From Thermoplasmata archaeon (lineage in GTDB: Archaea; Thermoplasmatota; E2; JACPAO01; JAHFTW01): a DNA stretch of 64,000 bases. Below are positions 1-64,000 of the stretch, piece by piece; the first letter of the stretch is position 1; every line of letters begins with the position of its first letter. Made by a program: the position numbers and the translations under genes. The notes under the pieces are model-generated. The model was not told the origin of the DNA. It did not search any database and saw nothing but the letters and a program-made list of their open reading frames with translations. The DNA lies in the NCBI GenBank assembly GCA_034667725.1, contig JAXDQS010000010.1, forward strand, positions 384,001-448,000, written 5' to 3'.

Positions 1-283
1 CGGTCTCCGGCGTGACGTTGCAGCCCATGTCGACGCAGCGCAGCACCTGGACGTCGAGGCCTCCCGTCCAGCCGTACGCGGCCGTCTTGTTGGCGTCCTG
101 CGCCATCACGTCGAGGGTGATGTCGGTGACCCCGTCCTGGTCCGGGTCCGCGAACGCCAGCCGGAAGTCGATGCCGGCCACCAGCTCGCCGTGGTCGGGC
201 GGCAGCTCGCGCGCGGTGGCGTTTCCGGGCGCGCCGCAGCCGGACACGAGGGCCGCGACGGCCACGAACAGCACGGAACGCAT
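1..283 (-). CDS. Lipoprotein, unknown function (runs off window start)
   Basis: Own translation from ATG at 283: MRSVLFVAVAALVSGC (lipobox) GAPGNATARELPPDHGELVAGIDFRLAFADPDQDGVTDI...; open to window edge. Confidence 0.7.
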   Translation of the reverse strand, partial: MRSVLFVAVAALVSGCGAPGNATARELPPDHGELVAGIDFRLAFADPDQDGVTDITLDVMAQDANKTAAYGWTGGLDVQVLRCVDMGCNVTPET

Positions 284-423
284 GGCAGACACCAAACGCG
301 GGGCAGGTGATGACCGTTGCCCGCGGAATAGGTGCCGCGAACCGTCCCCCAGCAAGGAATCGTCGGGACGGCTTCGGCAGGCGGGAGCCGCGTGCTTATC
401 CCGGCTCTCCCGGTGGCGGGCCC

Positions 424-2235
424 GTGGAGTACGCGCGGCTGGCGGGCTTCTTCGAGCGCCTGGAGGCCACCTCCGGCCGGCTGGAGATGACCGGCATCCT
501 GGTCGAGATGCTCCAGGCCGTGCCCAAGAAGGACGTGGTCGCCGTGGTCCGGCTGCTGCAAGGCGCCGTCGCCCCCGACTGGGAAGGCCTCGAGACCGGG
601 GTCGCGGAGAAGCAGATCCTCAAGTCGCTGGCCACGGCCACGGGCGGCGCCGTCGACCGGATGCAGGCGCTCTACCTGGAGAAAGGCGACCTCGGCTTGG
701 TGGCGGAGGCCGTCCTCGCCCCAGGCGCGGCCAAGCAGAAGAGCCTGTTCGGCGCCCGCGAGCTGTCGGTGCAGGACGTGTTCGGCACGCTGGTCGAGAT
801 CGCCCGCACCCAAGGCATCGGCTCCCAAGAAGGCAAGCAGCGCCTCCTGTCGAAGATGCTGCTGGAGGCCTCCCCGATCGAGGCGCGCTACATCACCCGC
901 GCCGCCGCCGGCCGCCTCCGCCTCGGGGTCGCCGACATGAGCCTCCTCGACGCGATGGCCGCCTGGCACCTCGGCCGCGGCGTCCGCAGCGTCACCGCGA
1001 TGGAGGACGCGGAGCGCGCCGAGCAGGCCGCCCTGCGCGCCACGCTGGAGCACGCCTACGACCTGTGCAGCGACCTCGCCGTCGTGGCCGCCGCCCTCGC
1101 TAGCGGCGGCGTGGACGCGGTGCGCGCCATCCGCATCGAGCCCGGCGTCCCCGTGCGCCCCATGGCCGCGGAGCGCCTCAAGACCCTCCCTGAGATCCTG
1201 GAGAAGATGGAAGGCCGGGTCCTCATGGAGTACAAGTACGACGGGCTGCGCATCCAGGCCCACGTGCCGCACCAAGGCCCGGTGCGGCTGTTCAGCCGGC
1301 GGCTGGAGGACTTCACCAACCAGTTCCCGGACGTCGGCAAGGCGCTCGCCGCCATCCCCGCGCTGCGCGGCGCCATCGTCGAGGGCGAGGCGGTGGCGCT
1401 CGACGAGGCCGGCCGGCTGCGGCCGTTCCAGGACATCAGCCGGCGCCGCGGCCGCAAGGCCGACCTGGCCGCCGTGGCCGCCGAGATCCCCGTCACGCTG
1501 TTCCTGTTCGACCTGCTCGCGCAGGGCGGCAAGCCCATGATGGAGCTGCCGCAGGCCGAGCGGCGCGCGCGGCTGGAGCGGCTCGTCCCCGCCGACGGGC
1601 CGGTGCGCCCCAGCACCATGGCCGAGGCGACGACGGCGGAGGGGATGGCCGACTTCTTCGACCAGGCCGTGGCCGACGGCGCCGAGGGCATCATGTGCAA
1701 GGACCCGCGCGCCTCCTACAAGGCGGGCAGCCGCGGCTTCGCCTGGATCAAGTTCAAGACCGACTACACCGAGGCGCTCGTGGACACCCTCGACCTCGTG
1801 GCCATCGGCGCCTTCGTCGGCCGCGGCCGCCGCGCCGGCTGGTACGGCGCCCTCCTGATGGCAGCCTACGACCCCGAGCGCGGCGTCTGGCCGGGCGTCT
1901 GCAAGCTCGGCACCGGCTTCGACGACGCCACCCTGATGGGCCTCAAGGAGAAGTTCGCCGCCCACGCCGCCCCCGCGTGCCCGCCCCGCGTCGAGTCCGG
2001 CCTCGTGCCCGACGTCTGGCTCGAGCCCGCGGTCGTCATGGAGGTCCAGGCCGCCGAGCTGACGCTGTCGCCGACGCACCGCGCCGGCTGGGGCATGGTC
2101 AAGCCCGACGCCGGCTTCGCCGCCCGCTTCCCGCGCTTCACCGGCCGCTGGCGCGACGACAAGTCCGCCGAGCAGGCCACCACGGTCGCCGAGCTGCTCA
2201 AGATGTACCAGCTGCGCCACGCTCGAGCCCACTGA
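424..2235 (+). CDS. lig: ATP-dependent DNA ligase, archaeal type
   Basis: EYKYDGLRIQAH (KxDG adenylation motif), EGIMCK, WIKFK, RFPRF; N-terminal DNA-binding domain; GTG start at 424. Confidence 0.97.
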   Translation: MEYARLAGFFERLEATSGRLEMTGILVEMLQAVPKKDVVAVVRLLQGAVAPDWEGLETGVAEKQILKSLATATGGAVDRMQALYLEKGDLGLVAEAVLAPGAAKQKSLFGARELSVQDVFGTLVEIARTQGIGSQEGKQRLLSKMLLEASPIEARYITRAAAGRLRLGVADMSLLDAMAAWHLGRGVRSVTAMEDAERAEQAALRATLEHAYDLCSDLAVVAAALASGGVDAVRAIRIEPGVPVRPMAAERLKTLPEILEKMEGRVLMEYKYDGLRIQAHVPHQGPVRLFSRRLEDFTNQFPDVGKALAAIPALRGAIVEGEAVALDEAGRLRPFQDISRRRGRKADLAAVAAEIPVTLFLFDLLAQGGKPMMELPQAERRARLERLVPADGPVRPSTMAEATTAEGMADFFDQAVADGAEGIMCKDPRASYKAGSRGFAWIKFKTDYTEALVDTLDLVAIGAFVGRGRRAGWYGALLMAAYDPERGVWPGVCKLGTGFDDATLMGLKEKFAAHAAPACPPRVESGLVPDVWLEPAVVMEVQAAELTLSPTHRAGWGMVKPDAGFAARFPRFTGRWRDDKSAEQATTVAELLKMYQLRHARAH

Positions 2236-3784
2236 GCGCCGCCGCCGGCACGACGCCCGCCGCCGCGGCCCGGTACAGCTTCTGCCGGCCGACCGGCTGC
2301 GCCGTGACCAGGCCGACGGCGGCGAGGCGGTGCAGGCGGCTGCGGGTCGTGCGCGCCGGCCACCCGGCCAAGGCGTGCGCCTCCAGGATTTCCTTCTGGG
2401 GCCGGCCTGGGTTCGCAAGCACCCAGGCGTGCAGCGTCGCCAGCGCCGGCTCCCGCAGCAGCACGTGGCTCTCCCAGCCGGTGGCGTACTTGTCGTGGTT
2501 CTCGAAGTAGCGCAGGCTGTGGCCGTGCCGGCGCTCCACCAGCAGGCCGCTGCGCTTGAGCACGGCCAGGTGGTGCCGGCCGCTGCCCACGGCGAGGCCG
2601 GTGCCGCGCACCACCTCGCGGAAGGTCGCGCCCGGCCGCTCTTGGACGTAGCCCAGCACGTCGCGCCGGCGCGGGTGGCCGAGCGGGTCCCGCAGCCGCG
2701 TCAGGAGCGGCAGCAGCTTCAGCAGCGCGAACAGCCCGAGGCCCGCGCCCACCGCGGCAACACCCACGGCGGCCGGCAGCGGCAGGCCGAAGAGGGCGCC
2801 GGGGGCGACCGCCTGCTCGTCGAAGGCCGCCGCCTGCAGGTCGCCGCCGACGGCGGCGCGCATCCGGCCGTCGGGGCCGGTGGCGACCCCGTCGAGCGCA
2901 AGGTCGCCGGCGACCGTCAGGGTGCGGCCGTCCGGCATGGCGCAGGCGGCGCACGCCGTGGCGCCGCCTGCGAGCGGCAGCCGGGCGGTGCCGTTGACGC
3001 GCAGGCCGACGACGGGGCCCGCGGCCAGGAAGCGGCCGGCGGGAGCGGCGCCGTCGAGGGTGGCCGCGCCGTCGGTGAAGCCGGCCTCGACGAAGGTGTA
3101 GGACGCGATGCCCGCCTGGCGGCCGGGCAGCAGGCCCGTCTCGGTGGCGGAACGGCCGCCGGCCGCAGGGCACGGCGCGCCGTCCGGGCAGGCGGGCGCG
3201 AGATTGTGCCACTCGACGCGGCGCAGGCCCTCGGCGTGCAGCCACAGCCCTTGGACGTCGCCGGTCAGGTGGACATACGCGGCCGGGATCGCCGGCGTGC
3301 GGTAGGCGTGCGGGTCGACGGCGCCGGCCAGGTGCGTGCTCGGCAGGCTGCCGTCGAGGCGGTGCAGCAGCCGCGCCGACGGGCTGTCCACGGCGACCGT
3401 GATGGCGCGGGCCTCGACCACCAAGGTGGCGGGGCCGGGGGCGTGCGCCGCGAGCCGCATCCCGTCCAGCGCCATGGCGGACGGCTCCGGGGCCTGCGGG
3501 TTGGGAAGCGGGAGCGTGAGGTTGGTCTGGCCGCCGCCGGCCTGGGTGGCGTAGCGGACGGTGTGGTTGGCGACGATGGCGGGGGCCGGCGCGGCGAGCA
3601 GGAGCTGGGCGGCGCCTGCGTCGGGCAGCAACAGCACCAAGGTCTGGAAGCCGCCCGCGTCGAGGGTGCCCGCGAAGTTGGCGGGCACCGCGAACGACAG
3701 CTCCAGCGCCTGCGTCGTCCCGGCTTGCGCAGGGGAGGCCATGACGACGGCCAGCACGAGGAGAATCAGGCGGGCGTGGCGCAT
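2198..3784 (-). CDS. Membrane-anchored regulator: signal peptide, large extracellular region, one TM helix, C-terminal tandem winged HTH
   Basis: MRHARLILLVLAVVMASPAQA signal; TM AAVGVAAVGAGLGLFALLKLL; HPRRRDVLGYVQERPGATFREV...HHLAVLKRSGLL and a second wHTH NPGRPQKEI...SRLHRLAAVGLV. Confidence 0.8.
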   Translation of the reverse strand: MRHARLILLVLAVVMASPAQAGTTQALELSFAVPANFAGTLDAGGFQTLVLLLPDAGAAQLLLAAPAPAIVANHTVRYATQAGGGQTNLTLPLPNPQAPEPSAMALDGMRLAAHAPGPATLVVEARAITVAVDSPSARLLHRLDGSLPSTHLAGAVDPHAYRTPAIPAAYVHLTGDVQGLWLHAEGLRRVEWHNLAPACPDGAPCPAAGGRSATETGLLPGRQAGIASYTFVEAGFTDGAATLDGAAPAGRFLAAGPVVGLRVNGTARLPLAGGATACAACAMPDGRTLTVAGDLALDGVATGPDGRMRAAVGGDLQAAAFDEQAVAPGALFGLPLPAAVGVAAVGAGLGLFALLKLLPLLTRLRDPLGHPRRRDVLGYVQERPGATFREVVRGTGLAVGSGRHHLAVLKRSGLLVERRHGHSLRYFENHDKYATGWESHVLLREPALATLHAWVLANPGRPQKEILEAHALAGWPARTTRSRLHRLAAVGLVTAQPVGRQKLYRAAAAGVVPAAALSGLERGAAGTS

Positions 3785-4680
3785 GCCATGTCCTCGAAGC
3801 GGTGCAGGTCGCCGGCCAGGCCGAGCGTGTCGAGCTGGTCGCCGTAGCCCAGGTAGGGGCTGGGCGCCGCCTGGCTGTAGAGCATCGACGGCCCCATCGT
3901 GCCCGGCGTGAGGGTGGCCTGGACGCGGTCGCCGCGCATCGACTCGTGGAAGTCCAAGAGGTGCAGGATGCCCTCGTCGGACCGCCACGCCAGCCGCTGC
4001 AGGTAGGGGGCCGCCTGCTTGGTGGCGTCGAGGTCGGCGTGGCGGAACGTGACCTCGGAGGCTTCCCCGCTGGGCAGTTGCCAGCGCCAAGTCCAGGCGG
4101 AGGCCGGGCCGACCGCGTCCTCGGTGACCGTGAACGCCGCCGCCTTGGTCGGCATGCCGAAGGTGAGGTTTGCCCAGGCGGCGACCTCGGCGTCGTCGAA
4201 CCACATCGCCTGCAACGCCATGAGCGTGCCCGGCACGTGGGGGGCGCCGTAGCTGGTGCAGCCGGGGTCCGGCGTCTGCCGGTCATGAATCTCGTAGATC
4301 AAGGTGATCGGCCGCTCGAACGGGCCCCAGCGCATCCGCTCGCACTTGGCGAAGCGGAGCTCGACGTCGGTCGGCACCGGCGGCGCGTCCGGCCAGCCCT
4401 CCACGGGCCGCCCAGGGCCGAGCAGGCTGGGGAAGGTGAACACGGTCCCCGCCCCGATGCAGCCCGTGAACTCCATTTGCAACTGGCCGAAGGGCTCCTC
4501 GAGCACGGCGGCGTCGGCGGTCGCCCCCGCCGGGGCAAGGGGTTCGGAAGCGGAAGGCGCGGCCCCGGTGGCGGCGCAGCCGGCCAGCAGCACCAGCGCG
4601 GCGGCGGCGAGCGCGAAGGCCGGTTCAGCAAAGCGCGGAGGGCGTTTGCTGGTATTGGAGGGTATACAATCCCGGCCCAA
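3766..4680 (-). CDS. Lipoprotein, unknown function (start uncertain; TTG at 4680 chosen)
   Basis: ALAAAALVLLAGC lipobox followed by a globular Cys-containing domain; overlaps both neighbours. Confidence 0.7.
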   Translation of the reverse strand: MGRDCIPSNTSKRPPRFAEPAFALAAAALVLLAGCAATGAAPSASEPLAPAGATADAAVLEEPFGQLQMEFTGCIGAGTVFTFPSLLGPGRPVEGWPDAPPVPTDVELRFAKCERMRWGPFERPITLIYEIHDRQTPDPGCTSYGAPHVPGTLMALQAMWFDDAEVAAWANLTFGMPTKAAAFTVTEDAVGPASAWTWRWQLPSGEASEVTFRHADLDATKQAAPYLQRLAWRSDEGILHLLDFHESMRGDRVQATLTPGTMGPSMLYSQAAPSPYLGYGDQLDTLGLAGDLHRFEDMACATPA

Positions 4681-5002
4681 CGAAACCCCCTTCGATGCCG
4701 ACCCCATAGACGACCGAACTCTTGAGCCGGCTGATAAAGATGGAGGTGTCCCCAGGTTTTGCATTCCAGTCGAGCGTAAAGTCAACGCACACGAACGACG
4801 CCACGCATCCTTGCAAGAGGACGCACAAGGCCTGCACGCAGGCATCGCGGGCAAACGTCGCCCGTCCCAGGAGGTCGAAACAGGCCTCCATGAGGGGGGA
4901 CGAATCTGGTAATTCGACGGCGGTCGCCCCAGGCGCCACCAGGAGGGCGGCCAGCAGCATCCCAACCGGGAACATCGTCGTGCGCGACAAAACGCCAGGC
5001 AT
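4625..5002 (-). CDS. Small secreted Cys-rich protein
   Basis: Signal MLLAALLVAPGATA; six Cys in about 100 mature residues; A/T-richer codons. Confidence 0.6.
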   Translation of the reverse strand: MPGVLSRTTMFPVGMLLAALLVAPGATAVELPDSSPLMEACFDLLGRATFARDACVQALCVLLQGCVASFVCVDFTLDWNAKPGDTSIFISRLKSSVVYGVGIEGGFVGPGLYTLQYQQTPSALC

Positions 5003-5158
5003 GCGTCTTGCAGCCCACCCACAAGGAAAACCGGCTTAGTACAACCCTTGCCACAATCCAACATATCGGTCCAGCCCGGCCCCCGCCCCGCTTTTGGGTC
5101 CAGAAACCGCACCCATTGTACCAACTGACTCAAGATCGCCCCCAGTTTCGAACGAGGC

Positions 5159-5767
5159 ATGGGCGCGCCGCGCCGGCTGTCGCTGTCCGACCTGGGCCGA
5201 CCGGCCCTGGTGGACCAAGTGCGCATCGAAGTCCCCCCCGACGCAGGCGAAGGCGCCCGCCACTGGGACGGCCCCCGCGCCGAGATGGACGCCGACGTCT
5301 TCCTGCGCGGCCTGCCCCAACGCGGCCCCCGCGGCGCCTGGGCCTGGATGGTGCGCGTCCACCTCCTGCTGGAGGACCGCACCTCCCTGGTCGCGCATCT
5401 GCCGCTGCGCGCCGGCGTGCCCGCCCCCACCGTGCGCGCCGCCGCGGTCGCCGGGCTGCGGCGCGCCACCGACGACCTCCAGAGCCCACCCGGCCAACGC
5501 GGCGAGGCCCGCCGCGTCCTGGAGCTGCTCACCGGCGAGCCGTTCCGCTACGAGGCCGCCCCCGACTTCCGGCTGATGTTCCAGGAATACCAACGGCTCG
5601 TGGAGCAGCCGTTGCGGCCGGCCCCGCCGCCGCAGCAGGCGCGCCGCAAGGCCCGCCTCCCTGCCGAGTCAAACGAACCATCCACTAGGCCTATGAGCGA
5701 CGAGACGCCGCTTCCGGAGCGGTGCCCCCCTTGGAACCCGAACTCCGCCGCCTCCGTTCCGCCCTGA
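5159..5767 (+). CDS. Hypothetical protein
   Basis: Typical GC3-rich codon usage; no motif recognised. Confidence 0.55.
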   Translation: MGAPRRLSLSDLGRPALVDQVRIEVPPDAGEGARHWDGPRAEMDADVFLRGLPQRGPRGAWAWMVRVHLLLEDRTSLVAHLPLRAGVPAPTVRAAAVAGLRRATDDLQSPPGQRGEARRVLELLTGEPFRYEAAPDFRLMFQEYQRLVEQPLRPAPPPQQARRKARLPAESNEPSTRPMSDETPLPERCPPWNPNSAASVPP

Positions 5768-6384
5768 AGTTCTCGTTGTGGGCCTGGGCGGCGTACTGGC
5801 CCGGCGGCGGCCTCATGCTGCTGGCCGGCGGCATGAGCGATCCCGCCTCCATCGCTGTCGCGCTTGGCTCCGCGGCCTGCTTCCTGCTGTTGATGGCGAG
5901 CGGCGCCTTGCGTGCCGAGGCTGGCTCGATGCGATTGCGCGAGTTGTTGGTGGACCGGCCGTTCTACCTCCTGGGCGTGCTGGCCGTCTTCATCGCGGTT
6001 GGCGCCACCGCCAGCAGCGCCGCCAAGCTGGGCCTGCTGCTGTTCTCCAGCATCTACCTCGTGGCCCTCGGGATGGCGGCCCATGCGTTGCGGCAGCACC
6101 TCAAGGCGCGCGGCCTCGGCGTCTACGCCAGCCGCGGCGACCAGCTCTACATCCTGCTGGGCGCCATCGCGGTCCCTGCCGCCCTGGTGGTGCTGGACGC
6201 GATGTCGTCCAACCCCGTCGGCGGCCCGTCCTCCATGGTGGCGGTGTTCAACGTCCTGAACCTGCTCTACCCGCCGCTTCTGATGGTGGCATCGCGGCCG
6301 TTCCGCGAGCCGCTGCGGCTGCGCCTTGTCCGGCCTCGCCCCACCGTCCCTGCCGTCGTGGCGGAGGACGCGGTCGCGGCCTAG
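5722..6384 (+). CDS. Polytopic membrane protein
   Basis: About six hydrophobic helices. Confidence 0.7.
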   Translation: MPPLEPELRRLRSALKFSLWAWAAYWPGGGLMLLAGGMSDPASIAVALGSAACFLLLMASGALRAEAGSMRLRELLVDRPFYLLGVLAVFIAVGATASSAAKLGLLLFSSIYLVALGMAAHALRQHLKARGLGVYASRGDQLYILLGAIAVPAALVVLDAMSSNPVGGPSSMVAVFNVLNLLYPPLLMVASRPFREPLRLRLVRPRPTVPAVVAEDAVAA

Positions 6385-6421
6385 AAACCGGGAAAAGGGG
6401 GAGAAAAGACGGCCTGCCCGC

Positions 6422-6817
6422 TCACGCCGTGACCGGGTCGACCCGGACGACGATGTCTTGACACTCCGCGTGGCCGGGCGGGTTGGGCTCGCCGTACATG
6501 GCCGTGCAGTAGTTGTCCTGGGTGCCGTCGACGGCGGGGGACACGATGCCGACCACGATGGCGACCTCGCCCATCACGAAGGTGTAGCCGATGCCAGCGA
6601 CGGTGTTGGCATCGTGGACGCGGTTGCAGCCGAAGGTGGTGGCCTCGTTCAGGATGTTGTTGAGGATTTCCTCGATGCCGCCGCCGCTGCCGGGGGGCCA
6701 CGGGTTGCAGGTGGCCGTGGGGGGCGGCGGGGGCATGAACGTGACCGCCGAGGCGGCGGGGGCGACCAGCAGCAGGCCGACCGCAAGGAAGGCTGCGCAC
6801 AGCAGGGTGTTTCGCAT
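6422..6817 (-). CDS. Small secreted protein with four mature-region Cys and a hydrophobic segment
   Basis: MRNTLLCAAFLAVGLLLVAPAASA signal; ATG at 6817. Confidence 0.7.
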   Translation of the reverse strand: MRNTLLCAAFLAVGLLLVAPAASAVTFMPPPPPTATCNPWPPGSGGGIEEILNNILNEATTFGCNRVHDANTVAGIGYTFVMGEVAIVVGIVSPAVDGTQDNYCTAMYGEPNPPGHAECQDIVVRVDPVTA

Positions 6818-6950
6818 GTTCTTTTCACTCTCTTGGTCCGAAGACCACGGCACCGACCGACGGGGAGGTGATGAAGCGTTTGGCTAATCCGGGCCCCCGC
6901 CATCGCCAAAAGGTGCCCTTCAAGACCCGGGGATGGGTCGCAGCGGCGTC

Positions 6951-7751
6951 ATGGGCCTGCTGAAGGTCGTCGCGAGCCTCATCTGGATCTATTCCTACGT
7001 CACGCTCGGCGCCATGATGGCGGTCGCGGCGCTGCCGGCCTGGCTGGTGGCGACGTGGGGCTGGAGCCTGGCGCCGTTCGCCGGCACCGCGTGGGAAGGG
7101 GCCACCTGGGCCTACCTGCTCGACACGCTCCTGGGGCTCTACTTCAGCATCCTGGCGTTCTTCGTCTTCGGCATCGCCCTCATGGTGGTGCTGCCGACGG
7201 TGAAGTTCATCTTCCGCTGGAAGCCGCACATCGGCGCCGTGCCGGTCCACTCGTTCAAGATCTGGGCGTGGTACAACTACAACGGCATGCTGTTCCTGTT
7301 CAACACGGTGTTCGCCCGCTTCGCCCGCCTCACGACGCTCTACCCGGTCTACCTCCGCATGATGGGCGCCAAGATCGGCCGCGACGCCGTCGTCAACACG
7401 CAGCACATCTACGACCTGGACATCATCACCATCGGCCCCAAGACCATCATCGGCGCCAACGCCAGCCTGCTGGGGCACGTCGGCGAGAAGGGCAAGCTGG
7501 TGCGCCAGCCCGTCCGCATCGGCGCCAACTGCACGGTCGGCCAGTACGCCAACATCTTCCCCGGCGTCACGATGGGCGACAACTGCCACGTCGGCGCCAT
7601 GAGCCTGGTCCCCAAGGGCATGACCCTGGAGGCGAACGCGGTCTACGGCGGCGTGCCGGTCAAGAAGATTCGCGACCTCAAGCCAGGCGAGAAGGCCACC
7701 GCGGACGAGCTGTCGGCCACCGCCGGCGTGCCCGCGGACGGCGAGCGATGA
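6951..7751 (+). CDS. Membrane-bound left-handed beta-helix (hexapeptide repeat) acyltransferase-like protein
   Basis: N-terminal TM helices, then YLRMMGAKIG, IGPKTIIGANA, VRIGANCTVG, GVTMGDNCHVGAMSLV, YGGVP. Confidence 0.85.
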   Translation: MGLLKVVASLIWIYSYVTLGAMMAVAALPAWLVATWGWSLAPFAGTAWEGATWAYLLDTLLGLYFSILAFFVFGIALMVVLPTVKFIFRWKPHIGAVPVHSFKIWAWYNYNGMLFLFNTVFARFARLTTLYPVYLRMMGAKIGRDAVVNTQHIYDLDIITIGPKTIIGANASLLGHVGEKGKLVRQPVRIGANCTVGQYANIFPGVTMGDNCHVGAMSLVPKGMTLEANAVYGGVPVKKIRDLKPGEKATADELSATAGVPADGER

Positions 7752-8455
7752 AGGCCTGGTGGCTGCCGCCCGTCGCCGTCGGGCTGCTGGCCGCCACGGG
7801 CGCATGGGCCTTCGACGCGCTGGTGCAGGAGCCCGCGCCCCCGCCTGCGGAAGGCATCCCCGTGCGGTTCCCGTTCCTGGACGGGCCGGCCATCCCGTGC
7901 GCCGCCGACGGGCAGGCGTGCGACCGGGACACGACCGTGCTCGCGGTGCGCGGCGGCCGCACGACCGCGCAGGACGTCCGCGACGCCACCTGGCGGGGCC
8001 GCGCCACGGGGCCGACGCCCGTCCTGCCGTCGGAGGCCGAGGTCGACTGGCTCGACGGCGGCGTCGGCCGGCTCCGGCTCCAGGAGGGCCTGTGCTGCGA
8101 CCACGCCGGCCCGAACGTGGCGCGGCCCGCCCTGCCCGCCAACCGCACCTCCGCCACGCTGACGTTCTACGCCTTCCTGGGCGACGGCCGGCTCCAGGCC
8201 ACCAACGCCAACGCCACCGCGGCCGGGCGCTTCGAGCCGGCCAGCGACCTCCTGCAGGCCGAGGCGCGCACGTTCGCCCTGGCGCCGGGCGCGCCCGGCG
8301 CCGCGCTGCCCGCCTTCGTGGACAAGGCGATGCCGGACCTGCGCGGCCGGCTGCGGACCCTTCCCGTGGGCGGAATCGCCACCTACCTCCTGGAGCAGCA
8401 CGACTACCAGGACCTGTTCGGGCCGCTCTACGTCACCCTGCGCGTCGAGGCCTAA
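7748..8455 (+). CDS. Membrane-anchored/secreted protein, possibly with a degenerate FKBP-like C-terminal domain
   Basis: ATGA overlap with upstream gene; hydrophobic N-terminus; TFYAFLGDGRLQATN...LPVGG pattern. Confidence 0.6.
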   Translation: MKAWWLPPVAVGLLAATGAWAFDALVQEPAPPPAEGIPVRFPFLDGPAIPCAADGQACDRDTTVLAVRGGRTTAQDVRDATWRGRATGPTPVLPSEAEVDWLDGGVGRLRLQEGLCCDHAGPNVARPALPANRTSATLTFYAFLGDGRLQATNANATAAGRFEPASDLLQAEARTFALAPGAPGAALPAFVDKAMPDLRGRLRTLPVGGIATYLLEQHDYQDLFGPLYVTLRVEA

Positions 8456-8486
8456 GCTTCAAGCCCGCCTCCCCCTCGGCGCCCCC

Positions 8487-9740
8487 GTGGCCCAGAAGAC
8501 GGTCAAGGCCCTGCCGGGCGCCCCGCGCAGCCTCCAGATCGAGTACGCCATCCGCGACGTCGTCGTGCCCGCCCGCGCGCTCGAGGCCGCCGGCCACACG
8601 GTGCTGAAGCTCAACATCGGCGACCCGTGCGCCTACGGCTTCCGCCCGCCCCAGCACATGGTCGACGCCTTGGCGAAGGCCGCGCAGGACAACGTCAACG
8701 GCTACACCGCCAGCGAAGGCGACCCTCGCCTCGTGGACGCCATCGTGCGCCGCGAGAAGCGCCGCAACGGCGTCGACTACGCCCCCGGCGACGTGGTGGT
8801 CACCACCGGCGTCTCCGAGTCGCTCCAGATGCTCCTGGGCGCAAGCGTCAACCCGGGCGACGAGGTGCTCATCCCCGGCCCGAGCTACCCGCCCTACGAC
8901 TCGCTCGTGAAGTACTTCGGCGGCACCCCGGTCCACTACCGCACCGTCGAGGCCGAGGAGTGGCAGCCGGACGTCGACGACCTGCGGAAGAAGATCACGC
9001 CGCGCACCAAGCTCGTCTGCCTCATCAACCCGAACAACCCCACGGGCGCCCTCTACTCCCGCCGCGTCGTGCAGGACTTCGCGGACGTCGTCGGCGAGCA
9101 CCAGGACCAACTGATGATGGTCTCGGACGAGATCTACGACCAGATGACCTTCGACGGCGTCCAGGTCGCAAGCAAGACAGTGGCCCCCGACGTCCCGATG
9201 GCGACCCTCAACGGCTTCAGCAAGGTCTACCTCGTCCCCGGCTGGCGCCTCGGCCACATCCTATGGAACGACCCGACCGGCTCGCTGTCGCAGATCCGCG
9301 AAGGCGTCACCCGGGCCAGCCGCGTCCGCCTGTGCGCCTCCAGCATCGCCCAGCGCGCCGCCGTGGCCGCCCTCGACGGCCCCCAGGACCACATCGCCCA
9401 GACCAACGCCGCGCTGCGGATCCGCCGCGACTTCGCCGTCCGCCGCCTCAACGAGATCGACGGCCTCTCCTGCGCCAAGCCCGACGGCGCGTTCTACGCC
9501 TTCCCGCGCATCGACGCGCTGGACACCCCCAAAGGACGCAAGGCGTGGAAGGACGACAAGGAGTTCGTGCTCGACTTCCTCCGGACCGAGAAGGTCCTCA
9601 CCGTCCACGGCTCCGGCTTCGACAAGGAATACGGCGCGAACCACTTCCGCGTCGTCATCCTGCCCGACATCCCTATCTTGGAGACCGCCTTCGATCGCCT
9701 GGAAAGCTACATGGCGCGCAAGCTCAAGGGGGACGCATGA
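8487..9740 (+). CDS. PLP-dependent class I/II aminotransferase (AlaA/AspC-like)
   Basis: LNIGDP, INPNNPTGA, SDEIYD, NGFSKVYLVPGWRLG. Confidence 0.93.
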   Translation: MAQKTVKALPGAPRSLQIEYAIRDVVVPARALEAAGHTVLKLNIGDPCAYGFRPPQHMVDALAKAAQDNVNGYTASEGDPRLVDAIVRREKRRNGVDYAPGDVVVTTGVSESLQMLLGASVNPGDEVLIPGPSYPPYDSLVKYFGGTPVHYRTVEAEEWQPDVDDLRKKITPRTKLVCLINPNNPTGALYSRRVVQDFADVVGEHQDQLMMVSDEIYDQMTFDGVQVASKTVAPDVPMATLNGFSKVYLVPGWRLGHILWNDPTGSLSQIREGVTRASRVRLCASSIAQRAAVAALDGPQDHIAQTNAALRIRRDFAVRRLNEIDGLSCAKPDGAFYAFPRIDALDTPKGRKAWKDDKEFVLDFLRTEKVLTVHGSGFDKEYGANHFRVVILPDIPILETAFDRLESYMARKLKGDA

Positions 9741-10519
9741 GGCCGGCCCTGCCCCTGGTCGCGGTCGCGGCCCTGCTGCTCTCCGGCTGCTTCGCGCCCG
9801 CCCCGGGCCGCATCGCCGCCGGCGACGAGGTCCAGGTCCGCGTCACCGGGCAAGCCCTCGACGGCACCACGCTTGCCCCCGAGACGACCGTCACCATCAC
9901 CAACGACACCACCCAGCCCGGCCCCCTCGTCGCCCGGCTGCGGCAAGAGCTGGCGGGCCACAGCCTCGGCCAGACCTTCAGCTTCACCGTCGCCGGCAGC
10001 GAATACCCCGGCCGCCAAGCGGTCGCGCGCCGCCTCGCCCCATTGGCGCTGGAGCGCGCCTACAGCGCCGAGTCGTTCTCCGACGACGAGCGCCAAGTCG
10101 GCCACGTCCTCCAGGAGACACCCTTCAAGGTCCACGTCGTCGCCGTCACCAACGCCACCGTCACCCTGCGCTCCGAGATCGCCAACGGTCTCCGGGAACC
10201 GCTGCCCCAATACGGCCTCGACCTGGTGTACGAGGTCAACGGCAACTTCGCGACCCCCGTCCTGGAGCCCAAGCCCGGCGCCACCTTCCGCATCACGCCC
10301 GACGACCACAACTTCGAGCCCGGCGCCTACCGCGTCCTCGGCATCCAAGGCGACAAGGCCGTGTTCGAGCACAACCCGTTCCCCGACCAGACCGTCCGCT
10401 ACACCGTCAAGATCCTCGGCGGCGGGTCGGGCGTCGCCACCGACGGCAACTACATCGCGCGCACCACGCCCGCCCTGGCGAACGCGACCGCGGACGACGG
10501 GCACGACCACGTCCACTGA
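9737..10519 (+). CDS. Lipoprotein with degenerate FKBP/SlyD-like fold and His-rich tail
   Basis: LLLSGC lipobox; GDEVQVRVTGQALDGT; HNPFPDQTVRYTVKIL (compare NHPLAGKTLxFxV); ends DDGHDHVH. Confidence 0.7.
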   Translation: MRPALPLVAVAALLLSGCFAPAPGRIAAGDEVQVRVTGQALDGTTLAPETTVTITNDTTQPGPLVARLRQELAGHSLGQTFSFTVAGSEYPGRQAVARRLAPLALERAYSAESFSDDERQVGHVLQETPFKVHVVAVTNATVTLRSEIANGLREPLPQYGLDLVYEVNGNFATPVLEPKPGATFRITPDDHNFEPGAYRVLGIQGDKAVFEHNPFPDQTVRYTVKILGGGSGVATDGNYIARTTPALANATADDGHDHVH

Positions 10520-10530
10520 GCCCACGTTCC

Positions 10531-10822
10531 CGCCGACTGGACACAGATTCCACAGGGTTCTGTGGGAATCTTCCGAATCTGGGAAAATCAGTGCCCGTCG
10601 CGAGCGCCGACTGGACATAGGTTCCACAGGGTTCTGTGGGAATCTTCCGAATCTGAGTGAATCGGTGCTCGTCGCGGCCGATTGGACACAGATTCCACAG
10701 ACCATGGCCTTGGAGTTGGCGGGGCCTAGGAACAGAATTCCACAGATGGTCTGTGGGAATCTTCAGAATCTGAGGGAATCCGTGCTCGTCACGCGGCCGC
10801 CGGCTGGACACAGGTTCCACAG
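10531..10822. repeat. Tandem array of ~72-74 bp palindromic REP-like units
   Basis: Units start at 10531, 10605, ~10677 (interrupted) and ~10798 (partial); consensus GCCGACTGGACACAGATTCCACAG-N4-5-CTGTGGGAATCTTCCGAATCTG. Confidence 0.85.
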
Positions 10823-10843
10823 AGTGCTCTCTGCCTCCCAATA

Positions 10844-11028
10844 GCCTCCTGCGTCGGCCAGCGGTCGTCCCTCCGCTTCGCGTTCGGGGCGGAGCCGATT
10901 CCTTCTGCGTGGACGCCCCAGCTCGCTGCGCTCGCTGGGGGCAGTCACTTGAAACGAATCGTCTCCGCCTCCCACTGGCCTCCTGCGTCGGCCAGCGGTC
11001 GTCCCTCCGCTTCGCGTTCGGGGCGGAG
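10844..11028. repeat. Perfect 51-bp direct repeat (10844-10894 and 10978-11028), part of a hairpin element
   Basis: GCCTCCTGCGTCGGCCAGCGGTCGTCCCTCCGCTTCGCGTTCGGGGCGGAG occurs twice. Confidence 0.9.
10945..10968 (-). repeat. Synonymously recoded duplicate of the aCPSF1 3' end (AETIRFK-stop)
   Basis: 21/24 identity to 11054-11077; all differences at codon position 3. Confidence 0.85.
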
Positions 11029-11053
11029 ACCCTCGGTTCCCCGTTCGCTTCGC

Positions 11054-12973
11054 TCACTTGAACCGGATGGTCTCCGCGTTCTGCATCGCCCTGGCCTCGA
11101 TGCCGAACTTGGCCGTGATCGACTCCGCCAGGTCGATGCACTTCGACGCCTCGCCGTGGCCGGTGAGCACCAGCTTCGGCATGGGCTCCATGTTCTGGAT
11201 GAAGTTCATGAGCTGGCGGCGGTCGCAGTGGCCGCTGAAGCCGTCGATGGTCTCGACCGCCAGTTCGACGCGGACGTTGGTGGTGCCGCCCTTCTCCTGG
11301 AGCGGCATCTCGCGGTAGCCGCGCTGGAGCTTGCGGCCGAGGCTGCCCTCCGCGTTGAAGCCGACGAAGCAGAGCACGTTGCGCGCGTCGTCCGCCCAGT
11401 GCTTCATGTACTCCAGCACGGGGCCGCCGGTCATCATGCCGGAGGTCGCAAGCACGATGCAGGGGTCGGGGTCGCCGCAGATCCGCTGCCGCATCTCGTG
11501 GGAGTCGACGCGCTTAAACATCGGCGCCAGCAGCGGGTTGTCGTTCTGCTGGAAGATGCGCTTCTTGAGCTCCTCGTTGAGGTACTCGGGGTAGCAAGTA
11601 TGGAGCGCGGTGGCTTCCCAGATCATGCCGTCGAGGTAGACCGGCTGCTTGGGGATGGCGCCGGTGCGCATCAGCTCCTCCAGCACCAACATGACCTCTT
11701 GGCTGCGGCCGACGGCGAACACCGGGAAGATGGCCTTGCCCTTCCGCTCCGCGCAGGCTTGGAGGACCTTCTTGGTCTGCTCGGCGGCCTCGACGCGGGC
11801 GGGCTGGAGGTTGTCCTTGCCGCCGTAGGTGGACTCCACGATGACGGCGTCGAGGCGGGGAAACTTGTTGTGCGCCGGGTTGAACAGCCAGCTGCGCTCG
11901 TACTTGATGTCGCCCGAGAACGCCACGTTGTAGAGCCCGTCGCCGACGTGGAAGTGGCACACCGACGAACCCAGGATGTGGCCCGCGTCGTGGAAGGTGA
12001 GGCGGATATCGGGGCTGATGTCCGTGGTCTCGCCCCAGTCCACCGCGATGGTGTTCCGCAGCGCCGCCCGCACGTGCTCGGCGTCGAACGGCTTCGGCTT
12101 GCCCTGCGCCTCCGCCACCCGGATGTAGTCCATCGTGAGAAGCGCCATGATGTCGCGTGTCGGCGGCGTGCAGTAGACCGGGCCATCGTAGCCGTACTTG
12201 AACAGCAGCGGGACCAGGCCGCAATGGTCGAGGTGGCCGTGGGTCAGCACTACCGCGTCGAGGCTCGTGAACGGCTGCACCTCGCCCAGGTGGAACATCG
12301 GGGTCGCCGGGTCGTTCTCCTCGAACTTGACGCCACAGTCGACGAGGACCTTCGAGTCCTGCGTCTGCAGCATCGAGCAGGAGCGGCCGACCTCGCGCCA
12401 CGCCCCCAGCGCCGTCATGCGGACCCAGCGCTCGGCCTCGGGGGGCGCGGCGCTGCGGTGCATCCGCCGGCCGACGCGGCGCAGGAACTTGCGGCGCTCG
12501 TCCGCGACCGTGCGCAGGTACTCGCGCACCTCGCGCACGGTGCGGCTCGGGATGGGCGGCGTCCGCACCACCTTCGGGTTCCAGCCGACCTCGGCGCGGA
12601 TGCGGTTCAAGGTCGAGCCCTGCGCGCCGATGGCGACCCCCGGCCGCTGCGCCTCGATGGTGACCTCGCCGATGGCGGCGGCCCAGGAGAGGTCCGTGAC
12701 GCCCGCGTTCTCCGGCACGATGGCCTTGATGCGCTGCGCCGCCTCCTCCGGCGGCATCAGGACGGACGGGTCCGGCCGGACGGCGACGCGCTTCTGGAGC
12801 CCGCGGGCCAGCTTGCGGATGAGCTCGCCGTCGGCCGCGAACGCCTGCGGCGTCTTGGTGTAGAGGACCAGCTCGTGCGCCTCGAAGTCCAGATCGGTGA
12901 CGTCGACGCCGCGCGGCAGGATCCGGTCCGCCTGAGCGCGCATCTCCCGCAGGAGGTCTTCGACGTTGGCCAT
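11054..12973 (-). CDS. fttA: Beta-CASP ribonuclease aCPSF1 / transcription termination factor FttA
   Basis: N-terminal KH domains, REVGRSC, THGHLDHCG, AGHILGSS, ESTYG, FSGHCD; adjacent to proteasome beta as in many archaea. Confidence 0.97.
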   Translation of the reverse strand: MANVEDLLREMRAQADRILPRGVDVTDLDFEAHELVLYTKTPQAFAADGELIRKLARGLQKRVAVRPDPSVLMPPEEAAQRIKAIVPENAGVTDLSWAAAIGEVTIEAQRPGVAIGAQGSTLNRIRAEVGWNPKVVRTPPIPSRTVREVREYLRTVADERRKFLRRVGRRMHRSAAPPEAERWVRMTALGAWREVGRSCSMLQTQDSKVLVDCGVKFEENDPATPMFHLGEVQPFTSLDAVVLTHGHLDHCGLVPLLFKYGYDGPVYCTPPTRDIMALLTMDYIRVAEAQGKPKPFDAEHVRAALRNTIAVDWGETTDISPDIRLTFHDAGHILGSSVCHFHVGDGLYNVAFSGDIKYERSWLFNPAHNKFPRLDAVIVESTYGGKDNLQPARVEAAEQTKKVLQACAERKGKAIFPVFAVGRSQEVMLVLEELMRTGAIPKQPVYLDGMIWEATALHTCYPEYLNEELKKRIFQQNDNPLLAPMFKRVDSHEMRQRICGDPDPCIVLATSGMMTGGPVLEYMKHWADDARNVLCFVGFNAEGSLGRKLQRGYREMPLQEKGGTTNVRVELAVETIDGFSGHCDRRQLMNFIQNMEPMPKLVLTGHGEASKCIDLAESITAKFGIEARAMQNAETIRFK

Positions 12974-13034
12974 GGGACACCGAGAAAGAACTGGGGAGAA
13001 GGGAGGGGAAGGGAGGAAGAGGACGGAGCGCGGG

Positions 13035-13787
13035 TCAGTCGTTCCAGCTCGCCGGCAGCTTGAGCGCCTTGTGCCGCTTCAGCACTTCCTCGTCCGTCAG
13101 CCGGCGGAAGCCGTTGCCGTCGATGATGGCGATGTCCATGCCGTTGCCGGAGGCGGAGTCGCGGCGCATGCTGGCGTTCAACGCACGGATGGCGAGGTCG
13201 ACCCCTTCCTTGACGGACAGGTCGTTGCCGATGCGGTCCTCCAGCACGCCGAACGCATACGGGGAGCCGGAGCCGGTGACGGTCCAGTTCTCCTGGATGG
13301 CGCCGCCGGCGGCGTCCACCGAGTAGATGCTGCCGCCCTTGTCGTCGTAGCCGCCGACGATGAGCTGCACCCAGTAGGGCGCGAAGCGGGAGGCGTTGAG
13401 GATGTTGCCAAGCAGCGTGGAGGCGCCGCGCACGGGCATGGGGGCGTCGCGCTTGAAGCGGTAGAGCTGCGCCTGGGCCTGGAGGTGGCGGGCGATCATC
13501 TGGGCGTCGCCGACCAGGCCGGCCGTGGTGAGGGCCAGGTGGCGGTCGACGGGGAACAGCTTCTGGGTGTGCTTGTGGCCGATGAGGTGGCCCATGGTGG
13601 CGCGGCGCTCGGTGGCCATGACGACGCCGTCGGGGCCGGCGATGGCGAGCGTGGTGGTGCCGGTCTTGGCGGCGGGGGCGCCGGAGGGGCCTTGGGCGGG
13701 CAGGGTCGGCAGGGGCAGGCGGGCCTCGTGCGCAGGGGCAAGGCCGTGGGACAGGTCGGAACCAAAGGTGAAGTCGGAGCGCGCCAT
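13035..13787 (-). CDS. psmB: Proteasome subunit beta
   Basis: Propeptide ending KTG|TTT, AGLVGDAQ, TGSGSPYAFGVLE, RDSASGNG. Confidence 0.97.
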   Translation of the reverse strand: MARSDFTFGSDLSHGLAPAHEARLPLPTLPAQGPSGAPAAKTGTTTLAIAGPDGVVMATERRATMGHLIGHKHTQKLFPVDRHLALTTAGLVGDAQMIARHLQAQAQLYRFKRDAPMPVRGASTLLGNILNASRFAPYWVQLIVGGYDDKGGSIYSVDAAGGAIQENWTVTGSGSPYAFGVLEDRIGNDLSVKEGVDLAIRALNASMRRDSASGNGMDIAIIDGNGFRRLTDEEVLKRHKALKLPASWND

Positions 13788-13893
13788 GAGAAAGGCTCCC
13801 CGCGGGCCGCGGGCGCCGTTGCATGGACCTGCGGGTTATGAACGCTGGGAGCCGACGCGCAAGCCTCAAGCCCGCCCGGGAGTCGCCGCCGCC

Positions 13894-14697
13894 GTGCAGG
13901 TCGTCGCCATCCTGGTCGGGCCGCAGCATCCCGGCAACGTGGGGGCGGCGGCGCGGGCGGCGGCCAACTTCGGGGTGGCGGACCTGCGCTTCGTGGCGCC
14001 CGAGTGCGACGTGCGGGCCAAGGAGGCCTACGACCGGGCCATCCACGCCAAGGATTTGCTCGACAACGCGCGGACGTTCCCCGACCTCAAGTCGGCGCTG
14101 GAGGGCGTGTCGTTGTCGATCGGCACGACGGCCCGCAAGGCGCTGGCGGCCAACCACTTCCTCCGCAAGCCGTCAGACATCCGCGACGCGATGGCGGAGC
14201 TGGCCGGCTGGGACGGCACGCTGGCCTGGGTGTTCGGGCGCGAGGACGCGGGGCTGACCGGGCCGGAGGTGGACCTGCTGGATCAACTCGTCACCATCCC
14301 CACCTCCGAGTATTGGAGCCTCAACCTCAGCCACGCCGTCGGGATCTGCTGCTACGAGTCGTTCCGCCTCCAGTCCCAGAGCATCACGCCCGAGCGCACG
14401 CTGGCCCCCGGCGCGCTCGTGGCGATGAACGAGGCCTGGGACGCCATCGTCCATGAGGCGGAGGACCGTGAGTGGCGCAAGCGGGTCGCGTCGGGCGTGT
14501 GGCGCAAGGTCGTCGGCCGCAGCCGCCCCGACACCTTCGAGGTGCACAACATCATGGGCATCCTCGCCAACACCCTCAAGCGGTTCGGGCACCCGGACTA
14601 CAAGTCGGCGGCCAGCGACCTCCGGCTCGGCCAGGAGGGCAAGCTCATCGCGGGCAAGGCGGCACGAGGGCAAGGAAAAGGCGGGGAAGAGGAGTAG
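13894..14697 (+). CDS. trmJ: SPOUT tRNA methyltransferase, TrmJ/LasT family
   Basis: PQHPGNVGAAARAAANFG, VFGREDAGL, SLNLSHAV. Confidence 0.88.
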   Translation: MQVVAILVGPQHPGNVGAAARAAANFGVADLRFVAPECDVRAKEAYDRAIHAKDLLDNARTFPDLKSALEGVSLSIGTTARKALAANHFLRKPSDIRDAMAELAGWDGTLAWVFGREDAGLTGPEVDLLDQLVTIPTSEYWSLNLSHAVGICCYESFRLQSQSITPERTLAPGALVAMNEAWDAIVHEAEDREWRKRVASGVWRKVVGRSRPDTFEVHNIMGILANTLKRFGHPDYKSAASDLRLGQEGKLIAGKAARGQGKGGEEE

Positions 14698-14716
14698 GGA
14701 AGCGCGGTCCGGCGCC

Positions 14717-16126
14717 TCAATACTGGGCGCTCCACCCCATGTGCGTGAAGGCCGTCGGCGTGGCCGAGCCCGTCGAGGTGATGCGCAGGTCCAGCAGGTC
14801 GCCCGCGACGATCGGGACCGTGTGCGTCACGTCGTTGCACGCCGTGGCGGTGCCCGTCACCGTGCACAGGATGCCGGTGTTCGCGCCGTTCTTCCGGAGC
14901 TCGGCCGTCCAGGTGCGGCTGCTGCCGGTGCCCGGGGCGACGTCGAGCTTCACGAACAGGTTCTTCAGCGTGCCCGACGACGGCGCCGGCATCTGCTGCA
15001 GGCTCTCGGTCGTGGAGGAGCCGCCGACGAACGGCTGGTAGAAGTTGTCGCTCCCGGCCGTGTTGGGGACCGAGGCCCCGTTGCTGCCGCCGATGGTGGT
15101 GGCGCCCGTCGCGCCCGTGGAGCCTTGCGGACCGGTGGCGCCCGTGGGGCCTTGCGGCCCCGTGGCGCCGGTGGTCCCTTGCGGCCCGGCGGGCCCGGTG
15201 GCGCCCTGGGGGCCGGTGGGGCCGGTGGCGCCTTGCGGCCCGGTGGCTCCCGTCGGGCCCTGCGGGCCTTGCAGGCCCATGGGCCCCTCGGGACCTTGGG
15301 GGCCCTGCGGGCCCATGGGACCTTCAGGACCCATGGTGCCGGTGGGCCCTTGCGGGCCGGTGGCGCCGGTGGGGCCCTGCGGCCCGGTCGGGCCTTCGGG
15401 TCCGGTGGGGCCGGCGGGGCCCATGGGGCCGGTCGGGCCCTGGGCGCCTGGGGCGCCCGTGGGGCCTTCCGGGCCGGTGGCGCCCGCGGGGCCTGCGGCG
15501 CCCGTCGGGCCCGTGGCGCCGGCCGAGCCCGTGGGGCCGGGGGGGCCGTTGCAGACGTAGGAGGTCGAGGTGACCTCGCCAGGCTCCAGCACCCCGTTGC
15601 CCGCGGTGCCGCTCGGCGTCCCGTCGTCCAGGCCGGAATCGACCCGGACCCCGCCGTGGGCGCAGTTGGCGCCGGGCGGCTCGGAGGTCACCGCCACGAG
15701 CGCCGTCGCCCCGCCGGAGGGCGGGGGCGGCGGAGGCGGCGGGGGCGCGGCGCACTGCTCCGTGCCCTGCGGGAAGGCGAACCAGCAGCTCTCGAAGTTG
15801 CTGGGGCCGCCGGGGAACGAGGCGCGGAAGCGGACCTGGTGGCCGGGCTCGAGGTGGTAGCTGCCGCCCCACCAGGTGTGGTCGCTGGTCCAGGACTGGG
15901 AGGTGAGCGTGACCCAGTCGCCGCCGGTGTCCATCGACTGCACGGAGGAGGCCAGCGCCCCGGCGGAGCCGCCCAGGCGCACCTGGACCCACCACTCGTT
16001 GCCGGAGACCTGCGTGAACGCCACGGTGCGCCCGTCGGGCATGGTCTGCGTGTGGTTGCTGGTTGAAGAAGGAACGAAGAGGGCTCCCAACAACAGGAGC
16101 GCGACGGCAAGCGTGGCACGTTGCAT
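14717..16126 (-). CDS. Secreted collagen-like protein
   Basis: Signal peptide, Trp-rich N-domain, poly-Pro, EPPGANC...YVCNG module, about 50 uninterrupted Gly-X-Y triplets, C-terminal globular domain. Confidence 0.88.
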
Positions 16127-16254
16127 AGCCTCCAGTCTCGGGCAGGACGGCATAGCCGTTCAGGGACACCCAGCCTTGAGGCACACGCACAGGTTCACGC
16201 GTGCAAAAAAACCGCATCGTGCAGCTTAGGACGCGCGCCCCGCCTTCGCCGCCC

Positions 16255-16863
16255 GTGGTCTCCTGGCTTCCGCACGCCGTCGTGCCCGGCCTGTTCGCGC
16301 TGGCGTTCTTCCGCCGCCTCCCGCGCCCGTGGGTGCTGGCGCTGCTGCCGGTCGTGTGGGTGCAGGACATGGACTACTTCGTGGGCGGCACCCACCGCGC
16401 CTTGACGCACAACGTCTGGATCCCGCTCGCCTTCCTGCTGGGCGCCGTGTGGCTGTGGCGCCAGAAGGACCCCGCCGCCCCGTTCCTGGCGTTCGCGTCG
16501 AAGCCCGGCTGGGCGCTGGCCCTGCTGCTGTGCGGCTACTACACCGCCTCGCACGTGTTCCTCGACGTGTTCGCCGGCGGCGTCGTGCTGTTCTGGCCGC
16601 TCTCGGACCTCAACTTCTACTGGCACTACGAGATCGTCCTCGACCTGCGCTCCGGCGACCTGACGCCCGTGCAGGAGGTCGGCACCGAGCAGGGCGTCCC
16701 GGAGGTCAGCGACCACTACACCTGGTTCTCCACCGAGCACGCGGCCCTCGCCGCGTTCCTGCTGGCCTGCGCCCTCGTGGGCCTCGCCGCCTGGCTGTGG
16801 CGCCGGCGCCGCCCGGTCGCGGCGTCCATCCACAAAGGGCAAGAGCCGCCCCCGGGTCGCTGA
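16255..16863 (+). CDS. Membrane-bound metal-dependent hydrolase (YdjM-like)
   Basis: QDMD, HRALTH and SHVFLD motifs within TM segments. Confidence 0.8.
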   Translation: MVSWLPHAVVPGLFALAFFRRLPRPWVLALLPVVWVQDMDYFVGGTHRALTHNVWIPLAFLLGAVWLWRQKDPAAPFLAFASKPGWALALLLCGYYTASHVFLDVFAGGVVLFWPLSDLNFYWHYEIVLDLRSGDLTPVQEVGTEQGVPEVSDHYTWFSTEHAALAAFLLACALVGLAAWLWRRRRPVAASIHKGQEPPPGR

Positions 16864-16867
16864 CGCG

Positions 16868-17992
16868 ATGCGTCCCCTCGTGGCCCCGCTCGTGCTGCTG
16901 GCGCTGCTCTTGGCCGGCTGCGGCGGGGCCTCCGACGACGGCTCCGGCGACCGCGACGGCGACGGCCTCTCGGACGCAGGCGAGGCCGCCGGCTGGCGCA
17001 TCACCATCGACCTGGCCACCGGCCGCGTCGGGCGCGTGGTCACGAGCGACCCGGACGCCTTCGACACCGACGCCGACGGGCTCGCGGACTACTTCGAGGC
17101 CGCCCTCGGCCGCGACCCGCGCAGCCCCGACACCGACGAGGACGGCCTCACCGACTGCGAGGAGGACCGCCACGCCGTCCGCGCCGAATGCGAGGACCCC
17201 GCGTTCGCGGGCCCGTTCGACGGCGGGCTGCCCACCGACGGCTCGCGCGCCGACTCCGACCCCGGCCAGGGCCGCTACGTCAACCTGGTGCGCGGCCACC
17301 CCGACGCCACCGGCACGCTGGACGGCCCGCTGCCCTACGGCGACGGCGTCCCCGACGCCCTGGAGATGCGCGGCTACTCCGTCCGCCTGTGGGACGGCCG
17401 GGTCCGCGAGGTCCGCACCGACCCGATGGCCCGCGACTCCGACGGCGACGGCCTGGAGGACGGCGAGGAGGCCTACCAGTTCCAGAGCGACCCCACCGTG
17501 GCCGACAGCGACGGCGACGGCTGCGCCGACGGCCTCGACCTGTTCCCGGAGGCCGACGTGCGCCTCCAGCCCCGCCTCGGCAACCTGACCTGGACCGCCA
17601 ACACCCCCGCCCGCCTGGCCGTCCGCGTCGTGGTGGACGGCGTCCCCGGCGAGGCCGCCGGCGAGGTCGCCGTCCAGCCCGGCCAGACCGTGGACCTGTC
17701 CACCCTGGCGTTCCCGGCCCGCGCCGCCGGCTGCTCCCACCTGCCCTGGCAGGGCTGGGTCGGCGCCACCGCCCAGCTGGTGTGGAAGGACCACCCCGAC
17801 GGCGCCCGCCTGCTCACCGGCGGCCCCGCCGCCGCCAGCCCCCGCGACGGCCGGGTCGCCGCCGACATCGTGGGCGCCGAGGCCCAGGCCGGCCCCGCCC
17901 GCGCCGAGCGGGCGGAGGCCGCCTGGACGTGGCAGGTCCTGCCCGTGCTTCCGGACGGGCGCCCATTCCTGGGCGGGATTCAAGGCGCGTAA
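16868..17992 (+). CDS. Lipoprotein with Ca-binding DxDxDG (TSP3-like) repeats
   Basis: LLAGC lipobox; DRDGDGLSD, DTDADGLAD, DTDEDGLTD, DSDGDGLED, DSDGDGCAD. Confidence 0.85.
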   Translation: MRPLVAPLVLLALLLAGCGGASDDGSGDRDGDGLSDAGEAAGWRITIDLATGRVGRVVTSDPDAFDTDADGLADYFEAALGRDPRSPDTDEDGLTDCEEDRHAVRAECEDPAFAGPFDGGLPTDGSRADSDPGQGRYVNLVRGHPDATGTLDGPLPYGDGVPDALEMRGYSVRLWDGRVREVRTDPMARDSDGDGLEDGEEAYQFQSDPTVADSDGDGCADGLDLFPEADVRLQPRLGNLTWTANTPARLAVRVVVDGVPGEAAGEVAVQPGQTVDLSTLAFPARAAGCSHLPWQGWVGATAQLVWKDHPDGARLLTGGPAAASPRDGRVAADIVGAEAQAGPARAERAEAAWTWQVLPVLPDGRPFLGGIQGA

Positions 17993-17994
17993 CC

Positions 17995-18008
17995 AGAACC
18001 CTTAATAT
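17995..18008 (+). promoter_or_regulatory. Putative BRE/TATA promoter of the cell-surface gene
   Basis: AGAACCCTTAATAT, an A/T island in GC-rich DNA about 80 bp upstream of ATG 18086. Confidence 0.5.
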
Positions 18009-18085
18009 TCAGGGAAAGTGTCGTTGGGTCAACCCGAAGCCCCGGGGAACGGGTTTGGTCCCGAAATCCGGAGTCTGGTGCCCCC

Positions 18086-19051
18086 ATGAACAACAACGCC
18101 TCCCGCATCCTCGCCTTGGCCCTCGCCACGGCGGTGGCCGCCATCCTCGTGGCGCCCGCCGGCACGGCCCAAGCCGACGTCGAGCCCCAGCTCAACCTCC
18201 AGAAGGTCACGCCCGCCAAGGCCGGCCCCCTCATCCCGAACGTCGACACCGTCAAGTTCACCGTCAGCGGCACCTTCACCTACCAGCAGACCGGCTCCTT
18301 CGTGGGCGGCCCCCTGGTCCCGTCGGTGCTGATGCAGTACACCCAGCCGACCTGCCCCTCCGCCCCTGGCATCACCATCACCGGCGCGCTGGCCACGGCC
18401 ATCGACGTCAGCGGCGCCACCCCGCAGAAGACCAGCTTCCCCTTCGACTCGGAGTTCACCGTGTCCGCCTCGCAGCTGGCCCCCGGCGAGACCGACATCC
18501 TGTGCACCTGGAAGGGCAAGGTCCTCGCCAACGGCCTGCCCGGCTTCACCGAGACCCCGGAGCAGTCGATCTCGACCACCATCAAGGTCCGCTTCCTCGG
18601 CCTGCTGTCCGCCAGCGTCCCCGCCACCATCCAGGAGGGCGGCCCCCAGAAGGAGATCACCTACGAGCTCCAGCTGACCAACCTGGGCAACTCGCTCACC
18701 AACGTCAACTTCGACCTCGCCAACGCCGAGACCGTGCCCGAGGGCTGGTCGCCGGTGCCCCCGACGCCCATCATCATGCAGTCGAAGCAGCAGGGCGGCA
18801 CGGAGTTCACCGCGAAGGTGCCCTTCACCATCCAGACCCCGCACAGCAACGGCTGGAACAACGACGAGACCACCTTCCAGCTGAAGATCACGCCCAGCTC
18901 GGTCAACAACCCGGAAGACAAGGGCAACACCATCGCGGTCAACGTCCTGGCCCGCGTCCGCGGCATCTACGTCCCCGGCCCCGAGCCCTTCCTCCTGGTG
19001 GCCGCCGTCCTCGGCGCCGCCCTGGTCGCCCGCCTCGCCCGCAAGGACTGA
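18086..19051 (+). CDS. Cell-surface (S-layer-like) protein with PGF-CTERM-like sorting tail
   Basis: Signal peptide, Thr-rich beta domains, C-terminal VPGPEP, hydrophobic helix and RLARKD; strongly biased codons. Confidence 0.75.
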   Translation: MNNNASRILALALATAVAAILVAPAGTAQADVEPQLNLQKVTPAKAGPLIPNVDTVKFTVSGTFTYQQTGSFVGGPLVPSVLMQYTQPTCPSAPGITITGALATAIDVSGATPQKTSFPFDSEFTVSASQLAPGETDILCTWKGKVLANGLPGFTETPEQSISTTIKVRFLGLLSASVPATIQEGGPQKEITYELQLTNLGNSLTNVNFDLANAETVPEGWSPVPPTPIIMQSKQQGGTEFTAKVPFTIQTPHSNGWNNDETTFQLKITPSSVNNPEDKGNTIAVNVLARVRGIYVPGPEPFLLVAAVLGAALVARLARKD

Positions 19052-19066
19052 GCCGGTCGATCGGCG

Positions 19067-20725
19067 ATGCTCCCCCGCCTTCTCCCCTTCCTCTCCCTCG
19101 CCCTGCTTTTGTCTCCCGCCTTGGCCGTGCCCGCCGAGGCGCAGTCCGAGTTCCTCTACAAGTTCTCGATGGACCTGCCCTCCGAGCGGGCCGTGCTGCG
19201 CGCCCTCGGCCAGGCCCACGAGGTGAACATCACCTTCCACGACCGGTCCACGGACAACACCAACATCGTCCCCGGCCAGCCGAGCGCCATCACCACCAAC
19301 CGCCACATCACGACCTTCGAGATCACCTCAGGGCAGGAGGACGACGCCGGCTGGATCATCGCGGCCCAGCCCGGCTCCCTCACCACGCGGGGCGGCGACA
19401 CCAAGACCACCACCTTCCAGGTGTCGGTGCTGCCGGACGCCGAGAACCCGTACTTCACGGCCGTCGTGACGGCGCGCATCCAGACCTCCGCCGGCGTGTT
19501 CAACGCCACCGGCACCGTCCAGTTCTTCACCACCGGCATCCCCGGCTTCAACGTCCCGTACGGCAACAACATCCAGAGCCTGGGGCCGCGCGAGTCCGCC
19601 CAGGCAAGCCTGCGCGTGACCAACTTCGGCTCGCTGCCGCGCACCTTCGCCTTCGCGCTGGGCCAGAACGAGTGCGGCCTCAAGGTCGCGCCCCCCGTCG
19701 GCCTCACCATCCCCGGCTCCACCACCGTGGACGTGCCGTTCACCGTCCTCGGCCCGGACACCCGCTTCGACCCGCTCGGCATGGACACCCGGCTGTGCCG
19801 CATCGGCATCGACACCTACGCCGTCGACAACCCCGGCCAGGTCCGCAGCATGACGGTCTCGGCCAAGCTCGCCCCCGGCATCGCCATCGACCCGGTGCTG
19901 GTCTTCTGGCTCGTCGCCATCGCCGCGGCCATCCTGCTGCTGGTCCTGCTGCTGCGGCGCCGCAAGGAGAAGATCGAGGAGGAGATCCTCGGCAAGCCGC
20001 AGAAGCCCTGGACCATCCCGGTCGAGCAGGTGTACCTGCGCGAGCTCAAGGCCCGCGACCCCCGCGCCTGGTACGTCGTGCGCCACTTCCTCATGGAGGA
20101 CGAATACCGCAGCGCCCTCCTCTGGTACCGGGCCTACAAGAAAGGCACCAAGGGCGCCCGCCGCAAGGAAGCCCTCATCCTGCGCCAGGAGCACGCCTAC
20201 GACAAGTGGAAGGCCAAGTGGGCCAAGCGCATCGCCAAGCCCCTCACGGAGGCAGACCGGTTCGAGGCCAAGCTGCAACGCAAGCTCGACCGCCGCGCCC
20301 GCAAAGGCCACCGCAAGGCCCTCCGGGCCCACAAGAAGCAGGTCGCCAAGCTGCAGGCCAAGCAGGCCAAGGCCGTCGCCGCCGCCAAGGAGGCGCACGC
20401 CAAGGCCGTCGCGAAGGCCCAACGCAAGGACCGCCCCATCCCCGCCGCCCCCGACCTGCCCGTCCTGGCCCTGCCGCCGAAGCCCGAGCCACGCCCCGTC
20501 CGGCTGGCCGAGCACCGCTGGGCGAAGAAGGCCGCCCGGTTCCGGCGCCGCCGCGTCCGCGAGCAAGGCAACCTCGAGGTCAAGTTCGAGCGCCGGGACG
20601 CCCGCTACCTTGCCAAGCTGGCCCGCAAAGTGCGCCGCATCGCCCGCAAGCTCGACGACCCAGACTTCGTGGCGCAACACCCGCTATTGCGGGACGGGCC
20701 GGCGCAAGCCCGCAAGCACGCCTAG
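19067..20725 (+). CDS. Single-pass membrane protein with beta-rich ectodomain and long Lys/Arg-rich cytoplasmic tail
   Basis: Signal peptide; TM VLVFWLVAIAAAILLLVLLL-RRRK; KPWTIPVEQVYL...EDEYRSALLWY; basic tail. Confidence 0.8.
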   Translation: MLPRLLPFLSLALLLSPALAVPAEAQSEFLYKFSMDLPSERAVLRALGQAHEVNITFHDRSTDNTNIVPGQPSAITTNRHITTFEITSGQEDDAGWIIAAQPGSLTTRGGDTKTTTFQVSVLPDAENPYFTAVVTARIQTSAGVFNATGTVQFFTTGIPGFNVPYGNNIQSLGPRESAQASLRVTNFGSLPRTFAFALGQNECGLKVAPPVGLTIPGSTTVDVPFTVLGPDTRFDPLGMDTRLCRIGIDTYAVDNPGQVRSMTVSAKLAPGIAIDPVLVFWLVAIAAAILLLVLLLRRRKEKIEEEILGKPQKPWTIPVEQVYLRELKARDPRAWYVVRHFLMEDEYRSALLWYRAYKKGTKGARRKEALILRQEHAYDKWKAKWAKRIAKPLTEADRFEAKLQRKLDRRARKGHRKALRAHKKQVAKLQAKQAKAVAAAKEAHAKAVAKAQRKDRPIPAAPDLPVLALPPKPEPRPVRLAEHRWAKKAARFRRRRVREQGNLEVKFERRDARYLAKLARKVRRIARKLDDPDFVAQHPLLRDGPAQARKHA

Positions 20726-20745
20726 CCGCGAACGTCCGCCGAGCG

Positions 20746-21192
20746 TCAGCCGGGCAGCAGCTTCAGCCGCACCTTGCTGAGGTCGTAGCCCGCCGGGCAC
20801 GGCAGCGCCCCCTCGTCCTTTTCGATGGCGTAGCGCGCCCCCGACGGCGACGCGGCCGGATGGCACAACGCGTAGCTGGGGCACTCCGGCCGGGCGCAAG
20901 GCATGGCCGACCAGGTCGCCGCCGTGCCGCGCAGCAGCCGGGTCTCCAGGCTGGTGGCGACGGCGGCCGGCTCGACGGTGACGACATGAGCGCGGCCGCC
21001 ATCGTGCAAGGCGCAAGGATGGGTGACCTCGCGGACGCCCGTGACCTGGTAGGTGGCGCCCGCCTGAAGGCCGAAGCACATCTTCTGGAGGGGGCAGCCG
21101 GCGCATTCGGCGTCGGGTGCGGCGTTGGCGCCGCGGAACGTGAAGCGGGCGCCAGCGCTTGCCAGGGATTCTGGGACCAAGGTCAGGGTCAC
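20746..21192 (-). CDS. UPF0179 family protein
   Basis: ECAGCPLQKMC, HPCALHDG, CARPECPSYALC, CPAG pattern; GGAGG before GTG. Confidence 0.85.
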   Translation of the reverse strand: MTLTLVPESLASAGARFTFRGANAAPDAECAGCPLQKMCFGLQAGATYQVTGVREVTHPCALHDGGRAHVVTVEPAAVATSLETRLLRGTAATWSAMPCARPECPSYALCHPAASPSGARYAIEKDEGALPCPAGYDLSKVRLKLLPG

Positions 21193-21352
21193 GGCCGCCT
21201 CCGGCGTTGGGCAGGCTGGGCGGCATATCTGGCTTGTGGACGGAGACACTGACCTTTCCACTGGGTTCGTGGTTTTGGCAGCCTGTCCGAAAGCCTGAAG
21301 AAAACCGCCGGTTGTGCATTTTGCATCCCTCAAAGCAGGGCTTTGGCGATTC

Positions 21353-22615
21353 ATGAAGTCCAGGATTTTTGCCTTCAGTGCAACGGTGGCCCTGCTCCTC
21401 CCGATGGCCGCGACGCTGGCTCCGTCTGCATCCGCCTTGACGGCGCCGGTCTACGTCTGCCCGGACGGAACCTGGGACCTTATCCGGACGGCAGGTGGCA
21501 CGCATGCCATCAACGTGTTCCAAAAGCGACAGTCGCCTGCCCAAGTGGCGACCCGAGTCCCCGTTTCGGTCGCCATTGGCTGGGAGCACGCCAACGACTT
21601 CTCGAAAATCCTCCAGACCATCGAAATCGACAGCAATCTAGGCGGTTCCCACACGACGGTGCATAGGACCTTCGTCAACGACAACGACTTCTTCCAAGAC
21701 GCCTGCGGCACGCCGATCAAGTTCAACATGGGCGACCAATTGGGCGCTGCGGGCTGGATCGACATCACGCTTCACAACAGCCTGCTCGTCGAGACCAAGA
21801 CAAGCTCGACCACCTTTGCAAGCAGTGTGGAGGAGTTCACCTCGACCTCGCCAACCGGGACGGTCATGGCCAAGTTCACGCCCACCGGCATCGGCGGGAC
21901 CGAGGTTTCCTACTCGGAGACGCGCACCTATGGGAGCTCCTTTGCGAGGTCGCACGAGAGCGGCGCGAGCGTCGCGGTCACGGCCACCCTTTACACGGCG
22001 CACACGGTCGTCGTGGTCGGCGGCGGTCCTGCGGACTACGTGACCGACCAAGTGGACTACTTGGCAGGCGAGGTCCCCGCCGCTTGCAAGTCGGGGACAG
22101 AAGCGCCCCGGCTCTGGACCGTGGATTCTGTCCAGATGGACCCAAGCCGTTCGATTCTGGCCTGGCGCCTTTCGGATGGCGCGGACGGCTTGCGCTATGG
22201 CTGGACGGTCCTCCCAACGGCCTCGCCTGGATTCCAGACACCAAATTTCTTCGAGGCGGCCTTGGCGTCCGATTCCGGCGACGAGACCTCCACGACGACG
22301 CGCAGCACCGATGCCTGCGGCGACCTTTCCGCTTCGGACACCGACGGCGGCACCCTCACTTTCAAGTGGCTGAAGCTGGCGGACTTTGAGGCAACGCGCG
22401 CAGGCTCGGAGGGAGCATGGGTCTCGGCGGGCGTGGACCTTCAAGGAGCGTTTGACGGGGACGCTTTCGCGCTCGATGCGGTGTCCACCACATACAGCAC
22501 CCAGCCTGCGACCACCACGCAATCCATGTCCGCATCGTTGGGCGAAAGTGGAACGTGGGCGATGGCCCGCGGCGCCGTCCGTTATGAGAGCGGCGTTTCG
22601 TCGGTGACCTTCTGA
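21353..22615 (+). CDS. Secreted Ser/Thr-rich protein, candidate beta-pore-forming toxin
   Basis: Signal peptide; amphipathic hairpin-like TGTVMAKFTPTGIGGTEVSYSETRTYGSS within Ser/Thr tracts; A/T-richer codons. Toxin function is inference. Confidence 0.6.
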   Translation: MKSRIFAFSATVALLLPMAATLAPSASALTAPVYVCPDGTWDLIRTAGGTHAINVFQKRQSPAQVATRVPVSVAIGWEHANDFSKILQTIEIDSNLGGSHTTVHRTFVNDNDFFQDACGTPIKFNMGDQLGAAGWIDITLHNSLLVETKTSSTTFASSVEEFTSTSPTGTVMAKFTPTGIGGTEVSYSETRTYGSSFARSHESGASVAVTATLYTAHTVVVVGGGPADYVTDQVDYLAGEVPAACKSGTEAPRLWTVDSVQMDPSRSILAWRLSDGADGLRYGWTVLPTASPGFQTPNFFEAALASDSGDETSTTTRSTDACGDLSASDTDGGTLTFKWLKLADFEATRAGSEGAWVSAGVDLQGAFDGDAFALDAVSTTYSTQPATTTQSMSASLGESGTWAMARGAVRYESGVSSVTF

Positions 22616-23382
22616 TGCAGGGCAGCCGGCGGTTGCGCACCATCGCCTTGAGGGCACTGCCGGCCAGCATGGCCCTTCTCCTCCTGCTTCCGGGATGCCT
22701 GGAGGAGCCTCAGAAGGGCGACGGGGCGTCCGTCCATGCGCCCTACGACAAGTGCGCAACCCGCCTCGGAGGCTACAATGTCACTTGCACCGCCTGGCAG
22801 CCGCCGGCAGCAAGCCAGGAAAACGTCCCCGACGGCTGGGAGTGCATCGGCGTCCAAGAGCGGGACCAGGTCGTCCATCGGCTATGGCGGTCGTCCACCG
22901 ACGAAGTGGGCCTGGAGATGGCGTTCGACGGGCCGGAGAAGTTCCACGACCAACACGGCACCCTGGATGTTTCCTGGGGAGGGGGACCTGCGAGCCGGGT
23001 TTGGCTTCACATCGGCAAGCACGCCTTCGTCCCCCTCGGGCCCGCAGCCGGGTCCTTCGTCTCCATCGAGGCCAAGACGTTCTCCTTCGTGGCGACCGCC
23101 GACCCCGGCTGGGAGCCAGAGGTTCGGATGCAGGCGGTGGAGGACGCCGCCTGGTACACGCTCGAGGTCGCCTCGGCGTCGGAGGCCCTCTTCCTTCACC
23201 CGATGGAAATGGACTCTGCGGGGAAGCCGTTCCCTTCCTTGGGCCAAAACCAATGGAACCTCACGGACCTCGTCGTGGACCTCGAAGTCGCGCAGACGCG
23301 GGGGGACGGCTTCACGTTCGAGGTTCCTGAGCGGCCGCCCGTGCCTGTGCAAAACCCCTTGGAAAACCCTCCATGCGGTTGA
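22615..23382 (+). CDS. Lipoprotein translationally coupled to the upstream secreted protein
   Basis: TGATG overlap; MALLLLLPGC lipobox. Confidence 0.7.
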   Translation: MQGSRRLRTIALRALPASMALLLLLPGCLEEPQKGDGASVHAPYDKCATRLGGYNVTCTAWQPPAASQENVPDGWECIGVQERDQVVHRLWRSSTDEVGLEMAFDGPEKFHDQHGTLDVSWGGGPASRVWLHIGKHAFVPLGPAAGSFVSIEAKTFSFVATADPGWEPEVRMQAVEDAAWYTLEVASASEALFLHPMEMDSAGKPFPSLGQNQWNLTDLVVDLEVAQTRGDGFTFEVPERPPVPVQNPLENPPCG

Positions 23383-23450
23383 AGCGGACGGGCGTCATGG
23401 GGCCGCCCACGCCGACCGGCGCCCTCTTGTGCGCCCCCCGCTAGGGCTCC

Positions 23451-24623
23451 ATGCCCATGCCTCGCGTCGCCTTGGTGGCCGCCGGGATGTCCAGGTTCGG
23501 CAACCGCCCCGAGGCGACTCCGAAGGCGTTGTGGCGGGAGGCTTGGGCGGAGATGGCGGCCCGCGCGCCCGGGTGGGACGGCCGCGCCGACGAGGCCTGG
23601 ATCGGCACGGTGGGCTTCGGCGGCCATCAGCCCGGCAACTCGGCCGCCCTGTTCCTGGAAGGCACGCCGAGCCAGGGCGCCCCCTCGCACCGGGTCGAGA
23701 ACGCCTGCGCCTCCTCCGGCTTCGCGCTTCGCGATGCCTGGCTTGCGGTCCGTAGCGGCGAGGCGGAGGTGGCCCTCGCGGGCGGGGTCGAGTCGATGAA
23801 TCCCTTCAGCAAGGCGCACCGCGGTTCCTGGCTCGGGGTTTCCGGTGACACCGAGGTCGAGCGCGCCTCCGGCCTCACCTTCCCTGGCGTCTACGCCATG
23901 ATGGCGCGCGCCCACATGCAGCGGTTCGGCACGACCCGCGAGCACCTGGCCGCCGTCGCCGTCAAGAACCACCTGCACGGCGCCGCCAATCCGCACGCCC
24001 AGTTCCAGAAGGCCACCACGATGGAGAAGGCGCTCGCCGCCCCCATGGTCGCGGACCCGCTCGGCTTGTTCGACTGCTGCAGCACCACCGACGGCGCCGC
24101 CGCCGTCCTCCTGGTGGCCGAGTCCCGCGCCGCCGCGTTCACGGACCATCCCATCTGGATCACCGGCAGCGCCGCCGCCACCGACACGCTGGCGCTCCAT
24201 GACCGCGCCGAACTGTGGGGGATGCCCGCCGCCCGCGCCGCCGCCCAGAAGGCGCTCGCCATGGCTGGCTGGACGCCCGGCGACCTCGACTTCGCGGAGG
24301 TCCACGACTGCTTCACCATCGCGGAGTTGATGGCCATCGAAGCGATCGGCCTCGTGCCGCAAGGCGAAGCCGGCCCCGCCACCCTCGCCGGCCGCACTGG
24401 CCTCGCCGGCGACCTCGCCGCCATCAACCCAAGCGGCGGCCTCAAGGCCAAGGGCCACCCGCTCGGCGCCACGGGCGCAGGCCAGGTCGTCGAGGTGTTC
24501 GAGCAGTTCCACGGCCTCGCCGGCGCCCGCACGGTGAAGGACGCGCGCACGGCGCTCACCCACAACGTGGGCGGCAGCGGCGCCACCGTCGCGGTGCACG
24601 CCTTCGAGAAGGGGTGGGCCTAG
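23451..24623 (+). CDS. Archaeal-type thiolase (acetyl-CoA C-acetyltransferase)
   Basis: ENACASSG, EVHDCFT, NPSGGLKAKGHPLGATG, HNVGG. Confidence 0.93.
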   Translation: MPMPRVALVAAGMSRFGNRPEATPKALWREAWAEMAARAPGWDGRADEAWIGTVGFGGHQPGNSAALFLEGTPSQGAPSHRVENACASSGFALRDAWLAVRSGEAEVALAGGVESMNPFSKAHRGSWLGVSGDTEVERASGLTFPGVYAMMARAHMQRFGTTREHLAAVAVKNHLHGAANPHAQFQKATTMEKALAAPMVADPLGLFDCCSTTDGAAAVLLVAESRAAAFTDHPIWITGSAAATDTLALHDRAELWGMPAARAAAQKALAMAGWTPGDLDFAEVHDCFTIAELMAIEAIGLVPQGEAGPATLAGRTGLAGDLAAINPSGGLKAKGHPLGATGAGQVVEVFEQFHGLAGARTVKDARTALTHNVGGSGATVAVHAFEKGWA

Positions 24624-25339
24624 TGTCGTTCACGCTCGCGGCCCCCCGCTGCAAGCGCGGCCAGAAACTCGCCTTCGGCTTCGACGAGGACGACCTCACG
24701 CTCGCCTGGGACGCCGTGCGCAAGGCCAGCCTGCCCGCCGGCGCCCGCGTGGACGCCGCCGGCCTCGCGGTCCCGCCCTGGTTCTTCGCCGGCCTGGGCC
24801 TGGTCGCGGCCCCCGACGCAGCGCTCGTGCTGCGTCCGGTCGCCACCACCGTCGGCCCCACCGTCGTCCTGCACGGCCGGGACGCGGCGCCCGACGTCGA
24901 GCACGCCGCCCGCGCCGCCTACGCGCTCGCGCCCACGCGCCCGGAGGCGCCGTGGCAGGCGCAGCGCGTGGCGCGCGACGGCCCCGACACCGAGGCCGAC
25001 TTCCCGCTGGGCGCCTTTGTGACCCAGGCCCGCCACGACGAGGTCACGGCGCGCCGCATGGCGCTCCCCGAAGGCACGGTGCTCAGTTGGACGACCATCG
25101 GGGCGGGCGCCGCGCCCACCGAGTTCGCCCGTCTGCAGGCCGCCGTCGGCGCTTACCACGCCGTCCTCGTCGGCTTCCCCGACGGCGCCCGCACCGTCGG
25201 CCTGTGGACCGAGGAGGCGCCGCCCGCGACGGGCGACGCAGCGCGGCCGGTGCTGCGGCGGCTGTTCCGCACGCAGGGCGCATGGCGCCACGGGGTCAAG
25301 TTCGGGCCACCCGACGACGGGCGCACCCGGTCTTTTTGA
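24623..25339 (+). CDS. Degenerate HMG-CoA-synthase-like N-terminus fused to a DUF35-type OB domain lacking the Zn ribbon
   Basis: DEDDLTLAWDA; GTVLSWTTIGAGAAPTEF...RRLFRTQGAWRHGVKF; coupled to thiolase. Confidence 0.7.
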   Translation: MSFTLAAPRCKRGQKLAFGFDEDDLTLAWDAVRKASLPAGARVDAAGLAVPPWFFAGLGLVAAPDAALVLRPVATTVGPTVVLHGRDAAPDVEHAARAAYALAPTRPEAPWQAQRVARDGPDTEADFPLGAFVTQARHDEVTARRMALPEGTVLSWTTIGAGAAPTEFARLQAAVGAYHAVLVGFPDGARTVGLWTEEAPPATGDAARPVLRRLFRTQGAWRHGVKFGPPDDGRTRSF

Positions 25340-25377
25340 AGCGCATCCTGTCGCAACAGGGGAAGGTGCGCGTCAGC

Positions 25378-25432
25378 GCCGCCGAAGCGAAAGCGAGGCG
25401 ACCGGCCTGCCGAGCGCGAAGCAGCGAGGCAG
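25378..25432 (+). repeat. Tandem-GA hairpin pair related to the 11 kb and 48 kb elements
   Basis: CGCC-GAA-GCGAAAGC-GA-GGCG and CTGCC-GA-...-GA-GGCAG. Confidence 0.5.
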
Positions 25433-25501
25433 TCCAACATGCCGGCTGGGTTTGCAGCCGCACCCCAACCATTTAGAAGCGGCCCTTTCCTCGCGCACGC
25501 A

Positions 25502-26770
<1,269 letters not shown>

Positions 26771-26826
26771 GCGCCGCGCCGCCCGCGCCAGCCTAAATAC
26801 ATCGTCCCCTTCGAACGAACGTAAGG

Positions 26827-28392
26827 ATGGCCGCCATCCCCGCGCCCCGTGCGCTCCTTTCGGTCTCCGACAAGACCGGCCTCGTCGAGTTCGCGACCCG
26901 CCTGTCGCGCCTCGGCCTCCACCTCGTCTCCACCGGCGGCACCGCCAAGGCCCTGCGCGACGCCGGCCTCGCCGTCCAGGACGTCTCCGAGCTCACCGGC
27001 TTCCCCGAGATGATGGAGGGCCGCGTCAAGACCCTGCACCCCAACATCGCCGGCGGCATCCTGGCCAAGCGCGACGACGCCACCCACACGGCCGCGATGC
27101 AGCGGCACGGCATGGTGCCCATCGACGTGGTCGCCGTCAACCTCTACCCGTTCGAGGAGGCGGCGAGCAAGGACGGCGCGTCGCTTGGAGAGTTGGTGGA
27201 GCAGATCGACATCGGCGGCCCCAGCCTGGTCCGAGCGGCCGCGAAGAACCACGCCCACGTCCTCGTCGTCACCGACCCCGCGCAGTATGGCCGCGTCGCG
27301 GAGGCGCTGGAGGCCGGCAAGGTGGACGGGGCGCTGCGGCAAGAATTGGCGCTGCGGGCGTTCCAGCACACGGCCCGCTACGACGCCATCATCGCGCGCG
27401 CCCTGTCGAAGCGGTTCGGCCTCACCGACTACCCCGAGCACCTGGTGTTCGCGTTCGACCGGCGCGAGACGCTACGCTACGGCGAGAACGACCACCAGCG
27501 CGCCGCGTTCTACGAGAAGGCCGGCCCCCGCAACGTCGCCGAGCCGTCGATAATCAAGAGCCGGCAGCTGCACGGCAAGCAACTCAGCTACAACAACATC
27601 CTCGACGCCGACGTCGCGCTGGAGTGCGTCAAGGAGTTCCCCGAGAAGCCGACCTGCGTCATCGTCAAGCACGCCACCCCGTGCGGCATCGCGACCGCGG
27701 CGACGCTGCACCAAGCCTACCAGGACGCCCTCGCCTGCGACCCGTACTCCCCGTTCGGCGGCATCGTGGCCGTCAACCGGCGCCTCGACCTCGCCACCGC
27801 GCAAGCCCTCGGCGAGCTGTTCCTCGAAATCATCGTGGCGCCCGGCTTCGCGCCCGACGCCCTCGCCCACCTCCAGAAAAAGAAGAACCTCCGCCTCCTC
27901 GAAGTGGTCGGCCTCGACGGCCCCTACCGCCGCAGCGGCACCCAGATCCGCAGCGTCACCGGCGGCCTCCTGGTGCAGGACCGCGACCTCAAGCCCTACG
28001 ACACCAACAACTGGAAGACCGTCACCAAGGCCCAGCCAAGCACCGCGCAACTGGAGTCGCTGCTATTCGCGGCGCGCTGCGTCAAGTACGTCCGCTCGAA
28101 CGCCGTCGTCTTCGTCCAAGGCACCCGCACCGTCGGCATCGGCGGCGGCCAGACCGCCCGCGTGGACTCGACCTTCATCGCGACCCACAAGGGCGCCGAC
28201 CGCATCCAAGGCAGCGTCCTGGCCAGCGACGCATTCTTCCCGTTCCGCGACGCCGTCGATGTTGCCGCCAAGCACGGGGTCGCCGCCATCGTGCAGCCCG
28301 GCGGCTCGATCCGCGACGCCGAGGTCATCCAGGCCGCCGACGAGCACGGCATCGCCATGGTGTTCTCGGGCCAGCGGTCGTTCCGCCACTAA
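26827..28392 (+). CDS. purH: Bifunctional AICAR transformylase/IMP cyclohydrolase
   Basis: ALLSVSDKTG, GRVKTLHP, IDIGGPSLVRAAAKN, LRYGEN, ASDAFFPF, QPGGS. Confidence 0.98.
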   Translation: MAAIPAPRALLSVSDKTGLVEFATRLSRLGLHLVSTGGTAKALRDAGLAVQDVSELTGFPEMMEGRVKTLHPNIAGGILAKRDDATHTAAMQRHGMVPIDVVAVNLYPFEEAASKDGASLGELVEQIDIGGPSLVRAAAKNHAHVLVVTDPAQYGRVAEALEAGKVDGALRQELALRAFQHTARYDAIIARALSKRFGLTDYPEHLVFAFDRRETLRYGENDHQRAAFYEKAGPRNVAEPSIIKSRQLHGKQLSYNNILDADVALECVKEFPEKPTCVIVKHATPCGIATAATLHQAYQDALACDPYSPFGGIVAVNRRLDLATAQALGELFLEIIVAPGFAPDALAHLQKKKNLRLLEVVGLDGPYRRSGTQIRSVTGGLLVQDRDLKPYDTNNWKTVTKAQPSTAQLESLLFAARCVKYVRSNAVVFVQGTRTVGIGGGQTARVDSTFIATHKGADRIQGSVLASDAFFPFRDAVDVAAKHGVAAIVQPGGSIRDAEVIQAADEHGIAMVFSGQRSFRH

Positions 28393-28423
28393 GCCTCAAG
28401 GCCCCCAACGGCTCCCGGGACCC

Positions 28424-28765
28424 ATGGACCTCGACGCCCGCACCCGCCAGTTCCTGGCGCACCTGCAATCGGGCGAGGAGACCGCGACCCTCGCGTTGGT
28501 CGCTCCCGACTGCATGGTGACCTTCAACGGCAAGGCGATGGCCGCCGCCAAGGCCATCCCGAAGGCGCTCGGACTGGTGGGCGGCCGCGGCATCCGCATC
28601 GAGGTCGTCGAGCTCATGGTCAAGCGCAATGTCGTCTTCACCCAATGGCGCGCGCTGCTCGCGCCGGACATGCCGGTGGCGCGTGGGCTCTTGGTGCTGT
28701 CGTGGGACCAGGACGGCCGCGTGGCGAACGCGAACGTCGATGCGCAGGTCGAGTCGCTGGGATGA
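28424..28765 (+). CDS. Small SnoaL/NTF2-like protein
   Basis: Size and helix-then-strand pattern ending WDQDGRV. Confidence 0.55.
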   Translation: MDLDARTRQFLAHLQSGEETATLALVAPDCMVTFNGKAMAAAKAIPKALGLVGGRGIRIEVVELMVKRNVVFTQWRALLAPDMPVARGLLVLSWDQDGRVANANVDAQVESLG

Positions 28766-28768
28766 GGC

Positions 28769-29752
28769 TCAGACGCAGGTTTTCCCAAGGCCCGCGAACG
28801 GATCCTGGACAGCGCCCATGGTCGCCTTGAGGGGCGCGTCTTCCTCGTAAGGAGAGGCCCGGACGGTCTGGGTCATCCAATCCATCCACGCGGTCGGGTG
28901 GTAGGGAGCGCCTGCCCCTTCGCCGTTCTGGCTACGGACAATCCACTCCATCTCGGACTGCTTTGCGAGCGCGCCGGGCCACCAGCCGAGCGAGACGAAC
29001 AGGTCGTAGGACGGGATGGAGCTCTTCTGGAGACGGCCGATGGGCGTGGACAGCAGGAGGTCTGGAGACTCGGCGGCAAGCGCGCGGCCCTGGGTCACGT
29101 AGGGCGACTCCTGGAAACTCACAAGTTCGCAGGACGAAGAGCCCGTCAAGATTGGCTCGAACAGCTCGGCGACCATGCCATCGCCGCGGACCACGAGCAG
29201 GTTCAGCAAGGCGTTGTGCAGGGAGGAGGTCGAGTTTCGGGCAAGGTAATCCTTCCAAAGCATGTCCACCGTCATCAGCGACGCCTTGTGCCACTCATGC
29301 ATTTCCATGAGGCCCGCCAAGGTCTCCGCGTGCAGCTTGGTCCCGTCCCAACGGAACCTGGCGACCACGCCGCGCTCGTGCTCCAAGGCGTCCTGTGCTT
29401 CGGCGAGCAGGGACGCATAGCCCTCGTGGTCGGGGGCGTTGGCCACGAACTTTGCCTCCAAGGCGGGGAGCGGAGCACGGTTGCGGTGGCTGCAAGAACC
29501 ATGGGCACGCCACAGCCGGGCCAAGGGATTCTCCTGCGCCGACTCCTGGTTCAAAGGGAGGTCGCAAGTCGTGTTGAAGCCCTGCGCGACCGCTAGCAAC
29601 CGGTCCGCCATTCCAGAAAAATCAGGTGCCGGACCGACGGTGGGCGGGTCCTCTGGGACGTAGGGCGGCGACTCTGGTTCGGGTTGGACGGCCAAGACGA
29701 CGGCGAGCAGGACGCAAGCCGCGGCGGCGGCCTTAGTGAATCTCGCCCACAT
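28769..29752 (-). CDS. Membrane-anchored/exported helical protein, partner of the upstream secreted protein
   Basis: N-terminal hydrophobic AAAAACVLLAVVLAV; 20-bp overlap with upstream gene; A/T-richer codons. Confidence 0.6.
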   Translation of the reverse strand: MWARFTKAAAAACVLLAVVLAVQPEPESPPYVPEDPPTVGPAPDFSGMADRLLAVAQGFNTTCDLPLNQESAQENPLARLWRAHGSCSHRNRAPLPALEAKFVANAPDHEGYASLLAEAQDALEHERGVVARFRWDGTKLHAETLAGLMEMHEWHKASLMTVDMLWKDYLARNSTSSLHNALLNLLVVRGDGMVAELFEPILTGSSSCELVSFQESPYVTQGRALAAESPDLLLSTPIGRLQKSSIPSYDLFVSLGWWPGALAKQSEMEWIVRSQNGEGAGAPYHPTAWMDWMTQTVRASPYEEDAPLKATMGAVQDPFAGLGKTCV

Positions 29753-31064
29753 GGCCAACACCGTTCCAGCCCCACCAGACGCTCTGGGTATTGTAGGTGC
29801 ATTTGCCGCACGCGTCCATCCAACTGTCGATGGTGACCCGGGAATCGAAGACGATTTCGAAGGAGCCTTTCCCACCGTAATCCCAGGTCAATGCACCCGC
29901 AAGGACCCGCTCCTCGGTGAAGCCGGACCCCGTGGTGATGACGCCGCGTCCGGGCGCGCCACCCGGTAGCGTGCCGGTCAGCCTCCGGTCTGCATCGACG
30001 CAAGCCTCGCCGATGGTCGCGGCGAGCTTGAACACGGAATACGAACCCCCGATGAGGGGAATCATGCCTGCCACAAAGTCGTAGATGGCAAGGGACGGGT
30101 GGCCACAGGTCGAGAAATACTTGAAGTCCGACGAATCCGCGTCACTGAAGACGGGCATGACGGCAGGGCTCGGCTCTGCCATCGCGAGCTCGACGTTCCG
30201 CAGGAACAGGGTAGAGCCGTAGTGGGAGGAGCTCGATGAGTCCCAAGGCATGTAGTGCCACCCTTTGGCGCGAATGGCATAGTAGGTCGGCTGGCGGCCC
30301 AACCCGTAGATGTCGGACTTGCCCGCGATGGAGAAGGCCATCTTCGCTTCGGATTGCCGGTAGATGTCGAAGCAGGTGTTCTCGTAGTCGTAGGCCATCT
30401 GGCTCTCGGCTGCAGCCAGCCCCGACTCCGAAGTGTTGAGGGTGTTTCCGTAGTTTTGCGCGAAGGCGCGCTTCCAGGAGATGTGGGGGGTCGTGTCGGG
30501 CGTGCTGCCGACGCAGGAGCCGTGCGAGCGTTGCTGGGGCTCGACCTTGGTGCCGCCAATCCGAAGACCGCACTCCGCCGTCAAGTCCGAAGTGTAAAGG
30601 GCGCCCACCGCCGAAAGCGTCACGGTCAACCCAGCGTACGCCTCCACCCGATAGTCGTTCTGGGGGAGGATCGGCAGCCGAATCTCGGCCAAGCTTGGCT
30701 GCGCGATTCCCATGCCGGCCGGGTCATGCGCGGGCTGGACAGGGACGGCTCCAATCATGCCGGCGGCTCCGTTGTTGAAGACACGCAGGTAGGTCGTGGA
30801 TGCCGGAAGGTCGACGAAATAGAGATACATCCAGCCAAAGTCTTGGGTCAGTGGGACGCAAGGCGCGGCAACCAAGACTAGTTGCGTCCCTGGGCTCGGA
30901 CCACGAAGGGTCGCGATGCCCCAAGTCCGCGGAGGCGCCACCCCCACCCGCAGCTTGCTGAGCGTCTCAGGATCGCCACTCGGCAAAGGAACCGTGATGG
31001 TCTGCGCCGAGGCGGTCACGGGAGCCAAAATCAAGGTGACCACCAGGAGTGTGACAAGGCGCAC
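29733..31064 (-). CDS. Secreted protein of unknown function with internal hydrophobic hairpin
   Basis: MRLVTLLVVTLILAPVTASA signal; AIYDFVAGMIPLIGGSYSVFKLAATIG segment. Confidence 0.7.
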   Translation of the reverse strand: MRLVTLLVVTLILAPVTASAQTITVPLPSGDPETLSKLRVGVAPPRTWGIATLRGPSPGTQLVLVAAPCVPLTQDFGWMYLYFVDLPASTTYLRVFNNGAAGMIGAVPVQPAHDPAGMGIAQPSLAEIRLPILPQNDYRVEAYAGLTVTLSAVGALYTSDLTAECGLRIGGTKVEPQQRSHGSCVGSTPDTTPHISWKRAFAQNYGNTLNTSESGLAAAESQMAYDYENTCFDIYRQSEAKMAFSIAGKSDIYGLGRQPTYYAIRAKGWHYMPWDSSSSSHYGSTLFLRNVELAMAEPSPAVMPVFSDADSSDFKYFSTCGHPSLAIYDFVAGMIPLIGGSYSVFKLAATIGEACVDADRRLTGTLPGGAPGRGVITTGSGFTEERVLAGALTWDYGGKGSFEIVFDSRVTIDSWMDACGKCTYNTQSVWWGWNGVGHVGEIH

Positions 31065-31139
31065 ACGCGTTCGACAAACGTCGACTATAAGAAATTTGGC
31101 TATCTTCCCGCGGCGGTTTTTGCTAAATTTTCGTGCGCC

Positions 31140-32804
31140 TCAGGGCTCCGGCACCCCGAACTTCCCCGCCAGCCGCGAGCCCTTCGGCCACCCGCCGGAC
31201 TGGGCAGGGTCCTCGATCCCGGGCCGGATCGAGCCCGTGGGGCACACGTCGAAGCAGGCGCCGTCGGCGATGCACAAGTCGCGGTCGACGCGCGCCATGT
31301 CGGTGACGATGGCGGCGTCGGTCGGGCACGCCGCCTGGCAGCCGTTGCACACGATGCAGTCGGCCGCGAGCACCCAGGCCTTCTTCGTCTCCGGGACCTT
31401 CGCCGCGAACGCCTTCACGGCCTGCACGTCCTTCGGGTTGCCCGTGAACTTGCCGCCGACCTCCTCGGGCGCGATCGCCTTCGCGCCGGGCTGGGTGGCG
31501 GGCGTCGGCGGCGCCTGCGTCGCGGCGGGCGCCTTGGTCTCCTTGACGGTGACCACCGGCGCCGCGGGGGCGGGCGCGGCCGGCGTCGGCATCGGGGTCG
31601 GCGCGGGCGGGCCCTGCACCGGCACGGCCGGCTTCGCGACGGCCGGCGCCGGCGCCGCGGCCTTGGCGCCCGACTTGGCGGCGCGCTCCGCGGCCGCCTG
31701 CCGGTCGGCGTCCAAGGTGTCCTTGGTCGGGACCATCCACTTGGCGCCCTTCAGGCTGCGCGCCTTGGCTTCGCGGATGAGGGCGTCGACGTGGCCCTTC
31801 CAGTCGCCGACGATGCCGAGGTCAGCGTAGCTGAAGATGGGCGCGTTCGGGTCGGAGTTGATGGCGAGGATGGTGCCCGATTCCTTCATGCCCTCGATGT
31901 GCTGGATGGCGCCGCTGATGCCCACCGCGATGTACAGCTTGGGGCGGACGCTGACGCCGGTCTGGCCGACTTGGCGGCTGCGCTCGATCCAGCCCTTGTC
32001 GCAGGCGGCGCGGGTCGCGGCCACTTGGCCGCCGAGCGCGTCCGCGAGCTCTTGCAACTTGGCGAAGCCCTCGGGGCCGCCGACGCCGATGCCGCCGGCC
32101 ACCAGAATCTCCTCCTTGGTGATGTCGAAGCCTTGGTCGAGCACGTAGTCCAGGAGCTCGGCGTGGTAGGTCTTGCCACTGAGCCAGGAGACGTCGACCG
32201 TCTCGACCTTGCCCTTGCGGGACGGCTCAGGGTTGAGCGGCTTGAAGATGCCGGGACGCGCTGTTGCCATCTGGGGGCGGTGGCGGTCGCAGCGGATGGT
32301 GGCCAGCATCTTGCCCCCGAAGGCGGGGCGGCGCGCGAGCAGCTCGCCGTTCACGACGTCGACGTCCAGCTCGGTGCAGTCGGCCGTCATGCCCGCGTCC
32401 AAGGTGGCGGCGACCCGGCTGGAGATGTCGCGGCCGGTGTGGGTGGCGCCGATGAGGACGATGTTGGGCTTGCGCTCCTCGATGAGCTTGTTGATGACGT
32501 CGGTGCTGGGGCGGGCCAACGGTGTCCGAAGAACCGGATGCTCGGCGACCAGGACCGCGTCGGCGCCGCACGCCACCAGTTCCTTGCCGAGGGACTCGAC
32601 GCCCGAGCCGAGCAGGACGGCGGTGACCTTGTGGCCCAGCTTGTCCGCCATCGGGCGGGCGGCGCCCAGCAGTTCGCGCGTGACGTCGCGCAGCTTGCCG
32701 TCGCGGTGCTCCACCACGACCCAGACGCCCTTCCAGTCGGCGAAGGAGCCGGCGGGCTTGCAGGCGCGGAACGTCACCGCGTCGTAGCGGCCGGCCTGCC
32801 TCAT
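31140..32804 (-). CDS. etfA: Electron transfer flavoprotein alpha (FixB) with C-terminal dicluster ferredoxin
   Basis: TADCTEL, RPAFGG, RPQMATARPG, QVGQTG, GISGAIQH; Pro/Ala linker; CIVCNGCQAACP and CIADGACFDVCP. Confidence 0.93.
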   Translation of the reverse strand: MRQAGRYDAVTFRACKPAGSFADWKGVWVVVEHRDGKLRDVTRELLGAARPMADKLGHKVTAVLLGSGVESLGKELVACGADAVLVAEHPVLRTPLARPSTDVINKLIEERKPNIVLIGATHTGRDISSRVAATLDAGMTADCTELDVDVVNGELLARRPAFGGKMLATIRCDRHRPQMATARPGIFKPLNPEPSRKGKVETVDVSWLSGKTYHAELLDYVLDQGFDITKEEILVAGGIGVGGPEGFAKLQELADALGGQVAATRAACDKGWIERSRQVGQTGVSVRPKLYIAVGISGAIQHIEGMKESGTILAINSDPNAPIFSYADLGIVGDWKGHVDALIREAKARSLKGAKWMVPTKDTLDADRQAAAERAAKSGAKAAAPAPAVAKPAVPVQGPPAPTPMPTPAAPAPAAPVVTVKETKAPAATQAPPTPATQPGAKAIAPEEVGGKFTGNPKDVQAVKAFAAKVPETKKAWVLAADCIVCNGCQAACPTDAAIVTDMARVDRDLCIADGACFDVCPTGSIRPGIEDPAQSGGWPKGSRLAGKFGVPEP

Positions 32805-33691
32805 GCGACGGCCCCCTTCGCGAACAGGGCGTCCACGGCGGCCTTGGCGTCGGGCAGCTTCTCGACGTGCCGGTCGAAGCCGGAGGAGATGTCGACCTTG
32901 CCGACGATGGTCGGGCTGCCCTTCAGGCCCACCCACGACGGGTCCTTGATGTCGGCGAGGTCCGCGAGCGACCAGACCACGAGCTGGGCCGACTGGCCGC
33001 GCAGCTTGCCGTTCAGGTTCGCGATGCGCGGCCGGTTGATCTTGAGCTCGCACGTCGCCGCCACGGGGAGCGGCATCCGCAACACCTCATGGCCGCCGCC
33101 GATGCTGCGCGTCGCCGTGACCAGCTCGGTCGCGGGGTCGAACTCCAGGCTGTGGATGTAAGTCGCCTGCTCCGTGCCCAGCTGCCCGGCGACACCGGGG
33201 CCGACCTGGCCCGTGGAGGCGTCCGTCGTCTCCTCGCCGAACAGGATGACGTCCACGTCGCCCCACTGCTTGCTGATCTTCTTGATGCCGGCCGCCAGCG
33301 TCATCGACGTCGGCCAGGTGTCGGCGCCCGCGAAGGCACGGTCGGTGATGAGGACGCCACGGTCGGCGCCGCGCGCCACGCACTCCCGCAGCATCACGTC
33401 GAAGAACGGCGGCCCCATCGTGACCACCGACACCTGCGCCCCGAAGCGGTCCTTGAACTGGAGCGCCAACTCGAACGCGTTCTCGTCGGGCGGGTTGATG
33501 ATGTTCTTGACCTTGGAGCGGTCGAGCGTCTTCTTCACCGGGTCGATGGTGAGGTCGGTCGCGTCCGGCGTCATCTTCATGCAGACCGCGACATGCAACG
33601 GCCGGTTGAGCCCCTTGAGGAGGTAGGGCTTGCCGGGGCCCCAGGCGGACAGGGCAGGGTCGGCGGGCGCTGCGGGAGCGTGGGAGGCCAT
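32801..33691 (-). CDS. etfB: Electron transfer flavoprotein beta (FixA)
   Basis: INPPDENAFELA, TMGPP, DRAFAGADT, TGQVGP, GLKGSPT. Confidence 0.93.
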   Translation of the reverse strand: MASHAPAAPADPALSAWGPGKPYLLKGLNRPLHVAVCMKMTPDATDLTIDPVKKTLDRSKVKNIINPPDENAFELALQFKDRFGAQVSVVTMGPPFFDVMLRECVARGADRGVLITDRAFAGADTWPTSMTLAAGIKKISKQWGDVDVILFGEETTDASTGQVGPGVAGQLGTEQATYIHSLEFDPATELVTATRSIGGGHEVLRMPLPVAATCELKINRPRIANLNGKLRGQSAQLVVWSLADLADIKDPSWVGLKGSPTIVGKVDISSGFDRHVEKLPDAKAAVDALFAKGAVA

Positions 33692-34005
33692 GACGCACCG
33701 AAAGGGGCCTTGCCAGGGCTGGACTCCTGGAGTGTCCCTGGGGCGCGGGACTTGGGGTTCGGATAAAAGCGTGGCCCTGCGCGTCCCCAAAAAATGCGGG
33801 CCCGAAATGCCGGCTTGAGCCTGCCGCGCCCGCGAGCGCTCACCTGCGCAATGCCGGGGGCAAGCGGGACCTCGCTGTTGCTAAACCCGGGGCCGTTCAG
33901 CAGGTTCCTTGAAACGCCCCTCTTATGCATTTCCGTGGGCCATTCGTTTTTGCATACTCCGCCCATTGCGCAGGCCGCGGACGACGGACTGCAGGCCGGA
34001 GCCTG

Positions 34006-35472
34006 ATGGGCAACGCAACGTCCGCCGGGAGCGACGTGGCCCGGCGGGTTTCCAAGCCGCGCCCGCCCCGCGAAGCAGCGTCTTCGGACCGAAGGTTCCA
34101 GATGCTCCTTGAGGCAGCCCCGGACGCCATGGTCGTCGTGGATGCGCAGGGCTGCATCACGTTCAGCAACCAGCAGGCCGAGCACCTGTTCGGGTACGGG
34201 CGCAACGAGAGTCTCGGGCGCCAGGCGGAGATGCTGCTGCCAGAGTGGTTCGGGCCGCATCATCCTGGGCACTGGGCCTCGTTCCTTGCCCATCCCAAGA
34301 CCCGGGACGCGGGGGCCGGACTCGAATCGTATGCCCGGCGAAAGGACGGGCGCGAGTTCCCCGTGGAAATCTGCCTCAGCGCCCTGGAGACCGAGGACGG
34401 ACGGCTTGTGCTAGCGTCCATCCACGACATCACCGACCGCAAGAAAGCGGGGGATGCCGTCCGGGCGGCGGCCGTGGTCGAAGCCTCGTCCGACGCCATC
34501 ATCTCGATCTCCCTGGACGGCTGCATCACAAGCTGGAATCCCGCAGCGCAAGGGATGTTCGGGTACGCGGCGGAGGAAGCCATCGGGCGGTCCATCTCGA
34601 TGCTCCGCCCCGCCGCGGCAAAGGCCGGCCAGGAGGAGGCGGAGGAGTCGTTTCTCGCCAGGGTGGCGCGCGGCGAGGCGGTGCCGACGCGCGAGGCGCA
34701 ACGGGTCCGGAAGGATGGCACGGCGCTCTGGGTTTCCATCTCGGTCTCGCCGGTCCGGGACCCCCTGGGGCGGGTGGTTGGCGCCGCCAACATCAAGCGG
34801 GACGTGACCCAGCGGCACGACATCGAACTGCGCATCGAACGGTCGTTGCGGGAAAAGGAGGTCATGCTCCAGGAAATCCACCACCGCGTGAAAAACAACC
34901 TGCAGCTCGTGGCGAGCCTCCTGAACCTGCAGGCGGACTCGGTGGAGGGCGCGAAGGCGCGGCAACTGTTTGCCCACAGCCGGAACCGCGTGCGGGCCAT
35001 TGGCCTCGTGCATGAGAAGCTGTGCCGGAGCACGGACATGGCCGCCATCGATTTCCAGGCCTACGTGCAGGACCTGGTCGCCCAGTTGTCCGCCTTGCAC
35101 GCCACCGACGGCGGTGTCGCCATCACCGTGGACGTCGAGCCGCTTGAGGTCGGCATCGACTTTGCGGTCAGTTGCGGGCTCATCCTCAACGAGCTCGTCT
35201 CGAACAGCCTGAAGCACGCCTTTCCGCACGGCCGGAACGGCGGCATCCGCATCACCATCCGCCATGCCGGGCCGGACCAGGTCACGCTCGAGGTCGTGGA
35301 CGACGGGGTCGGAATGGCGCCCCCGGTGCGCCTCGCGTCTTCCACGGGGATGGGGTTCCGGCTCGTGGCCACCCTCACGGAGCAGCTTGAGGGCCACGCG
35401 GAGTTTGTGCCCGGGCCCGGGACCACGTTCCGCGCGACCCTGCGCACCCGCCGGCGGGCCCAACCGGCTTGA
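34006..35472 (+). CDS. Soluble PAS-PAS histidine kinase (HisKA_2 type)
   Basis: Two PAS domains, EIHHRVKNNLQ, NELVSNSLKHAF, DDGVG; start uncertain. Confidence 0.9.
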   Translation: MGNATSAGSDVARRVSKPRPPREAASSDRRFQMLLEAAPDAMVVVDAQGCITFSNQQAEHLFGYGRNESLGRQAEMLLPEWFGPHHPGHWASFLAHPKTRDAGAGLESYARRKDGREFPVEICLSALETEDGRLVLASIHDITDRKKAGDAVRAAAVVEASSDAIISISLDGCITSWNPAAQGMFGYAAEEAIGRSISMLRPAAAKAGQEEAEESFLARVARGEAVPTREAQRVRKDGTALWVSISVSPVRDPLGRVVGAANIKRDVTQRHDIELRIERSLREKEVMLQEIHHRVKNNLQLVASLLNLQADSVEGAKARQLFAHSRNRVRAIGLVHEKLCRSTDMAAIDFQAYVQDLVAQLSALHATDGGVAITVDVEPLEVGIDFAVSCGLILNELVSNSLKHAFPHGRNGGIRITIRHAGPDQVTLEVVDDGVGMAPPVRLASSTGMGFRLVATLTEQLEGHAEFVPGPGTTFRATLRTRRRAQPA

Positions 35473-35503
35473 CGGGGCCCAGCAAGGCAGCGTCGCGGCG
35501 TTC

Positions 35504-36010
35504 CTACGCGCCCGCCGCCGCCCGGTTCCCCAACTCTTGATCCAGCAACAGCAACGCGGCAGGGTCGTTCTGCGCCAGCCGGAACCGGTCCAGGATGTGC
35601 CGGATGGTGTCTTCCTCCTGCACCTGCTCCTGCACGAACCACTCCAGGAAGACCCGGAGCGCGACGTCGTTGGCGGCGGTGGCCTTCCCATGCAGCTCGT
35701 GGATCCGCAGCGTCGTCGATTCCTCCAGCGCCAACGCCGCCTGGAACGCCGCCAACCCACCGTTGTCGGCGGGCGGAGGAGCAGGAATCGCCTCCAGCCG
35801 GATGTGGCCGTGCCGGGCGTGGATGTGGTCCAAGAACTTCATGGCGTGGACGCGCTCCTCGTCGGACTGGATCTGCATCCAGTGGGCCATGCCGGACAGG
35901 CCGGCCTCCCGCAGCGCGGCGGACGAGGCGAGGTAGCGGTGGCTGGCGGCCAACTCCTCGGTGACGTGGTGGTTGAGGGCCTTCTCGAGGGTGGCGTCCA
36001 AGGCGGGCAT
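35504..36010 (-). CDS. ftnA: Non-heme ferritin
   Basis: EERVHAMK and FLEWFVQEQVQEE ferroxidase motifs. Confidence 0.92.
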   Translation of the reverse strand: MPALDATLEKALNHHVTEELAASHRYLASSAALREAGLSGMAHWMQIQSDEERVHAMKFLDHIHARHGHIRLEAIPAPPPADNGGLAAFQAALALEESTTLRIHELHGKATAANDVALRVFLEWFVQEQVQEEDTIRHILDRFRLAQNDPAALLLLDQELGNRAAAGA

Positions 36011-36054
36011 CGTCCGGCCGATCGGCGTCCTGACCAAAACATTGGCGGCGGCCG

Positions 36055-36975
36055 CTAGTCGGCGCCCCAGGAGTGCCGCAAGGTGTCGCAGGGGCATTCG
36101 GGCGACTCGAGCTGGACGGTGACGTGGCGGACGCCGAAGCCTTCGCCGATGCGGCGGTGGATGGCGTGCATGATGGGTTCCTGCGGCGGTCCTTGCTGGA
36201 CGACGACGTGGACGGTGAGCGACTCGTGGCCGGGGGCGTGCGACCAGAGGTGCAGGTCGTGGACGCCGGCGACGCCGGGGACCTCCAGGATGGCGGCGCG
36301 CACCTCGTCGGCCTCCAGGTGCTCCGGCGTGCCTTCCATGAGGATGTGCAGCGTCTGCCGGGTCAGGCGCCAGGTGTAGGCGAGGATCAGGACCGTCACC
36401 AGGACCGTCAGCAGCGGGTCGGCGACGGCCCAGCCGTACTGGTGGGCCAGGAAGCCGGCCAGGATGGCGGCGGCGCTGCCGAGGACGTCGCTCAGGATGT
36501 GCAGGTAGGCGGCGCGGACGTTCAGGTTCTTGCCGGCGGCCCCGCGCAGCGTCAATGCCAGGCCCACGTTGGCGAGCAGGGTCGCGACGCCCACGACGAG
36601 GATGACGCTGCCTTCGACGGGCGGCGGGTCGTGCAGGCGGAACGCGGCGAACACCAGGAACGCGACCGACACGCCCCAGAGCGCCACCGCCTGCACGAAC
36701 GCCATGAGCACCTCGCCGCGGTGGTGGCCGAAGGTCTTGCGGCCCGTCGGCGCCCGCAGGCTCCATTGGACCGCCAGCAACGCCAGCAGGACGCTCAGGA
36801 TGTCGGTGAGGTAATGCGCCGCGTCCGCGAGCAGGACCAGGGAGCCGGAGGCGATGCCGCCGGCGACCTCGGCCGCCAGCACCACGAGGCCGCCGCAGGC
36901 CACCAGGGCGAGGCGGCGCCGGTTGGCGACGGCTTGGGCCCGATGCGCCACGGCATGGTCGTGGTCGTGGCCCAT
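36055..36975 (-). CDS. czcD: Cation diffusion facilitator (Zn/Co/Cd efflux)
   Basis: SLVLLADAAHYLTD, NVRAAYLHILSD, VHDLHLW, HVTVQLE; His-rich N-terminus. Confidence 0.92.
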   Translation of the reverse strand: MGHDHDHAVAHRAQAVANRRRLALVACGGLVVLAAEVAGGIASGSLVLLADAAHYLTDILSVLLALLAVQWSLRAPTGRKTFGHHRGEVLMAFVQAVALWGVSVAFLVFAAFRLHDPPPVEGSVILVVGVATLLANVGLALTLRGAAGKNLNVRAAYLHILSDVLGSAAAILAGFLAHQYGWAVADPLLTVLVTVLILAYTWRLTRQTLHILMEGTPEHLEADEVRAAILEVPGVAGVHDLHLWSHAPGHESLTVHVVVQQGPPQEPIMHAIHRRIGEGFGVRHVTVQLESPECPCDTLRHSWGAD

Positions 36976-37032
36976 GGGCTCGGATGGGCGGGGCGGGGAT
37001 GAGGCTTTGCGGCCCGCCCCGTTCGGCCGGCC

Positions 37033-37494
37033 ATGGACCCGCCGCCGGACCTGCCGGAGGAGGCGCGGCTCTGGCTCGTCGCCCGCCAGAAGGAGCTGGA
37101 GCGCGACCACGCCGACAAGCTGCGGGAGCTGAAGGCGCAGCACCGGCGCCGGATGCAGGCGCTGGAGGAGGAGCGCGCCGACTGGCACGCGACCCGGCGG
37201 CAGCAGGCGCAGCAGCTCGCGGACAAGGCCGAGACGGTGCGGCGCCGCGTCGAGGTGCGCGAGCAGAAGGCCGAGGTCGCGGCCGCCGTCCACGACGAGC
37301 TGGCGGCGCGGCGCGGGCAGGTCCAGGCGTTCGAGACGGCGGAGCGCGAGTGGGCCCGGGAGCGGGCGCGGCTGGAGGCGGAGCGGGCGGCGACGCAGGC
37401 GCGGCTGCGCGCGGCCCGTCGCCAGGCCCTAGTGCTTGCGTCGCTGCTGGTGGTCGGCGCCGTGGCTTGGCTGGTCAGCCGTAGCGGTAGTTGA
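37033..37494 (+). CDS. Coiled-coil protein with C-terminal membrane anchor
   Basis: E/R/A heptads and terminal LVLASLLVVGAVAWLV. Confidence 0.65.
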   Translation: MDPPPDLPEEARLWLVARQKELERDHADKLRELKAQHRRRMQALEEERADWHATRRQQAQQLADKAETVRRRVEVREQKAEVAAAVHDELAARRGQVQAFETAEREWARERARLEAERAATQARLRAARRQALVLASLLVVGAVAWLVSRSGS

Positions 37495-37888
37495 CGCCGA
37501 AGCTGGCCCGCGGGTGGTGCCACTTGACGCTGCCCGGGGTGCAGACGATGTCGCAGGTGCCGCACTCGACGCAGTCCTCGTAGGTGAACTGCATCCGGCC
37601 ATCGACGAACTCGAAGCAGCGGGCCGGGCACGAGTTGACGCACATGGTGTGCGGGCAGGTCTCGCAGACCTCCGGGTCGACGGTGATGTGCTGGAACTCG
37701 TGGGCGTCGGTGACGAACTTGGTGGCGCCGAGGCGGGCCTTGACGTTGACGACGGGGAGCTTGCCGAGCTGGCTCGGGGGCAGCGGCACGGTGCGCGGCT
37801 TGGTGTCCGTGGTCGGGCCGGCGAGGGGCTCGGCGTGGCTGGGTGCTGGCGGGGTGCCGGGGGCGTGGGTGGCGTGCGCGGCGGTCAC
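37475..37888 (-). CDS. fixX: FixX-type ferredoxin
   Basis: CETC...CVNSCPARCF, CVECGTCDIVC, WHHPRASFGVNYRYG; GTGA overlap with fixC. Confidence 0.9.
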   Translation of the reverse strand: MTAAHATHAPGTPPAPSHAEPLAGPTTDTKPRTVPLPPSQLGKLPVVNVKARLGATKFVTDAHEFQHITVDPEVCETCPHTMCVNSCPARCFEFVDGRMQFTYEDCVECGTCDIVCTPGSVKWHHPRASFGVNYRYG

Positions 37889-39189
37889 ATGTTCACCCCG
37901 GCGTTGATGGCGTCGGACAGGACGTCGCGGCGGCTGATGCCGGCCTGCTTCATGCTCGCCAGGACGTGGTCCTTCATCTTCTGCTTCTGCCCCTCTGCGG
38001 AGAGCATGTTGCGGAAGACGCCGGCGAGGAAGTCGGGGTACTTCTGGAACAGGCGGGGGTTCCAGAGGAACTTGCCGACGTTCTTGAAGCGCTTGAAGTC
38101 GCCCATCACGCCGTCGGCCTCCAGGAGCTTGGCGTAGTGCGACAGGGTGACGCCCGAGTAGTCGCCCTTGCGGGTGGCGTGGACGACGGCGTCGGCGGCG
38201 CAGATGCCGGAGCGCACGGCGTAGTTCATGCCCTGGATCACGATGCCGTTGGAGAAGCAGAAGCCGGCCGCGTCGCCGGCCACCAGGACGCCGTCGGCGT
38301 GCAGCTCGGAGAGCGCCATGTAGCCGCCTTCGGGGACCAGGTGCGCGCCGTACTCCACCAGCTCGGCGCCTTTGACGAGGCTCTGGATGTACGGGTGCAT
38401 CCGGAACTGCTCCACCACGTCGTGCGTGGTCAGCTCGCCCTGGTGCTTCATGCTGGGCAGGTTGATCACGACGCCGAGCGACAGCGTGTCCTGGTTGGTG
38501 TAGAGGAAGCCGCCGGCGAGCACGCCGTCGGAGCGGCCGATGACGAACTCCGCCGCGACCCCGCCGTCGGGGCCGCAGCCGAAACGCTCCTCGAGGACGT
38601 TGCGGGGCAGCTTGAGGACCTCCTTGACGCCGAGGGCGTAGTGGTCCATGTCGAGCTTCTTGTCGCCGTGCCGCAGGTCGCCCTGCAGCGTCAGCCGCGA
38701 GTTGGCGCCGTCGGCGACGATGACGACGTCGGCGTAGGTGACCTCGCCGCCCTGGACGACGCCGCGCACGACGCCGTTCTCCTTGTGCAGGCCTTCGACG
38801 TTGACGCCCGTGACGACCGACACGCCGGCCTTCCTGGCCTGGTCGACGAGCCACTTGTCGGTCTTGCCGCGCAGCACCGCGTAGCCCACGGTCTGGGTCT
38901 TGAGGGCGGGGTCGAAGTAGTCGATCACGAAGGCGTGGCCGGCCTCGCCGAGGAAGCCGACCTTCTTGTCGGACACCGGGCGCTCCAGCGGCATGGTGGC
39001 CTTCCAGTCGGGGATGACCTTCGCGAGGTCGTTGCCCCACAGGATGCCGCCGCTGAGGTTCTTGGCGCCGCCCTCGTCGCCGCGCTCGACCAGCAGCACC
39101 TTGATGCCTTTCTGCGCGAGGCGGATGGCGGCAGCGCAGCCCGCGAACCCGCCGCCCACGACGATGCATTGGTACTGGGACTTCGACAC
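37885..39189 (-). CDS. fixC: FixC-type ETF:quinone oxidoreductase flavoprotein
   Basis: VVGGGFAG, GAKNLSGG, ADGANS, GGFLYTN, EYGAHLVPEGG, GDAAG. Confidence 0.92.
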   Translation of the reverse strand: MSKSQYQCIVVGGGFAGCAAAIRLAQKGIKVLLVERGDEGGAKNLSGGILWGNDLAKVIPDWKATMPLERPVSDKKVGFLGEAGHAFVIDYFDPALKTQTVGYAVLRGKTDKWLVDQARKAGVSVVTGVNVEGLHKENGVVRGVVQGGEVTYADVVIVADGANSRLTLQGDLRHGDKKLDMDHYALGVKEVLKLPRNVLEERFGCGPDGGVAAEFVIGRSDGVLAGGFLYTNQDTLSLGVVINLPSMKHQGELTTHDVVEQFRMHPYIQSLVKGAELVEYGAHLVPEGGYMALSELHADGVLVAGDAAGFCFSNGIVIQGMNYAVRSGICAADAVVHATRKGDYSGVTLSHYAKLLEADGVMGDFKRFKNVGKFLWNPRLFQKYPDFLAGVFRNMLSAEGQKQKMKDHVLASMKQAGISRRDVLSDAINAGVNM

Positions 39190-39281
39190 GGCCGGACCCT
39201 GGGCGCGGCGACACGGGCGCGGTTTATCAGCGCGACGGCGGACTGCTGCCGCCCCTGCTTGGTTCAAGTGGCCGAACCCCT

Positions 39282-41813
39282 TTGGCGGGTGTGCCGTCCC
39301 GTTGGGCCCGCCGCCTGGCCCTGCCGGCCCTCGTGCTGGTGCTCGCGCTGGCGGTCTCGGCGCTGTTCGTGCGGGCCGCCGACGACGCCGAGCAGGCGCA
39401 GCACCAGCTCCAGGCGGCGCGGCAGGCCGACGAGGTCGAGGCGGCCATCGAGGCGCGCATGGGCGCCTACTTCCAGGTGCTGCGCGGCGCCCAGGCGTTC
39501 CATGCCGCTTCGGCGCCCTTGTCCCGCCACGAGTGGCGCACCTACGTCGACCGGCTCGACTTGCAGGAGACCCATCCCGGCATCGAGGGCGTGGGCTTCG
39601 TGGCATGGGTGTGGCCGCAGGACGTCCCGCGCTTCGAGGTCGCCGCCCGCTCCGATGGCGCCCTCGGCTTCGACATCCGGCCGGAGCCCATGCCCGGCGA
39701 AGTGGTCGCCCCCGTGCTGTACCTCGCCGTGCCGCGCGGCGGCCCCAGCGCCGCCGTCGGCATGGACCTGTTCGCGTCGCCCGCCCACCGGGCCGCGCTC
39801 GAGCGCGCCGCCATGACCGGCCAGGCCGCGCTGACCGAGCCCGTCGACCTGCTGTCCAACGGCACCGACGAGCCGGGCTACCTCATGGTGCTGCCCCTGT
39901 ACCGCGGCGGCGTCACCAACACCACCGACTGGCGCAACCAGACCGAGGGCTGGGTGGCCGCCGCGTTCCAGGGCCGCGACGTGGCCGCCGTGCTGGTGCG
40001 CGACGACCTCGGCGTCGGCTTCGCGGTCCACGACGGCGGCCTGCTGCTGCACGAGGCCCAAGGCGGCGAAGGCCGGCGCCCCATCGTCGAGGCGCGCGCG
40101 ATGGAGTTCGGCGGCCGCACCTGGAACCTCACGGTCCACAACGCCTTCGGGTCCCGGCTCGGCCCGCTCTCCACCACGGTCCTCACCGCCGGCATCCTCT
40201 CCAGCCTGCTGGTCGCCTCCATCACCTGGAGCCTGGCCTCGACCCGCGAGCGCGCCGAGCGCCGCGCCGCCGACATCACGCGCGACCTCTACGTCAAGGA
40301 GGCCCGCTTCCGCGCCCTGGCCGACACCGCCAACGACGCCATCATCAACGCCGACTCCGCCGGCCGCGTCGTGTACGTCAACGCCGCCATCGAGAAGACC
40401 CTGGGCTGGAAGCCGGACGAACTGCTGGGCCAAGAACTGACCGTCCTCATGCCGCCGGCGGCGCGTCCGCTGCACCGCGCCGGCCTTGCCCGCGTCGTGC
40501 AAGGCGGCCCGTCGCGCATCCTCGGCAAGACCATCGCGCTCACGGCGCTGCACCGCGACGGCCGCGAGGTCCCCGTCGAGCTGTCGCTCTCGACCTGGAC
40601 GGCGCCCGAGGGCCGCTACTTCTCCGGCATCCTGCGGGACATGACCGAGCGCCGCGCCCAGGAGCTGGCGTTGCACGACCGCGAGACCCGCCTCATGGAG
40701 GCGCAGGCCATCGCCAACCTCGGCTCGTGGCAGACCGACCTGGCCACCGGCCGGTCGCGCTGGTCCGACCAGCTGTGGCGCATCCACGGGCTGGAGCCGC
40801 AGCCGGAGATCTCGGTCGCGCAGGCGAGCCGCCTCATCCACCCCGACGACCTGCCCGCGGCCGAGGCGGAGACCCGCCGCGCCATCGCGGCCGGCACGCC
40901 GTTCCAGTACGAGGTGCGCATCCTCCGGCCCGACGGCACGACGCGCTGGATCGAGGTGCGCGGCGGCCTGCTGGTGGCCGACGGCCAGCCCGTCGGGTTG
41001 CGCGGCACCTCGCAGGACATCACCGAGCGCAAGGCCGCGGAGGCGGCGCGTCAGGTGGCCGAGGAGCGCCGCCTGGAAATCCAGCGGCTGGAGGAGGCCA
41101 ACCGGTTCCGGGCCCACTTCCTCAACGTCAGCGCCCACGAGCTTGCGACCCCGCTCACCCCGCTGCGGCTCCAGGTCCAGCTGCTGCAGATGGCCGAGCA
41201 GGAGCGGCCGCTGGTCGAGTTCCAGCGCAACGTCGCCATCGTGTCGCGCGGCGTCGAGCGGCTGGCGCGGCTCATCCGGGACATCCTCGACTCGGCGCGC
41301 ATCCAGGCCGGGCGCTTCAGCATCGCGCCAGCCCCCCTCGACCTCACGGCGGCGGCCCGCGAGGCGCTCGACTCGTTCCAGGACGCCGCCCACCTGGCCA
41401 ACATCCGGATGCGGCTGGACGCGGCGGGGCCGGTGGAGGTGGAGGGCGACGCGACCCGGCTGGCCCAGGTGCTCGACAACCTGCTCTCGAACGCCCTCAA
41501 GTTCACGCCCGACGGCGGCGCCATCACGGTGCAGGTGGAGGGCGGCGCGGACGAGGCGACGGTGCGCGTCACCGACAGCGGCATCGGCATGACGGCGCGC
41601 CAGCGGGGCCGCCTGTTCCAGCCGTTCACGCAGGTCCACGACCCCGAGCAGGCGCGCGAGCGCGGCACCGGCCTCGGCCTCTACATCTCGAAGGGCATCG
41701 TCGAGCGCCACGGCGGCCGCATGGCCGTGGACTCGCCGGGGCCTGGCCACGGCACCACGTTCTGGTTCACCCTCCTGCGCAAGCAGCCGCCGCGCCCGCC
41801 CGAGGACGACTGA
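39282..41813 (+). CDS. CHASE-PAS-PAS sensor histidine kinase
   Basis: TM-CHASE (HPGIEGVGF...AVGMDL)-TM, two PAS domains, AHELATPL, NLLSNALKFT, GTGLGL. Confidence 0.92.
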   Translation: MAGVPSRWARRLALPALVLVLALAVSALFVRAADDAEQAQHQLQAARQADEVEAAIEARMGAYFQVLRGAQAFHAASAPLSRHEWRTYVDRLDLQETHPGIEGVGFVAWVWPQDVPRFEVAARSDGALGFDIRPEPMPGEVVAPVLYLAVPRGGPSAAVGMDLFASPAHRAALERAAMTGQAALTEPVDLLSNGTDEPGYLMVLPLYRGGVTNTTDWRNQTEGWVAAAFQGRDVAAVLVRDDLGVGFAVHDGGLLLHEAQGGEGRRPIVEARAMEFGGRTWNLTVHNAFGSRLGPLSTTVLTAGILSSLLVASITWSLASTRERAERRAADITRDLYVKEARFRALADTANDAIINADSAGRVVYVNAAIEKTLGWKPDELLGQELTVLMPPAARPLHRAGLARVVQGGPSRILGKTIALTALHRDGREVPVELSLSTWTAPEGRYFSGILRDMTERRAQELALHDRETRLMEAQAIANLGSWQTDLATGRSRWSDQLWRIHGLEPQPEISVAQASRLIHPDDLPAAEAETRRAIAAGTPFQYEVRILRPDGTTRWIEVRGGLLVADGQPVGLRGTSQDITERKAAEAARQVAEERRLEIQRLEEANRFRAHFLNVSAHELATPLTPLRLQVQLLQMAEQERPLVEFQRNVAIVSRGVERLARLIRDILDSARIQAGRFSIAPAPLDLTAAAREALDSFQDAAHLANIRMRLDAAGPVEVEGDATRLAQVLDNLLSNALKFTPDGGAITVQVEGGADEATVRVTDSGIGMTARQRGRLFQPFTQVHDPEQARERGTGLGLYISKGIVERHGGRMAVDSPGPGHGTTFWFTLLRKQPPRPPEDD

Positions 41814-41819
41814 CGGCGG

Positions 41820-42026
41820 CTAGTCGTAGCGGGTATGGAAGTGGTGATGCCCCCAGCGCAGCAACCCGAAGCTGCCCAGCAGGCCCAGCAGGGTCGCGGC
41901 GCCCCACAGCCAGGCGACGGCGGGGTGGCCGTTGCCGAGCGCGAAGCCCAGCGCGCCCAGGAGCGCGGCACCCACGAACAGCGGCACGAACAGGCTCCAG
42001 CCCACGACGCGGCCTTTCTCCGGCAT
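41820..42026 (-). CDS. Small two-TM membrane protein
   Basis: Two hydrophobic helices, His-rich tail. Confidence 0.55.
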   Translation of the reverse strand: MPEKGRVVGWSLFVPLFVGAALLGALGFALGNGHPAVAWLWGAATLLGLLGSFGLLRWGHHHFHTRYD

Positions 42027-42091
42027 GGCTTCGGCTCGGCGTGCCGGGCTTGATGTCCTTGCGGACGGGGGCCCGCGGATTCCACGGCGGC

Positions 42092-42832
42092 CTAGTGCTT
42101 GTGCTCGCCGGGCCCGTGCCCATGGCCCTCATGCCCCTCGTCCTCGGCGGGGGCGTCGGGGATGACCGGGTAGACCTCGACCAGCTTGATGGCCTTCTTC
42201 TTCTCGGTGGCGAGGCGGACGTCGCCCACGATGCGGAACTTGGCCATCATCCAGTTCTGGTCGAACTTGACCTGGTCCGGCACCTCGATGGCGACCGCGT
42301 CGGCCTCGTGGTGGACCTTGTAGGAGCCGGCGGGGAACAGGTTCGCCAGCACGGCGTCCACCTTGGACTTCTCGTCCGACAGCACCTCGCGGATGGTGTA
42401 CTCGTACGTGAGGGGCTTGCCCGCCAGGTCGTGGTTCAGGTCCACGCGGACGCGGCCGCCGGCGACCCGGGTCACGATGCCGCGCTGCCCTTCGATGGTC
42501 AAGCCCATGCCGACCTGGGGCGTGACCTTCTGGGCGCGGAACTGCGCCATCGGGACGTCCTTGACCTTGGCGGCCTCGCGCTCGCCGTAGGCATCCGCGG
42601 CGGCCAGCTCGACCTTGACGGTCTTGCCCACCTGGCCGTGGCTGCGGATGTGCGACTCCAGGCCGGGGATGATCTGGCGGCCCCCCAGGGTGACGGTGAG
42701 CGGGGCGTAGCGGCGGCCGTCGCGGTGGATGCCGTTGGCGCGGGCGACCTCCTCCTGGGAGGTCTCGAGCATCTTGCCGTCGACGAAGAGGGTGTAGTCG
42801 AACTTGACCACGTCGCCGTCCTTGAGGGCCAT
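42092..42832 (-). CDS. slyD: Archaeal long-type FKBP peptidyl-prolyl isomerase (SlyD-like)
   Basis: GDVVKFDY, IIPGLE, DAYGER, RVRVDLNHDLAGK; His-rich tail. Confidence 0.9.
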   Translation of the reverse strand: MALKDGDVVKFDYTLFVDGKMLETSQEEVARANGIHRDGRRYAPLTVTLGGRQIIPGLESHIRSHGQVGKTVKVELAAADAYGEREAAKVKDVPMAQFRAQKVTPQVGMGLTIEGQRGIVTRVAGGRVRVDLNHDLAGKPLTYEYTIREVLSDEKSKVDAVLANLFPAGSYKVHHEADAVAIEVPDQVKFDQNWMMAKFRIVGDVRLATEKKKAIKLVEVYPVIPDAPAEDEGHEGHGHGPGEHKH

Positions 42833-42875
42833 GCCCGCGCGACCCAACGGTGCTATTTGAGTGCGAGGGCCGCGG

Positions 42876-43208
42876 TCAGCGCCAGGCGGGCGTGCCCTTG
42901 CGGATGCCCCAGAGGATCCACAACCCGACCACGACCATGGCCAGGCCGCCCAGGATGTTGACGGCCTCGACGATGGAGTGGAAGAACCGCGGCGCCAGGA
43001 ACAGCAGCGCGCTCACCAGCAGCAGCACGATGCCGAGGACGCGGGACTCCTGGCGGTTGTCGAGCAGCAGGACGATGCCGAGGGCGACGCCGGCGATGGC
43101 GCCGATGACGACCAGCAGGCCCAGGCTGAAGTTGCCGAACAGGAGGAGCAGGCCCACGACGACGAGGGCGATGGCGAGGAACTGGCGCTGCTGGGTGCGC
43201 GTGAGCAC
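42876..43208 (-). CDS. Small membrane protein (about four TM)
   Basis: Hydrophobic helices throughout. Confidence 0.65.
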   Translation of the reverse strand: MLTRTQQRQFLAIALVVVGLLLLFGNFSLGLLVVIGAIAGVALGIVLLLDNRQESRVLGIVLLLVSALLFLAPRFFHSIVEAVNILGGLAMVVVGLWILWGIRKGTPAWR

Positions 43209-43257
43209 GGCCCCGCCGAGCCCTAGGCCCTGTTTGGCCGTTTCGCCGGATGGCAGG

Positions 43258-43596
43258 TCAGCGCGCGCAGCTGTCCGGCCCCAGCCCGTGCTCGGTGTCG
43301 AACAGGCAGCGGCCGCCTTCCGCCTCGTACAGGCTGGTGCGGCCGGAACGCAGGCGGTACTCGACGAAGTTGTCGGGCTGGAGGGTGGCGCAGACCTCGG
43401 TGTCGACGGGCGCCGTGTGGGTGACGCCGAGCACCTTGGCGCGCACCGTGACGGTCGACTCGCCGAGCGGGTTGCACGACTTGTCGACCACGCTCGCCTG
43501 GACCTTCATGTCGATGGCGTAGGCGGTGGCGACCGCGACGATGGCGAGCACCACGAGCGCGACGGCGACCTTCAGGAGCAGCCGCGCGAGGGCCAC
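43258..43596 (-). CDS. Membrane-anchored protein with four Cys
   Basis: N-terminal TM, beta-rich domain. Confidence 0.6.
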   Translation of the reverse strand: MALARLLLKVAVALVVLAIVAVATAYAIDMKVQASVVDKSCNPLGESTVTVRAKVLGVTHTAPVDTEVCATLQPDNFVEYRLRSGRTSLYEAEGGRCLFDTEHGLGPDSCAR

Positions 43597-43597
43597 G

Positions 43598-43870
43598 CTA
43601 GGCCTCGCCGTGGTGGCGGCCCCAGCCCGCGAGCATGACCATGGTGCCGAACAGGGTGAAGCCGAGGCCTTCGAAGAAGAACAGCGCCCCGACGGTGATG
43701 GCGTCGCTGCCGGCGGGCGGGAAGCCGGTGGTGAGGGCGTGGGAGTGGCCGAGCCACCACAGCACCGAGCCGAAGACCAGGATCAGCAGGCCGAGGCCGA
43801 TGAAAATCTCCCCGAAGCGGCCGGTCTGGCCGAGGCCTTCCTGCAGTTCGTGGGCGGTGGGCGTCGTCAT
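43598..43870 (-). CDS. Small two-TM membrane protein
   Basis: Two hydrophobic helices. Confidence 0.6.
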
Positions 43871-43956
43871 GCCCTTGCCATCGGATGGCGCGATTCAAGG
43901 CTGCCGATGGGCTGCCCGCGCCCAAACGTCATTGGCGGCGACCGGCTGCCGTCGGC

Positions 43957-46026
43957 GTGGCCAACCGCCTGGCGTCCGAGCCAAGCCCTTACCTGCGGCA
44001 GCACGCGGACAACCCGGTCGAGTGGTGGCCGTGGGGCGAGGCGGCGTTCGCGGAGGCGCGGCGGCGCGACGTGCCGGTGTTCCTCTCGATCGGCTACGCG
44101 ACCTGCCACTGGTGCCACGTCATGGCGCACGAGTCGTTCGAGGACGCCGAGGTGGCGCGCCGCATGAACGAGGCGTTCGTCTGCGTCAAGGTGGACCGCG
44201 AGGAGCGTCCCGACCTGGACGACGCGTACATGGCGGCGTGCCAGCTGATGACGGGGGCCGGCGGCTGGCCGCTCACGGTGCTGCTGACGCACGGCAAGAA
44301 GCCGTTCTTCGCCGGCACCTACTTCCCGAAGGAGACACGGCACGGCCGCATCGGCATGATGGACCTGCCCGGCCGCGTGGCCGAGGCGTGGCGGGCGCAA
44401 CGCAAGGAGCTGGAGGCGCAGGCGGACCACCTCATGCTGCACGTGACGGGCGAGCCGCACGGCCATGACGACGAGCCCGCGACGCAGAAGCCGGCGGCCT
44501 TGGACCTCGGCGTGCTGCGGCGCGGCGGCGACGCATTGGCGGCCCGCTTTGACCCCGAGCACGGCGGCTTTGGCGGGTCGCCCAAGTTCCCGTCCCCGCA
44601 CATCCTGCTGTTCCTGCTGCGGCTGGCCGACCGCGGCGACGCCGAAGCCGAAGCGATGGTGGTGGCGACCTTGGAGAAGATGGCCGCGGGCGGCGTCCGC
44701 GACCACCTCGGCGGCGGCTTCCACCGCTACAGCACCGACCCCGAGTGGCGCCTGCCGCACTTCGAGAAGATGCTGTACGACCAGGCGATGCTCGCGATGG
44801 CGTACGTCGAGGCCCACCAGCGCACCGGCCGCGCCGGCTTCGCCGAGGTGGCCCGCTCGACCCTGGACTACGTGCTGCGCGACCTGCACGACCCCGCCGG
44901 CGGCTTCCGCTGCGCCGAGGACGCCGACTCCGAGGGCGAGGAGGGCACGTTCTACCTGTGGCGGCGCGACGAGATCCTGGCGGCGCTCGGCCCGCGCGAC
45001 GGCGCCGCGTTCTGCCAAGCCTACGGCGTCACCGCCGAGGGCAACTTCCTCGACGAGGCCACCAAGCGCCGCACCGGCGCCAACGTGCTGCACCGCGTCG
45101 GCGACGTCGCCGGCCTGGAGGCGGCGCACGCCCGGCTTGCCGCCGTGCGCGCCAAGCGCGAGCGCCCCCTGCTGGACGACAAAGTGCTCACCGACTGGAA
45201 CGGCCTCGCCCTGGCCGCGTTCGCCAAGGCCGCCGTGGCGCTCGCGGAGCCGCGCTACGCCGAGGCCGCCACGCGCGCCGCCGCGTTCCTGCGCGACAAG
45301 ATGCGCCAGCCCGACGGGCGGCTCCGGCACCGCCACCACCACGGCCAGGCCGACGAGGTCGCGTTCCTCGACGACCACGCCTTCCTGCTGTGGGGCTTGG
45401 TCGAGCTCTACGGCGCCACCTTCGACGCCGCGCACCTGGCCTGGGCCGTCGAGGTCGCGGGCCAACTGGAGGCGCGCTTCCTGCACCCCAGCGGCGCGTT
45501 CCAGCAGGCCCCGAAGGACGCCGACGAGCTGGGGGCGGCCCGCCGCGAGGCCTACGACGGCGCCCTGCCGAGCGGCAACTCCGCCGCCGCCTACGCGCTC
45601 CACAAGCTCGGCCTGCTCACGGGCGAGCCCCGCTGGACGCGCCTGGCCAACGGCGTGGCCGATGCGTTCGCCGCTGGCCTGGCCGCGTCGCCGCCCGCCT
45701 ACGCCATGATGCTGTGCGCGCTCGACCTCGCCCTCGGCCCGACGCGCGAAGCCGTCGTGGCCGGGACCGGGCCGGACGCGGACGCGATGGTGCGCCTGCT
45801 GCAGGCCGGCCACGCGCCGCGGACGGTGGTGCTGCGCGCGACGCCCGCACTTGCCAAGGCCGCGCCCTGGACGAAGGAGCACCTGGCGCGCGGCGGGGCG
45901 GCGACCGCCTACGTCTGCGAAGGCCACGCCTGCAAGGCGCCGGCGACGGACCTCAGGCAGCTGCGGGAAGCCCTTGCGGGTCCGGCAGCGCGCCCCACTC
46001 CACCATCTCGGCCGCAAGCCGGCTGA
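43957..46026 (+). CDS. YyaL/SPATA20-like thioredoxin-domain protein (DUF255)
   Basis: [54 protein letters not shown]. Confidence 0.95.
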
Positions 46027-46381
46027 CCCGGCGCTGGATGTCGTCGCGCAGGAAGCGCACGGTCTCGTACTCCAGGTTGGCGGGGTCATCGAGCGGCCAA
46101 TGCTCGGTGACCGGCAGGTCGGGGTCGGTGGCGGCGACCCCCGGCCCCATGCTGATCACGCGCTCGTAGCGCGGCAGGTCGCCGAACTCGACGTGGCGCG
46201 GCCGCAGCCCGCTGATGTCGATGCCGCGCTCCTGCATCGCAAGGACGGCGCTGGGCGCCACCGCCCGGGCCGGCATGGTCCCGGCGGAGTCCGCGTCGAG
46301 GCCGAGCGCCCGCGCGAAGCCGACGGCGATCTGGCCGCGGCACGAGTTGCCCACGTCCACGAAGAGCACGCGATGGGGCAT
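45953..46381 (-). CDS. ArsC/LMW-PTP-fold protein with nucleophile Cys replaced by Asp
   Basis: [33 protein letters not shown]. Confidence 0.8.
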
Positions 46382-46536
46382 GACCCGCGTTTGCACCGGG
46401 ACCGTCTTGATGCTTTCGGCCAGAGGGCGCGAAGGTCGCGGCGCGGCGGCCGGTTCCGTGGCCCCGTTGTCCCTTTGTGTGCATCGGTTCACCCTTGGCT
46501 ACCGGTCCTTCAAGTCGCGCGGGGCGTGGCCGCGGC

Positions 46537-47145
46537 ATGGACCTGCGGCCGGAGGCCTCCGAGGCGGCCGGGACGTTCTTCCTGATGCTGGCAGGCGGCG
46601 CAGCCATCCTCCAGGGCCTTGGGGCGGACGCCGTCGCGTTGGCCTTCGGCGGCGTCGTCCTGGTCCTCGTCTACGCCTTGGGCCCCGTCGGCGGCGCCCA
46701 CTTCAACCCGGCCGTCACGCTCGGGTTCGCGGCCACCCAACGCTTCCCCTGGCGCCGCGTGCCCGCCTACCTGGCCGCCCAAGGCCTCGGCGCCCTCGCC
46801 GCCTGCCTCTTGCTCTTGCCGCTCGCGCCCAGCCTGGCGCCGATCGTCGTCCCCACGCCAAGCCTTGCGCCGGCCCTGCTGGCCGAGGCCGCGGGCACCT
46901 TCCTCTTGGCGCTCGTCATCGCGGCGGTCGCCAAGCGGAGCGACGCCGGCCTGGCCATCGGCGGCGCCGTCGCCGTCGCGGCCCTCGCCTTCGGCCCCTT
47001 CGGCGCCGGCGTCAACCCGGCCCGCGCCCTCGCGCCCGCCCTCGTGGCGGGGGCGTGGGGCGGCCTGTGGCCTCATCTGGTGGCGCCGGCCTTCGGCGGC
47101 GTGGCCGGCATGGCGACCTGGACCCTGCTGGAGGCATGGCGATGA
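46537..47145 (+). CDS. MIP/aquaporin family channel (probable arsenite channel by context)
   Basis: GAHFNPAVT and GVNPARAL; coupled to arsC. Confidence 0.88.
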   Translation: MDLRPEASEAAGTFFLMLAGGAAILQGLGADAVALAFGGVVLVLVYALGPVGGAHFNPAVTLGFAATQRFPWRRVPAYLAAQGLGALAACLLLLPLAPSLAPIVVPTPSLAPALLAEAAGTFLLALVIAAVAKRSDAGLAIGGAVAVAALAFGPFGAGVNPARALAPALVAGAWGGLWPHLVAPAFGGVAGMATWTLLEAWR

Positions 47146-47558
47146 CGTTCCGCGTCCTGTTCGCTTGCGTCGGCAACTCCGCCCGCAGCCAGATGGCGCA
47201 AGGCTTCGCGCGCCACCTCGGCGGCGCCCAGGTCGAGGCCCGCAGCGGCGGCAGCGTCCCGTTGGGGCATGTCCTGCCGGAGGCGGTCGCGGTGATGCGG
47301 GAGCGCGGCATCGACATCTCCCAGCACGCGAGCCAGGGGTTCGACGAGGCCTGGGTGCGCGAGGCGTGCGACCTGGTGGTGACGATGGGCTGCGGCGACG
47401 ACGCCTGCCCCGCCTTCGCGGGGAAGCCGATGGAGGAGTGGGCGCTGCCCGACCCGAAGGGCCAGCCCATCGCGGCGTTCCGGGCGGTGCGCGACGACAT
47501 CGAGCGGCGGGTGCGGGAGTTGTTGGAGAAGAGGAAGAGGCCCAGCGCAGGGAACTAG
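47142..47558 (+). CDS. arsC: Arsenate reductase, LMW-PTP type
   Basis: CVGNSARSQMA (CX5R), TMGCGDDACP, WALPDP. Confidence 0.9.
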   Translation: MTFRVLFACVGNSARSQMAQGFARHLGGAQVEARSGGSVPLGHVLPEAVAVMRERGIDISQHASQGFDEAWVREACDLVVTMGCGDDACPAFAGKPMEEWALPDPKGQPIAAFRAVRDDIERRVRELLEKRKRPSAGN

Positions 47559-47652
47559 CAGCAGAAGTCGCCGCAGGGGCACTCAGGACCCATCAAGACA
47601 CCTCCAAGATGGGTTCAACGGTTGAAGCGCTTAAGGTGCAAAGTTTGTATCC

Positions 47653-48012
47653 ATGCCCTTGCTTCACCGGAGTGAAGTGGCCCGGCTCCCCGTCCGCAAC
47701 GACTGCATCTGCACCGTCGGCGGCCTCATCGACCTCGTCGGCAAGAAGTGGACGATGTGCATCATCGTGACCCTGGGCAACCGCCCCGCCATCCGCTTCA
47801 ACGAGCTGCGCGACACCTTGGTCGGCATCAGCCCGCGCACGCTGTCCGAGACCCTCAAGGCGCTGGAGTCGGAAGGCCTGGTGCGGCGCGAGGCGTTCGC
47901 CGCCATCCCGCCCCGCGTCGAGTACCGGCTCACCGACGAAGGCGCCAGGCTGCGCGAGGCGGTGCGGCCGCTGATGGAGTATGCGGCAGGAAGGCCTGGG
48001 GCAGTCTGCTGA
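47653..48012 (+). CDS. HxlR-family winged-helix regulator
   Basis: C...LVGKKW, RFNEL, ISPRTLS, PPRVEYRLT. Confidence 0.9.
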   Translation: MPLLHRSEVARLPVRNDCICTVGGLIDLVGKKWTMCIIVTLGNRPAIRFNELRDTLVGISPRTLSETLKALESEGLVRREAFAAIPPRVEYRLTDEGARLREAVRPLMEYAAGRPGAVC

Positions 48013-48177
48013 ACGGGCGTGGAGGGTCGCGCGTCGGCGCGCGCCGAACGCGAAGCGGAGGCGATGGGTGGGTGGCTCGCGGAGCGAAAGCCACCCGCCA
48101 AGGGGTCCTAGGGGCGAAGCCCCTAGATGGGGTGCGCGGCTGGAAGGCCGGGGGCCGTCTGCTGAACGGTCTGCTGA
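48013..48177 (+). repeat. Hairpin element followed by a recoded duplicate (48136-48165) of the HxlR gene 3' end
   Basis: Core CCGAACGCGAAGCGGAGG shared with the 11 kb element; CTAGGGGC-GAA-GCCCCTAG hairpin; AAGRPGAVC-stop repeated. Confidence 0.85.
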
Positions 48178-48180
48178 CGA

Positions 48181-48723
48181 TCAGGCGTTCAGGACCACGA
48201 GCTCGGGCTTCTCCACCCGCAGCTCCTTCGCGAGCTTGCGAATCCGCTTCTCGCAGTCGTCGCGCATCTGGCGGTAGGCCTCAAGCGGCAGGCCCTGCGG
48301 GTCCAGGAGGTTCCACTCCAGGACGTTCTGCTGGCTGCGCCACGGCTTCGGCAGCGAGTCGCCCATGGTGATGACGCGGTCGAACGCCTCCAGCCGGGTG
48401 ACGTCGAGCGGCTTCGGGCGGAAGTGCGCGATGTCGATGCCCTGGTCGGCCATGACGGCGACGGCCTCGGGGGCCACCCGGGTCCCGGGGAAGGTGCCGG
48501 CCGACTCGGCGTGGAAGCCGTAGATGGTGGCGTAGGCCTGCGCGACCTGGCTGCGGGCGGCGTTGCCGACGTCCACGAACAGCAGGCGGTACTGGCGGTG
48601 CTTCTCGCGCTGGACGTTGCCGGGCGCCGCGTCGCGGCCACGGAACGGGGCAAGCAGGGCGTCGAACGCGCCCCCGAAAAGGCCCCGGCGGGCAGGCTGG
48701 GCGGCGGGCTGGGCGTCGGTCAT
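48181..48723 (-). CDS. Second ArsC/LMW-PTP-fold protein with Cys->Asp
   Basis: LLFVDVGNAARSQ, ESAGT, VITMG, WNLLDP. Confidence 0.8.
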   Translation of the reverse strand: MTDAQPAAQPARRGLFGGAFDALLAPFRGRDAAPGNVQREKHRQYRLLFVDVGNAARSQVAQAYATIYGFHAESAGTFPGTRVAPEAVAVMADQGIDIAHFRPKPLDVTRLEAFDRVITMGDSLPKPWRSQQNVLEWNLLDPQGLPLEAYRQMRDDCEKRIRKLAKELRVEKPELVVLNA

Positions 48724-48866
48724 GGCGCTCGTCCAGCCAGCCCCCGCAGGCAAAAACGTATCGGAGGTGGCCTGCCGCCGCGTTCACGCCCGATTTCTTC
48801 CACCGCTGCTCGGCAGGTCAGTCTCCGTGCCCACCATTTCTTACGTCAAACCCGCTTTTTTCCCCC

Positions 48867-50537
48867 ATGGCGCCCCTCATGGCAAACCGTCGCCATCGCC
48901 TGCCGGACGCGTTCCCGGTCGGGGCCGAGCTTCCCCGCCAAATCTGGCAAACCCGGCACACCATCGTGCTGTGGGTCATCTTCCTGCAAGCCGTCGCCTT
49001 GGTCGTCTTCGGCGCCTTCATGGGCTGGGGCTGGCCGCTCGCGCTTGCGGAGGGCGGCGCGGTCGCGGCCCTCGGCGCGGTCGCGGCCTGGCCCCGCCTG
49101 TCCCTGCGCTGGCGCAGCTCGTTCGCGGCCTTGGCCTGCGTGACGGCCTCCGCCGTCCTCGTCCAGTTCTCCGGCGGCTACATCGAGGCGCACTTCCACT
49201 TCTTCGTCATGGTCGCGCTCATCACCCTCTACCAGGACTGGGTGCCGTTCCTCATCGCGGTCGCCTACGTGGCCGTCGACCACGGCGTCGTGGGCACCTT
49301 GGCGCCCAACTGGGTGTACAACCACCCCCACGCCTTGGCCAACCCTTGGGAATGGGCCGCGATCCACGCCGCCATGGTCCTGGCCCAGGCCGCCGCCCTG
49401 CTGGCGTTCTGGAGCGGCGCCGAAAAGGCGCGCGCCCGCAGCGACCTCCTGCTTGCCTCCGCCGGGGAGCCCATCATCGGCCTTGACGGCGGCGGCAACA
49501 TCGAGTTCCTCAACCCCGCCGCGGCCCGGCTGTTCGGCCCCGCCGCCAACCTCGTCGGCAAGCCGCTCGCCTCCCGCCTGGCGCGGCCGGACGGGGGGCC
49601 GGTGGCGCTGCTTTCCATCGAGGGCAGCCCCGCCATCGAGGGCCTGGTGCGGCGCCCGGACGGCACGGCGACGCCGGTGGAGTGGACGGTCACGCCGGCG
49701 CCCCGCTCGGACGACTCGGTCGCCCACGTCGTCGCGCTGCGCGACCTGACGGAGCGCAAGCGGGCCGAGCGCGAGCGGCTGGAGCGGCTGCTGTCGCAGG
49801 ACCGCTTCAAGACCCAGCTCCTGAACACGGCGTCCCATGAGCTGAACACGCCGATCAGCGTGCTGCAGCTCCAGCTCCATCTGCTCAAGACCCATGTGCC
49901 CGACTGCAGCCCGGCCGCCCGCGAGGCCCTGACTGTGCTGGACCGCAACGTGGACCGCCTCGGCGTCCTGGTGCGCAGCACGCTCGACGTCGCCCGCATC
50001 GAGAGCGGCCAGCTCCGGCTCGACGTGGCGCCCGTGGACATGGCCCAGGTCGTTGCCGAGACCCACCAGGCGTTCGCGGACGCGGCGGCCCAGCGCGGGG
50101 TCGCCTTGTCGTGGAGCGGCCCGCGGCAGGCGACCCTGGAGGCCGACGCCGGCCGCCTCACCCAAGTGCTGTTCAACCTGGTCTCCAACGCCCTCAAGTT
50201 CACCCCGCCGGGCGGCATCGTCCAGGTGGAGGTGCAGGCCGGCGACGACACGGTCTGCGTGCGGGTGCGCGACAGCGGCGTCGGGCTGACCCGCGAGCAG
50301 GCAAGCCGCCTGTTCCAGCCGTTCAGCCAGGTCCACGAGGGGCAAGGCTATGGCGGCACGGGCCTGGGCCTCTACATCACCAAGGGCATCGTGGAGCTGC
50401 ACGGCGGCCGGGTCTGGCACGAGAGCCAAGGGCCGGGCCACGGGTCGCTGTTCGGCTTCGAGGTCCCGCGCGCGCCTGCCGCCTCCGTCCTCCAACCCAC
50501 CCCGGTGCTGGCGGGCGCTAGCGCAGGACGTCCTTGA
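48867..50537 (+). CDS. Membrane sensor histidine kinase with PAS domain
   Basis: TM region with EAHFHFF, PAS, SHELNTP, NLVSNALKFT, GTGLGL. Confidence 0.9.
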   Translation: MAPLMANRRHRLPDAFPVGAELPRQIWQTRHTIVLWVIFLQAVALVVFGAFMGWGWPLALAEGGAVAALGAVAAWPRLSLRWRSSFAALACVTASAVLVQFSGGYIEAHFHFFVMVALITLYQDWVPFLIAVAYVAVDHGVVGTLAPNWVYNHPHALANPWEWAAIHAAMVLAQAAALLAFWSGAEKARARSDLLLASAGEPIIGLDGGGNIEFLNPAAARLFGPAANLVGKPLASRLARPDGGPVALLSIEGSPAIEGLVRRPDGTATPVEWTVTPAPRSDDSVAHVVALRDLTERKRAERERLERLLSQDRFKTQLLNTASHELNTPISVLQLQLHLLKTHVPDCSPAAREALTVLDRNVDRLGVLVRSTLDVARIESGQLRLDVAPVDMAQVVAETHQAFADAAAQRGVALSWSGPRQATLEADAGRLTQVLFNLVSNALKFTPPGGIVQVEVQAGDDTVCVRVRDSGVGLTREQASRLFQPFSQVHEGQGYGGTGLGLYITKGIVELHGGRVWHESQGPGHGSLFGFEVPRAPAASVLQPTPVLAGASAGRP

Positions 50538-50901
50538 GGACCTGGGCGAAGGCGGCGGCGCCGCGCGACTTCTCGACGAACGCGTCCAGCCGGACGTCCT
50601 GGCCGGCCCGGTGCGCCAGCCCCGAGTCGGCGTAGGCGGTCATCAGGACGCGCCGCGCGTCGGGGGCCAGCACCGTGCTGCGGTTCAGGAACTCGGCGCC
50701 GTCCATGTCGGGCATGCGGTAGTCGGACAGGATGGCGTGCGGGACGCGGTGCTGCATCTTCTCCAGCGCCGCCGTGCCAGAGCTGGCGGTCATCACCTCG
50801 ACGTCGGGGACGCACGCCTTGGCAAAGTGCTGGAGGATGCCCAGCATGTCCGGCTCGTCGTCGACGATCAGCAGGACGCGCGGGCCGGCGTCTTGGGACA
50901 C
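50518..50901 (-). CDS. Stand-alone response regulator receiver
   Basis: LIVDDE, SDYRMPDMDG, MTAY, VEK. Confidence 0.92.
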   Translation of the reverse strand: MSQDAGPRVLLIVDDEPDMLGILQHFAKACVPDVEVMTASSGTAALEKMQHRVPHAILSDYRMPDMDGAEFLNRSTVLAPDARRVLMTAYADSGLAHRAGQDVRLDAFVEKSRGAAAFAQVLKDVLR

Positions 50902-50957
50902 GCGGAGGAATGCGTGGAGGACGATTTAGCCCCGGAGGTCTTCGGCCGGCGCCGCGC

Positions 50958-52178
50958 TCAGTCCACGTAGCCCGAGCTTCCCTTCGGCCCCAGCCACGAC
51001 CCGTGGTAGCCCGCGTCCTCCGCCCCGACCGCCCACTTGGTGGCCAAGAGCGGCTTGAAGGTGTCCACCATGACCGCCAGCTCGTCCGTCCGGTCATGCC
51101 CGAACGACGCCTCGTAGCGGCCGGGCTGCGGCGCGTGCGGGACGCCGGCGGGGTGCAGGCTCACGGAGGCGGGCCCGACGCCCTTGCGGCTGGTGAAGTT
51201 GCCCTCGACGTACCACAGCACCTCGTCGCAATCGACCGAGGAGTGCGGGTAGGGGCACGGGATCGCCTTCGGATGGTAGTCCACCTTGCGGGGCACGAAC
51301 GAGCAGACCACGAAGGCGCCGCGGCCGCCGAGGAAGGTGGTGTGCACCGGTGGCGGCAAGTGGACGAGGCCGGTCTTGGGCTGGTAGTCGCGGATGCTGA
51401 ACGCCACCGGGTACATGGCGCCGTCCCAGCCGACCACGTCGAACGGATGATGCGGCAGCACGCGCACGGTGTAGCGGTCGCCCCGCTTCAGGGTCACGCG
51501 CACGCGGCCCTGCTCGTCCATGTCTTCCTGGTTCGGCTCCGACAGCATCGACGGCCGCCGGAAGTCGCGGTGGCAGTACGGCGCGTCCATGGTGAGCTGC
51601 CCCGCCGGGTTGCGGAAGTTGGATGGGATGTCGAGCCCCGTGCGGCACTCCATCACCATGACGTGGGACCGCCCCGACAGCCGCAGCCGATGGATGAGCC
51701 CGCGCGGGATCCAGACGTAGTCGTGCCGCCGCACCTCCAGCGTGCCCAGCTCCGAGTCGAGCGTGCCGGCCCCTTCATGCAGGAACAGCAGCAGGTCGCC
51801 GTCGCCGTTCTGGAGCAGCCCCGAGTCCTGGATGGTGGGCTCGCTGGTGCCGATGCGGACGTCGTCGTTGCCGCACAGCACCCGCAACGACTCCCACAGC
51901 CGCCCAGCGCCGGCGACACCTGGGGCGCGGAAATGGCGCCGGCGCAACAGCGGGTCGGGGACCGGCTCGAAGGTGTCGCGCACCGGGCTGGGCTCCTGGG
52001 CCACCTCGCGCGCCGGGTTGTTCTTGCGGTACGCGATGGCGTAGGAGCCGTCGAAGCCCTTGCGGGTCATGCAGTGCTCGTAGTAGACGGGGCAGCCGTC
52101 GACGTCGTCGCCCTTGGCCCGGGGATGCTGGATGTGGTGCTTCGCCGGCACGGACCCGAGGCGGTGGTAGTCGAGCAT
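50958..52178 (-). CDS. hmgA: Homogentisate 1,2-dioxygenase
   Basis: NGDGD, HHPFDVVGWDG, HLPPPVH, PYPHSSVDCDEV, LHPAGVPHAPQPG, ELAVMVDTF. Confidence 0.92.
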   Translation of the reverse strand: MLDYHRLGSVPAKHHIQHPRAKGDDVDGCPVYYEHCMTRKGFDGSYAIAYRKNNPAREVAQEPSPVRDTFEPVPDPLLRRRHFRAPGVAGAGRLWESLRVLCGNDDVRIGTSEPTIQDSGLLQNGDGDLLLFLHEGAGTLDSELGTLEVRRHDYVWIPRGLIHRLRLSGRSHVMVMECRTGLDIPSNFRNPAGQLTMDAPYCHRDFRRPSMLSEPNQEDMDEQGRVRVTLKRGDRYTVRVLPHHPFDVVGWDGAMYPVAFSIRDYQPKTGLVHLPPPVHTTFLGGRGAFVVCSFVPRKVDYHPKAIPCPYPHSSVDCDEVLWYVEGNFTSRKGVGPASVSLHPAGVPHAPQPGRYEASFGHDRTDELAVMVDTFKPLLATKWAVGAEDAGYHGSWLGPKGSSGYVD

Positions 52179-52237
52179 TGGCGCCCCCGCCATGCCCCCG
52201 TGGACCTTAAGGCAGCGCGGCAAGTCGCGGCCCTGCC

Positions 52238-53524
52238 ATGCTTGACATCCGCCTCCTGCGCGAGACCCCGGACGTGGTGCGCGCGGACCTCCAGAAGCGC
52301 GGCCGCGACGCCGCCGTGGTGGAGCAGGTGCGCGGCCTCGACGCCCAGTGGCGCGAGGGGCTTTCCAGGATGGAGGCGTTGCGGGCGGAGCGCAACCGCA
52401 GCGGCAAGGCCATCGCCGAGGCCAAGAAGGCGGGGCAGGACGCCAAGCCCGTGCTCGAGCGCATGGCCGCCGTCGGCGCGGAGCTGGCGGCGCTGGAGAA
52501 GTCGGTGCCCGACGCGGAGAAGGAACGTGACGGGCTCCTGCGGACCATCCCCAACCTCATGCACCCGTCGGTCCCGGTCGGCAAGGACGACTCCGAGAAC
52601 GTCGAGATCCGGGCGTGGGGCGGCAAGCCGAAGCACCCGTTCGCCGCCGTGAGCCATGTGGACCTGCTGGAGTCGCTGGACGTGGCCGACCTGGAGCGGG
52701 CGGCGCGCGCGGCGGGGGCCCGGTTCTTCTACCTCAAGGGCGACCTCGTCCTCTTGGGCCGTGCGCTGGAGCTGTTCGCGTTGCAGCACCTGGCGAAGAA
52801 GGGCTTCACCGCCATCGAGCCGCCCTACATGCTCCGGCGCGAGGCCATGGAAGGGGCGGTGGACCTCGCCGACTTCGAGTCCGTCATCTACAAGGTCGAG
52901 GCCGAGGCCAAGGAGCCGCCGCTCTACCTCATCGCCACCTCCGAGCACCCCATCGCCGCGATGCACATGGGCGAGATCCTCGACGACAAGGCGCTGCCGC
53001 TGCTCTACGCCGGCGTGTCGCCGTGCTTCCGCAAGGAGGCCGGCGCCCACGGCAAGGACACCAAGGGCATCTTCCGTGTCCACCAGTTCAGCAAGGTCGA
53101 GCAGTTCGTCTACTGCAAGCCCGAGGACTCCTGGCGCATCCACGAGGAGCTGGTCCGGAACGCAGAGGAGCTGTACCAGGCGCTTGGCATCCCGTACCGC
53201 GTCGTCAACATCTGCACCGGCGACCTAGGCTCCATCGCGGCCAAGAAGTACGACATCGAGGCCTGGATGCCGGTCCAGCAAGCCTACCGCGAGGTCGTGT
53301 CGTGCAGCAACTGCACCGACTTCCAGGCCCGCCGCTACAACACCCGCAGCCGCGCCAACCCGGGGGACCCGACGGCCATCGTGCACACCCTCAACTCGAC
53401 CGCCATCGCCGTCCAGCGCACCTTGGTCGCGATCCTGGAGAACTTCCAGCAGGCGGACGGCACCGTGGCGATCCCCGAGGTGCTGCGGGCGTACGTGGGG
53501 AAGGACAAGCTCGCGCCCAAGTGA
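52238..53524 (+). CDS. serS: Seryl-tRNA synthetase (standard type)
   Basis: MLDIRLLR, LIATSE, CFRKEAG, RVHQFSKVEQF, SCSNCTDFQARR, HTLNST. Confidence 0.98.
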   Translation: MLDIRLLRETPDVVRADLQKRGRDAAVVEQVRGLDAQWREGLSRMEALRAERNRSGKAIAEAKKAGQDAKPVLERMAAVGAELAALEKSVPDAEKERDGLLRTIPNLMHPSVPVGKDDSENVEIRAWGGKPKHPFAAVSHVDLLESLDVADLERAARAAGARFFYLKGDLVLLGRALELFALQHLAKKGFTAIEPPYMLRREAMEGAVDLADFESVIYKVEAEAKEPPLYLIATSEHPIAAMHMGEILDDKALPLLYAGVSPCFRKEAGAHGKDTKGIFRVHQFSKVEQFVYCKPEDSWRIHEELVRNAEELYQALGIPYRVVNICTGDLGSIAAKKYDIEAWMPVQQAYREVVSCSNCTDFQARRYNTRSRANPGDPTAIVHTLNSTAIAVQRTLVAILENFQQADGTVAIPEVLRAYVGKDKLAPK

Positions 53525-53527
53525 CGG

Positions 53528-53587
53528 ACCACGGATTGCACGGATTCCACGGACCAGAGGTTCCGTGCAATCCGTGGCATCCGTGGT
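53528..53587. repeat. Palindromic element of 9-nt CACGGATT units
   Basis: ACCACGGATTGCACGGATTCCACGGA...TCCGTGCAATCCGTGGCATCCGTGGT just after the serS stop. Confidence 0.88.
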
Positions 53588-53622
53588 TCAGGCAGGCGCG
53601 GAGCCTGCCCTGAACCAAGAGG

Positions 53623-54105
53623 ATGAACACCCTCCAGCCTTGCCCGCCCCCGATGAAGGCGCACGAGCTGGGCCATGCGGTGTTCTACGTCCGCGACCTG
53701 CAGGCGAGCCTCCGGTTCTACCGCGACACGCTGGGCTTCCAGGTGGTCGGCGACGCGTTCGGCGGCAAGGCGGCGGCGCTGGTGGGCAACAACCGCCGCA
53801 CCCACCACGAGCTGCTGCTGATCGAGGTCGGCGACGCGCCCGGCAACCCGCCCGGCCGCCGCCGCGGGCTCTACCACATCGGCATCAAGGTCGGCGACTC
53901 GAAGGAGGAGCTGCGCGCCGCCGTGGACGAGCTCCGGAAGGCGGGCGTCGCCATCGACGGCTCGTCGGACCACACCGTGAGCTGGAGCCTCTACCTCACC
54001 GACCCGGACGGCAACGAGGTCGAGCTCTACTGCGACAACCCGGCCATCGACTGGAAGAAGGATCCGAGTTCGGTGATGGCGCCGATCCGGCGGCTGCAGA
54101 TCTAG
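53623..54105 (+). CDS. VOC/glyoxalase family protein
   Basis: LGHAVFYVRDL, HHEL, GLYHIG, LYLTDPDGNEVEL; start may be 53653. Confidence 0.88.
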   Translation: MNTLQPCPPPMKAHELGHAVFYVRDLQASLRFYRDTLGFQVVGDAFGGKAAALVGNNRRTHHELLLIEVGDAPGNPPGRRRGLYHIGIKVGDSKEELRAAVDELRKAGVAIDGSSDHTVSWSLYLTDPDGNEVELYCDNPAIDWKKDPSSVMAPIRRLQI

Positions 54106-54635
54106 CTGGGTGCTGCGACCGACGCCTGCTCCAAGCCCCGCAGGGTCACGGTCTTGACGCCGCGCACCCGCTGCAACAGGGGAATCAGGCTGCCTGGAAC
54201 GGGCTCGTTGGTGACCACGAACAGCACGGGCTCCTCGGTGAAGGCGGGGTCCTCGACGATGGCTTGGCGGATGCTCAGGCCGGACTCGGCGATGACCAGC
54301 GAGACGCCGGCGAGGATGCCGGGCTGGCGGGCGTCCTGGGCGACGATCTGGAGCACGCCGGCGCCCATGGCGGGGGCGACGTCCTTGAGGTGCAGGGTGG
54401 GCGCGAACCGGCTGAAGGCGCGCAGCAGCTCGGGGTCGCCACCGATGGTCTCGACGGTGCTGCGGACGATGCGGCGGTCGACGCCGGCGGCGCGGGCCAA
54501 GGCGGTGTCGGTGATCTCGATGTTGCCGGCCTTGACCTCGCGGCCCTCGATGCGCAGCCCGTTCTGGATCATGAGGCGCACCACCTTCTCTTGGGCGGGG
54601 TAGCGGCGGAAGTGGTCAATCAGGACTTGCCACAT
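54102..54635 (-). CDS. ACT-domain amino-acid-metabolism regulator (TrpY-like)
   Basis: MW...F..YPAQEKVVRLM..NGL, LARAAGVDRRIV HTH, PGILAGV...SIRQ ACT domain; divergent from the aro operon. Confidence 0.85.
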   Translation of the reverse strand: MWQVLIDHFRRYPAQEKVVRLMIQNGLRIEGREVKAGNIEITDTALARAAGVDRRIVRSTVETIGGDPELLRAFSRFAPTLHLKDVAPAMGAGVLQIVAQDARQPGILAGVSLVIAESGLSIRQAIVEDPAFTEEPVLFVVTNEPVPGSLIPLLQRVRGVKTVTLRGLEQASVAAPS

Positions 54636-54645
54636 GTGCGGTTCG

Positions 54646-54716
54646 ATGTCCAGATGTGGACTTAACGCTTGTCCAACCATGGACAATGACGGCGCATTTT
54701 GTCCAATCGCGGAGAA
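54646..54716. promoter_or_regulatory. Three operator-like inverted repeats TGTCCA-N4-TGGACA
   Basis: 54646-54663 ATGTCCAgatgTGGACTT; 54669-54686 TTGTCCAaccaTGGACAA (perfect); 54699-54716 TTGTCCAatcgCGGAGAA. Confidence 0.75.
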
Positions 54717-54741
54717 ATATGTCGCCCCGGTGGCCGGCGCG

Positions 54742-55485
54742 ATGAGTGGAACCGCCCTCCGCCTGCGCCGCCTGGCCCCCAAAGGGACCTGGCTCATGGT
54801 GCCCCTCGACCACGGCGTCTCGATGGGCGTCGTCCCCGGCCTGGAGCGGCCCGCCGGGATGCTGGAGGCGGCGGCCCGCGGCGGCGCCACCTGCGTCACC
54901 CTGCACCGCGGCCTGGTCCCGCTCGCGGCCCGCCACGCCGGCGACCTCGGCGTCCTCTTGCACCTGTCCGCCAGCACGATGCACGCCCCCGACCCCGACG
55001 ACAAGCGCCTGGTGGCCTCCGTCGCCGACGCCGTCCGGATGGGCTGCGACGGGGTCAGCATCCACCTCAACCTGGGATCGGCCACCGAGGCGGACCAACT
55101 GGAGGAGGCGGGCGAGGTCGCCACCGAATGCCAGGAATGGGGGATGCCGCTGGTCGTCATGGCCTACCCCCGCGGCCCGAAGGTCAAGGACCCGTTCGAC
55201 CCGGTGCTGGTGGCCCACGCCGCCCGCCTGGCCGCCGAGCTGGGCGCCGACGCCGTCAAGGTCCCCTACACCGGCTCCGCCGCGACCTTCCGCCCCGTCG
55301 TCGAAGGCTGCGGCATCCCGGTCCTGGTGGCCGGCGGCCCGGCCCGCGCCGACCTGGGGGGCCTGCTGGCCGACGTCCGCGACGCCCGCGCCGCCGGGGC
55401 CGCCGGGGTCAGCGTCGGTCGGAACGCCTTCCAAAACGCTCAACCCCGCGAGGCCATCGCGGCCCTCGCCCGCGTGTTGGCATGA
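54742..55485 (+). CDS. 2-amino-3,7-dideoxy-D-threo-hept-6-ulosonate synthase (AroA', class I aldolase)
   Basis: VPLDHG, HLSAST, MAYPRG, AELGADAVKVPYTG, VAGG, GRN; first gene of the aro operon. Confidence 0.88.
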   Translation: MSGTALRLRRLAPKGTWLMVPLDHGVSMGVVPGLERPAGMLEAAARGGATCVTLHRGLVPLAARHAGDLGVLLHLSASTMHAPDPDDKRLVASVADAVRMGCDGVSIHLNLGSATEADQLEEAGEVATECQEWGMPLVVMAYPRGPKVKDPFDPVLVAHAARLAAELGADAVKVPYTGSAATFRPVVEGCGIPVLVAGGPARADLGGLLADVRDARAAGAAGVSVGRNAFQNAQPREAIAALARVLA

Positions 55486-56642
55486 AGCGCGTCCTCTGGA
55501 TCGACCTCCGCCACGTGCCCGTCCACAAACGGCTGGGCCACCTTCGCACCTTGGCCGACTCCGGCGCCGCCGCCGTCCTCCTGGAGAAAGGGGACGCGCA
55601 CCACGGCCGCGAGGGGCTGGCCGCCATCACGGTCGATGCCAAGGGCGGGCTGCGGCAGGGCGGCAAGCCGGTCGGCCGGGTCGTCCGGGTCCATGACAAG
55701 GCGTCCCAGGCCCGCGCCGCCAAGGCCAAGGGCATCCTGGTCGCCAAGCCCGACGCCACCGCCTGGAAGGTGATTCCGCTGGAGAACCTCCTTGCCGCCC
55801 GCGCCGGCGCCCCCGTCTACGCCTGGACGCAGGACCCCAAGGACATCCCCATGCTGCTCACCGTGCTGGAGCGCGGCGTGGACGGCATCGTGCTTGCCCC
55901 TGAGTCCCCGATGGACATCCTCGAGTGCCGCGCCGCCATGGCGCACGTGCCGCACCAGGCCCGCCCCGCCGCGGCCGCCGCCAACCCGCCGCCGGTGCTG
56001 CCGGCCCAAGCCCCGCCCGCGCCCCAGCAGCTCGTGGTCACTGGCCCTCTGCGCTCGCTCCACGAAGGCGCCCCACGCCCAGACCTCGAGATGCCGACGG
56101 CGCTCGCGTTCGAGCCCGCCCGCGTCACCCGCATCGAGCGGGTCGGCGTCGCGGAACGGGTCTGCGTCGACGCCACCGCCCGCTTCGAGGCCGACGAAGG
56201 CCTCCTCGTCGGCTCAACGGCCAAGTCGTTCTGCCTCGTGCTGTCGGAGACCGCCCAGAGCGACCTGGTGCCGGCGCGGCCGTTCCGGGTCAACGCCGGC
56301 GCCGTCCACTCCTACCTGCTCGCCCCCGGCGGCCGCACCAGCTACCTCACGGAGCTGGCCGCAGGCTCCCCCGTCCTGGCCGCGACGGCGGCGGGGCGCA
56401 CCCGCGAGCTCGTGGTCGGCCGTGCCAAGATCGAGCCGCGCCCCCACCTGCTGCTCGCCTGGCAAGGCCCGAGCGGGGCCGGCTCCGTCGTGCTGCAAGA
56501 AGCCGAGACGGTGCGGGTCGCGACCCCGAACGGCCCCCGCGCCGTGACGCAGCTCCGCGTCGGCGACGCCATCCTCGCGCACCCCGAGTCCGCGGGCCGC
56601 CACACCGGGCTGCCGGTCGGCGGGAGCCTGGAGGAGCGCTGA
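55482..56642 (+). CDS. 3-dehydroquinate synthase II (AroB')
   Basis: WKVIPLENL, LERGVDG, RVCVD, RPFRVNAGAVHSY, VGRAKIEPRP, LQEAETVR. Confidence 0.93.
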   Translation: MKRVLWIDLRHVPVHKRLGHLRTLADSGAAAVLLEKGDAHHGREGLAAITVDAKGGLRQGGKPVGRVVRVHDKASQARAAKAKGILVAKPDATAWKVIPLENLLAARAGAPVYAWTQDPKDIPMLLTVLERGVDGIVLAPESPMDILECRAAMAHVPHQARPAAAAANPPPVLPAQAPPAPQQLVVTGPLRSLHEGAPRPDLEMPTALAFEPARVTRIERVGVAERVCVDATARFEADEGLLVGSTAKSFCLVLSETAQSDLVPARPFRVNAGAVHSYLLAPGGRTSYLTELAAGSPVLAATAAGRTRELVVGRAKIEPRPHLLLAWQGPSGAGSVVLQEAETVRVATPNGPRAVTQLRVGDAILAHPESAGRHTGLPVGGSLEER

Positions 56643-58042
56643 TGCACCGCCTTGTTGCCTCGTGCGCGGGCGACCTGCCCGCCGTGACCGCAGCACTCCG
56701 GGCGCTGCCGGCCGGCGTCGACGCCGCCGAGGTCCGCTTCGACCGCCTGTGGCAGGCCGTCCCGAACGAGGACGAGGCCGAGCGCACCATCGAGGCCGTC
56801 CTCGGCGCCGCCAAGGTCCCGCTGGTCGCGACCCTCCGGCCGCGCAGCCACGGCGGCGGCTTCGGCGGCACCGAGGCCGAGCGGGTCAACCTGCTGGCCG
56901 CCCTCGCCCGCCTCGGCTTCGAGCCCGACCTGGAGTCGCACCTGCTGGAGGTCCCTGGGCTCGCCGGCCAGGTCCGCGACGGCACCCTCGCGGTGGCCAG
57001 CCACCACCACGCCGGCGAGGCGCCGTGCCGCGACGACGGCCTGCGCCGCCTGCTGCAACTGCAAGACGCCGGCACCGGCCTGGAGAAGCTCGCGTTCACC
57101 TCCAGCAGCTTCGCGGACCACCTGCGCGCGCTCGAGTTGGCCCGCGCCCACGCCGAGCGCGGCGGCAAGCCCTGCCTCAGCCCGATGGGCTCCGGCGGCG
57201 CCCTGCTGCGGGCGCTGCTGCCGCTGGCCGGCAACCAGGCGACCTACGGCCACGCGCCCGGCCTGCCGCCCGCCGTTCCCGGCCAGCCCGGCGCCGACGA
57301 ACTGCTCGCCATCTGGCGGCACTGGGGCCTCGACCCGAAGGAGGCCACCGGCGGCCGCTGGCTCGCGGTGCTCGGCACCCCGGTCGCGCACAGCCTCAGC
57401 CCGCGCATGATGAACGCCGCGCTGCGCGCCGCCGGCCGCCCCGAGCGCTTCGGCGCGCTGGAGGTGCCCGCCAGCGCCGGCGCGCTCCGCCTGCTGCTGC
57501 ACGTGGCCGACCGCATCGGCCTCGCCGGCGCCAGCGTCACGATGCCGCACAAGGCCGAGGCGCTGCGGATGGTGCAGGCCGACGCCCTGGCCAAGGAGGT
57601 CGGCGCCGTCAACTGCATCACCTTCGGCCCGACGGGCGCCACCGGCACCAACACCGACGCGCCCGCCTTGGTCGAGGTGCTGCGCCCGCACGCCGGCGGC
57701 ACCGCCCTCGTCCTGGGCGCCGGCGGCGCGGCGCGCGCGGCCGTGTGGGCGCTGCGGCAGCTCGGCGCCAAGGCCCAGGTCGCCAGCCGCAGCCAGGACG
57801 GCATCGCGACCCTGGCGTGGGCGCGGCGGCACGAGGCCGCCGCCGACGTGGTCGTCAACGCCACGCCGCTTGCGGCCCCCCTCGACCGCCTGCCGCCCGG
57901 CGCCGCCTACGTCGACCTCGCCTACGGCCACGGCCTGTCCGCGGACGGCCGGCGCGCGCTCTTGGAGCAGGGCGTGCTGGCGTACCGCTCCTGGTTCGGC
58001 GCGGCGCCCGACCAGGCCGCCATGGAGCGCGCCCTCGCATGA
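56642..58042 (+). CDS. Fused type I dehydroquinase / shikimate dehydrogenase (AroD-AroE)
   Basis: EVRFD, TLRPRSHGG, APGQ-like VPGQ; then HSLSP, VTMPHK, GAVN, NTD, GAGGAARA. Confidence 0.85.
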   Translation: MHRLVASCAGDLPAVTAALRALPAGVDAAEVRFDRLWQAVPNEDEAERTIEAVLGAAKVPLVATLRPRSHGGGFGGTEAERVNLLAALARLGFEPDLESHLLEVPGLAGQVRDGTLAVASHHHAGEAPCRDDGLRRLLQLQDAGTGLEKLAFTSSSFADHLRALELARAHAERGGKPCLSPMGSGGALLRALLPLAGNQATYGHAPGLPPAVPGQPGADELLAIWRHWGLDPKEATGGRWLAVLGTPVAHSLSPRMMNAALRAAGRPERFGALEVPASAGALRLLLHVADRIGLAGASVTMPHKAEALRMVQADALAKEVGAVNCITFGPTGATGTNTDAPALVEVLRPHAGGTALVLGAGGAARAAVWALRQLGAKAQVASRSQDGIATLAWARRHEAAADVVVNATPLAAPLDRLPPGAAYVDLAYGHGLSADGRRALLEQGVLAYRSWFGAAPDQAAMERALA

Positions 58043-58833
58043 CCGTCGGCCAGGCGCACGGCGCCGTCAGCCTCCTCAACGGCACGCTGTGCGGCACCGG
58101 CTGCAGCCTCGCCGTCGAGGGCGGCGTCGAGGCCGACTGGCGCTGGCGCCCCGGCGACGGACTGGAGCACCACGGCGGCCCCGACGACCTGGTGGTGCGC
58201 GCCGTCCACAAGTTCCTCGGCCGCCCCGACGGCGCCACCGTCACCACCCGCTCCGACTGGCCCGCCGCCCGCGGCCTCAAGACCTCCAGCGCCGCCGCCG
58301 CGGCCCTGCTGCGCGCCGCCAGCGACCTGGAAGGCCAGGCCCTCGTGGACGCCGCCGTCTGGTGCAGCCGCGCCGCCGGCGTCACCCTCACCGGCGCCTG
58401 GGACGACCAGTGGGCCGTCACCATGCCGGGCGCGCACCTCGTGGACAACGACCACGGCCACGCCATCGCCGTCCTCGCCGTCGCCCCCTTGCCGGTCGCG
58501 GTCTGGGTGCCGGACGCCGCCATCCCGAAGCCGAAGGCCGCCACCGTCCCGGTCCCCGCGTCCGCCAAGGCCGAGGCGCGCGCCATCTCCGAGCTCATCC
58601 GCGACGCCGACATCATGGCGGCGATGCAGCGCAACGGCCGCCTGGTGCACAAGCTGTACGCCGCCGCCGGCCTGCCCGTCACCGACAAGCCGGCGCGGGT
58701 CGCCATGGACGCCGGCGCGCTGGCCGCCAGCATCACCGGCACGGGCCCTGCGGTCGCCGCGCTGTTCGAGGCGCCGGTGCCGCTGCCCGAGGTCGCGGGC
58801 GGCGCGTGGCGGTGGACGCGGGTGGTCGCGTGA
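58039..58833 (+). CDS. aroK: Archaeal (GHMP-family) shikimate kinase
   Basis: GAVSLLN, GLKTSSAAA, GVTLTGAWDD, TGTGPA. Confidence 0.88.
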   Translation: MTVGQAHGAVSLLNGTLCGTGCSLAVEGGVEADWRWRPGDGLEHHGGPDDLVVRAVHKFLGRPDGATVTTRSDWPAARGLKTSSAAAAALLRAASDLEGQALVDAAVWCSRAAGVTLTGAWDDQWAVTMPGAHLVDNDHGHAIAVLAVAPLPVAVWVPDAAIPKPKAATVPVPASAKAEARAISELIRDADIMAAMQRNGRLVHKLYAAAGLPVTDKPARVAMDAGALAASITGTGPAVAALFEAPVPLPEVAGGAWRWTRVVA

Positions 58834-59999
58834 TCCGGGTCGCGGCCCCGCCCTCGAAGTCGTTCACCCACCGCGCCTACCTCCTGGCCGCCCAGTCGGA
58901 CCAGCCCTGCACCGTGCTGCGCCCGCTGCGCGCCGGCCACACCGATGGCACCCTGCGCGCCCTCGCCCAGATGGGCGCGCGCTTCGAGGCCGCCCCGGAC
59001 GCGGTGCGCTTCCTGCCCGCCTCGCTGCGGCCCCCGCCCGGCGCCGTCCAGTGCGGCGCGTCCGCCAGCACGATGCGCCTCGTGGCCGCCGCCGCGGCCC
59101 GCTTCCCGGTCGCCACCGTCCTCGACGGCGACGCCGCGCTGCGCGCCCGCCCGCAAGCCGACCTGGTGACGGCGCTGCGAGCGCTCGGCGTCCGCGCCGA
59201 CGCGGGGCCGCTGCGAGTGCAAGGCCCGCTCTTGGGAGGCAGCGTCGCCATCCCGCCGGGCGCCAGCAGCCAGGTCGCCTCCGGGCTGCTGCTGGCGCTC
59301 GCGCAGGCGCCCGGCCCCAGCCGCCTCGCCGCCCGCGCGCCGGTCGCGTCGCGCCCGTACCTCGACGTCACCCTCGCCTGCATGGCGGCCTTCGGGCTCA
59401 CGGCGCGCGCCGCCGACACCGCGGGCGCCTGGGTCGCGGACCTGCCGGGCGGCGAAGGGCCGCGCTGCGCCCGCTTCGAGGTCGAGGGCGACTGGTCCGC
59501 CGCCGCGATGCTGCTGTGCGCCGCCGCCATCCAGGGCGAGCGCATCGAGGTCGCGGGCGTGCGCCCCGACTCCGTGCAAGGCGACCGCGCCATCGTCGAG
59601 CTGTTGGCCCGCTTCGGCACGCCCGGCGCGCTGGAGTCGCCCGGAGCCATCGATGTCGCCGCGGTGCCCGACCTGTTCCCGCCGCTGGCCGCCGTCGCCG
59701 CCCACGCCCGCGGCACCACGACCTTCACCGGCGGCGCGGCGCTCCGGGCCAAGGAGTCCGACCGCATCGCTGCCATGGCCGACGGCCTGCGCGCCCTCGG
59801 CGCCGAAGTCCAGGAGCGCCCCGACGGCCTCGTGGTGCGTGGGGGCGCCCCGCTTCGCCTCGCCGCCGTCGCAAGCCGCGGCGACCACCGCGTCCACATG
59901 GCGCTCGCGATCGCGGGCGGCCGCCCCGACGGCGACGCCGGCGCCAGCTTCCCCGGTTTCGCGCACGCCTTGGCGGCGCTGCGGCAGAGGGCGGCATGA
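58830..59999 (+). CDS. aroA: EPSP synthase
   Basis: PPSKSFTHRA, SSQVASGLL, SRPYLDVT, EGDWSAA, LRAKESDRI, DHRVHMA. Confidence 0.93.
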   Translation: MIRVAAPPSKSFTHRAYLLAAQSDQPCTVLRPLRAGHTDGTLRALAQMGARFEAAPDAVRFLPASLRPPPGAVQCGASASTMRLVAAAAARFPVATVLDGDAALRARPQADLVTALRALGVRADAGPLRVQGPLLGGSVAIPPGASSQVASGLLLALAQAPGPSRLAARAPVASRPYLDVTLACMAAFGLTARAADTAGAWVADLPGGEGPRCARFEVEGDWSAAAMLLCAAAIQGERIEVAGVRPDSVQGDRAIVELLARFGTPGALESPGAIDVAAVPDLFPPLAAVAAHARGTTTFTGGAALRAKESDRIAAMADGLRALGAEVQERPDGLVVRGGAPLRLAAVASRGDHRVHMALAIAGGRPDGDAGASFPGFAHALAALRQRAA

Positions 60000-60994
60000 A
60001 CACCTTCGGCCTCGCCCTGCGCGTCAGCCTGTGGGGCGAGTCGCACGGCCCCGCCGTCGGCGCCCTGCTGGACGGCCTGCCCGCCGGCCTCCCCGTGGAC
60101 GCGGCCGCCATCGCCGCCGCCATGGCCGAGCGCCGCCCAGGCCCCGACGGCGGCCCCGTGTCGCAGCGCCGCGAGCCGGATGCGGTGGCGATCGAGAGCG
60201 GCGTCCACGCCGGCCGCACCACCGGCCACCCGGTGCTGCTGCGCATCGCCAACGCCGACGCCCGCCCGCAGGACTACGCCTTCCCCGGCCCGCGCCCCGG
60301 CCACGCCGACTTCCCCGAGTCGGTGCGCACCGGCGTCGTGCAGCCGGGCGGCGGCCACCAGTCGGGCCGCCTCACCGCGCCGCTCGTGGCCGCCGGCGCG
60401 CTGGTGGCGCCGCTGCTCGCGCGCCACGGCGTCACGGTCGCGGCGCGCCTCCAGCAGGTTGGCGAGGTCTGCGACGACCTTGCCGCCATGAGAGCCCGCG
60501 TCGAGGCGGCCCGCCGCGCCGGCGACTCGGTCGGCGGCATCGTCGCGTTCGTCGCCGAGGGCTTGCCGGTCGGCCTGGGCGAGCCGCACTTGGCAGGCCT
60601 GGAGCCGCACCTCGGCCACCTGCTGCTCGCCGTCCCGGGCGTCAAGGGTGTCGAGTTCGGCCACGGCTTCGCGGCCGCCGCCATGGCCGGCTCCGCGCAC
60701 AACGACCCCTACGAGCCGGCCGCGGGCGGGGCGCGCCCGGCGAGCAACCACGCCGGCGGCGCCCTGGGCGGCCGCGCGACGGGGCTGCCGTTCACCGGGC
60801 GGGTCGCGTTCAAGCCCGCCAGCTCGATCGCCTTGCCGCAGCGCACGGTGGACGCCGCCGGCCAGCCAGCCGAGATCCAAGTCGGCGGGCGGCACGACCC
60901 CTGCATCGCGGTGCGGGGCACGCCCGTCGTCGCCGCCTGCGTCCGCCTCGCCGTGGCGGACCTGCTCCTGGCAAGGACCGATACCCTCCTGTAG
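59996..60994 (+). CDS. aroC: Chorismate synthase
   Basis: GESHG, PRPGHAD, SGRLTA, GDSVGG, SNHAGGALGG, GRHDPC. Confidence 0.95.
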   Translation: MNTFGLALRVSLWGESHGPAVGALLDGLPAGLPVDAAAIAAAMAERRPGPDGGPVSQRREPDAVAIESGVHAGRTTGHPVLLRIANADARPQDYAFPGPRPGHADFPESVRTGVVQPGGGHQSGRLTAPLVAAGALVAPLLARHGVTVAARLQQVGEVCDDLAAMRARVEAARRAGDSVGGIVAFVAEGLPVGLGEPHLAGLEPHLGHLLLAVPGVKGVEFGHGFAAAAMAGSAHNDPYEPAAGGARPASNHAGGALGGRATGLPFTGRVAFKPASSIALPQRTVDAAGQPAEIQVGGRHDPCIAVRGTPVVAACVRLAVADLLLARTDTLL

Positions 60995-61014
60995 GCGCTT
61001 TCAGTCCCCCGGGC

Positions 61015-61704
61015 ATGGAGATCGCAGCCTTGGTCGAACTGTCGGGCGGGCGCCTGCCCGACGGCGACCGGCCCGAGGCCGCCGCCGAGGCGGCCCGCGC
61101 GGCGGGCGCAGGCTGGCTGCACGTCGTCGACGTCGACGCCGCCCAAGGCCTCCGCAACCAGTGGCTCGCCATCGGCCGCCTGCAGGCCGGCCCCCGCCTC
61201 CAGTTCGGCGGCGGCGTCCGGAGCATGACGCAGGTCCAGCAGTTGCGGGACCTCGGCGTCGAGCGCGTGCTGGTGTCCACCCAGGCCGTCCGCAACCCGC
61301 TCTGGGTCCGCGAGCTGTGCCGCCTGTTCACCGGCCACGTCGTGCTCGGCCTCGACGTCCAGCAGGGCGAGGTCGTCACCGACGGCCGCCGCACCCCGCA
61401 TGGCCAGGACGCCCTGGAGGTCGCCGCCAGCCTCGACGACGCCGGCCTCGCCGCCTTCGTGCTGACCGACCCCGACGGCACCCCGACCGCCGAGGAGCTG
61501 GTCGCGTTCCGCCACGCCGCCCCGCTCACGCCGCTGTGGGTGGTGGCGCGCGACCCCGACGCCGCCGACCTGGCGGCACTCGCCGAGGCCGGGGTCGCCG
61601 GCCTCATCGTCGCCGGCGCCGGCCTGGAGGCCGCCGCCCAAGCCCACCCCGCCGCCCCGCGGGCCGGCCTGGTGCGGGTGCTGCGCGGCCACGACGAGGA
61701 ATAG
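61015..61704 (+). CDS. Divergent HisA-like TIM-barrel protein
   Basis: WLHVVDVDAA, LQFGGGVRS, VLGLD, TDPDGT; N- and C-terminal motifs degenerate. Confidence 0.7.
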   Translation: MEIAALVELSGGRLPDGDRPEAAAEAARAAGAGWLHVVDVDAAQGLRNQWLAIGRLQAGPRLQFGGGVRSMTQVQQLRDLGVERVLVSTQAVRNPLWVRELCRLFTGHVVLGLDVQQGEVVTDGRRTPHGQDALEVAASLDDAGLAAFVLTDPDGTPTAEELVAFRHAAPLTPLWVVARDPDAADLAALAEAGVAGLIVAGAGLEAAAQAHPAAPRAGLVRVLRGHDEE

Positions 61705-61738
61705 CCTCAAACCGCGCCGCCTCCTGCGGCGGGCCGGG

Positions 61739-62896
61739 ATGAAGGGCCGCAAGAAGGGCAAGGCGAAGGGCAAGCCCGGCGCGCCGCCGCCCGTCCACAA
61801 GTTCCCGGGCCGCCGCGCCGCCAGCCGCGCCGAGCCGGAGGACGACGCGCCGAAGGCCGCCGCGGTCCACAAGTTCAGCGGCAAGCGCCGCGACGCCGAA
61901 CCGGCCGCGAAGCCCCCGGCGCCCAAGGGCATGGCCGCGCGCCTGGCCGCCATGGCCGCCGCCAGCGCCGAGATGGACGCCGAGCCCGACGTCAAGTCCA
62001 AGGCCGCCGGCTCCGCGCCCGCCAACCCGAAGGGCGGCGTCGCGTGGGAGGACTTCGAGGACGACGACGCCCCCGCCGCTCCCCCGCCCGCGAAGGCCGC
62101 AGCCGAGCCGGCGATGGAGTTCGCCGCCCCGCCCGCGGGCCCGCCCAAGGCCGTCGACGAAGGCGTGCAGGTGGTCGCCAAGGGCGCCTCCAAGTTCAGC
62201 GCCGCCGACCTCGAGCTGCTGCGCTCCGCCATCAAGGTCAAGGGTGCTGCCAGCGTCATCGAGGGCGTCAACCTCGACGAGCTCAAATGGGACGACGAAG
62301 GCCTCGTGCCGGTCGTCACCCAGGACCGCCGCACCGGCGCGGTGCTGATGCTGGCCCACGCCAACCGCGAGACGCTGGAGCAGACGCTGCGCACCAAGAC
62401 CGCCACCTACTGGAGTCGCCCGCGCGGCAAGGCCTGGACCCCCGGCGAAGGCGAGGGGCACGCCCAGCGCGTCGTCCGCCTCTCGGTGGACTGCGACAAG
62501 GACGCGATCCTGCTGCTGGTGGACCACGACGGCCCCGCCTGCCACCGCGACACCGGCACCTGCTGGAGCGAAGGCCGCGAGGTCCCGCCCGCCACCTTCC
62601 TCGGCGAGCTCGACCGCATCGTGCGCGACCGCGCCAAGCACCCCCGGCCCGACAGCGCCACCAACAAGCTGCTGGCCGAGCCCATCCAGGCGCTGCGCCG
62701 CTTCGTCGAGGAGGCCAACGAGGTCACCCGCAACATCCAGGGCAAGGCCACCAACGAGTCCTTGGAGCACGCCGTCGGCGACCTGCTCTACCACCTGCTC
62801 GTCGTCCTGCGGACCAAGGGCGTCGGCCTCGGCGAGGTCCTCACCGAGCTGCAGGCGCGGCACCTGGCGATGGAGATGCAGAAGGCGAAGTCCTAG
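61739..62896 (+). CDS. hisIE: HisIE-like protein with long low-complexity N-terminal extension
   Basis: GLVPVVTQD, VLMLA, DCDKD, GPACH...C, EEANEV, DLLYHLLV. Confidence 0.8.
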   Translation: MKGRKKGKAKGKPGAPPPVHKFPGRRAASRAEPEDDAPKAAAVHKFSGKRRDAEPAAKPPAPKGMAARLAAMAAASAEMDAEPDVKSKAAGSAPANPKGGVAWEDFEDDDAPAAPPPAKAAAEPAMEFAAPPAGPPKAVDEGVQVVAKGASKFSAADLELLRSAIKVKGAASVIEGVNLDELKWDDEGLVPVVTQDRRTGAVLMLAHANRETLEQTLRTKTATYWSRPRGKAWTPGEGEGHAQRVVRLSVDCDKDAILLLVDHDGPACHRDTGTCWSEGREVPPATFLGELDRIVRDRAKHPRPDSATNKLLAEPIQALRRFVEEANEVTRNIQGKATNESLEHAVGDLLYHLLVVLRTKGVGLGEVLTELQARHLAMEMQKAKS

Positions 62897-62913
62897 GCGC
62901 GCCGCGCCAGGAC

Positions 62914-62975
62914 GACCACGGATTTCACGGATTGCACGGAACCAAGTTTCCGTGGCATCCGTGCAATCCGTGGTC
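62914..62975. repeat. Second copy of the CACGGATT palindromic element
   Basis: GACCACGGATTTCACGGATTGCACGGA...TCCGTGGCATCCGTGCAATCCGTGGTC, abutting the stop of the 62974-63372 gene. Confidence 0.88.
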
Positions 62976-63372
62976 AGGTCGGCGGGCGTTGCGCCCCGAC
63001 CTCGTCCTCGGCCCGCGCCGCCTCCAGCACCTGCTTGCCGAAGACCAGGCCCAAGGCACCGAACGCGATCGACAGCACGAAGCTCACGACCGCCATGGCG
63101 CCGAGGTACATGCTGGTGGGGTGCAGGAAGACGTTGCACGACAAGGTGCGCGTCCCCGTGACGTTGGAGGAGGCGTCGAGCTGGTCCACGCAGCCCGTGT
63201 TGCCGGTGGCGCCGCCGTAGAGCAGCCAGATCCCCAGCAGCACGACGCAGCCGAAGAACAGCTTGTTCATCCAGATGGCGCCGGTGCGGCAGGCCCGGTA
63301 CGGCAGCCCCTCGCGCACGATGAAGCGGGACTCCTGCAGGACCTCGGGCTTGTCGCTCAACGGCCGGGCCAC
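62974..63372 (-). CDS. Two-TM membrane protein with Cys-pair loop
   Basis: Two hydrophobic helices flanking a C...C loop. Confidence 0.65.
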   Translation of the reverse strand: MARPLSDKPEVLQESRFIVREGLPYRACRTGAIWMNKLFFGCVVLLGIWLLYGGATGNTGCVDQLDASSNVTGTRTLSCNVFLHPTSMYLGAMAVVSFVLSIAFGALGLVFGKQVLEAARAEDEVGAQRPPT

Positions 63373-63411
63373 GCCGCGGGTCCTTTAGGGTGTTGCCGCC
63401 ATGCAAGCGGC

Positions 63412-64000
63412 GTGCCCAAGCCGCGGCGGCCCGTCCTGCTGGTGCACGGGATCCTGGGCCAACGGGCCCTGTACTGGAACGTGTTCCGGCACCGCCTGGA
63501 GCACGACGGCTTCGTGGTGGAGGAGGTCACGTTCCCGGGCTACCTGCTGGGCGACCTGCGGCGCGCCGCGGAGGTGCTGCAGGAGGAGGTCGAGACGATG
63601 GCCCGCACCGGCCACCCCGAGGTGGACCTGGTGTGCCACAGCGCCGGCGGGCTGGTGGCGCGCCACTACGTCCAGCAGATGGGCGGCGACGCGCACGTGC
63701 GCCACGTCGTGATGCTGGGGACGCCGCACCGCGGCACCTACTTTGCCTACGCCATGGGGATTCCCGTCGGCCTGGCGGCGCAGGCGCGGCCCGGCTCCAC
63801 CGTGCTGGCCTCGCTGGACGCGGCGCCGTGGCCGAAGCAGGTGCGCGCCACCAACTTCTGGAGCCCCGTGGACGGCATCGTCATCCCTGGCGAGCGCAGC
63901 TTCTGGCAGCACGCCGACAACGTCAAGGTCTGGACGCACCACTGGGCCTACCTCGTGAGCCGACGGGTCTACGACCAGGTCAAGCAGGCGCTGCTGCGGC
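63412..64000 (+). CDS. Alpha/beta-hydrolase lipase/esterase (runs off window end)
   Basis: Own translation: PVLLVHGILG, VDLVCHSAGGLVAR, LGTPHRGT, DGIVIP. Confidence 0.88.
   Translation, partial: MPKPRRPVLLVHGILGQRALYWNVFRHRLEHDGFVVEEVTFPGYLLGDLRRAAEVLQEEVETMARTGHPEVDLVCHSAGGLVARHYVQQMGGDAHVRHVVMLGTPHRGTYFAYAMGIPVGLAAQARPGSTVLASLDAAPWPKQVRATNFWSPVDGIVIPGERSFWQHADNVKVWTHHWAYLVSRRVYDQVKQALLR

Follow-up and report, generated by a model that had tools for sequence, protein, structure and literature searches.

Integrative elements that enter the 3' ends of tRNA and protein-coding genes use a tyrosine integrase and one fixed att core, and they supply a replacement 3' end while the native end comes to lie at the far junction. 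The IS200/IS605 group with its gene-less PATE derivatives and the REP/RAYT system are known for small, hairpin-bearing, non-autonomous repeats located just past genes. IS200/IS605-type elements insert without target duplication beside a 4-5 nt motif and require a Y1 HUH transposase, and in IS608 the target is read through base pairing with a short guide beside the hairpin. The mobile endonuclease ORFs of fungal mitochondria join a foreign C-terminus in frame to a gene, leaving the native end behind on the downstream side. Horizontal gene transfer mediated by endonucleases makes 'gene hybrids' in these organelles (PMC3787672). In Torulaspora and Lachancea yeasts, the arrival of a WHO homing element at FBA1 replaces the 3' end of this essential gene and displaces the previous end downstream, where it forms a homology arm; the newest unit of an array adjoins the gene, and the ends are diverged alleles (bioRxiv 10.1101/2020.01.20.913210). 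WHO units are of kilobase size, encode their own endonuclease and have one target gene (bioRxiv 10.1101/2020.01.20.913210). Insertion with long target duplication is characterised by long direct repeats of variable length, an insert without transposase and empty sites in relatives (Furuta, Abe and Kobayashi 2010, PMC2853133; Nobusato et al. 2000). The inserts are bacterial restriction-modification genes flanked by 46-423 bp repeats; the survey kept no archaeal case and did not describe a hairpin core, an antisense arm or a preference for gene ends (PMC2853133). Gene-end replacement with a stranded old end is so far known from elements bearing their own nuclease or integrase.

The window analysed here is a stretch of 64,000 nucleotides from a Thermoplasmata metagenome-assembled genome (MAG) and carries the aCPSF1/FttA gene, whose orthologues are 74-87% identical in family relatives and 55-63% identical in relatives from the order and class. 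We hold, with moderate confidence, that the DNA behind this gene is a stack of two protein-less gene-end replacement cassettes gained by recombination with a diverged relative (Table 1). It was claimed in the initial annotation that a second AETIRFK-stop lies 109 nt 3' of the aCPSF1 end and differs from it at third codon positions only, with a hairpin and one and the same perfect 51-mer behind each copy of the end. The exact coordinates were verified, and both 51-mers could be placed to the base. The two ends differ at 3 of 24 bases (ACC/ACG, ATC/ATT and CGG/CGT). Copy 2 is out of frame relative to copy 1, so that read-through would leave it untranslated. The identity of the 51-mers stops at both edges without a single base of extension on either side, and the two tip sequences are unrelated to each other. 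The cassette interior is made up of 85-110 nt of hairpins without any ORF, and the 255-nt region behind the gene folds with z = -3.6. The vestige at the far end may represent what is left of a third copy, older than the other two, or else the cassette's right edge, which we only infer.

Table 1. Features of the aCPSF1/FttA and HxlR loci (positions in the window).
Feature	Position	Strand	Remarks
aCPSF1/FttA gene, 639 aa	11054-12973	-	ORF list; Pfam KH_TffA, Lactamase_B, Beta-Casp, RMMBL
Copy 1, working aCPSF1 end (AETIRFK-stop)	11054-11077	-	last 24 nt of the gene
Tip of hairpin H1, cassette 1	11040-11053	-	begins directly past the stop; holds the GCGAAGC mini-hairpin motif
Antisense arm 1	11023-11039	-	complementary to copy 1, 16/18 with one indel; z = 5.9 versus shuffles
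Exact 51-mer, first copy	10978-11028	-	end of arm 1, spacer with 18-mer, 5' half and loop of hairpin H2
Hairpin H2, cassette 1	10972-10997	-	stem intact; 3 nt (GAG, 10969-10971) short of copy 2
Copy 2, displaced aCPSF1 end (AETIRFK-stop)	10945-10968	-	3 synonymous differences; offset 109 nt
Tip hairpin 2 and antisense arm 2	10902-10944 and 10889-10905 (span 10889-10944)	-	fold; arm fits copy-2-specific codons
Exact 51-mer, second copy	10844-10894	-	H2 stem beyond it broken by substitutions
9-nt vestige	10826-10834	-	similar to the start of the gene-end copy
HxlR-family gene	47653-48012	+	gene end 47983-48016
Alpha three-hairpin element	~48017-48135	+	
Displaced copy of the HxlR gene end	48136-48169	+	

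The arrangement resembles that of the WHO elements in that the element is preceded by the new 3' end of aCPSF1 and followed by the old, displaced one, the polarity itself being established at an Orc1/Cdc6-like gene (see below). With regard to arrays of the WHO type, aCPSF1 has two units and the vestige, the H2 stem of the second unit being broken, and a clear decay with distance is seen at the PolD DP2 gene of another MAG, G017. Unlike a WHO element, however, the cassette unit consists of 85-135 nt of hairpins without an ORF, is found at about 25 genes and tRNAs and has no known nuclease. The fungal mitochondrial hybrids are also unlike the hairpin cassettes, since they involve an encoded homing endonuclease, organelles and few targets. 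Insertions with long target duplication share with the cassettes the long repeats of variable length (16-95 nt in this genome) and the uninterrupted target in related species, but the hairpin cassette insert contains no ORF.

We observed that the antisense arms each pair with their own copy of the aCPSF1 end and reach the exact boundary of the duplication, arm 1 fitting the codons specific to copy 1 and terminating at the base with which the duplication begins. The score of arm 1 was 13 against copy 1 and 10 against copy 2, and that of arm 2 was 13 against copy 2 and 8 against copy 1. The arms at the locus C2:63836 likewise scored higher with their own copy than with the other (19 versus 9 and 16 versus 8). 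This implies that a gene end and its arm travel as one unit. Antisense arms are not a general property of gene ends, as the real scores equalled those of the controls over 1819 genes.

An arm that ends exactly at the duplication boundary is what snap-back synthesis predicts, and the whole structure could have originated locally without foreign DNA. The template would have switched at the hairpin past the stop, with the backward copy giving the arm and the re-copy the duplicate, or the end and its hairpin would have been duplicated in tandem, and non-synonymous changes in the spare copy would have been purged since gene conversion would bring them into the essential gene. Such an origin would suit the stable GCGAAGC-type tips located directly past stops, the hairpins that follow each gene-end copy, including the last one, and the identity of the 51-mers. 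We nevertheless consider it rather improbable, because copies made in this way are expected to be identical at birth, whereas some pairs of ends differ at 6 of 24 bases and are too diverged to have been policed by gene conversion. Moreover, a spacer of about 50 nt and a second hairpin separate the arm from the next copy, the two tips are unrelated, and the Orc1/Cdc6 ends in the MAG G001 differ by amino-acid variants found between species.

The displaced aCPSF1 end is neither a chance match nor a one-off. In this 2.3-Mb MAG, displaced gene ends located past hairpin inserts of 40-270 nt were found at several tRNAs and about 17 protein-coding genes. The different targets number about 25, and the sites include the core genes for aCPSF1/FttA, FtsZ, both PolD subunits, Orc1/Cdc6 and S15. 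A search with the last 24 nt of 4369 ORF ends revealed 21 downstream copies, compared with none when the queries were reversed, and the genome-wide search of gene ends at the peptide level gave 25 cases, compared with 0-2 in five permutations. False positives of our own scan were antisense ORFs in repeat-domain genes (C3:261372, C4:86091, C5:10953, C5:25712 and C3:511589). The locus C4:13090 was also dropped, because the second copy there closes another ORF further downstream, whose acidic, Ala/Glu-rich tail is presumably the P0/P1 tail of the ribosomal stalk.

The pattern of synonymous differences was evaluated on loci picked on nucleotide criteria only. The differences at codon positions 1, 2 and 3 numbered 1, 3 and 24, and all 28 were synonymous, compared with the 25% expected (P ~ 1e-17). 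They include TTG/CTC and AGG/CGG exchanges and the replacement of one stop by another (TAG/TGA). Thus, the genome-wide check proposed in the initial annotation yielded further cases in which the differences are synonymous rather than spread evenly over the codon positions. Together with the polarity at the Orc1/Cdc6-like gene, this result supports its inference that each of the two copies was the coding end at some time, and also that a replacement gene end is carried or swapped by a small element lacking an enzyme, although the entry route and the enzyme remain unidentified. A hand count over the codon pairs revealed that the AT-ending codons, which are probably derived, are distributed evenly (12:12) over the two copies, and this fits two coding alleles evolving separately.

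Differences confined to synonymous sites and conserved stops would be accounted for directly if both ends were in use, that is, if a rearrangement of DNA or RNA removed the cassette in some cells or transcripts so that copy 2 was translated and selected. The offsets between copies, however, have no frame preference, which also led us to reject read-through translation of copy 2, and neither splice-like nor recombination-site motifs are held in common. In addition, distal copies decay, to the point of losing the stop in G017, and the displaced tRNA halves are non-functional on their own. We therefore regard the use of both ends as very unlikely.

The presence of related hairpins at unrelated genes raises the question of transposition. 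Hairpin elements of the alpha (12 copies) and beta types were found at loci with no relation to one another; of 25, 15 were flanked by direct repeats of 16-95 nt. The repeats in another genome, G006, measured 18-70 nt. Identical pairs also occur, with 44/44 matching bases at a tRNA and 33/33 at C10:110826. These observations would be compatible with ordinary transposition, in which a small non-autonomous element inserts past the stop by staggered cuts and creates a long target-site duplication that is identical at birth and diverges later. A non-coding copy should then vary at all codon positions, but the differences were synonymous without exception and the stops were kept or swapped for other stops. 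The length of the duplication varies six-fold, the arms fit their own copy, and the displaced copy at the Orc1/Cdc6-like gene is the ancestral one. Terminal inverted repeats were not found either, as the ends of the unit are not mutual inverted repeats and the hairpins are internal. No transposase was detected: the genome, which is 90% complete, gave no match to PF01797 (Y1 HUH transposase) or PF07282 (TnpB zinc ribbon), although the positive controls worked, and no match to IS110 DEDD, reverse transcriptase (PF00078) or Piwi/Argonaute. Taken together, these data leave ordinary transposition with little probability.

The same results separate the cassettes from several known groups of elements. 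They are like the IS200/IS605-PATE and REP/RAYT repeats in being small, hairpin-bearing, non-autonomous and located directly past genes, but unlike them they have long duplications and no short common motif, and neither a Y1 transposase nor TnpB is found in the genome. They cannot be regarded as MITEs, in view of the internal hairpins, the lack of terminal inverted repeats and duplications of 16-95 nt rather than of a short, fixed length. A diversity-generating retroelement was rejected as well, since the third-position differences are of the C/G, C/T and G/T types and are not confined to adenine, and PF00078 has no match in the genome. The folded single-strand attP of the CTX-phi type, which XerC/D recombine at a dif-like core, stands apart from this list: hairpin H1 likewise mimics the duplex target and one XerA-like gene is present, but the targets of the cassettes have no common core.

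As with integrase-type elements, a replacement 3' end is provided and tRNA genes are among the targets. The loci could accordingly be seen as scars left by larger integrative elements, namely integrase-bearing plasmids or proviruses, that entered the 3' ends of genes and tRNAs and lost their interior, leaving attL-attR remnants. We consider this highly improbable, given that the duplicated sequences (16-95 nt) differ at every one of the roughly 25 targets and the flanks have no common motif or core sequence, and that the repeats enclose hairpin cores of 60-105 nt that are related to one another. The repetition of the structures in arrays, with periods of 87-134 nt, also speaks against scars. 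No integrase is present in or near the cassette unit; the single match to a tyrosine recombinase (PF00589) in the genome is weak and located on the contig but far away.

A similar architecture had also been proposed at 48 kb in the window. The displaced end of the HxlR-family gene proved to be real, and it differs from the current end at three sites, each at a third codon position, but the element is of a related, distinct subtype. It has three hairpins and no antisense arm, and has only the 18-mer in common with the aCPSF1 cassette, where it lies in the spacer of the 51-mer. This 18-mer, which is present in alpha elements, occurs three times in the window, compared with 0.02 expected occurrences. 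Searches with nhmmer and blastn for other copies of the aCPSF1 cassette core gave just the two local copies and the 18-mer, and the alpha-family profile did not reach the aCPSF1 core. Rfam had no family match at either locus, and three weak sub-threshold matches lay elsewhere in the window.

When other MAGs of the family were compared, we observed that the same genes were occupied: PolD DP2 in G017 and G013, FtsZ in G007 and G013, PolD DP1 in G007 and Orc1/Cdc6 in G001. Cassettes at aCPSF1 were also found in G020, one MAG from a neighbouring family. Genomes of family f1 are rich in cassettes, and the searches in families f5 and f7 revealed none. The end of the DRG GTPase gene, by comparison, was occupied only in the genome studied here among 22 relatives with a readable gene end. 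The polarity could be read at the Orc1/Cdc6-like gene, where the current end is ..RLT-stop and the displaced copy ..RIV-stop. Ten congeners have the R[LI]V-stop ending in common; the displaced copy thus keeps the C-terminus of the congeners and the current end is derived, which implies that the new end is upstream and the old one has been pushed down. In G001 the displaced Orc1/Cdc6 copy carries K/R, H/N and I/L differences, which are natural variants between species. The units of the PolD DP2 array in G017 decay with distance from the gene. The boundaries of the duplications vary between genomes (29 versus 60 nt at Orc1/Cdc6, 24 versus at least 45 nt at aCPSF1).

Because the genome is a MAG and an exact 51-mer is near common k-mer sizes, two strain variants of the gene end might have been joined serially during assembly. 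An independent 248.9-kb JGI metagenome contig has the same aCPSF1 structure, with 1 mismatch in 5917 nt, although read-level data were not available. The junctions are non-homologous, the tips are unrelated, and the architecture is repeated at dozens of loci and also in MAGs from other studies, so that an assembly artefact is hardly credible.

Our favoured explanation, replacement of the gene end by recombination, can be outlined as follows. A cassette comprises a copy of the last seven codons and the stop, the tip hairpin, an antisense arm pairing along the whole copy, the spacer and the second hairpin. The copy adjoining the gene is the working end, the next one would be an earlier working end that was displaced, and the vestige may be still older. 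The cassette is inferred to arrive through recombination with DNA of a diverged relative already bearing one, the left crossover falling within the conserved body of the gene and the right one within the displaced end of the donor, which would act as the right-hand homology arm. The recipient would acquire the gene end and hairpins of the donor, while the resident end would persist without a coding role. Up to this event, coding selection would have acted on both ends, and hence the differences are synonymous only. The turnover of displaced copies would outpace their decay. The WHO model follows the same logic. The donor, the recombination route and the trigger are all inferred; the hairpins might start the event through a break or a template switch, or an enzyme not yet identified might do so.

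A donor allele with the codons of copy 1 or copy 2 was not found among the relatives and metagenome contigs searched. The insert was absent at aCPSF1 in 12 congeners and in 3 metagenome contigs; the latter, obtained in a metagenome scan with the C-terminal peptide, belong to other species, none of the sequences being conspecific, and the displaced duplicate was present in none of them. No recombination tract was visible in the 3' part of aCPSF1, and third-position identity to 14 relatives was flat along the gene, but the saturation of synonymous sites makes this test powerless. Several observations do not sit easily with recombination with a diverged relative. The right homology arm is just 24 nt long, and identical 51-mers despite a 12.5% difference between the gene-end copies require that they either derive recently from one source or were homogenised by local gene conversion. 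The occurrence of the alpha and beta cores at unrelated genes is left unexplained by ordinary recombination, as is an arm ending exactly at the boundary of the duplication, and the variation of the boundaries between genomes at Orc1/Cdc6 and aCPSF1 also counts against it.

A bolder interpretation, which we consider unlikely but not to be dismissed, is that the cassettes represent a new class of protein-less mobile elements carrying their own address. The fold-back arm, which is complementary to the target as far as the precise point of insertion, would specify the site, an unidentified enzyme, encoded by the host or in trans, would act on the folded form, and the spare end would let essential genes and tRNAs survive. 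Such an element would amount to a miniature gene drive acting at conserved gene ends and moving between species of one soil and groundwater family of Thermoplasmatota. A dedicated activity guided by structure or base pairing, if there is one, would represent a new mechanism of mobility and possibly a tool for targeted insertion.

Duplicated gene ends of this kind can mislead gene callers, att-site finders and quality checks of MAGs. The footprint otherwise left by elements with their own nuclease or integrase is produced here dozens of times per genome by gene-less hairpins of about 100 nt, at core genes and tRNAs. If host recombination alone is responsible, essential archaeal genes would be having their ends reshaped by short-homology exchange between species, a process of which the stranded ends would form a dated record, and the hairpin repeats, as self-contained modules with homology on both sides, could spread.

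The initial annotation described the 3' end of the aCPSF1 gene as followed by a synonymously recoded duplicate, with a hairpin and a common 51-bp sequence behind each copy. Its coordinates and description were right: copy 1 (the working gene end), copy 2 (the displaced downstream end), their three differences, all at third codon positions, and the two 51-mers were re-located exactly, and the identity of the 51-mers ends at both edges without extension on either side. The recurrence reported at 48 kb is also real, with the end of an HxlR-family gene being duplicated there. That the duplicated structure was created during assembly is highly improbable, since an independently assembled 248.9-kb JGI contig has this identical structure (1 mismatch over 5917 nt), and the architecture was found again in MAGs from other studies.

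Features of the aCPSF1 and HxlR-family loci (window positions)
Feature	Position	Strand	Basis or remark
aCPSF1/FttA gene, 639 aa	11054-12973	minus	Pfam KH_TffA, Lactamase_B, Beta-Casp, RMMBL
Copy 1, last 24 nt of aCPSF1, AETIRFK-stop	11054-11077	minus	sequence
Copy 2, second AETIRFK-stop, 109 nt further downstream	10945-10968	minus	sequence
Exact 51-mer after each gene-end copy	10978-11028 and 10844-10894	minus	sequence identity
Antisense arms 1 and 2 (hairpin 3' arms)	11023-11039 and 10889-10905	minus	folding of 255-nt region
9-nt vestige, sole remainder after unit 2	10826-10834	minus	
HxlR-family gene end and its repeat	47983-48016 and 48136-48169		three third-position differences

In the fold of the 255-nt region downstream of aCPSF1 (z = -3.6 in comparison to shuffles), each gene-end copy pairs with an antisense version of itself to make a long hairpin, the gene end being the 5' arm and the antisense the 3' arm. 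Arm 1 is complementary to the copy-1-specific codons (score 13 against copy 1 and 10 against copy 2), arm 2 to those of copy 2 (13 against copy 2 and 8 against copy 1), and each arm extends to the first duplicated base and no further. Each arm is followed by a spacer with the 18-mer noted in the initial annotation, a second hairpin and, in the case of unit 1, the next gene-end copy; the unit is composed of a gene end, a tip hairpin, an antisense arm, a spacer and a hairpin. Antisense arms are not a general trait of gene ends in this genome. Directly downstream of the stack lies a separate, less GC-rich palindromic repeat (10531-10830, minus strand) with 2.3 tandem copies of a 74-nt unit and another copy near 10750; similar palindromes of the CACAG/CCGCGG type occur downstream of aCPSF1 and other genes in relatives.

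The initial annotation had called for a genome-wide search for displaced gene ends, a tally of synonymous against non-synonymous differences and a comparison with empty sites in related MAGs. The source MAG containing the window (G000; 2.32 Mb, 26 contigs, 71% GC, 90% complete) has uncultured Thermoplasmatota as its relatives. When the last 24 nt of 4369 ORF ends were sought in the 400 nt behind each (≤4 mismatches), 21 matches were obtained and none with reversed queries; a scan with the last seven residues plus stop gave 25, in comparison to 0-2 in permutations. After antisense ORFs in repeat genes and an adjacent-gene tail match at C4:13090 had been left out, about 17 protein genes with a displaced end remained, with inserts of 40-270 nt and duplications of 16-95 nt. 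The C4:13090 match (C4:12775-13406) was a false positive, the gene and the next ORF sharing an acidic Ala/Glu-rich ..GLGALFG tail, which we take to be that of the ribosomal stalk proteins P0/P1. Among the targets are FtsZ, a class II aminoacyl-tRNA synthetase, NusA, PolD DP2, ribosomal protein S15, a DRG GTPase, metabolic genes and several tRNA ends. Many inserts belong to two conserved hairpin families, alpha (three hairpins, 12 copies) and beta. The aCPSF1 core has only the 18-mer in common with alpha, and no further copies of it were found in the genome. A third, longer family, gamma (~130 nt, 5 copies at C1:203101, C1:207991, C6:11129, C10:4857 and C1:4700), has the GGGGCGNAGCCCC hairpin in common but is not flanked by direct repeats; gamma might represent a gene for a small RNA, or else an element in another state.

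The codon tally covered 14 loci picked by nucleotide criteria only (112 codons). The differences fell on codon positions 1, 2 and 3 as 1, 3 and 24, and all 28 were synonymous (25% expected, P about 1e-17), stop-to-stop and AGG/CGG changes included; the fraction is 28/31 once three end differences lost by trimming are added back. In some pairs 6 of 24 bases differ with the peptide unchanged (e.g., TTG/CTC and TAG/TGA). This pattern cannot arise from the in-place decay of a non-coding copy. To judge from the sequences, each copy must have served as coding sequence in a lineage of its own until a short time ago, as the initial annotation had proposed in part. The offsets between copies have no frame preference, which implies that copy 2 is not reached by read-through. 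AT-ending codons, rare in the genome, are distributed 12:12 between the copies at differing sites (hand count) and are probably the derived state. Some insertions altered the last residues of the protein instead of recoding them: at C3:174676-174778 the old RTP-stop is now RGG-stop, the stop codon coming from the element's own left edge, and at C9:~700-800 GG-stop is now GGQ-stop.

An Orc1/Cdc6-like gene of G000 (this identity and that of PolD DP1 rest on sequence motifs, not a Pfam search) has a working end ..RLT-stop and a displaced copy ..RIV-stop; ten congeners end in R[LI]V-stop, which indicates that the displaced copy is of the ancestral type. In G001 the 60-nt displaced copy of this gene differs by K/R, H/N and I/L, which are natural variants among the species. 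The empty-site comparison revealed twelve congeners with insert-free aCPSF1. Six targets were looked for in other genomes, and five of them recurred there. PolD DP2 in G017 shares both the hairpin type and the boundary with G000, in an array of three decaying with distance, and in G013 it carries a cassette (a gene-end copy with hairpins but no gene). G007 and G013 are both occupied at FtsZ, where the duplication again spans eight codons at the gene end, stop included, with synonymous differences only except for one Met/Val at the G007 duplication boundary; PolD DP1 is occupied in G007. At aCPSF1 of G020, from another family, there is an array (L022, C77) partly masked by N ~90-190 nt after the stop. 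The hairpin motif is enriched in the family of G000 and at background level outside it; of the 14 hairpins in G006, 8 lie between repeats of 18-70 nt.

In one tRNA case of G000 (C2:79300-79500) the 5' half and promoter are duplicated and the element is in the opposite orientation, which argues for a DNA-level and not an RNA-level process. The two copies in this case (C2:79412) agree fully over the tRNA part and have diverged over the promoter part; L098 and L102 in G006 likewise have duplicated tRNA 5' halves with upstream promoter regions and an oppositely oriented element. Searches of the 90% complete G000 found no TnpB, Y1 transposase, IS110 transposase, reverse transcriptase or Argonaute, and only one weak match to a tyrosine recombinase.

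With moderate confidence, we favour entry of the cassettes by recombination from a diverged allele already carrying one, because this explains the synonymous-only pattern, the polarity, the recurrence and the fact that each arm fits its own gene-end copy. It leaves unexplained the arrival of alpha and beta cores at unrelated genes, the identity of the two 51-mers, the trigger of the event and the arm ending exactly at the boundary, this last being an outcome expected from a fold-back template switch. No description of gene-less cassettes replacing gene ends was found in the literature searched. The cassette footprint agrees with the scheme described for WHO elements in yeast, in which the new end lies upstream, the old end is displaced downstream as a homology arm and arrays grow on the gene side (bioRxiv 10.1101/2020.01.20.913210), and likewise resembles 'insertion with long target duplication' (PMC2853133).

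Follow-up and report, generated by a model that had tools for sequence, protein, structure and literature searches.

The attP site of an integrase-driven element supplies a replacement for the gene end at which the element integrates, and the product is bounded by attL/attR-like repeats. In integron attC cassettes, and in the attP of IMEX and CTX-phi, a folded single strand is itself the recombination site and the newest cassettes lie nearest the entry point, at one fixed site (attI or dif) and with a dedicated or Xer recombinase. Integrase elements seated in gene ends include e14 and phage 21 in icd, and the tRNA islands (PMC12540744). In the mitochondrial mORF hybrids (Allomyces atp6-ORF360; Glomus atp6, atp9, cox2 and nad3) the native C-terminus has given way to a foreign one and persists, displaced, downstream of it, and the atp6 copies are 91% alike as protein and 63.5% as DNA (PMC3630166). 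In the IS200/IS605 peel-and-paste elements and the REP/RAYT system the guide is 4 nt long, the target is a fixed tetranucleotide and the transposase is of the Y1 type (PMC5934647), and NTS repeats, the partners of the Ssn nucleases, are multicopy hairpins that act as ssDNA and affect recombination (PMC11893778).

In our analysis of a 64,000-nt stretch of DNA from a Thermoplasmata archaeon (hereafter the window), a doubled gene end proves real and recurrent, and it points to an apparently undescribed kind of small mobile DNA which carries a gene end with it, even essential genes thereby surviving the insertion. As in the mORF hybrids, the two copies resemble each other more closely in protein than in DNA, and the replacement terminus would lie upstream and the native one downstream; the mORF hybrids carry a LAGLIDADG or GIY-YIG ORF, whereas the archaeal elements are protein-less and 40–130 nt long, enter about 35 unrelated loci in one chromosome, stack and, in some cases, carry a guide. 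They have in common with the integrase elements direct repeats made of a gene terminus (25 CDS and 10 tRNA loci) and several tRNA junctions in the T-loop, but lack integrase and cargo, and a single subfamily enters many different targets. The presumed folding strand and the stacking are those of integrons and IMEX, yet each archaeal site is a different gene terminus. Likenesses to IS200/IS605, PATE and REP-RAYT are the ssDNA hairpins, DNA–DNA pairing of the target with an internal guide and a circular intermediate, which is presumed in the archaeon; here, however, guides are 10–20 nt long, there is no target consensus, 22–94 nt are duplicated, and Y1_Tnp (PF01797) was found in none of the order's 38 genomes, all of them incomplete MAGs. 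The guides of our class-B elements pair with the top strand on the right-hand side of the junction, in the manner of the right target guide of the IS110 bridge RNA (PMC11208160), but no IS110 DEDD recombinase (PF01548) was found in the genome, a two-loop target/donor architecture was not seen, and the element carries a gene end. Gene-end replacement is not described for NTS repeats and Ssn nucleases in the accessible part of the published account (PMC11893778), and no small single-domain GIY-YIG (Ssn-type) nuclease was found in the archaeon, where the sole GIY-YIG match is UvrC. Finally, the DGR target hairpin likewise has a GC-rich stem and a purine loop just 3' of the gene (PMC3240598), and the same 25-nt motif follows FGE-sulfatase genes; the archaeal loci differ in having no reverse transcriptase and no adenine-specific change, and in showing insertion instead of replacement. 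The hairpin motif after FGE-sulfatase stops was seen in L182 (3820–3845), where bAvd and a reverse transcriptase follow, and also in L140, L161, L168 and L175.

The elements are thus not members of the mORF, integrase, IS608 or IS110 systems, whose defining enzymes were not found. RVT_1, Y1_Tnp, IS110, TnpB, DprA and ComEC were all without a match in the archaeon's own genome, which is 90% complete, and a reverse transcriptase was found in one of the order's 38 incomplete genomes. The genome does have three HNH genes and a single tyrosine recombinase (integrase) match, PF00589, which adjoins a tRNA-Pro; none of these is linked to an element. Among the relatives, no endonuclease gene recurs beside the elements and no cargo-bearing version of an element was seen. 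We infer that the enzyme lies outside the element, as a host recombination or repair enzyme or an unrecognised factor acting in trans. An earlier note on this DNA had called the process possibly undescribed; the literature searched, including a 2026 intergenic-atlas preprint and few subscription journals, yielded no description of gene-end mini-elements.

The hxlR and aCPSF1 loci

Two gene ends in the window carry the layout, and a third, related element lies elsewhere in it. Their features are as follows.

47653–48012, forward strand: intact gene for an hxlR-family regulator of 119 aa (ORF; Pfam PF01638, E 9e-23)
47973–48016, forward: live (upstream) copy of a 44-nt repeat; zone Y, where all changes are synonymous, occupies 47983–48012 and includes the stop in use
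48013–48126, forward: class-A element of subfamily A2, about 114 nt, with 8 full copies in the genome; DNA fold z −3.2
48029–48042, forward: hairpin H0, covariation in 4/5 pairs
48044–48061, forward: module H1, with a GAA triloop and tandem G.A; 18-mer common to the aCPSF1 elements
48066–48099, forward: long variable hairpin H2, covariation in 8/14 pairs
48108–48126, forward: terminal hairpin H3, GGGGC-GAA-GCCCC, which defines class A
48126–48135, forward: X', the decayed 5' zone of the downstream copy, with two non-silent A>G and one T>C
48136–48169, forward: Y', the putative displaced gene end, 9 codons and a stop, 3 silent changes
48169–48177, forward: third gene-end remnant of 9 nt, adjoining the displaced copy
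48181–48753, reverse: LMW-PTP/ArsC-like gene (ORF, Pfam), a convergent neighbour with an uncertain start codon
11054–12973, reverse: aCPSF1/FttA gene (Pfam Beta-Casp, KH_TffA), live end at 11054–11077
10969–11053, reverse: class-B element 1 at aCPSF1
11023–11039, reverse: antisense segment (guide) inside element 1; best match the live gene end, score 12 versus 10.5
10945–10968, reverse: putative displaced aCPSF1 end, 3 silent changes
10835–10944, reverse: class-B element 2 at aCPSF1, guide at 10888–10901
10828–10834, reverse: 7-nt remnant after element 2
25360–25461, forward: third related element (sister subfamily, same superfamily), just upstream of a gene start

The duplication of the HxlR 3' end with three silent changes, first reported in the earlier note, is borne out by the sequence and by Logan unitigs without differences. 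The three differences between the end copies (47983–48016 and 48136–48169), at 47988, 47997 and 48003, each fall in a third codon position and are silent. The full repeat is longer, 44 nt at an offset of 153 nt (47973–48016 and 48126–48169), and starts 10 nt before the edge drawn earlier; those first 10 nt hold further mismatches: two A>G changes, at 47978 and 47981, which are non-silent and fall in second codon positions, and a T>C change at 47982. The argument that six of six mismatches at the hxlR and aCPSF1 loci fall in third positions, with a chance of about (1/3)^6, therefore keeps its silent changes, which are real, and loses its arithmetic, which rested on hand-picked edges with three more hxlR mismatches outside them. 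Directly after Y' stand the same 4 nt that open the element. The adjoining 9-nt remnant is probably a collapsed older stack layer, a reading made by analogy with the stacks described below. Homologues of the HxlR protein are labelled Thermoplasmatota.

Both end copies of hxlR (47983–48012 and its copy) have very atypical codons (index 0.12 and 0.23; gene-end median 0.63), and both read GGA AGG where the sister species has GCG CGG, which together suggests earlier rounds of replacement. Beside the locus, two LMW-PTP/ArsC-like genes (45953–46492 and 48181–48753) have Asp in place of the catalytic Cys of a central arsC (47073–47558).

The hxlR and aCPSF1 elements have a spaced motif and an exact 18-mer in common, in the same orientation, as the earlier note had proposed. 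Its description of a single element core holds for the H1 module; at aCPSF1 the GAGGGTC core overlaps the locus-specific antisense segment and is partly guide, partly H1. The two elements thus share one module and belong to different classes, A and B. No flanking duplication was found at the element at 25360–25461. A CACAGA/CACGGA-rich repeat family (10523–10830, 53527–53587 and 62914–62975) has many genomic copies, often directly after hairpin elements, and presumably resembles the repeats that occur beside GxxExxY genes. A long repeat with 9/27-nt periodicity and a collagen-like appearance occupies 15047–15613.

Element fold and the class-B guide

The hxlR element is made up of four hairpins, in which GNA triloops and tandem G.A steps occur, folds better as DNA than its shuffles (the z of −3.2 listed above) and has no match in Rfam 15 at the gathering score. 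Over seven aligned copies of subfamily A2, 15 of 34 pairs show compensatory change, a number reached in 0 of 500 shuffles, with slid registers giving 2–4. GNA mini-hairpins are unusually stable DNA motifs, and the GNA triloops accordingly favour ssDNA as the folding molecule, short of proof.

Class-A elements, such as that at hxlR, end in a GGGGC-GNA-GCCCC hairpin. Class-B elements, such as those at aCPSF1, have no such terminal hairpin and carry instead an antisense segment complementary to the start of the duplicated stretch. Pairing of these segments with their own targets summed to 328.5, against 269 ± 8 for shuffled element–target pairs (0/20000), and 10 of 38 elements ranked their own target first, among them aCPSF1 element 1 (of 38 targets). 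The earlier note had supposed that gene ends are targeted regardless of their sequence, a view that the target-matched segments of class B contradict. Between the end of the guide and the junction lie 51 ± 4 nt, and most class-B elements fold as a three-way junction of guide:Y stem, H1 and H2, the junction lying at the base of H2. Where elements are stacked, the guide fits the gene-end copy upstream better than the abutting copy in 6/6 cases (10:1 overall, p 0.006); the guide of aCPSF1 element 2, for example, matches the displaced copy just upstream of it with a score of 12.5 versus 6.0. Because the guide fits the copy upstream of its element, the moving unit would be gene end plus element.

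No internal guide was found in class A, hxlR included, in any window from −24 to +32, and the hxlR site is an ordinary member of this guide-less class. A 'sense +16' signal in class A proved to be leftover repeat. The X' zone can be aligned above the null across loci, with degenerate homology (90 identities observed, 47 under the null). A reading of X' as a wobble guide, in which A>G and C>T changes preserve G.T pairing to the target's bottom strand, was rejected, since its 30:10 bias is matched by shuffled G-rich tails (ratio 0.75 versus 0.74) with no class-A excess; nor did pairing of X' with the conserved pre-H1 segment of A2 rise above background.

Recurrence in the genome and its relatives

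The genome (2.32 Mb, 71% GC, 90% complete) comes from a soil-metagenome assembly. Within 320 nt downstream of its 2095 called genes, 26 repeats score at least 15, where shuffled pairings give 1–3. Altogether about 35 genomic sites combine a working end, a hairpin element and a differently spelled spare copy: 25 ends of protein genes, a hand-curated list from which paralogous coding matches were removed and which takes in a few loci scoring 13–14, where chance matches are not negligible, and at least 10 tRNAs. An all-repeat scan of the genome gave the 10 tRNA loci, with two tRNA-Leu arrays besides. Repeats are 22–94 nt long and spacers 37–220 nt, the latter without a called gene. Targets include the large and small subunits of PolD, Cdc6, AsnRS, FtsZ, S15, DRG, aCPSF1 and SecY, the names being read from the sequences, with S15, FtsZ and DRG confirmed by Pfam on orthologues. 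The 25 junctions have no consensus. The tRNA junctions cluster in the T-loop (16–20 nt from the end) or about 26–28 nt from the end.

Mismatches at the 25 gene ends are 51 synonymous versus 9 non-synonymous, and with codon-blind edges 48 of 60 fall in third positions. Neutral decay, for which 23% synonymous changes are expected, is rejected (p 6e-24), as is an exact duplication in which selection acts on the live copy alone (38% expected; p 5e-14); chance repeats taken as a control gave 19 synonymous and 142 non-synonymous changes (12%). The excess implies that both copies are former or present working gene ends. Some repeats are perfect or nearly so.

A gene-end copy follows 14 of the 26 exact class-A terminal hairpins, as against 20 of 1166 random points after stops, and 12 have no repeat. 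These figures, with the synonymous excess, uphold the earlier suggestion of a general process that pairs the element with recoded gene ends, and they show that the association extends to elements elsewhere. In all 14 cases the intact gene lies on the 5' side of the element; one of them is a tRNA-Ser gene at which the duplication comprises the 5' half and DNA upstream of it, the element being antisense. This uniform polarity, antisense case included, argues against copying from mRNA. A process confined to gene 3' ends, as first proposed, is too narrow, for tRNA 3' ends and, with the element antisense, 5' ends have also been entered. The skew of the genome is too weak for a test of element orientation against replication, and a BLAST search of the whole genome for gene-end copies at a distance returned noisy results with none that convinced.

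Several ends are stacked. At SecY, three copies of the last 22 codons and stop encode the same peptide with 6–9 of 23 codons different, including a Ser AGC/TCC swap and three different stops, and a fourth, shorter copy follows a second element type. The stack spans the end of contig C8 and the start of C5 (L129:1–551, reverse; L130:1–300, reverse), and given this contig break the copy number may exceed four. Three copies occur at DUF7121, tRNA-Leu and others, and the three DUF7121 ends have matching guides. At C2:2250–3300 (reverse) two tandem glutamine-amidotransferase genes are followed by an element, after which the end of the first gene appears again; a unit may here have captured an entire gene.

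The layout is present in more than ten genomes that were assembled separately. The terminal hairpin exceeds its reversed control in many members of the family, and in relatives 27 of 75 inspected copies have the flanking repeat, a few of them tandem or weak. Orthologous targets in other species (L039, L050, L106, L109) have different elements, some at different junctions, and the displaced ends in these four each match their own lineage. Tandem units occur in L059 and L082. Two relatives show the start of a gene duplicated with the element antisense: an ABCE1/RLI-like start with five silent changes (L111, about 1900–2050) and a TatD-like start whose 5'-end version has silent changes (L078, about 1890–2110), both names being read from peptides. 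Farther afield, the 3' end of a tRNA is duplicated in a Vicinamibacterales genome (L185, near 5678–5702), where the same hairpin has the mirror polarity, and a 40%-GC metagenome contig (L031, L032) holds a tandem terminal-hairpin array with no gene-end copy. Across 87 mostly bacterial stretches the terminal hairpin is usually a REP-like repeat without gene-end duplication, and a pattern scan of metagenomes gave two matches, both unrelated.

Orthologues of hxlR and aCPSF1 in the genus have no such duplication. In a sister species (run SRR34092480; 67–88% of same-residue codons identical) no duplicated end follows hxlR, S15, FtsZ, DUF655, DRG or M20, the six loci compared; turnover is fast relative to the sister species. 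Its hxlR stops at the same codon and has GCC in common with the displaced copy, and X' retains the C of its TAC, so that codon votes at hxlR stand at one for the displaced copy and none for the live one. The displaced DUF655 copy has the C-terminus of the sister species, the middle DUF7121 copy and its flank equal the live end and flank of the sister, and DUF655, DUF7121 and the M20 peptidase are the diagnostic loci for a displaced downstream copy. The identification of the downstream copy as the displaced original, made in the earlier note, thus finds agreement at hxlR and these three loci, while over all loci the vote of 15:10, which is not significant, is no more than suggestive. Codon typicality, offered earlier as its mark, shows no genome-wide direction (Wilcoxon p 0.89).

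Mechanism and rival explanations

Our current working hypothesis, towards which we lean slightly, is that these are non-autonomous mobile mini-elements and that a folded ssDNA mini-circle integrates much as a prophage attP does. That the moving unit is a gene or tRNA terminus of 20–95 nt plus a hairpin element of 40–130 nt, and that it recurs, is well supported; the circle and the chemistry of exchange we infer. The unit would leave the donor chromosome as ssDNA, probably as a circle that closes between the last hairpin of the element and the gene end it carries. For class B, the guide would pair with the carried end to form the three-way junction, a folded attP-like site; in class A, including hxlR, the homology of X' and Y themselves would choose the site. 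Exchange into the same position of another allele would give, in order, gene, carried end, element and displaced end. As the carried end would be the live end in every round, selection would act at the protein level and drift only at silent sites, and the same would hold for the displaced end. Repeated entry would build stacks with the newest unit nearest the gene, and deletions would erode them, leaving such traces as the hxlR 9-nt remnant. Against this model stand the missing enzyme, the lack of a guide at hxlR, the 15:10 vote and the lack of a junction consensus. No circle, excised allele or skipping joint was found in the Logan contigs of two runs, contigs being prone to drop rare variants.

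A stronger form of the proposal, which we put forward tentatively and judge rather doubtful, is of a naturally programmable, protein-less element: a folded ssDNA of about 100 nt with a 10–20-nt guide and its own terminus, which with host enzymes only could enter any gene or tRNA end, moving recoded termini between strains and species and leaving dated stacks.

The best-surviving alternative, unlikely in our estimate yet to be taken seriously, is homing through a long homology arm, in which donor gene plus element recombines by homology within the gene, and a nuclease cut or microhomology joint beside the last hairpin connects the element to the gene end of the recipient; the unit carried would be unchanged, with no circle. 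It resembles homology-facilitated illegitimate recombination and the route thought to make the mitochondrial mORF hybrids, and those of Glomus and Allomyces share the layout (PMC3630166). Product, polarity and synonymous divergence are predicted equally by this route; a short precise swap and a long arm would be expected to leave the same product. The above-null homology of X' fits it, as do the Ssn nucleases, which cut ssDNA beside hairpin repeats (PMC11893778). Its enzymes, however, are not in evidence: the genome's GIY-YIG match is UvrC, DprA and ComEC were not found there, and the relatives have no recurrent endonuclease beside the elements. Alone, moreover, it does not account for the way the guide follows the carried end at a constant spacing.

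Insertion of a MITE- or REP-like element with a long, variable target-site duplication, where only gene-sparing insertions survive and one or other copy is later exchanged for a functional allele through ordinary recombination between strains, is improbable overall and for class B largely refuted. De novo insertion does happen, as the same subfamily sits at unrelated loci, and the perfect or near-perfect repeats and the class-A hairpins without one would fit. Without allele swapping this explanation falls with the rejected expectation of 38% (p 5e-14), and with it crossovers in tracts of 22–50 nt would be needed far above the mutation rate and always at the end of the element. Symmetric duplication also predicts both polarities, where one was observed, and neither the locus-specific guides nor the four recoded SecY ends are explained.

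It is very improbable that both ends are used in one cell, gene end plus element being spliced from the RNA or read through. Such use would account for change at synonymous sites only, and the 3' boundary of class B at the base of a helix is as in self-splicing RNAs. Read-through and frame preservation were nevertheless ruled out by an in-frame stop inside the hxlR element and by spacings that do not keep the frame (11:7:6 by remainder); the missing Rfam match, the antisense elements at 5' ends with promoter DNA duplicated, and the lack of duplications in the sister species also tell against both uses.

A DGR-like or retro process, in which a reverse transcriptase would write the downstream copy, acting as template repeat, into the gene end, is less probable still. 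The class-A terminal hairpin does stand 20–75 nt after FGE-sulfatase stops in at least five bacteria, in one of them followed by bAvd and a reverse transcriptase, and the spot after a gene is where DGR target hairpins lie (PMC3240598). Mutagenic homing is refuted by the spectrum, since adenine is not singled out among the differences (A stands in the downstream copy at 7/51), and the one reverse transcriptase found in the 38 genomes lies outside this one.

An assembly artefact joining two strain alleles through the repeat, conceivable in a soil-metagenome assembly whose unitig path over hxlR breaks at a shared k-mer within the element, can be practically dismissed, as the two Logan unitigs of the probable source run that tile the locus (a separate assembly, not independent DNA) each hold one copy and its half of the element with zero differences and equal depth (9–10), and as the layout recurs in the separately assembled genomes. 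In a second sequencing run a low-depth contig over 47900–48047 with 16 differences was seen and left out of the evidence.

Returning to the mini-element model, it is interesting to speculate on what such elements mean. The small size of the elements, together with a long guide matched to the locus and the lack of an enzyme within them, implies a recombinase, host or unrecognised, that takes folded ssDNA with programmable specificity and would be of interest as a tool. The shared terminal hairpin may bear on the factor that recognises DGR target hairpins, and the order in which invasions took place is preserved in the stacks (four ends at SecY, three at DUF7121). About 1% of the genes of this archaeon and at least 10 of its tRNAs, PolD, Cdc6, SecY, FtsZ and AsnRS included, appear to end in a terminus supplied by an element; if so, this would be an unnoticed, micro-scale route of gene transfer into essential genes.
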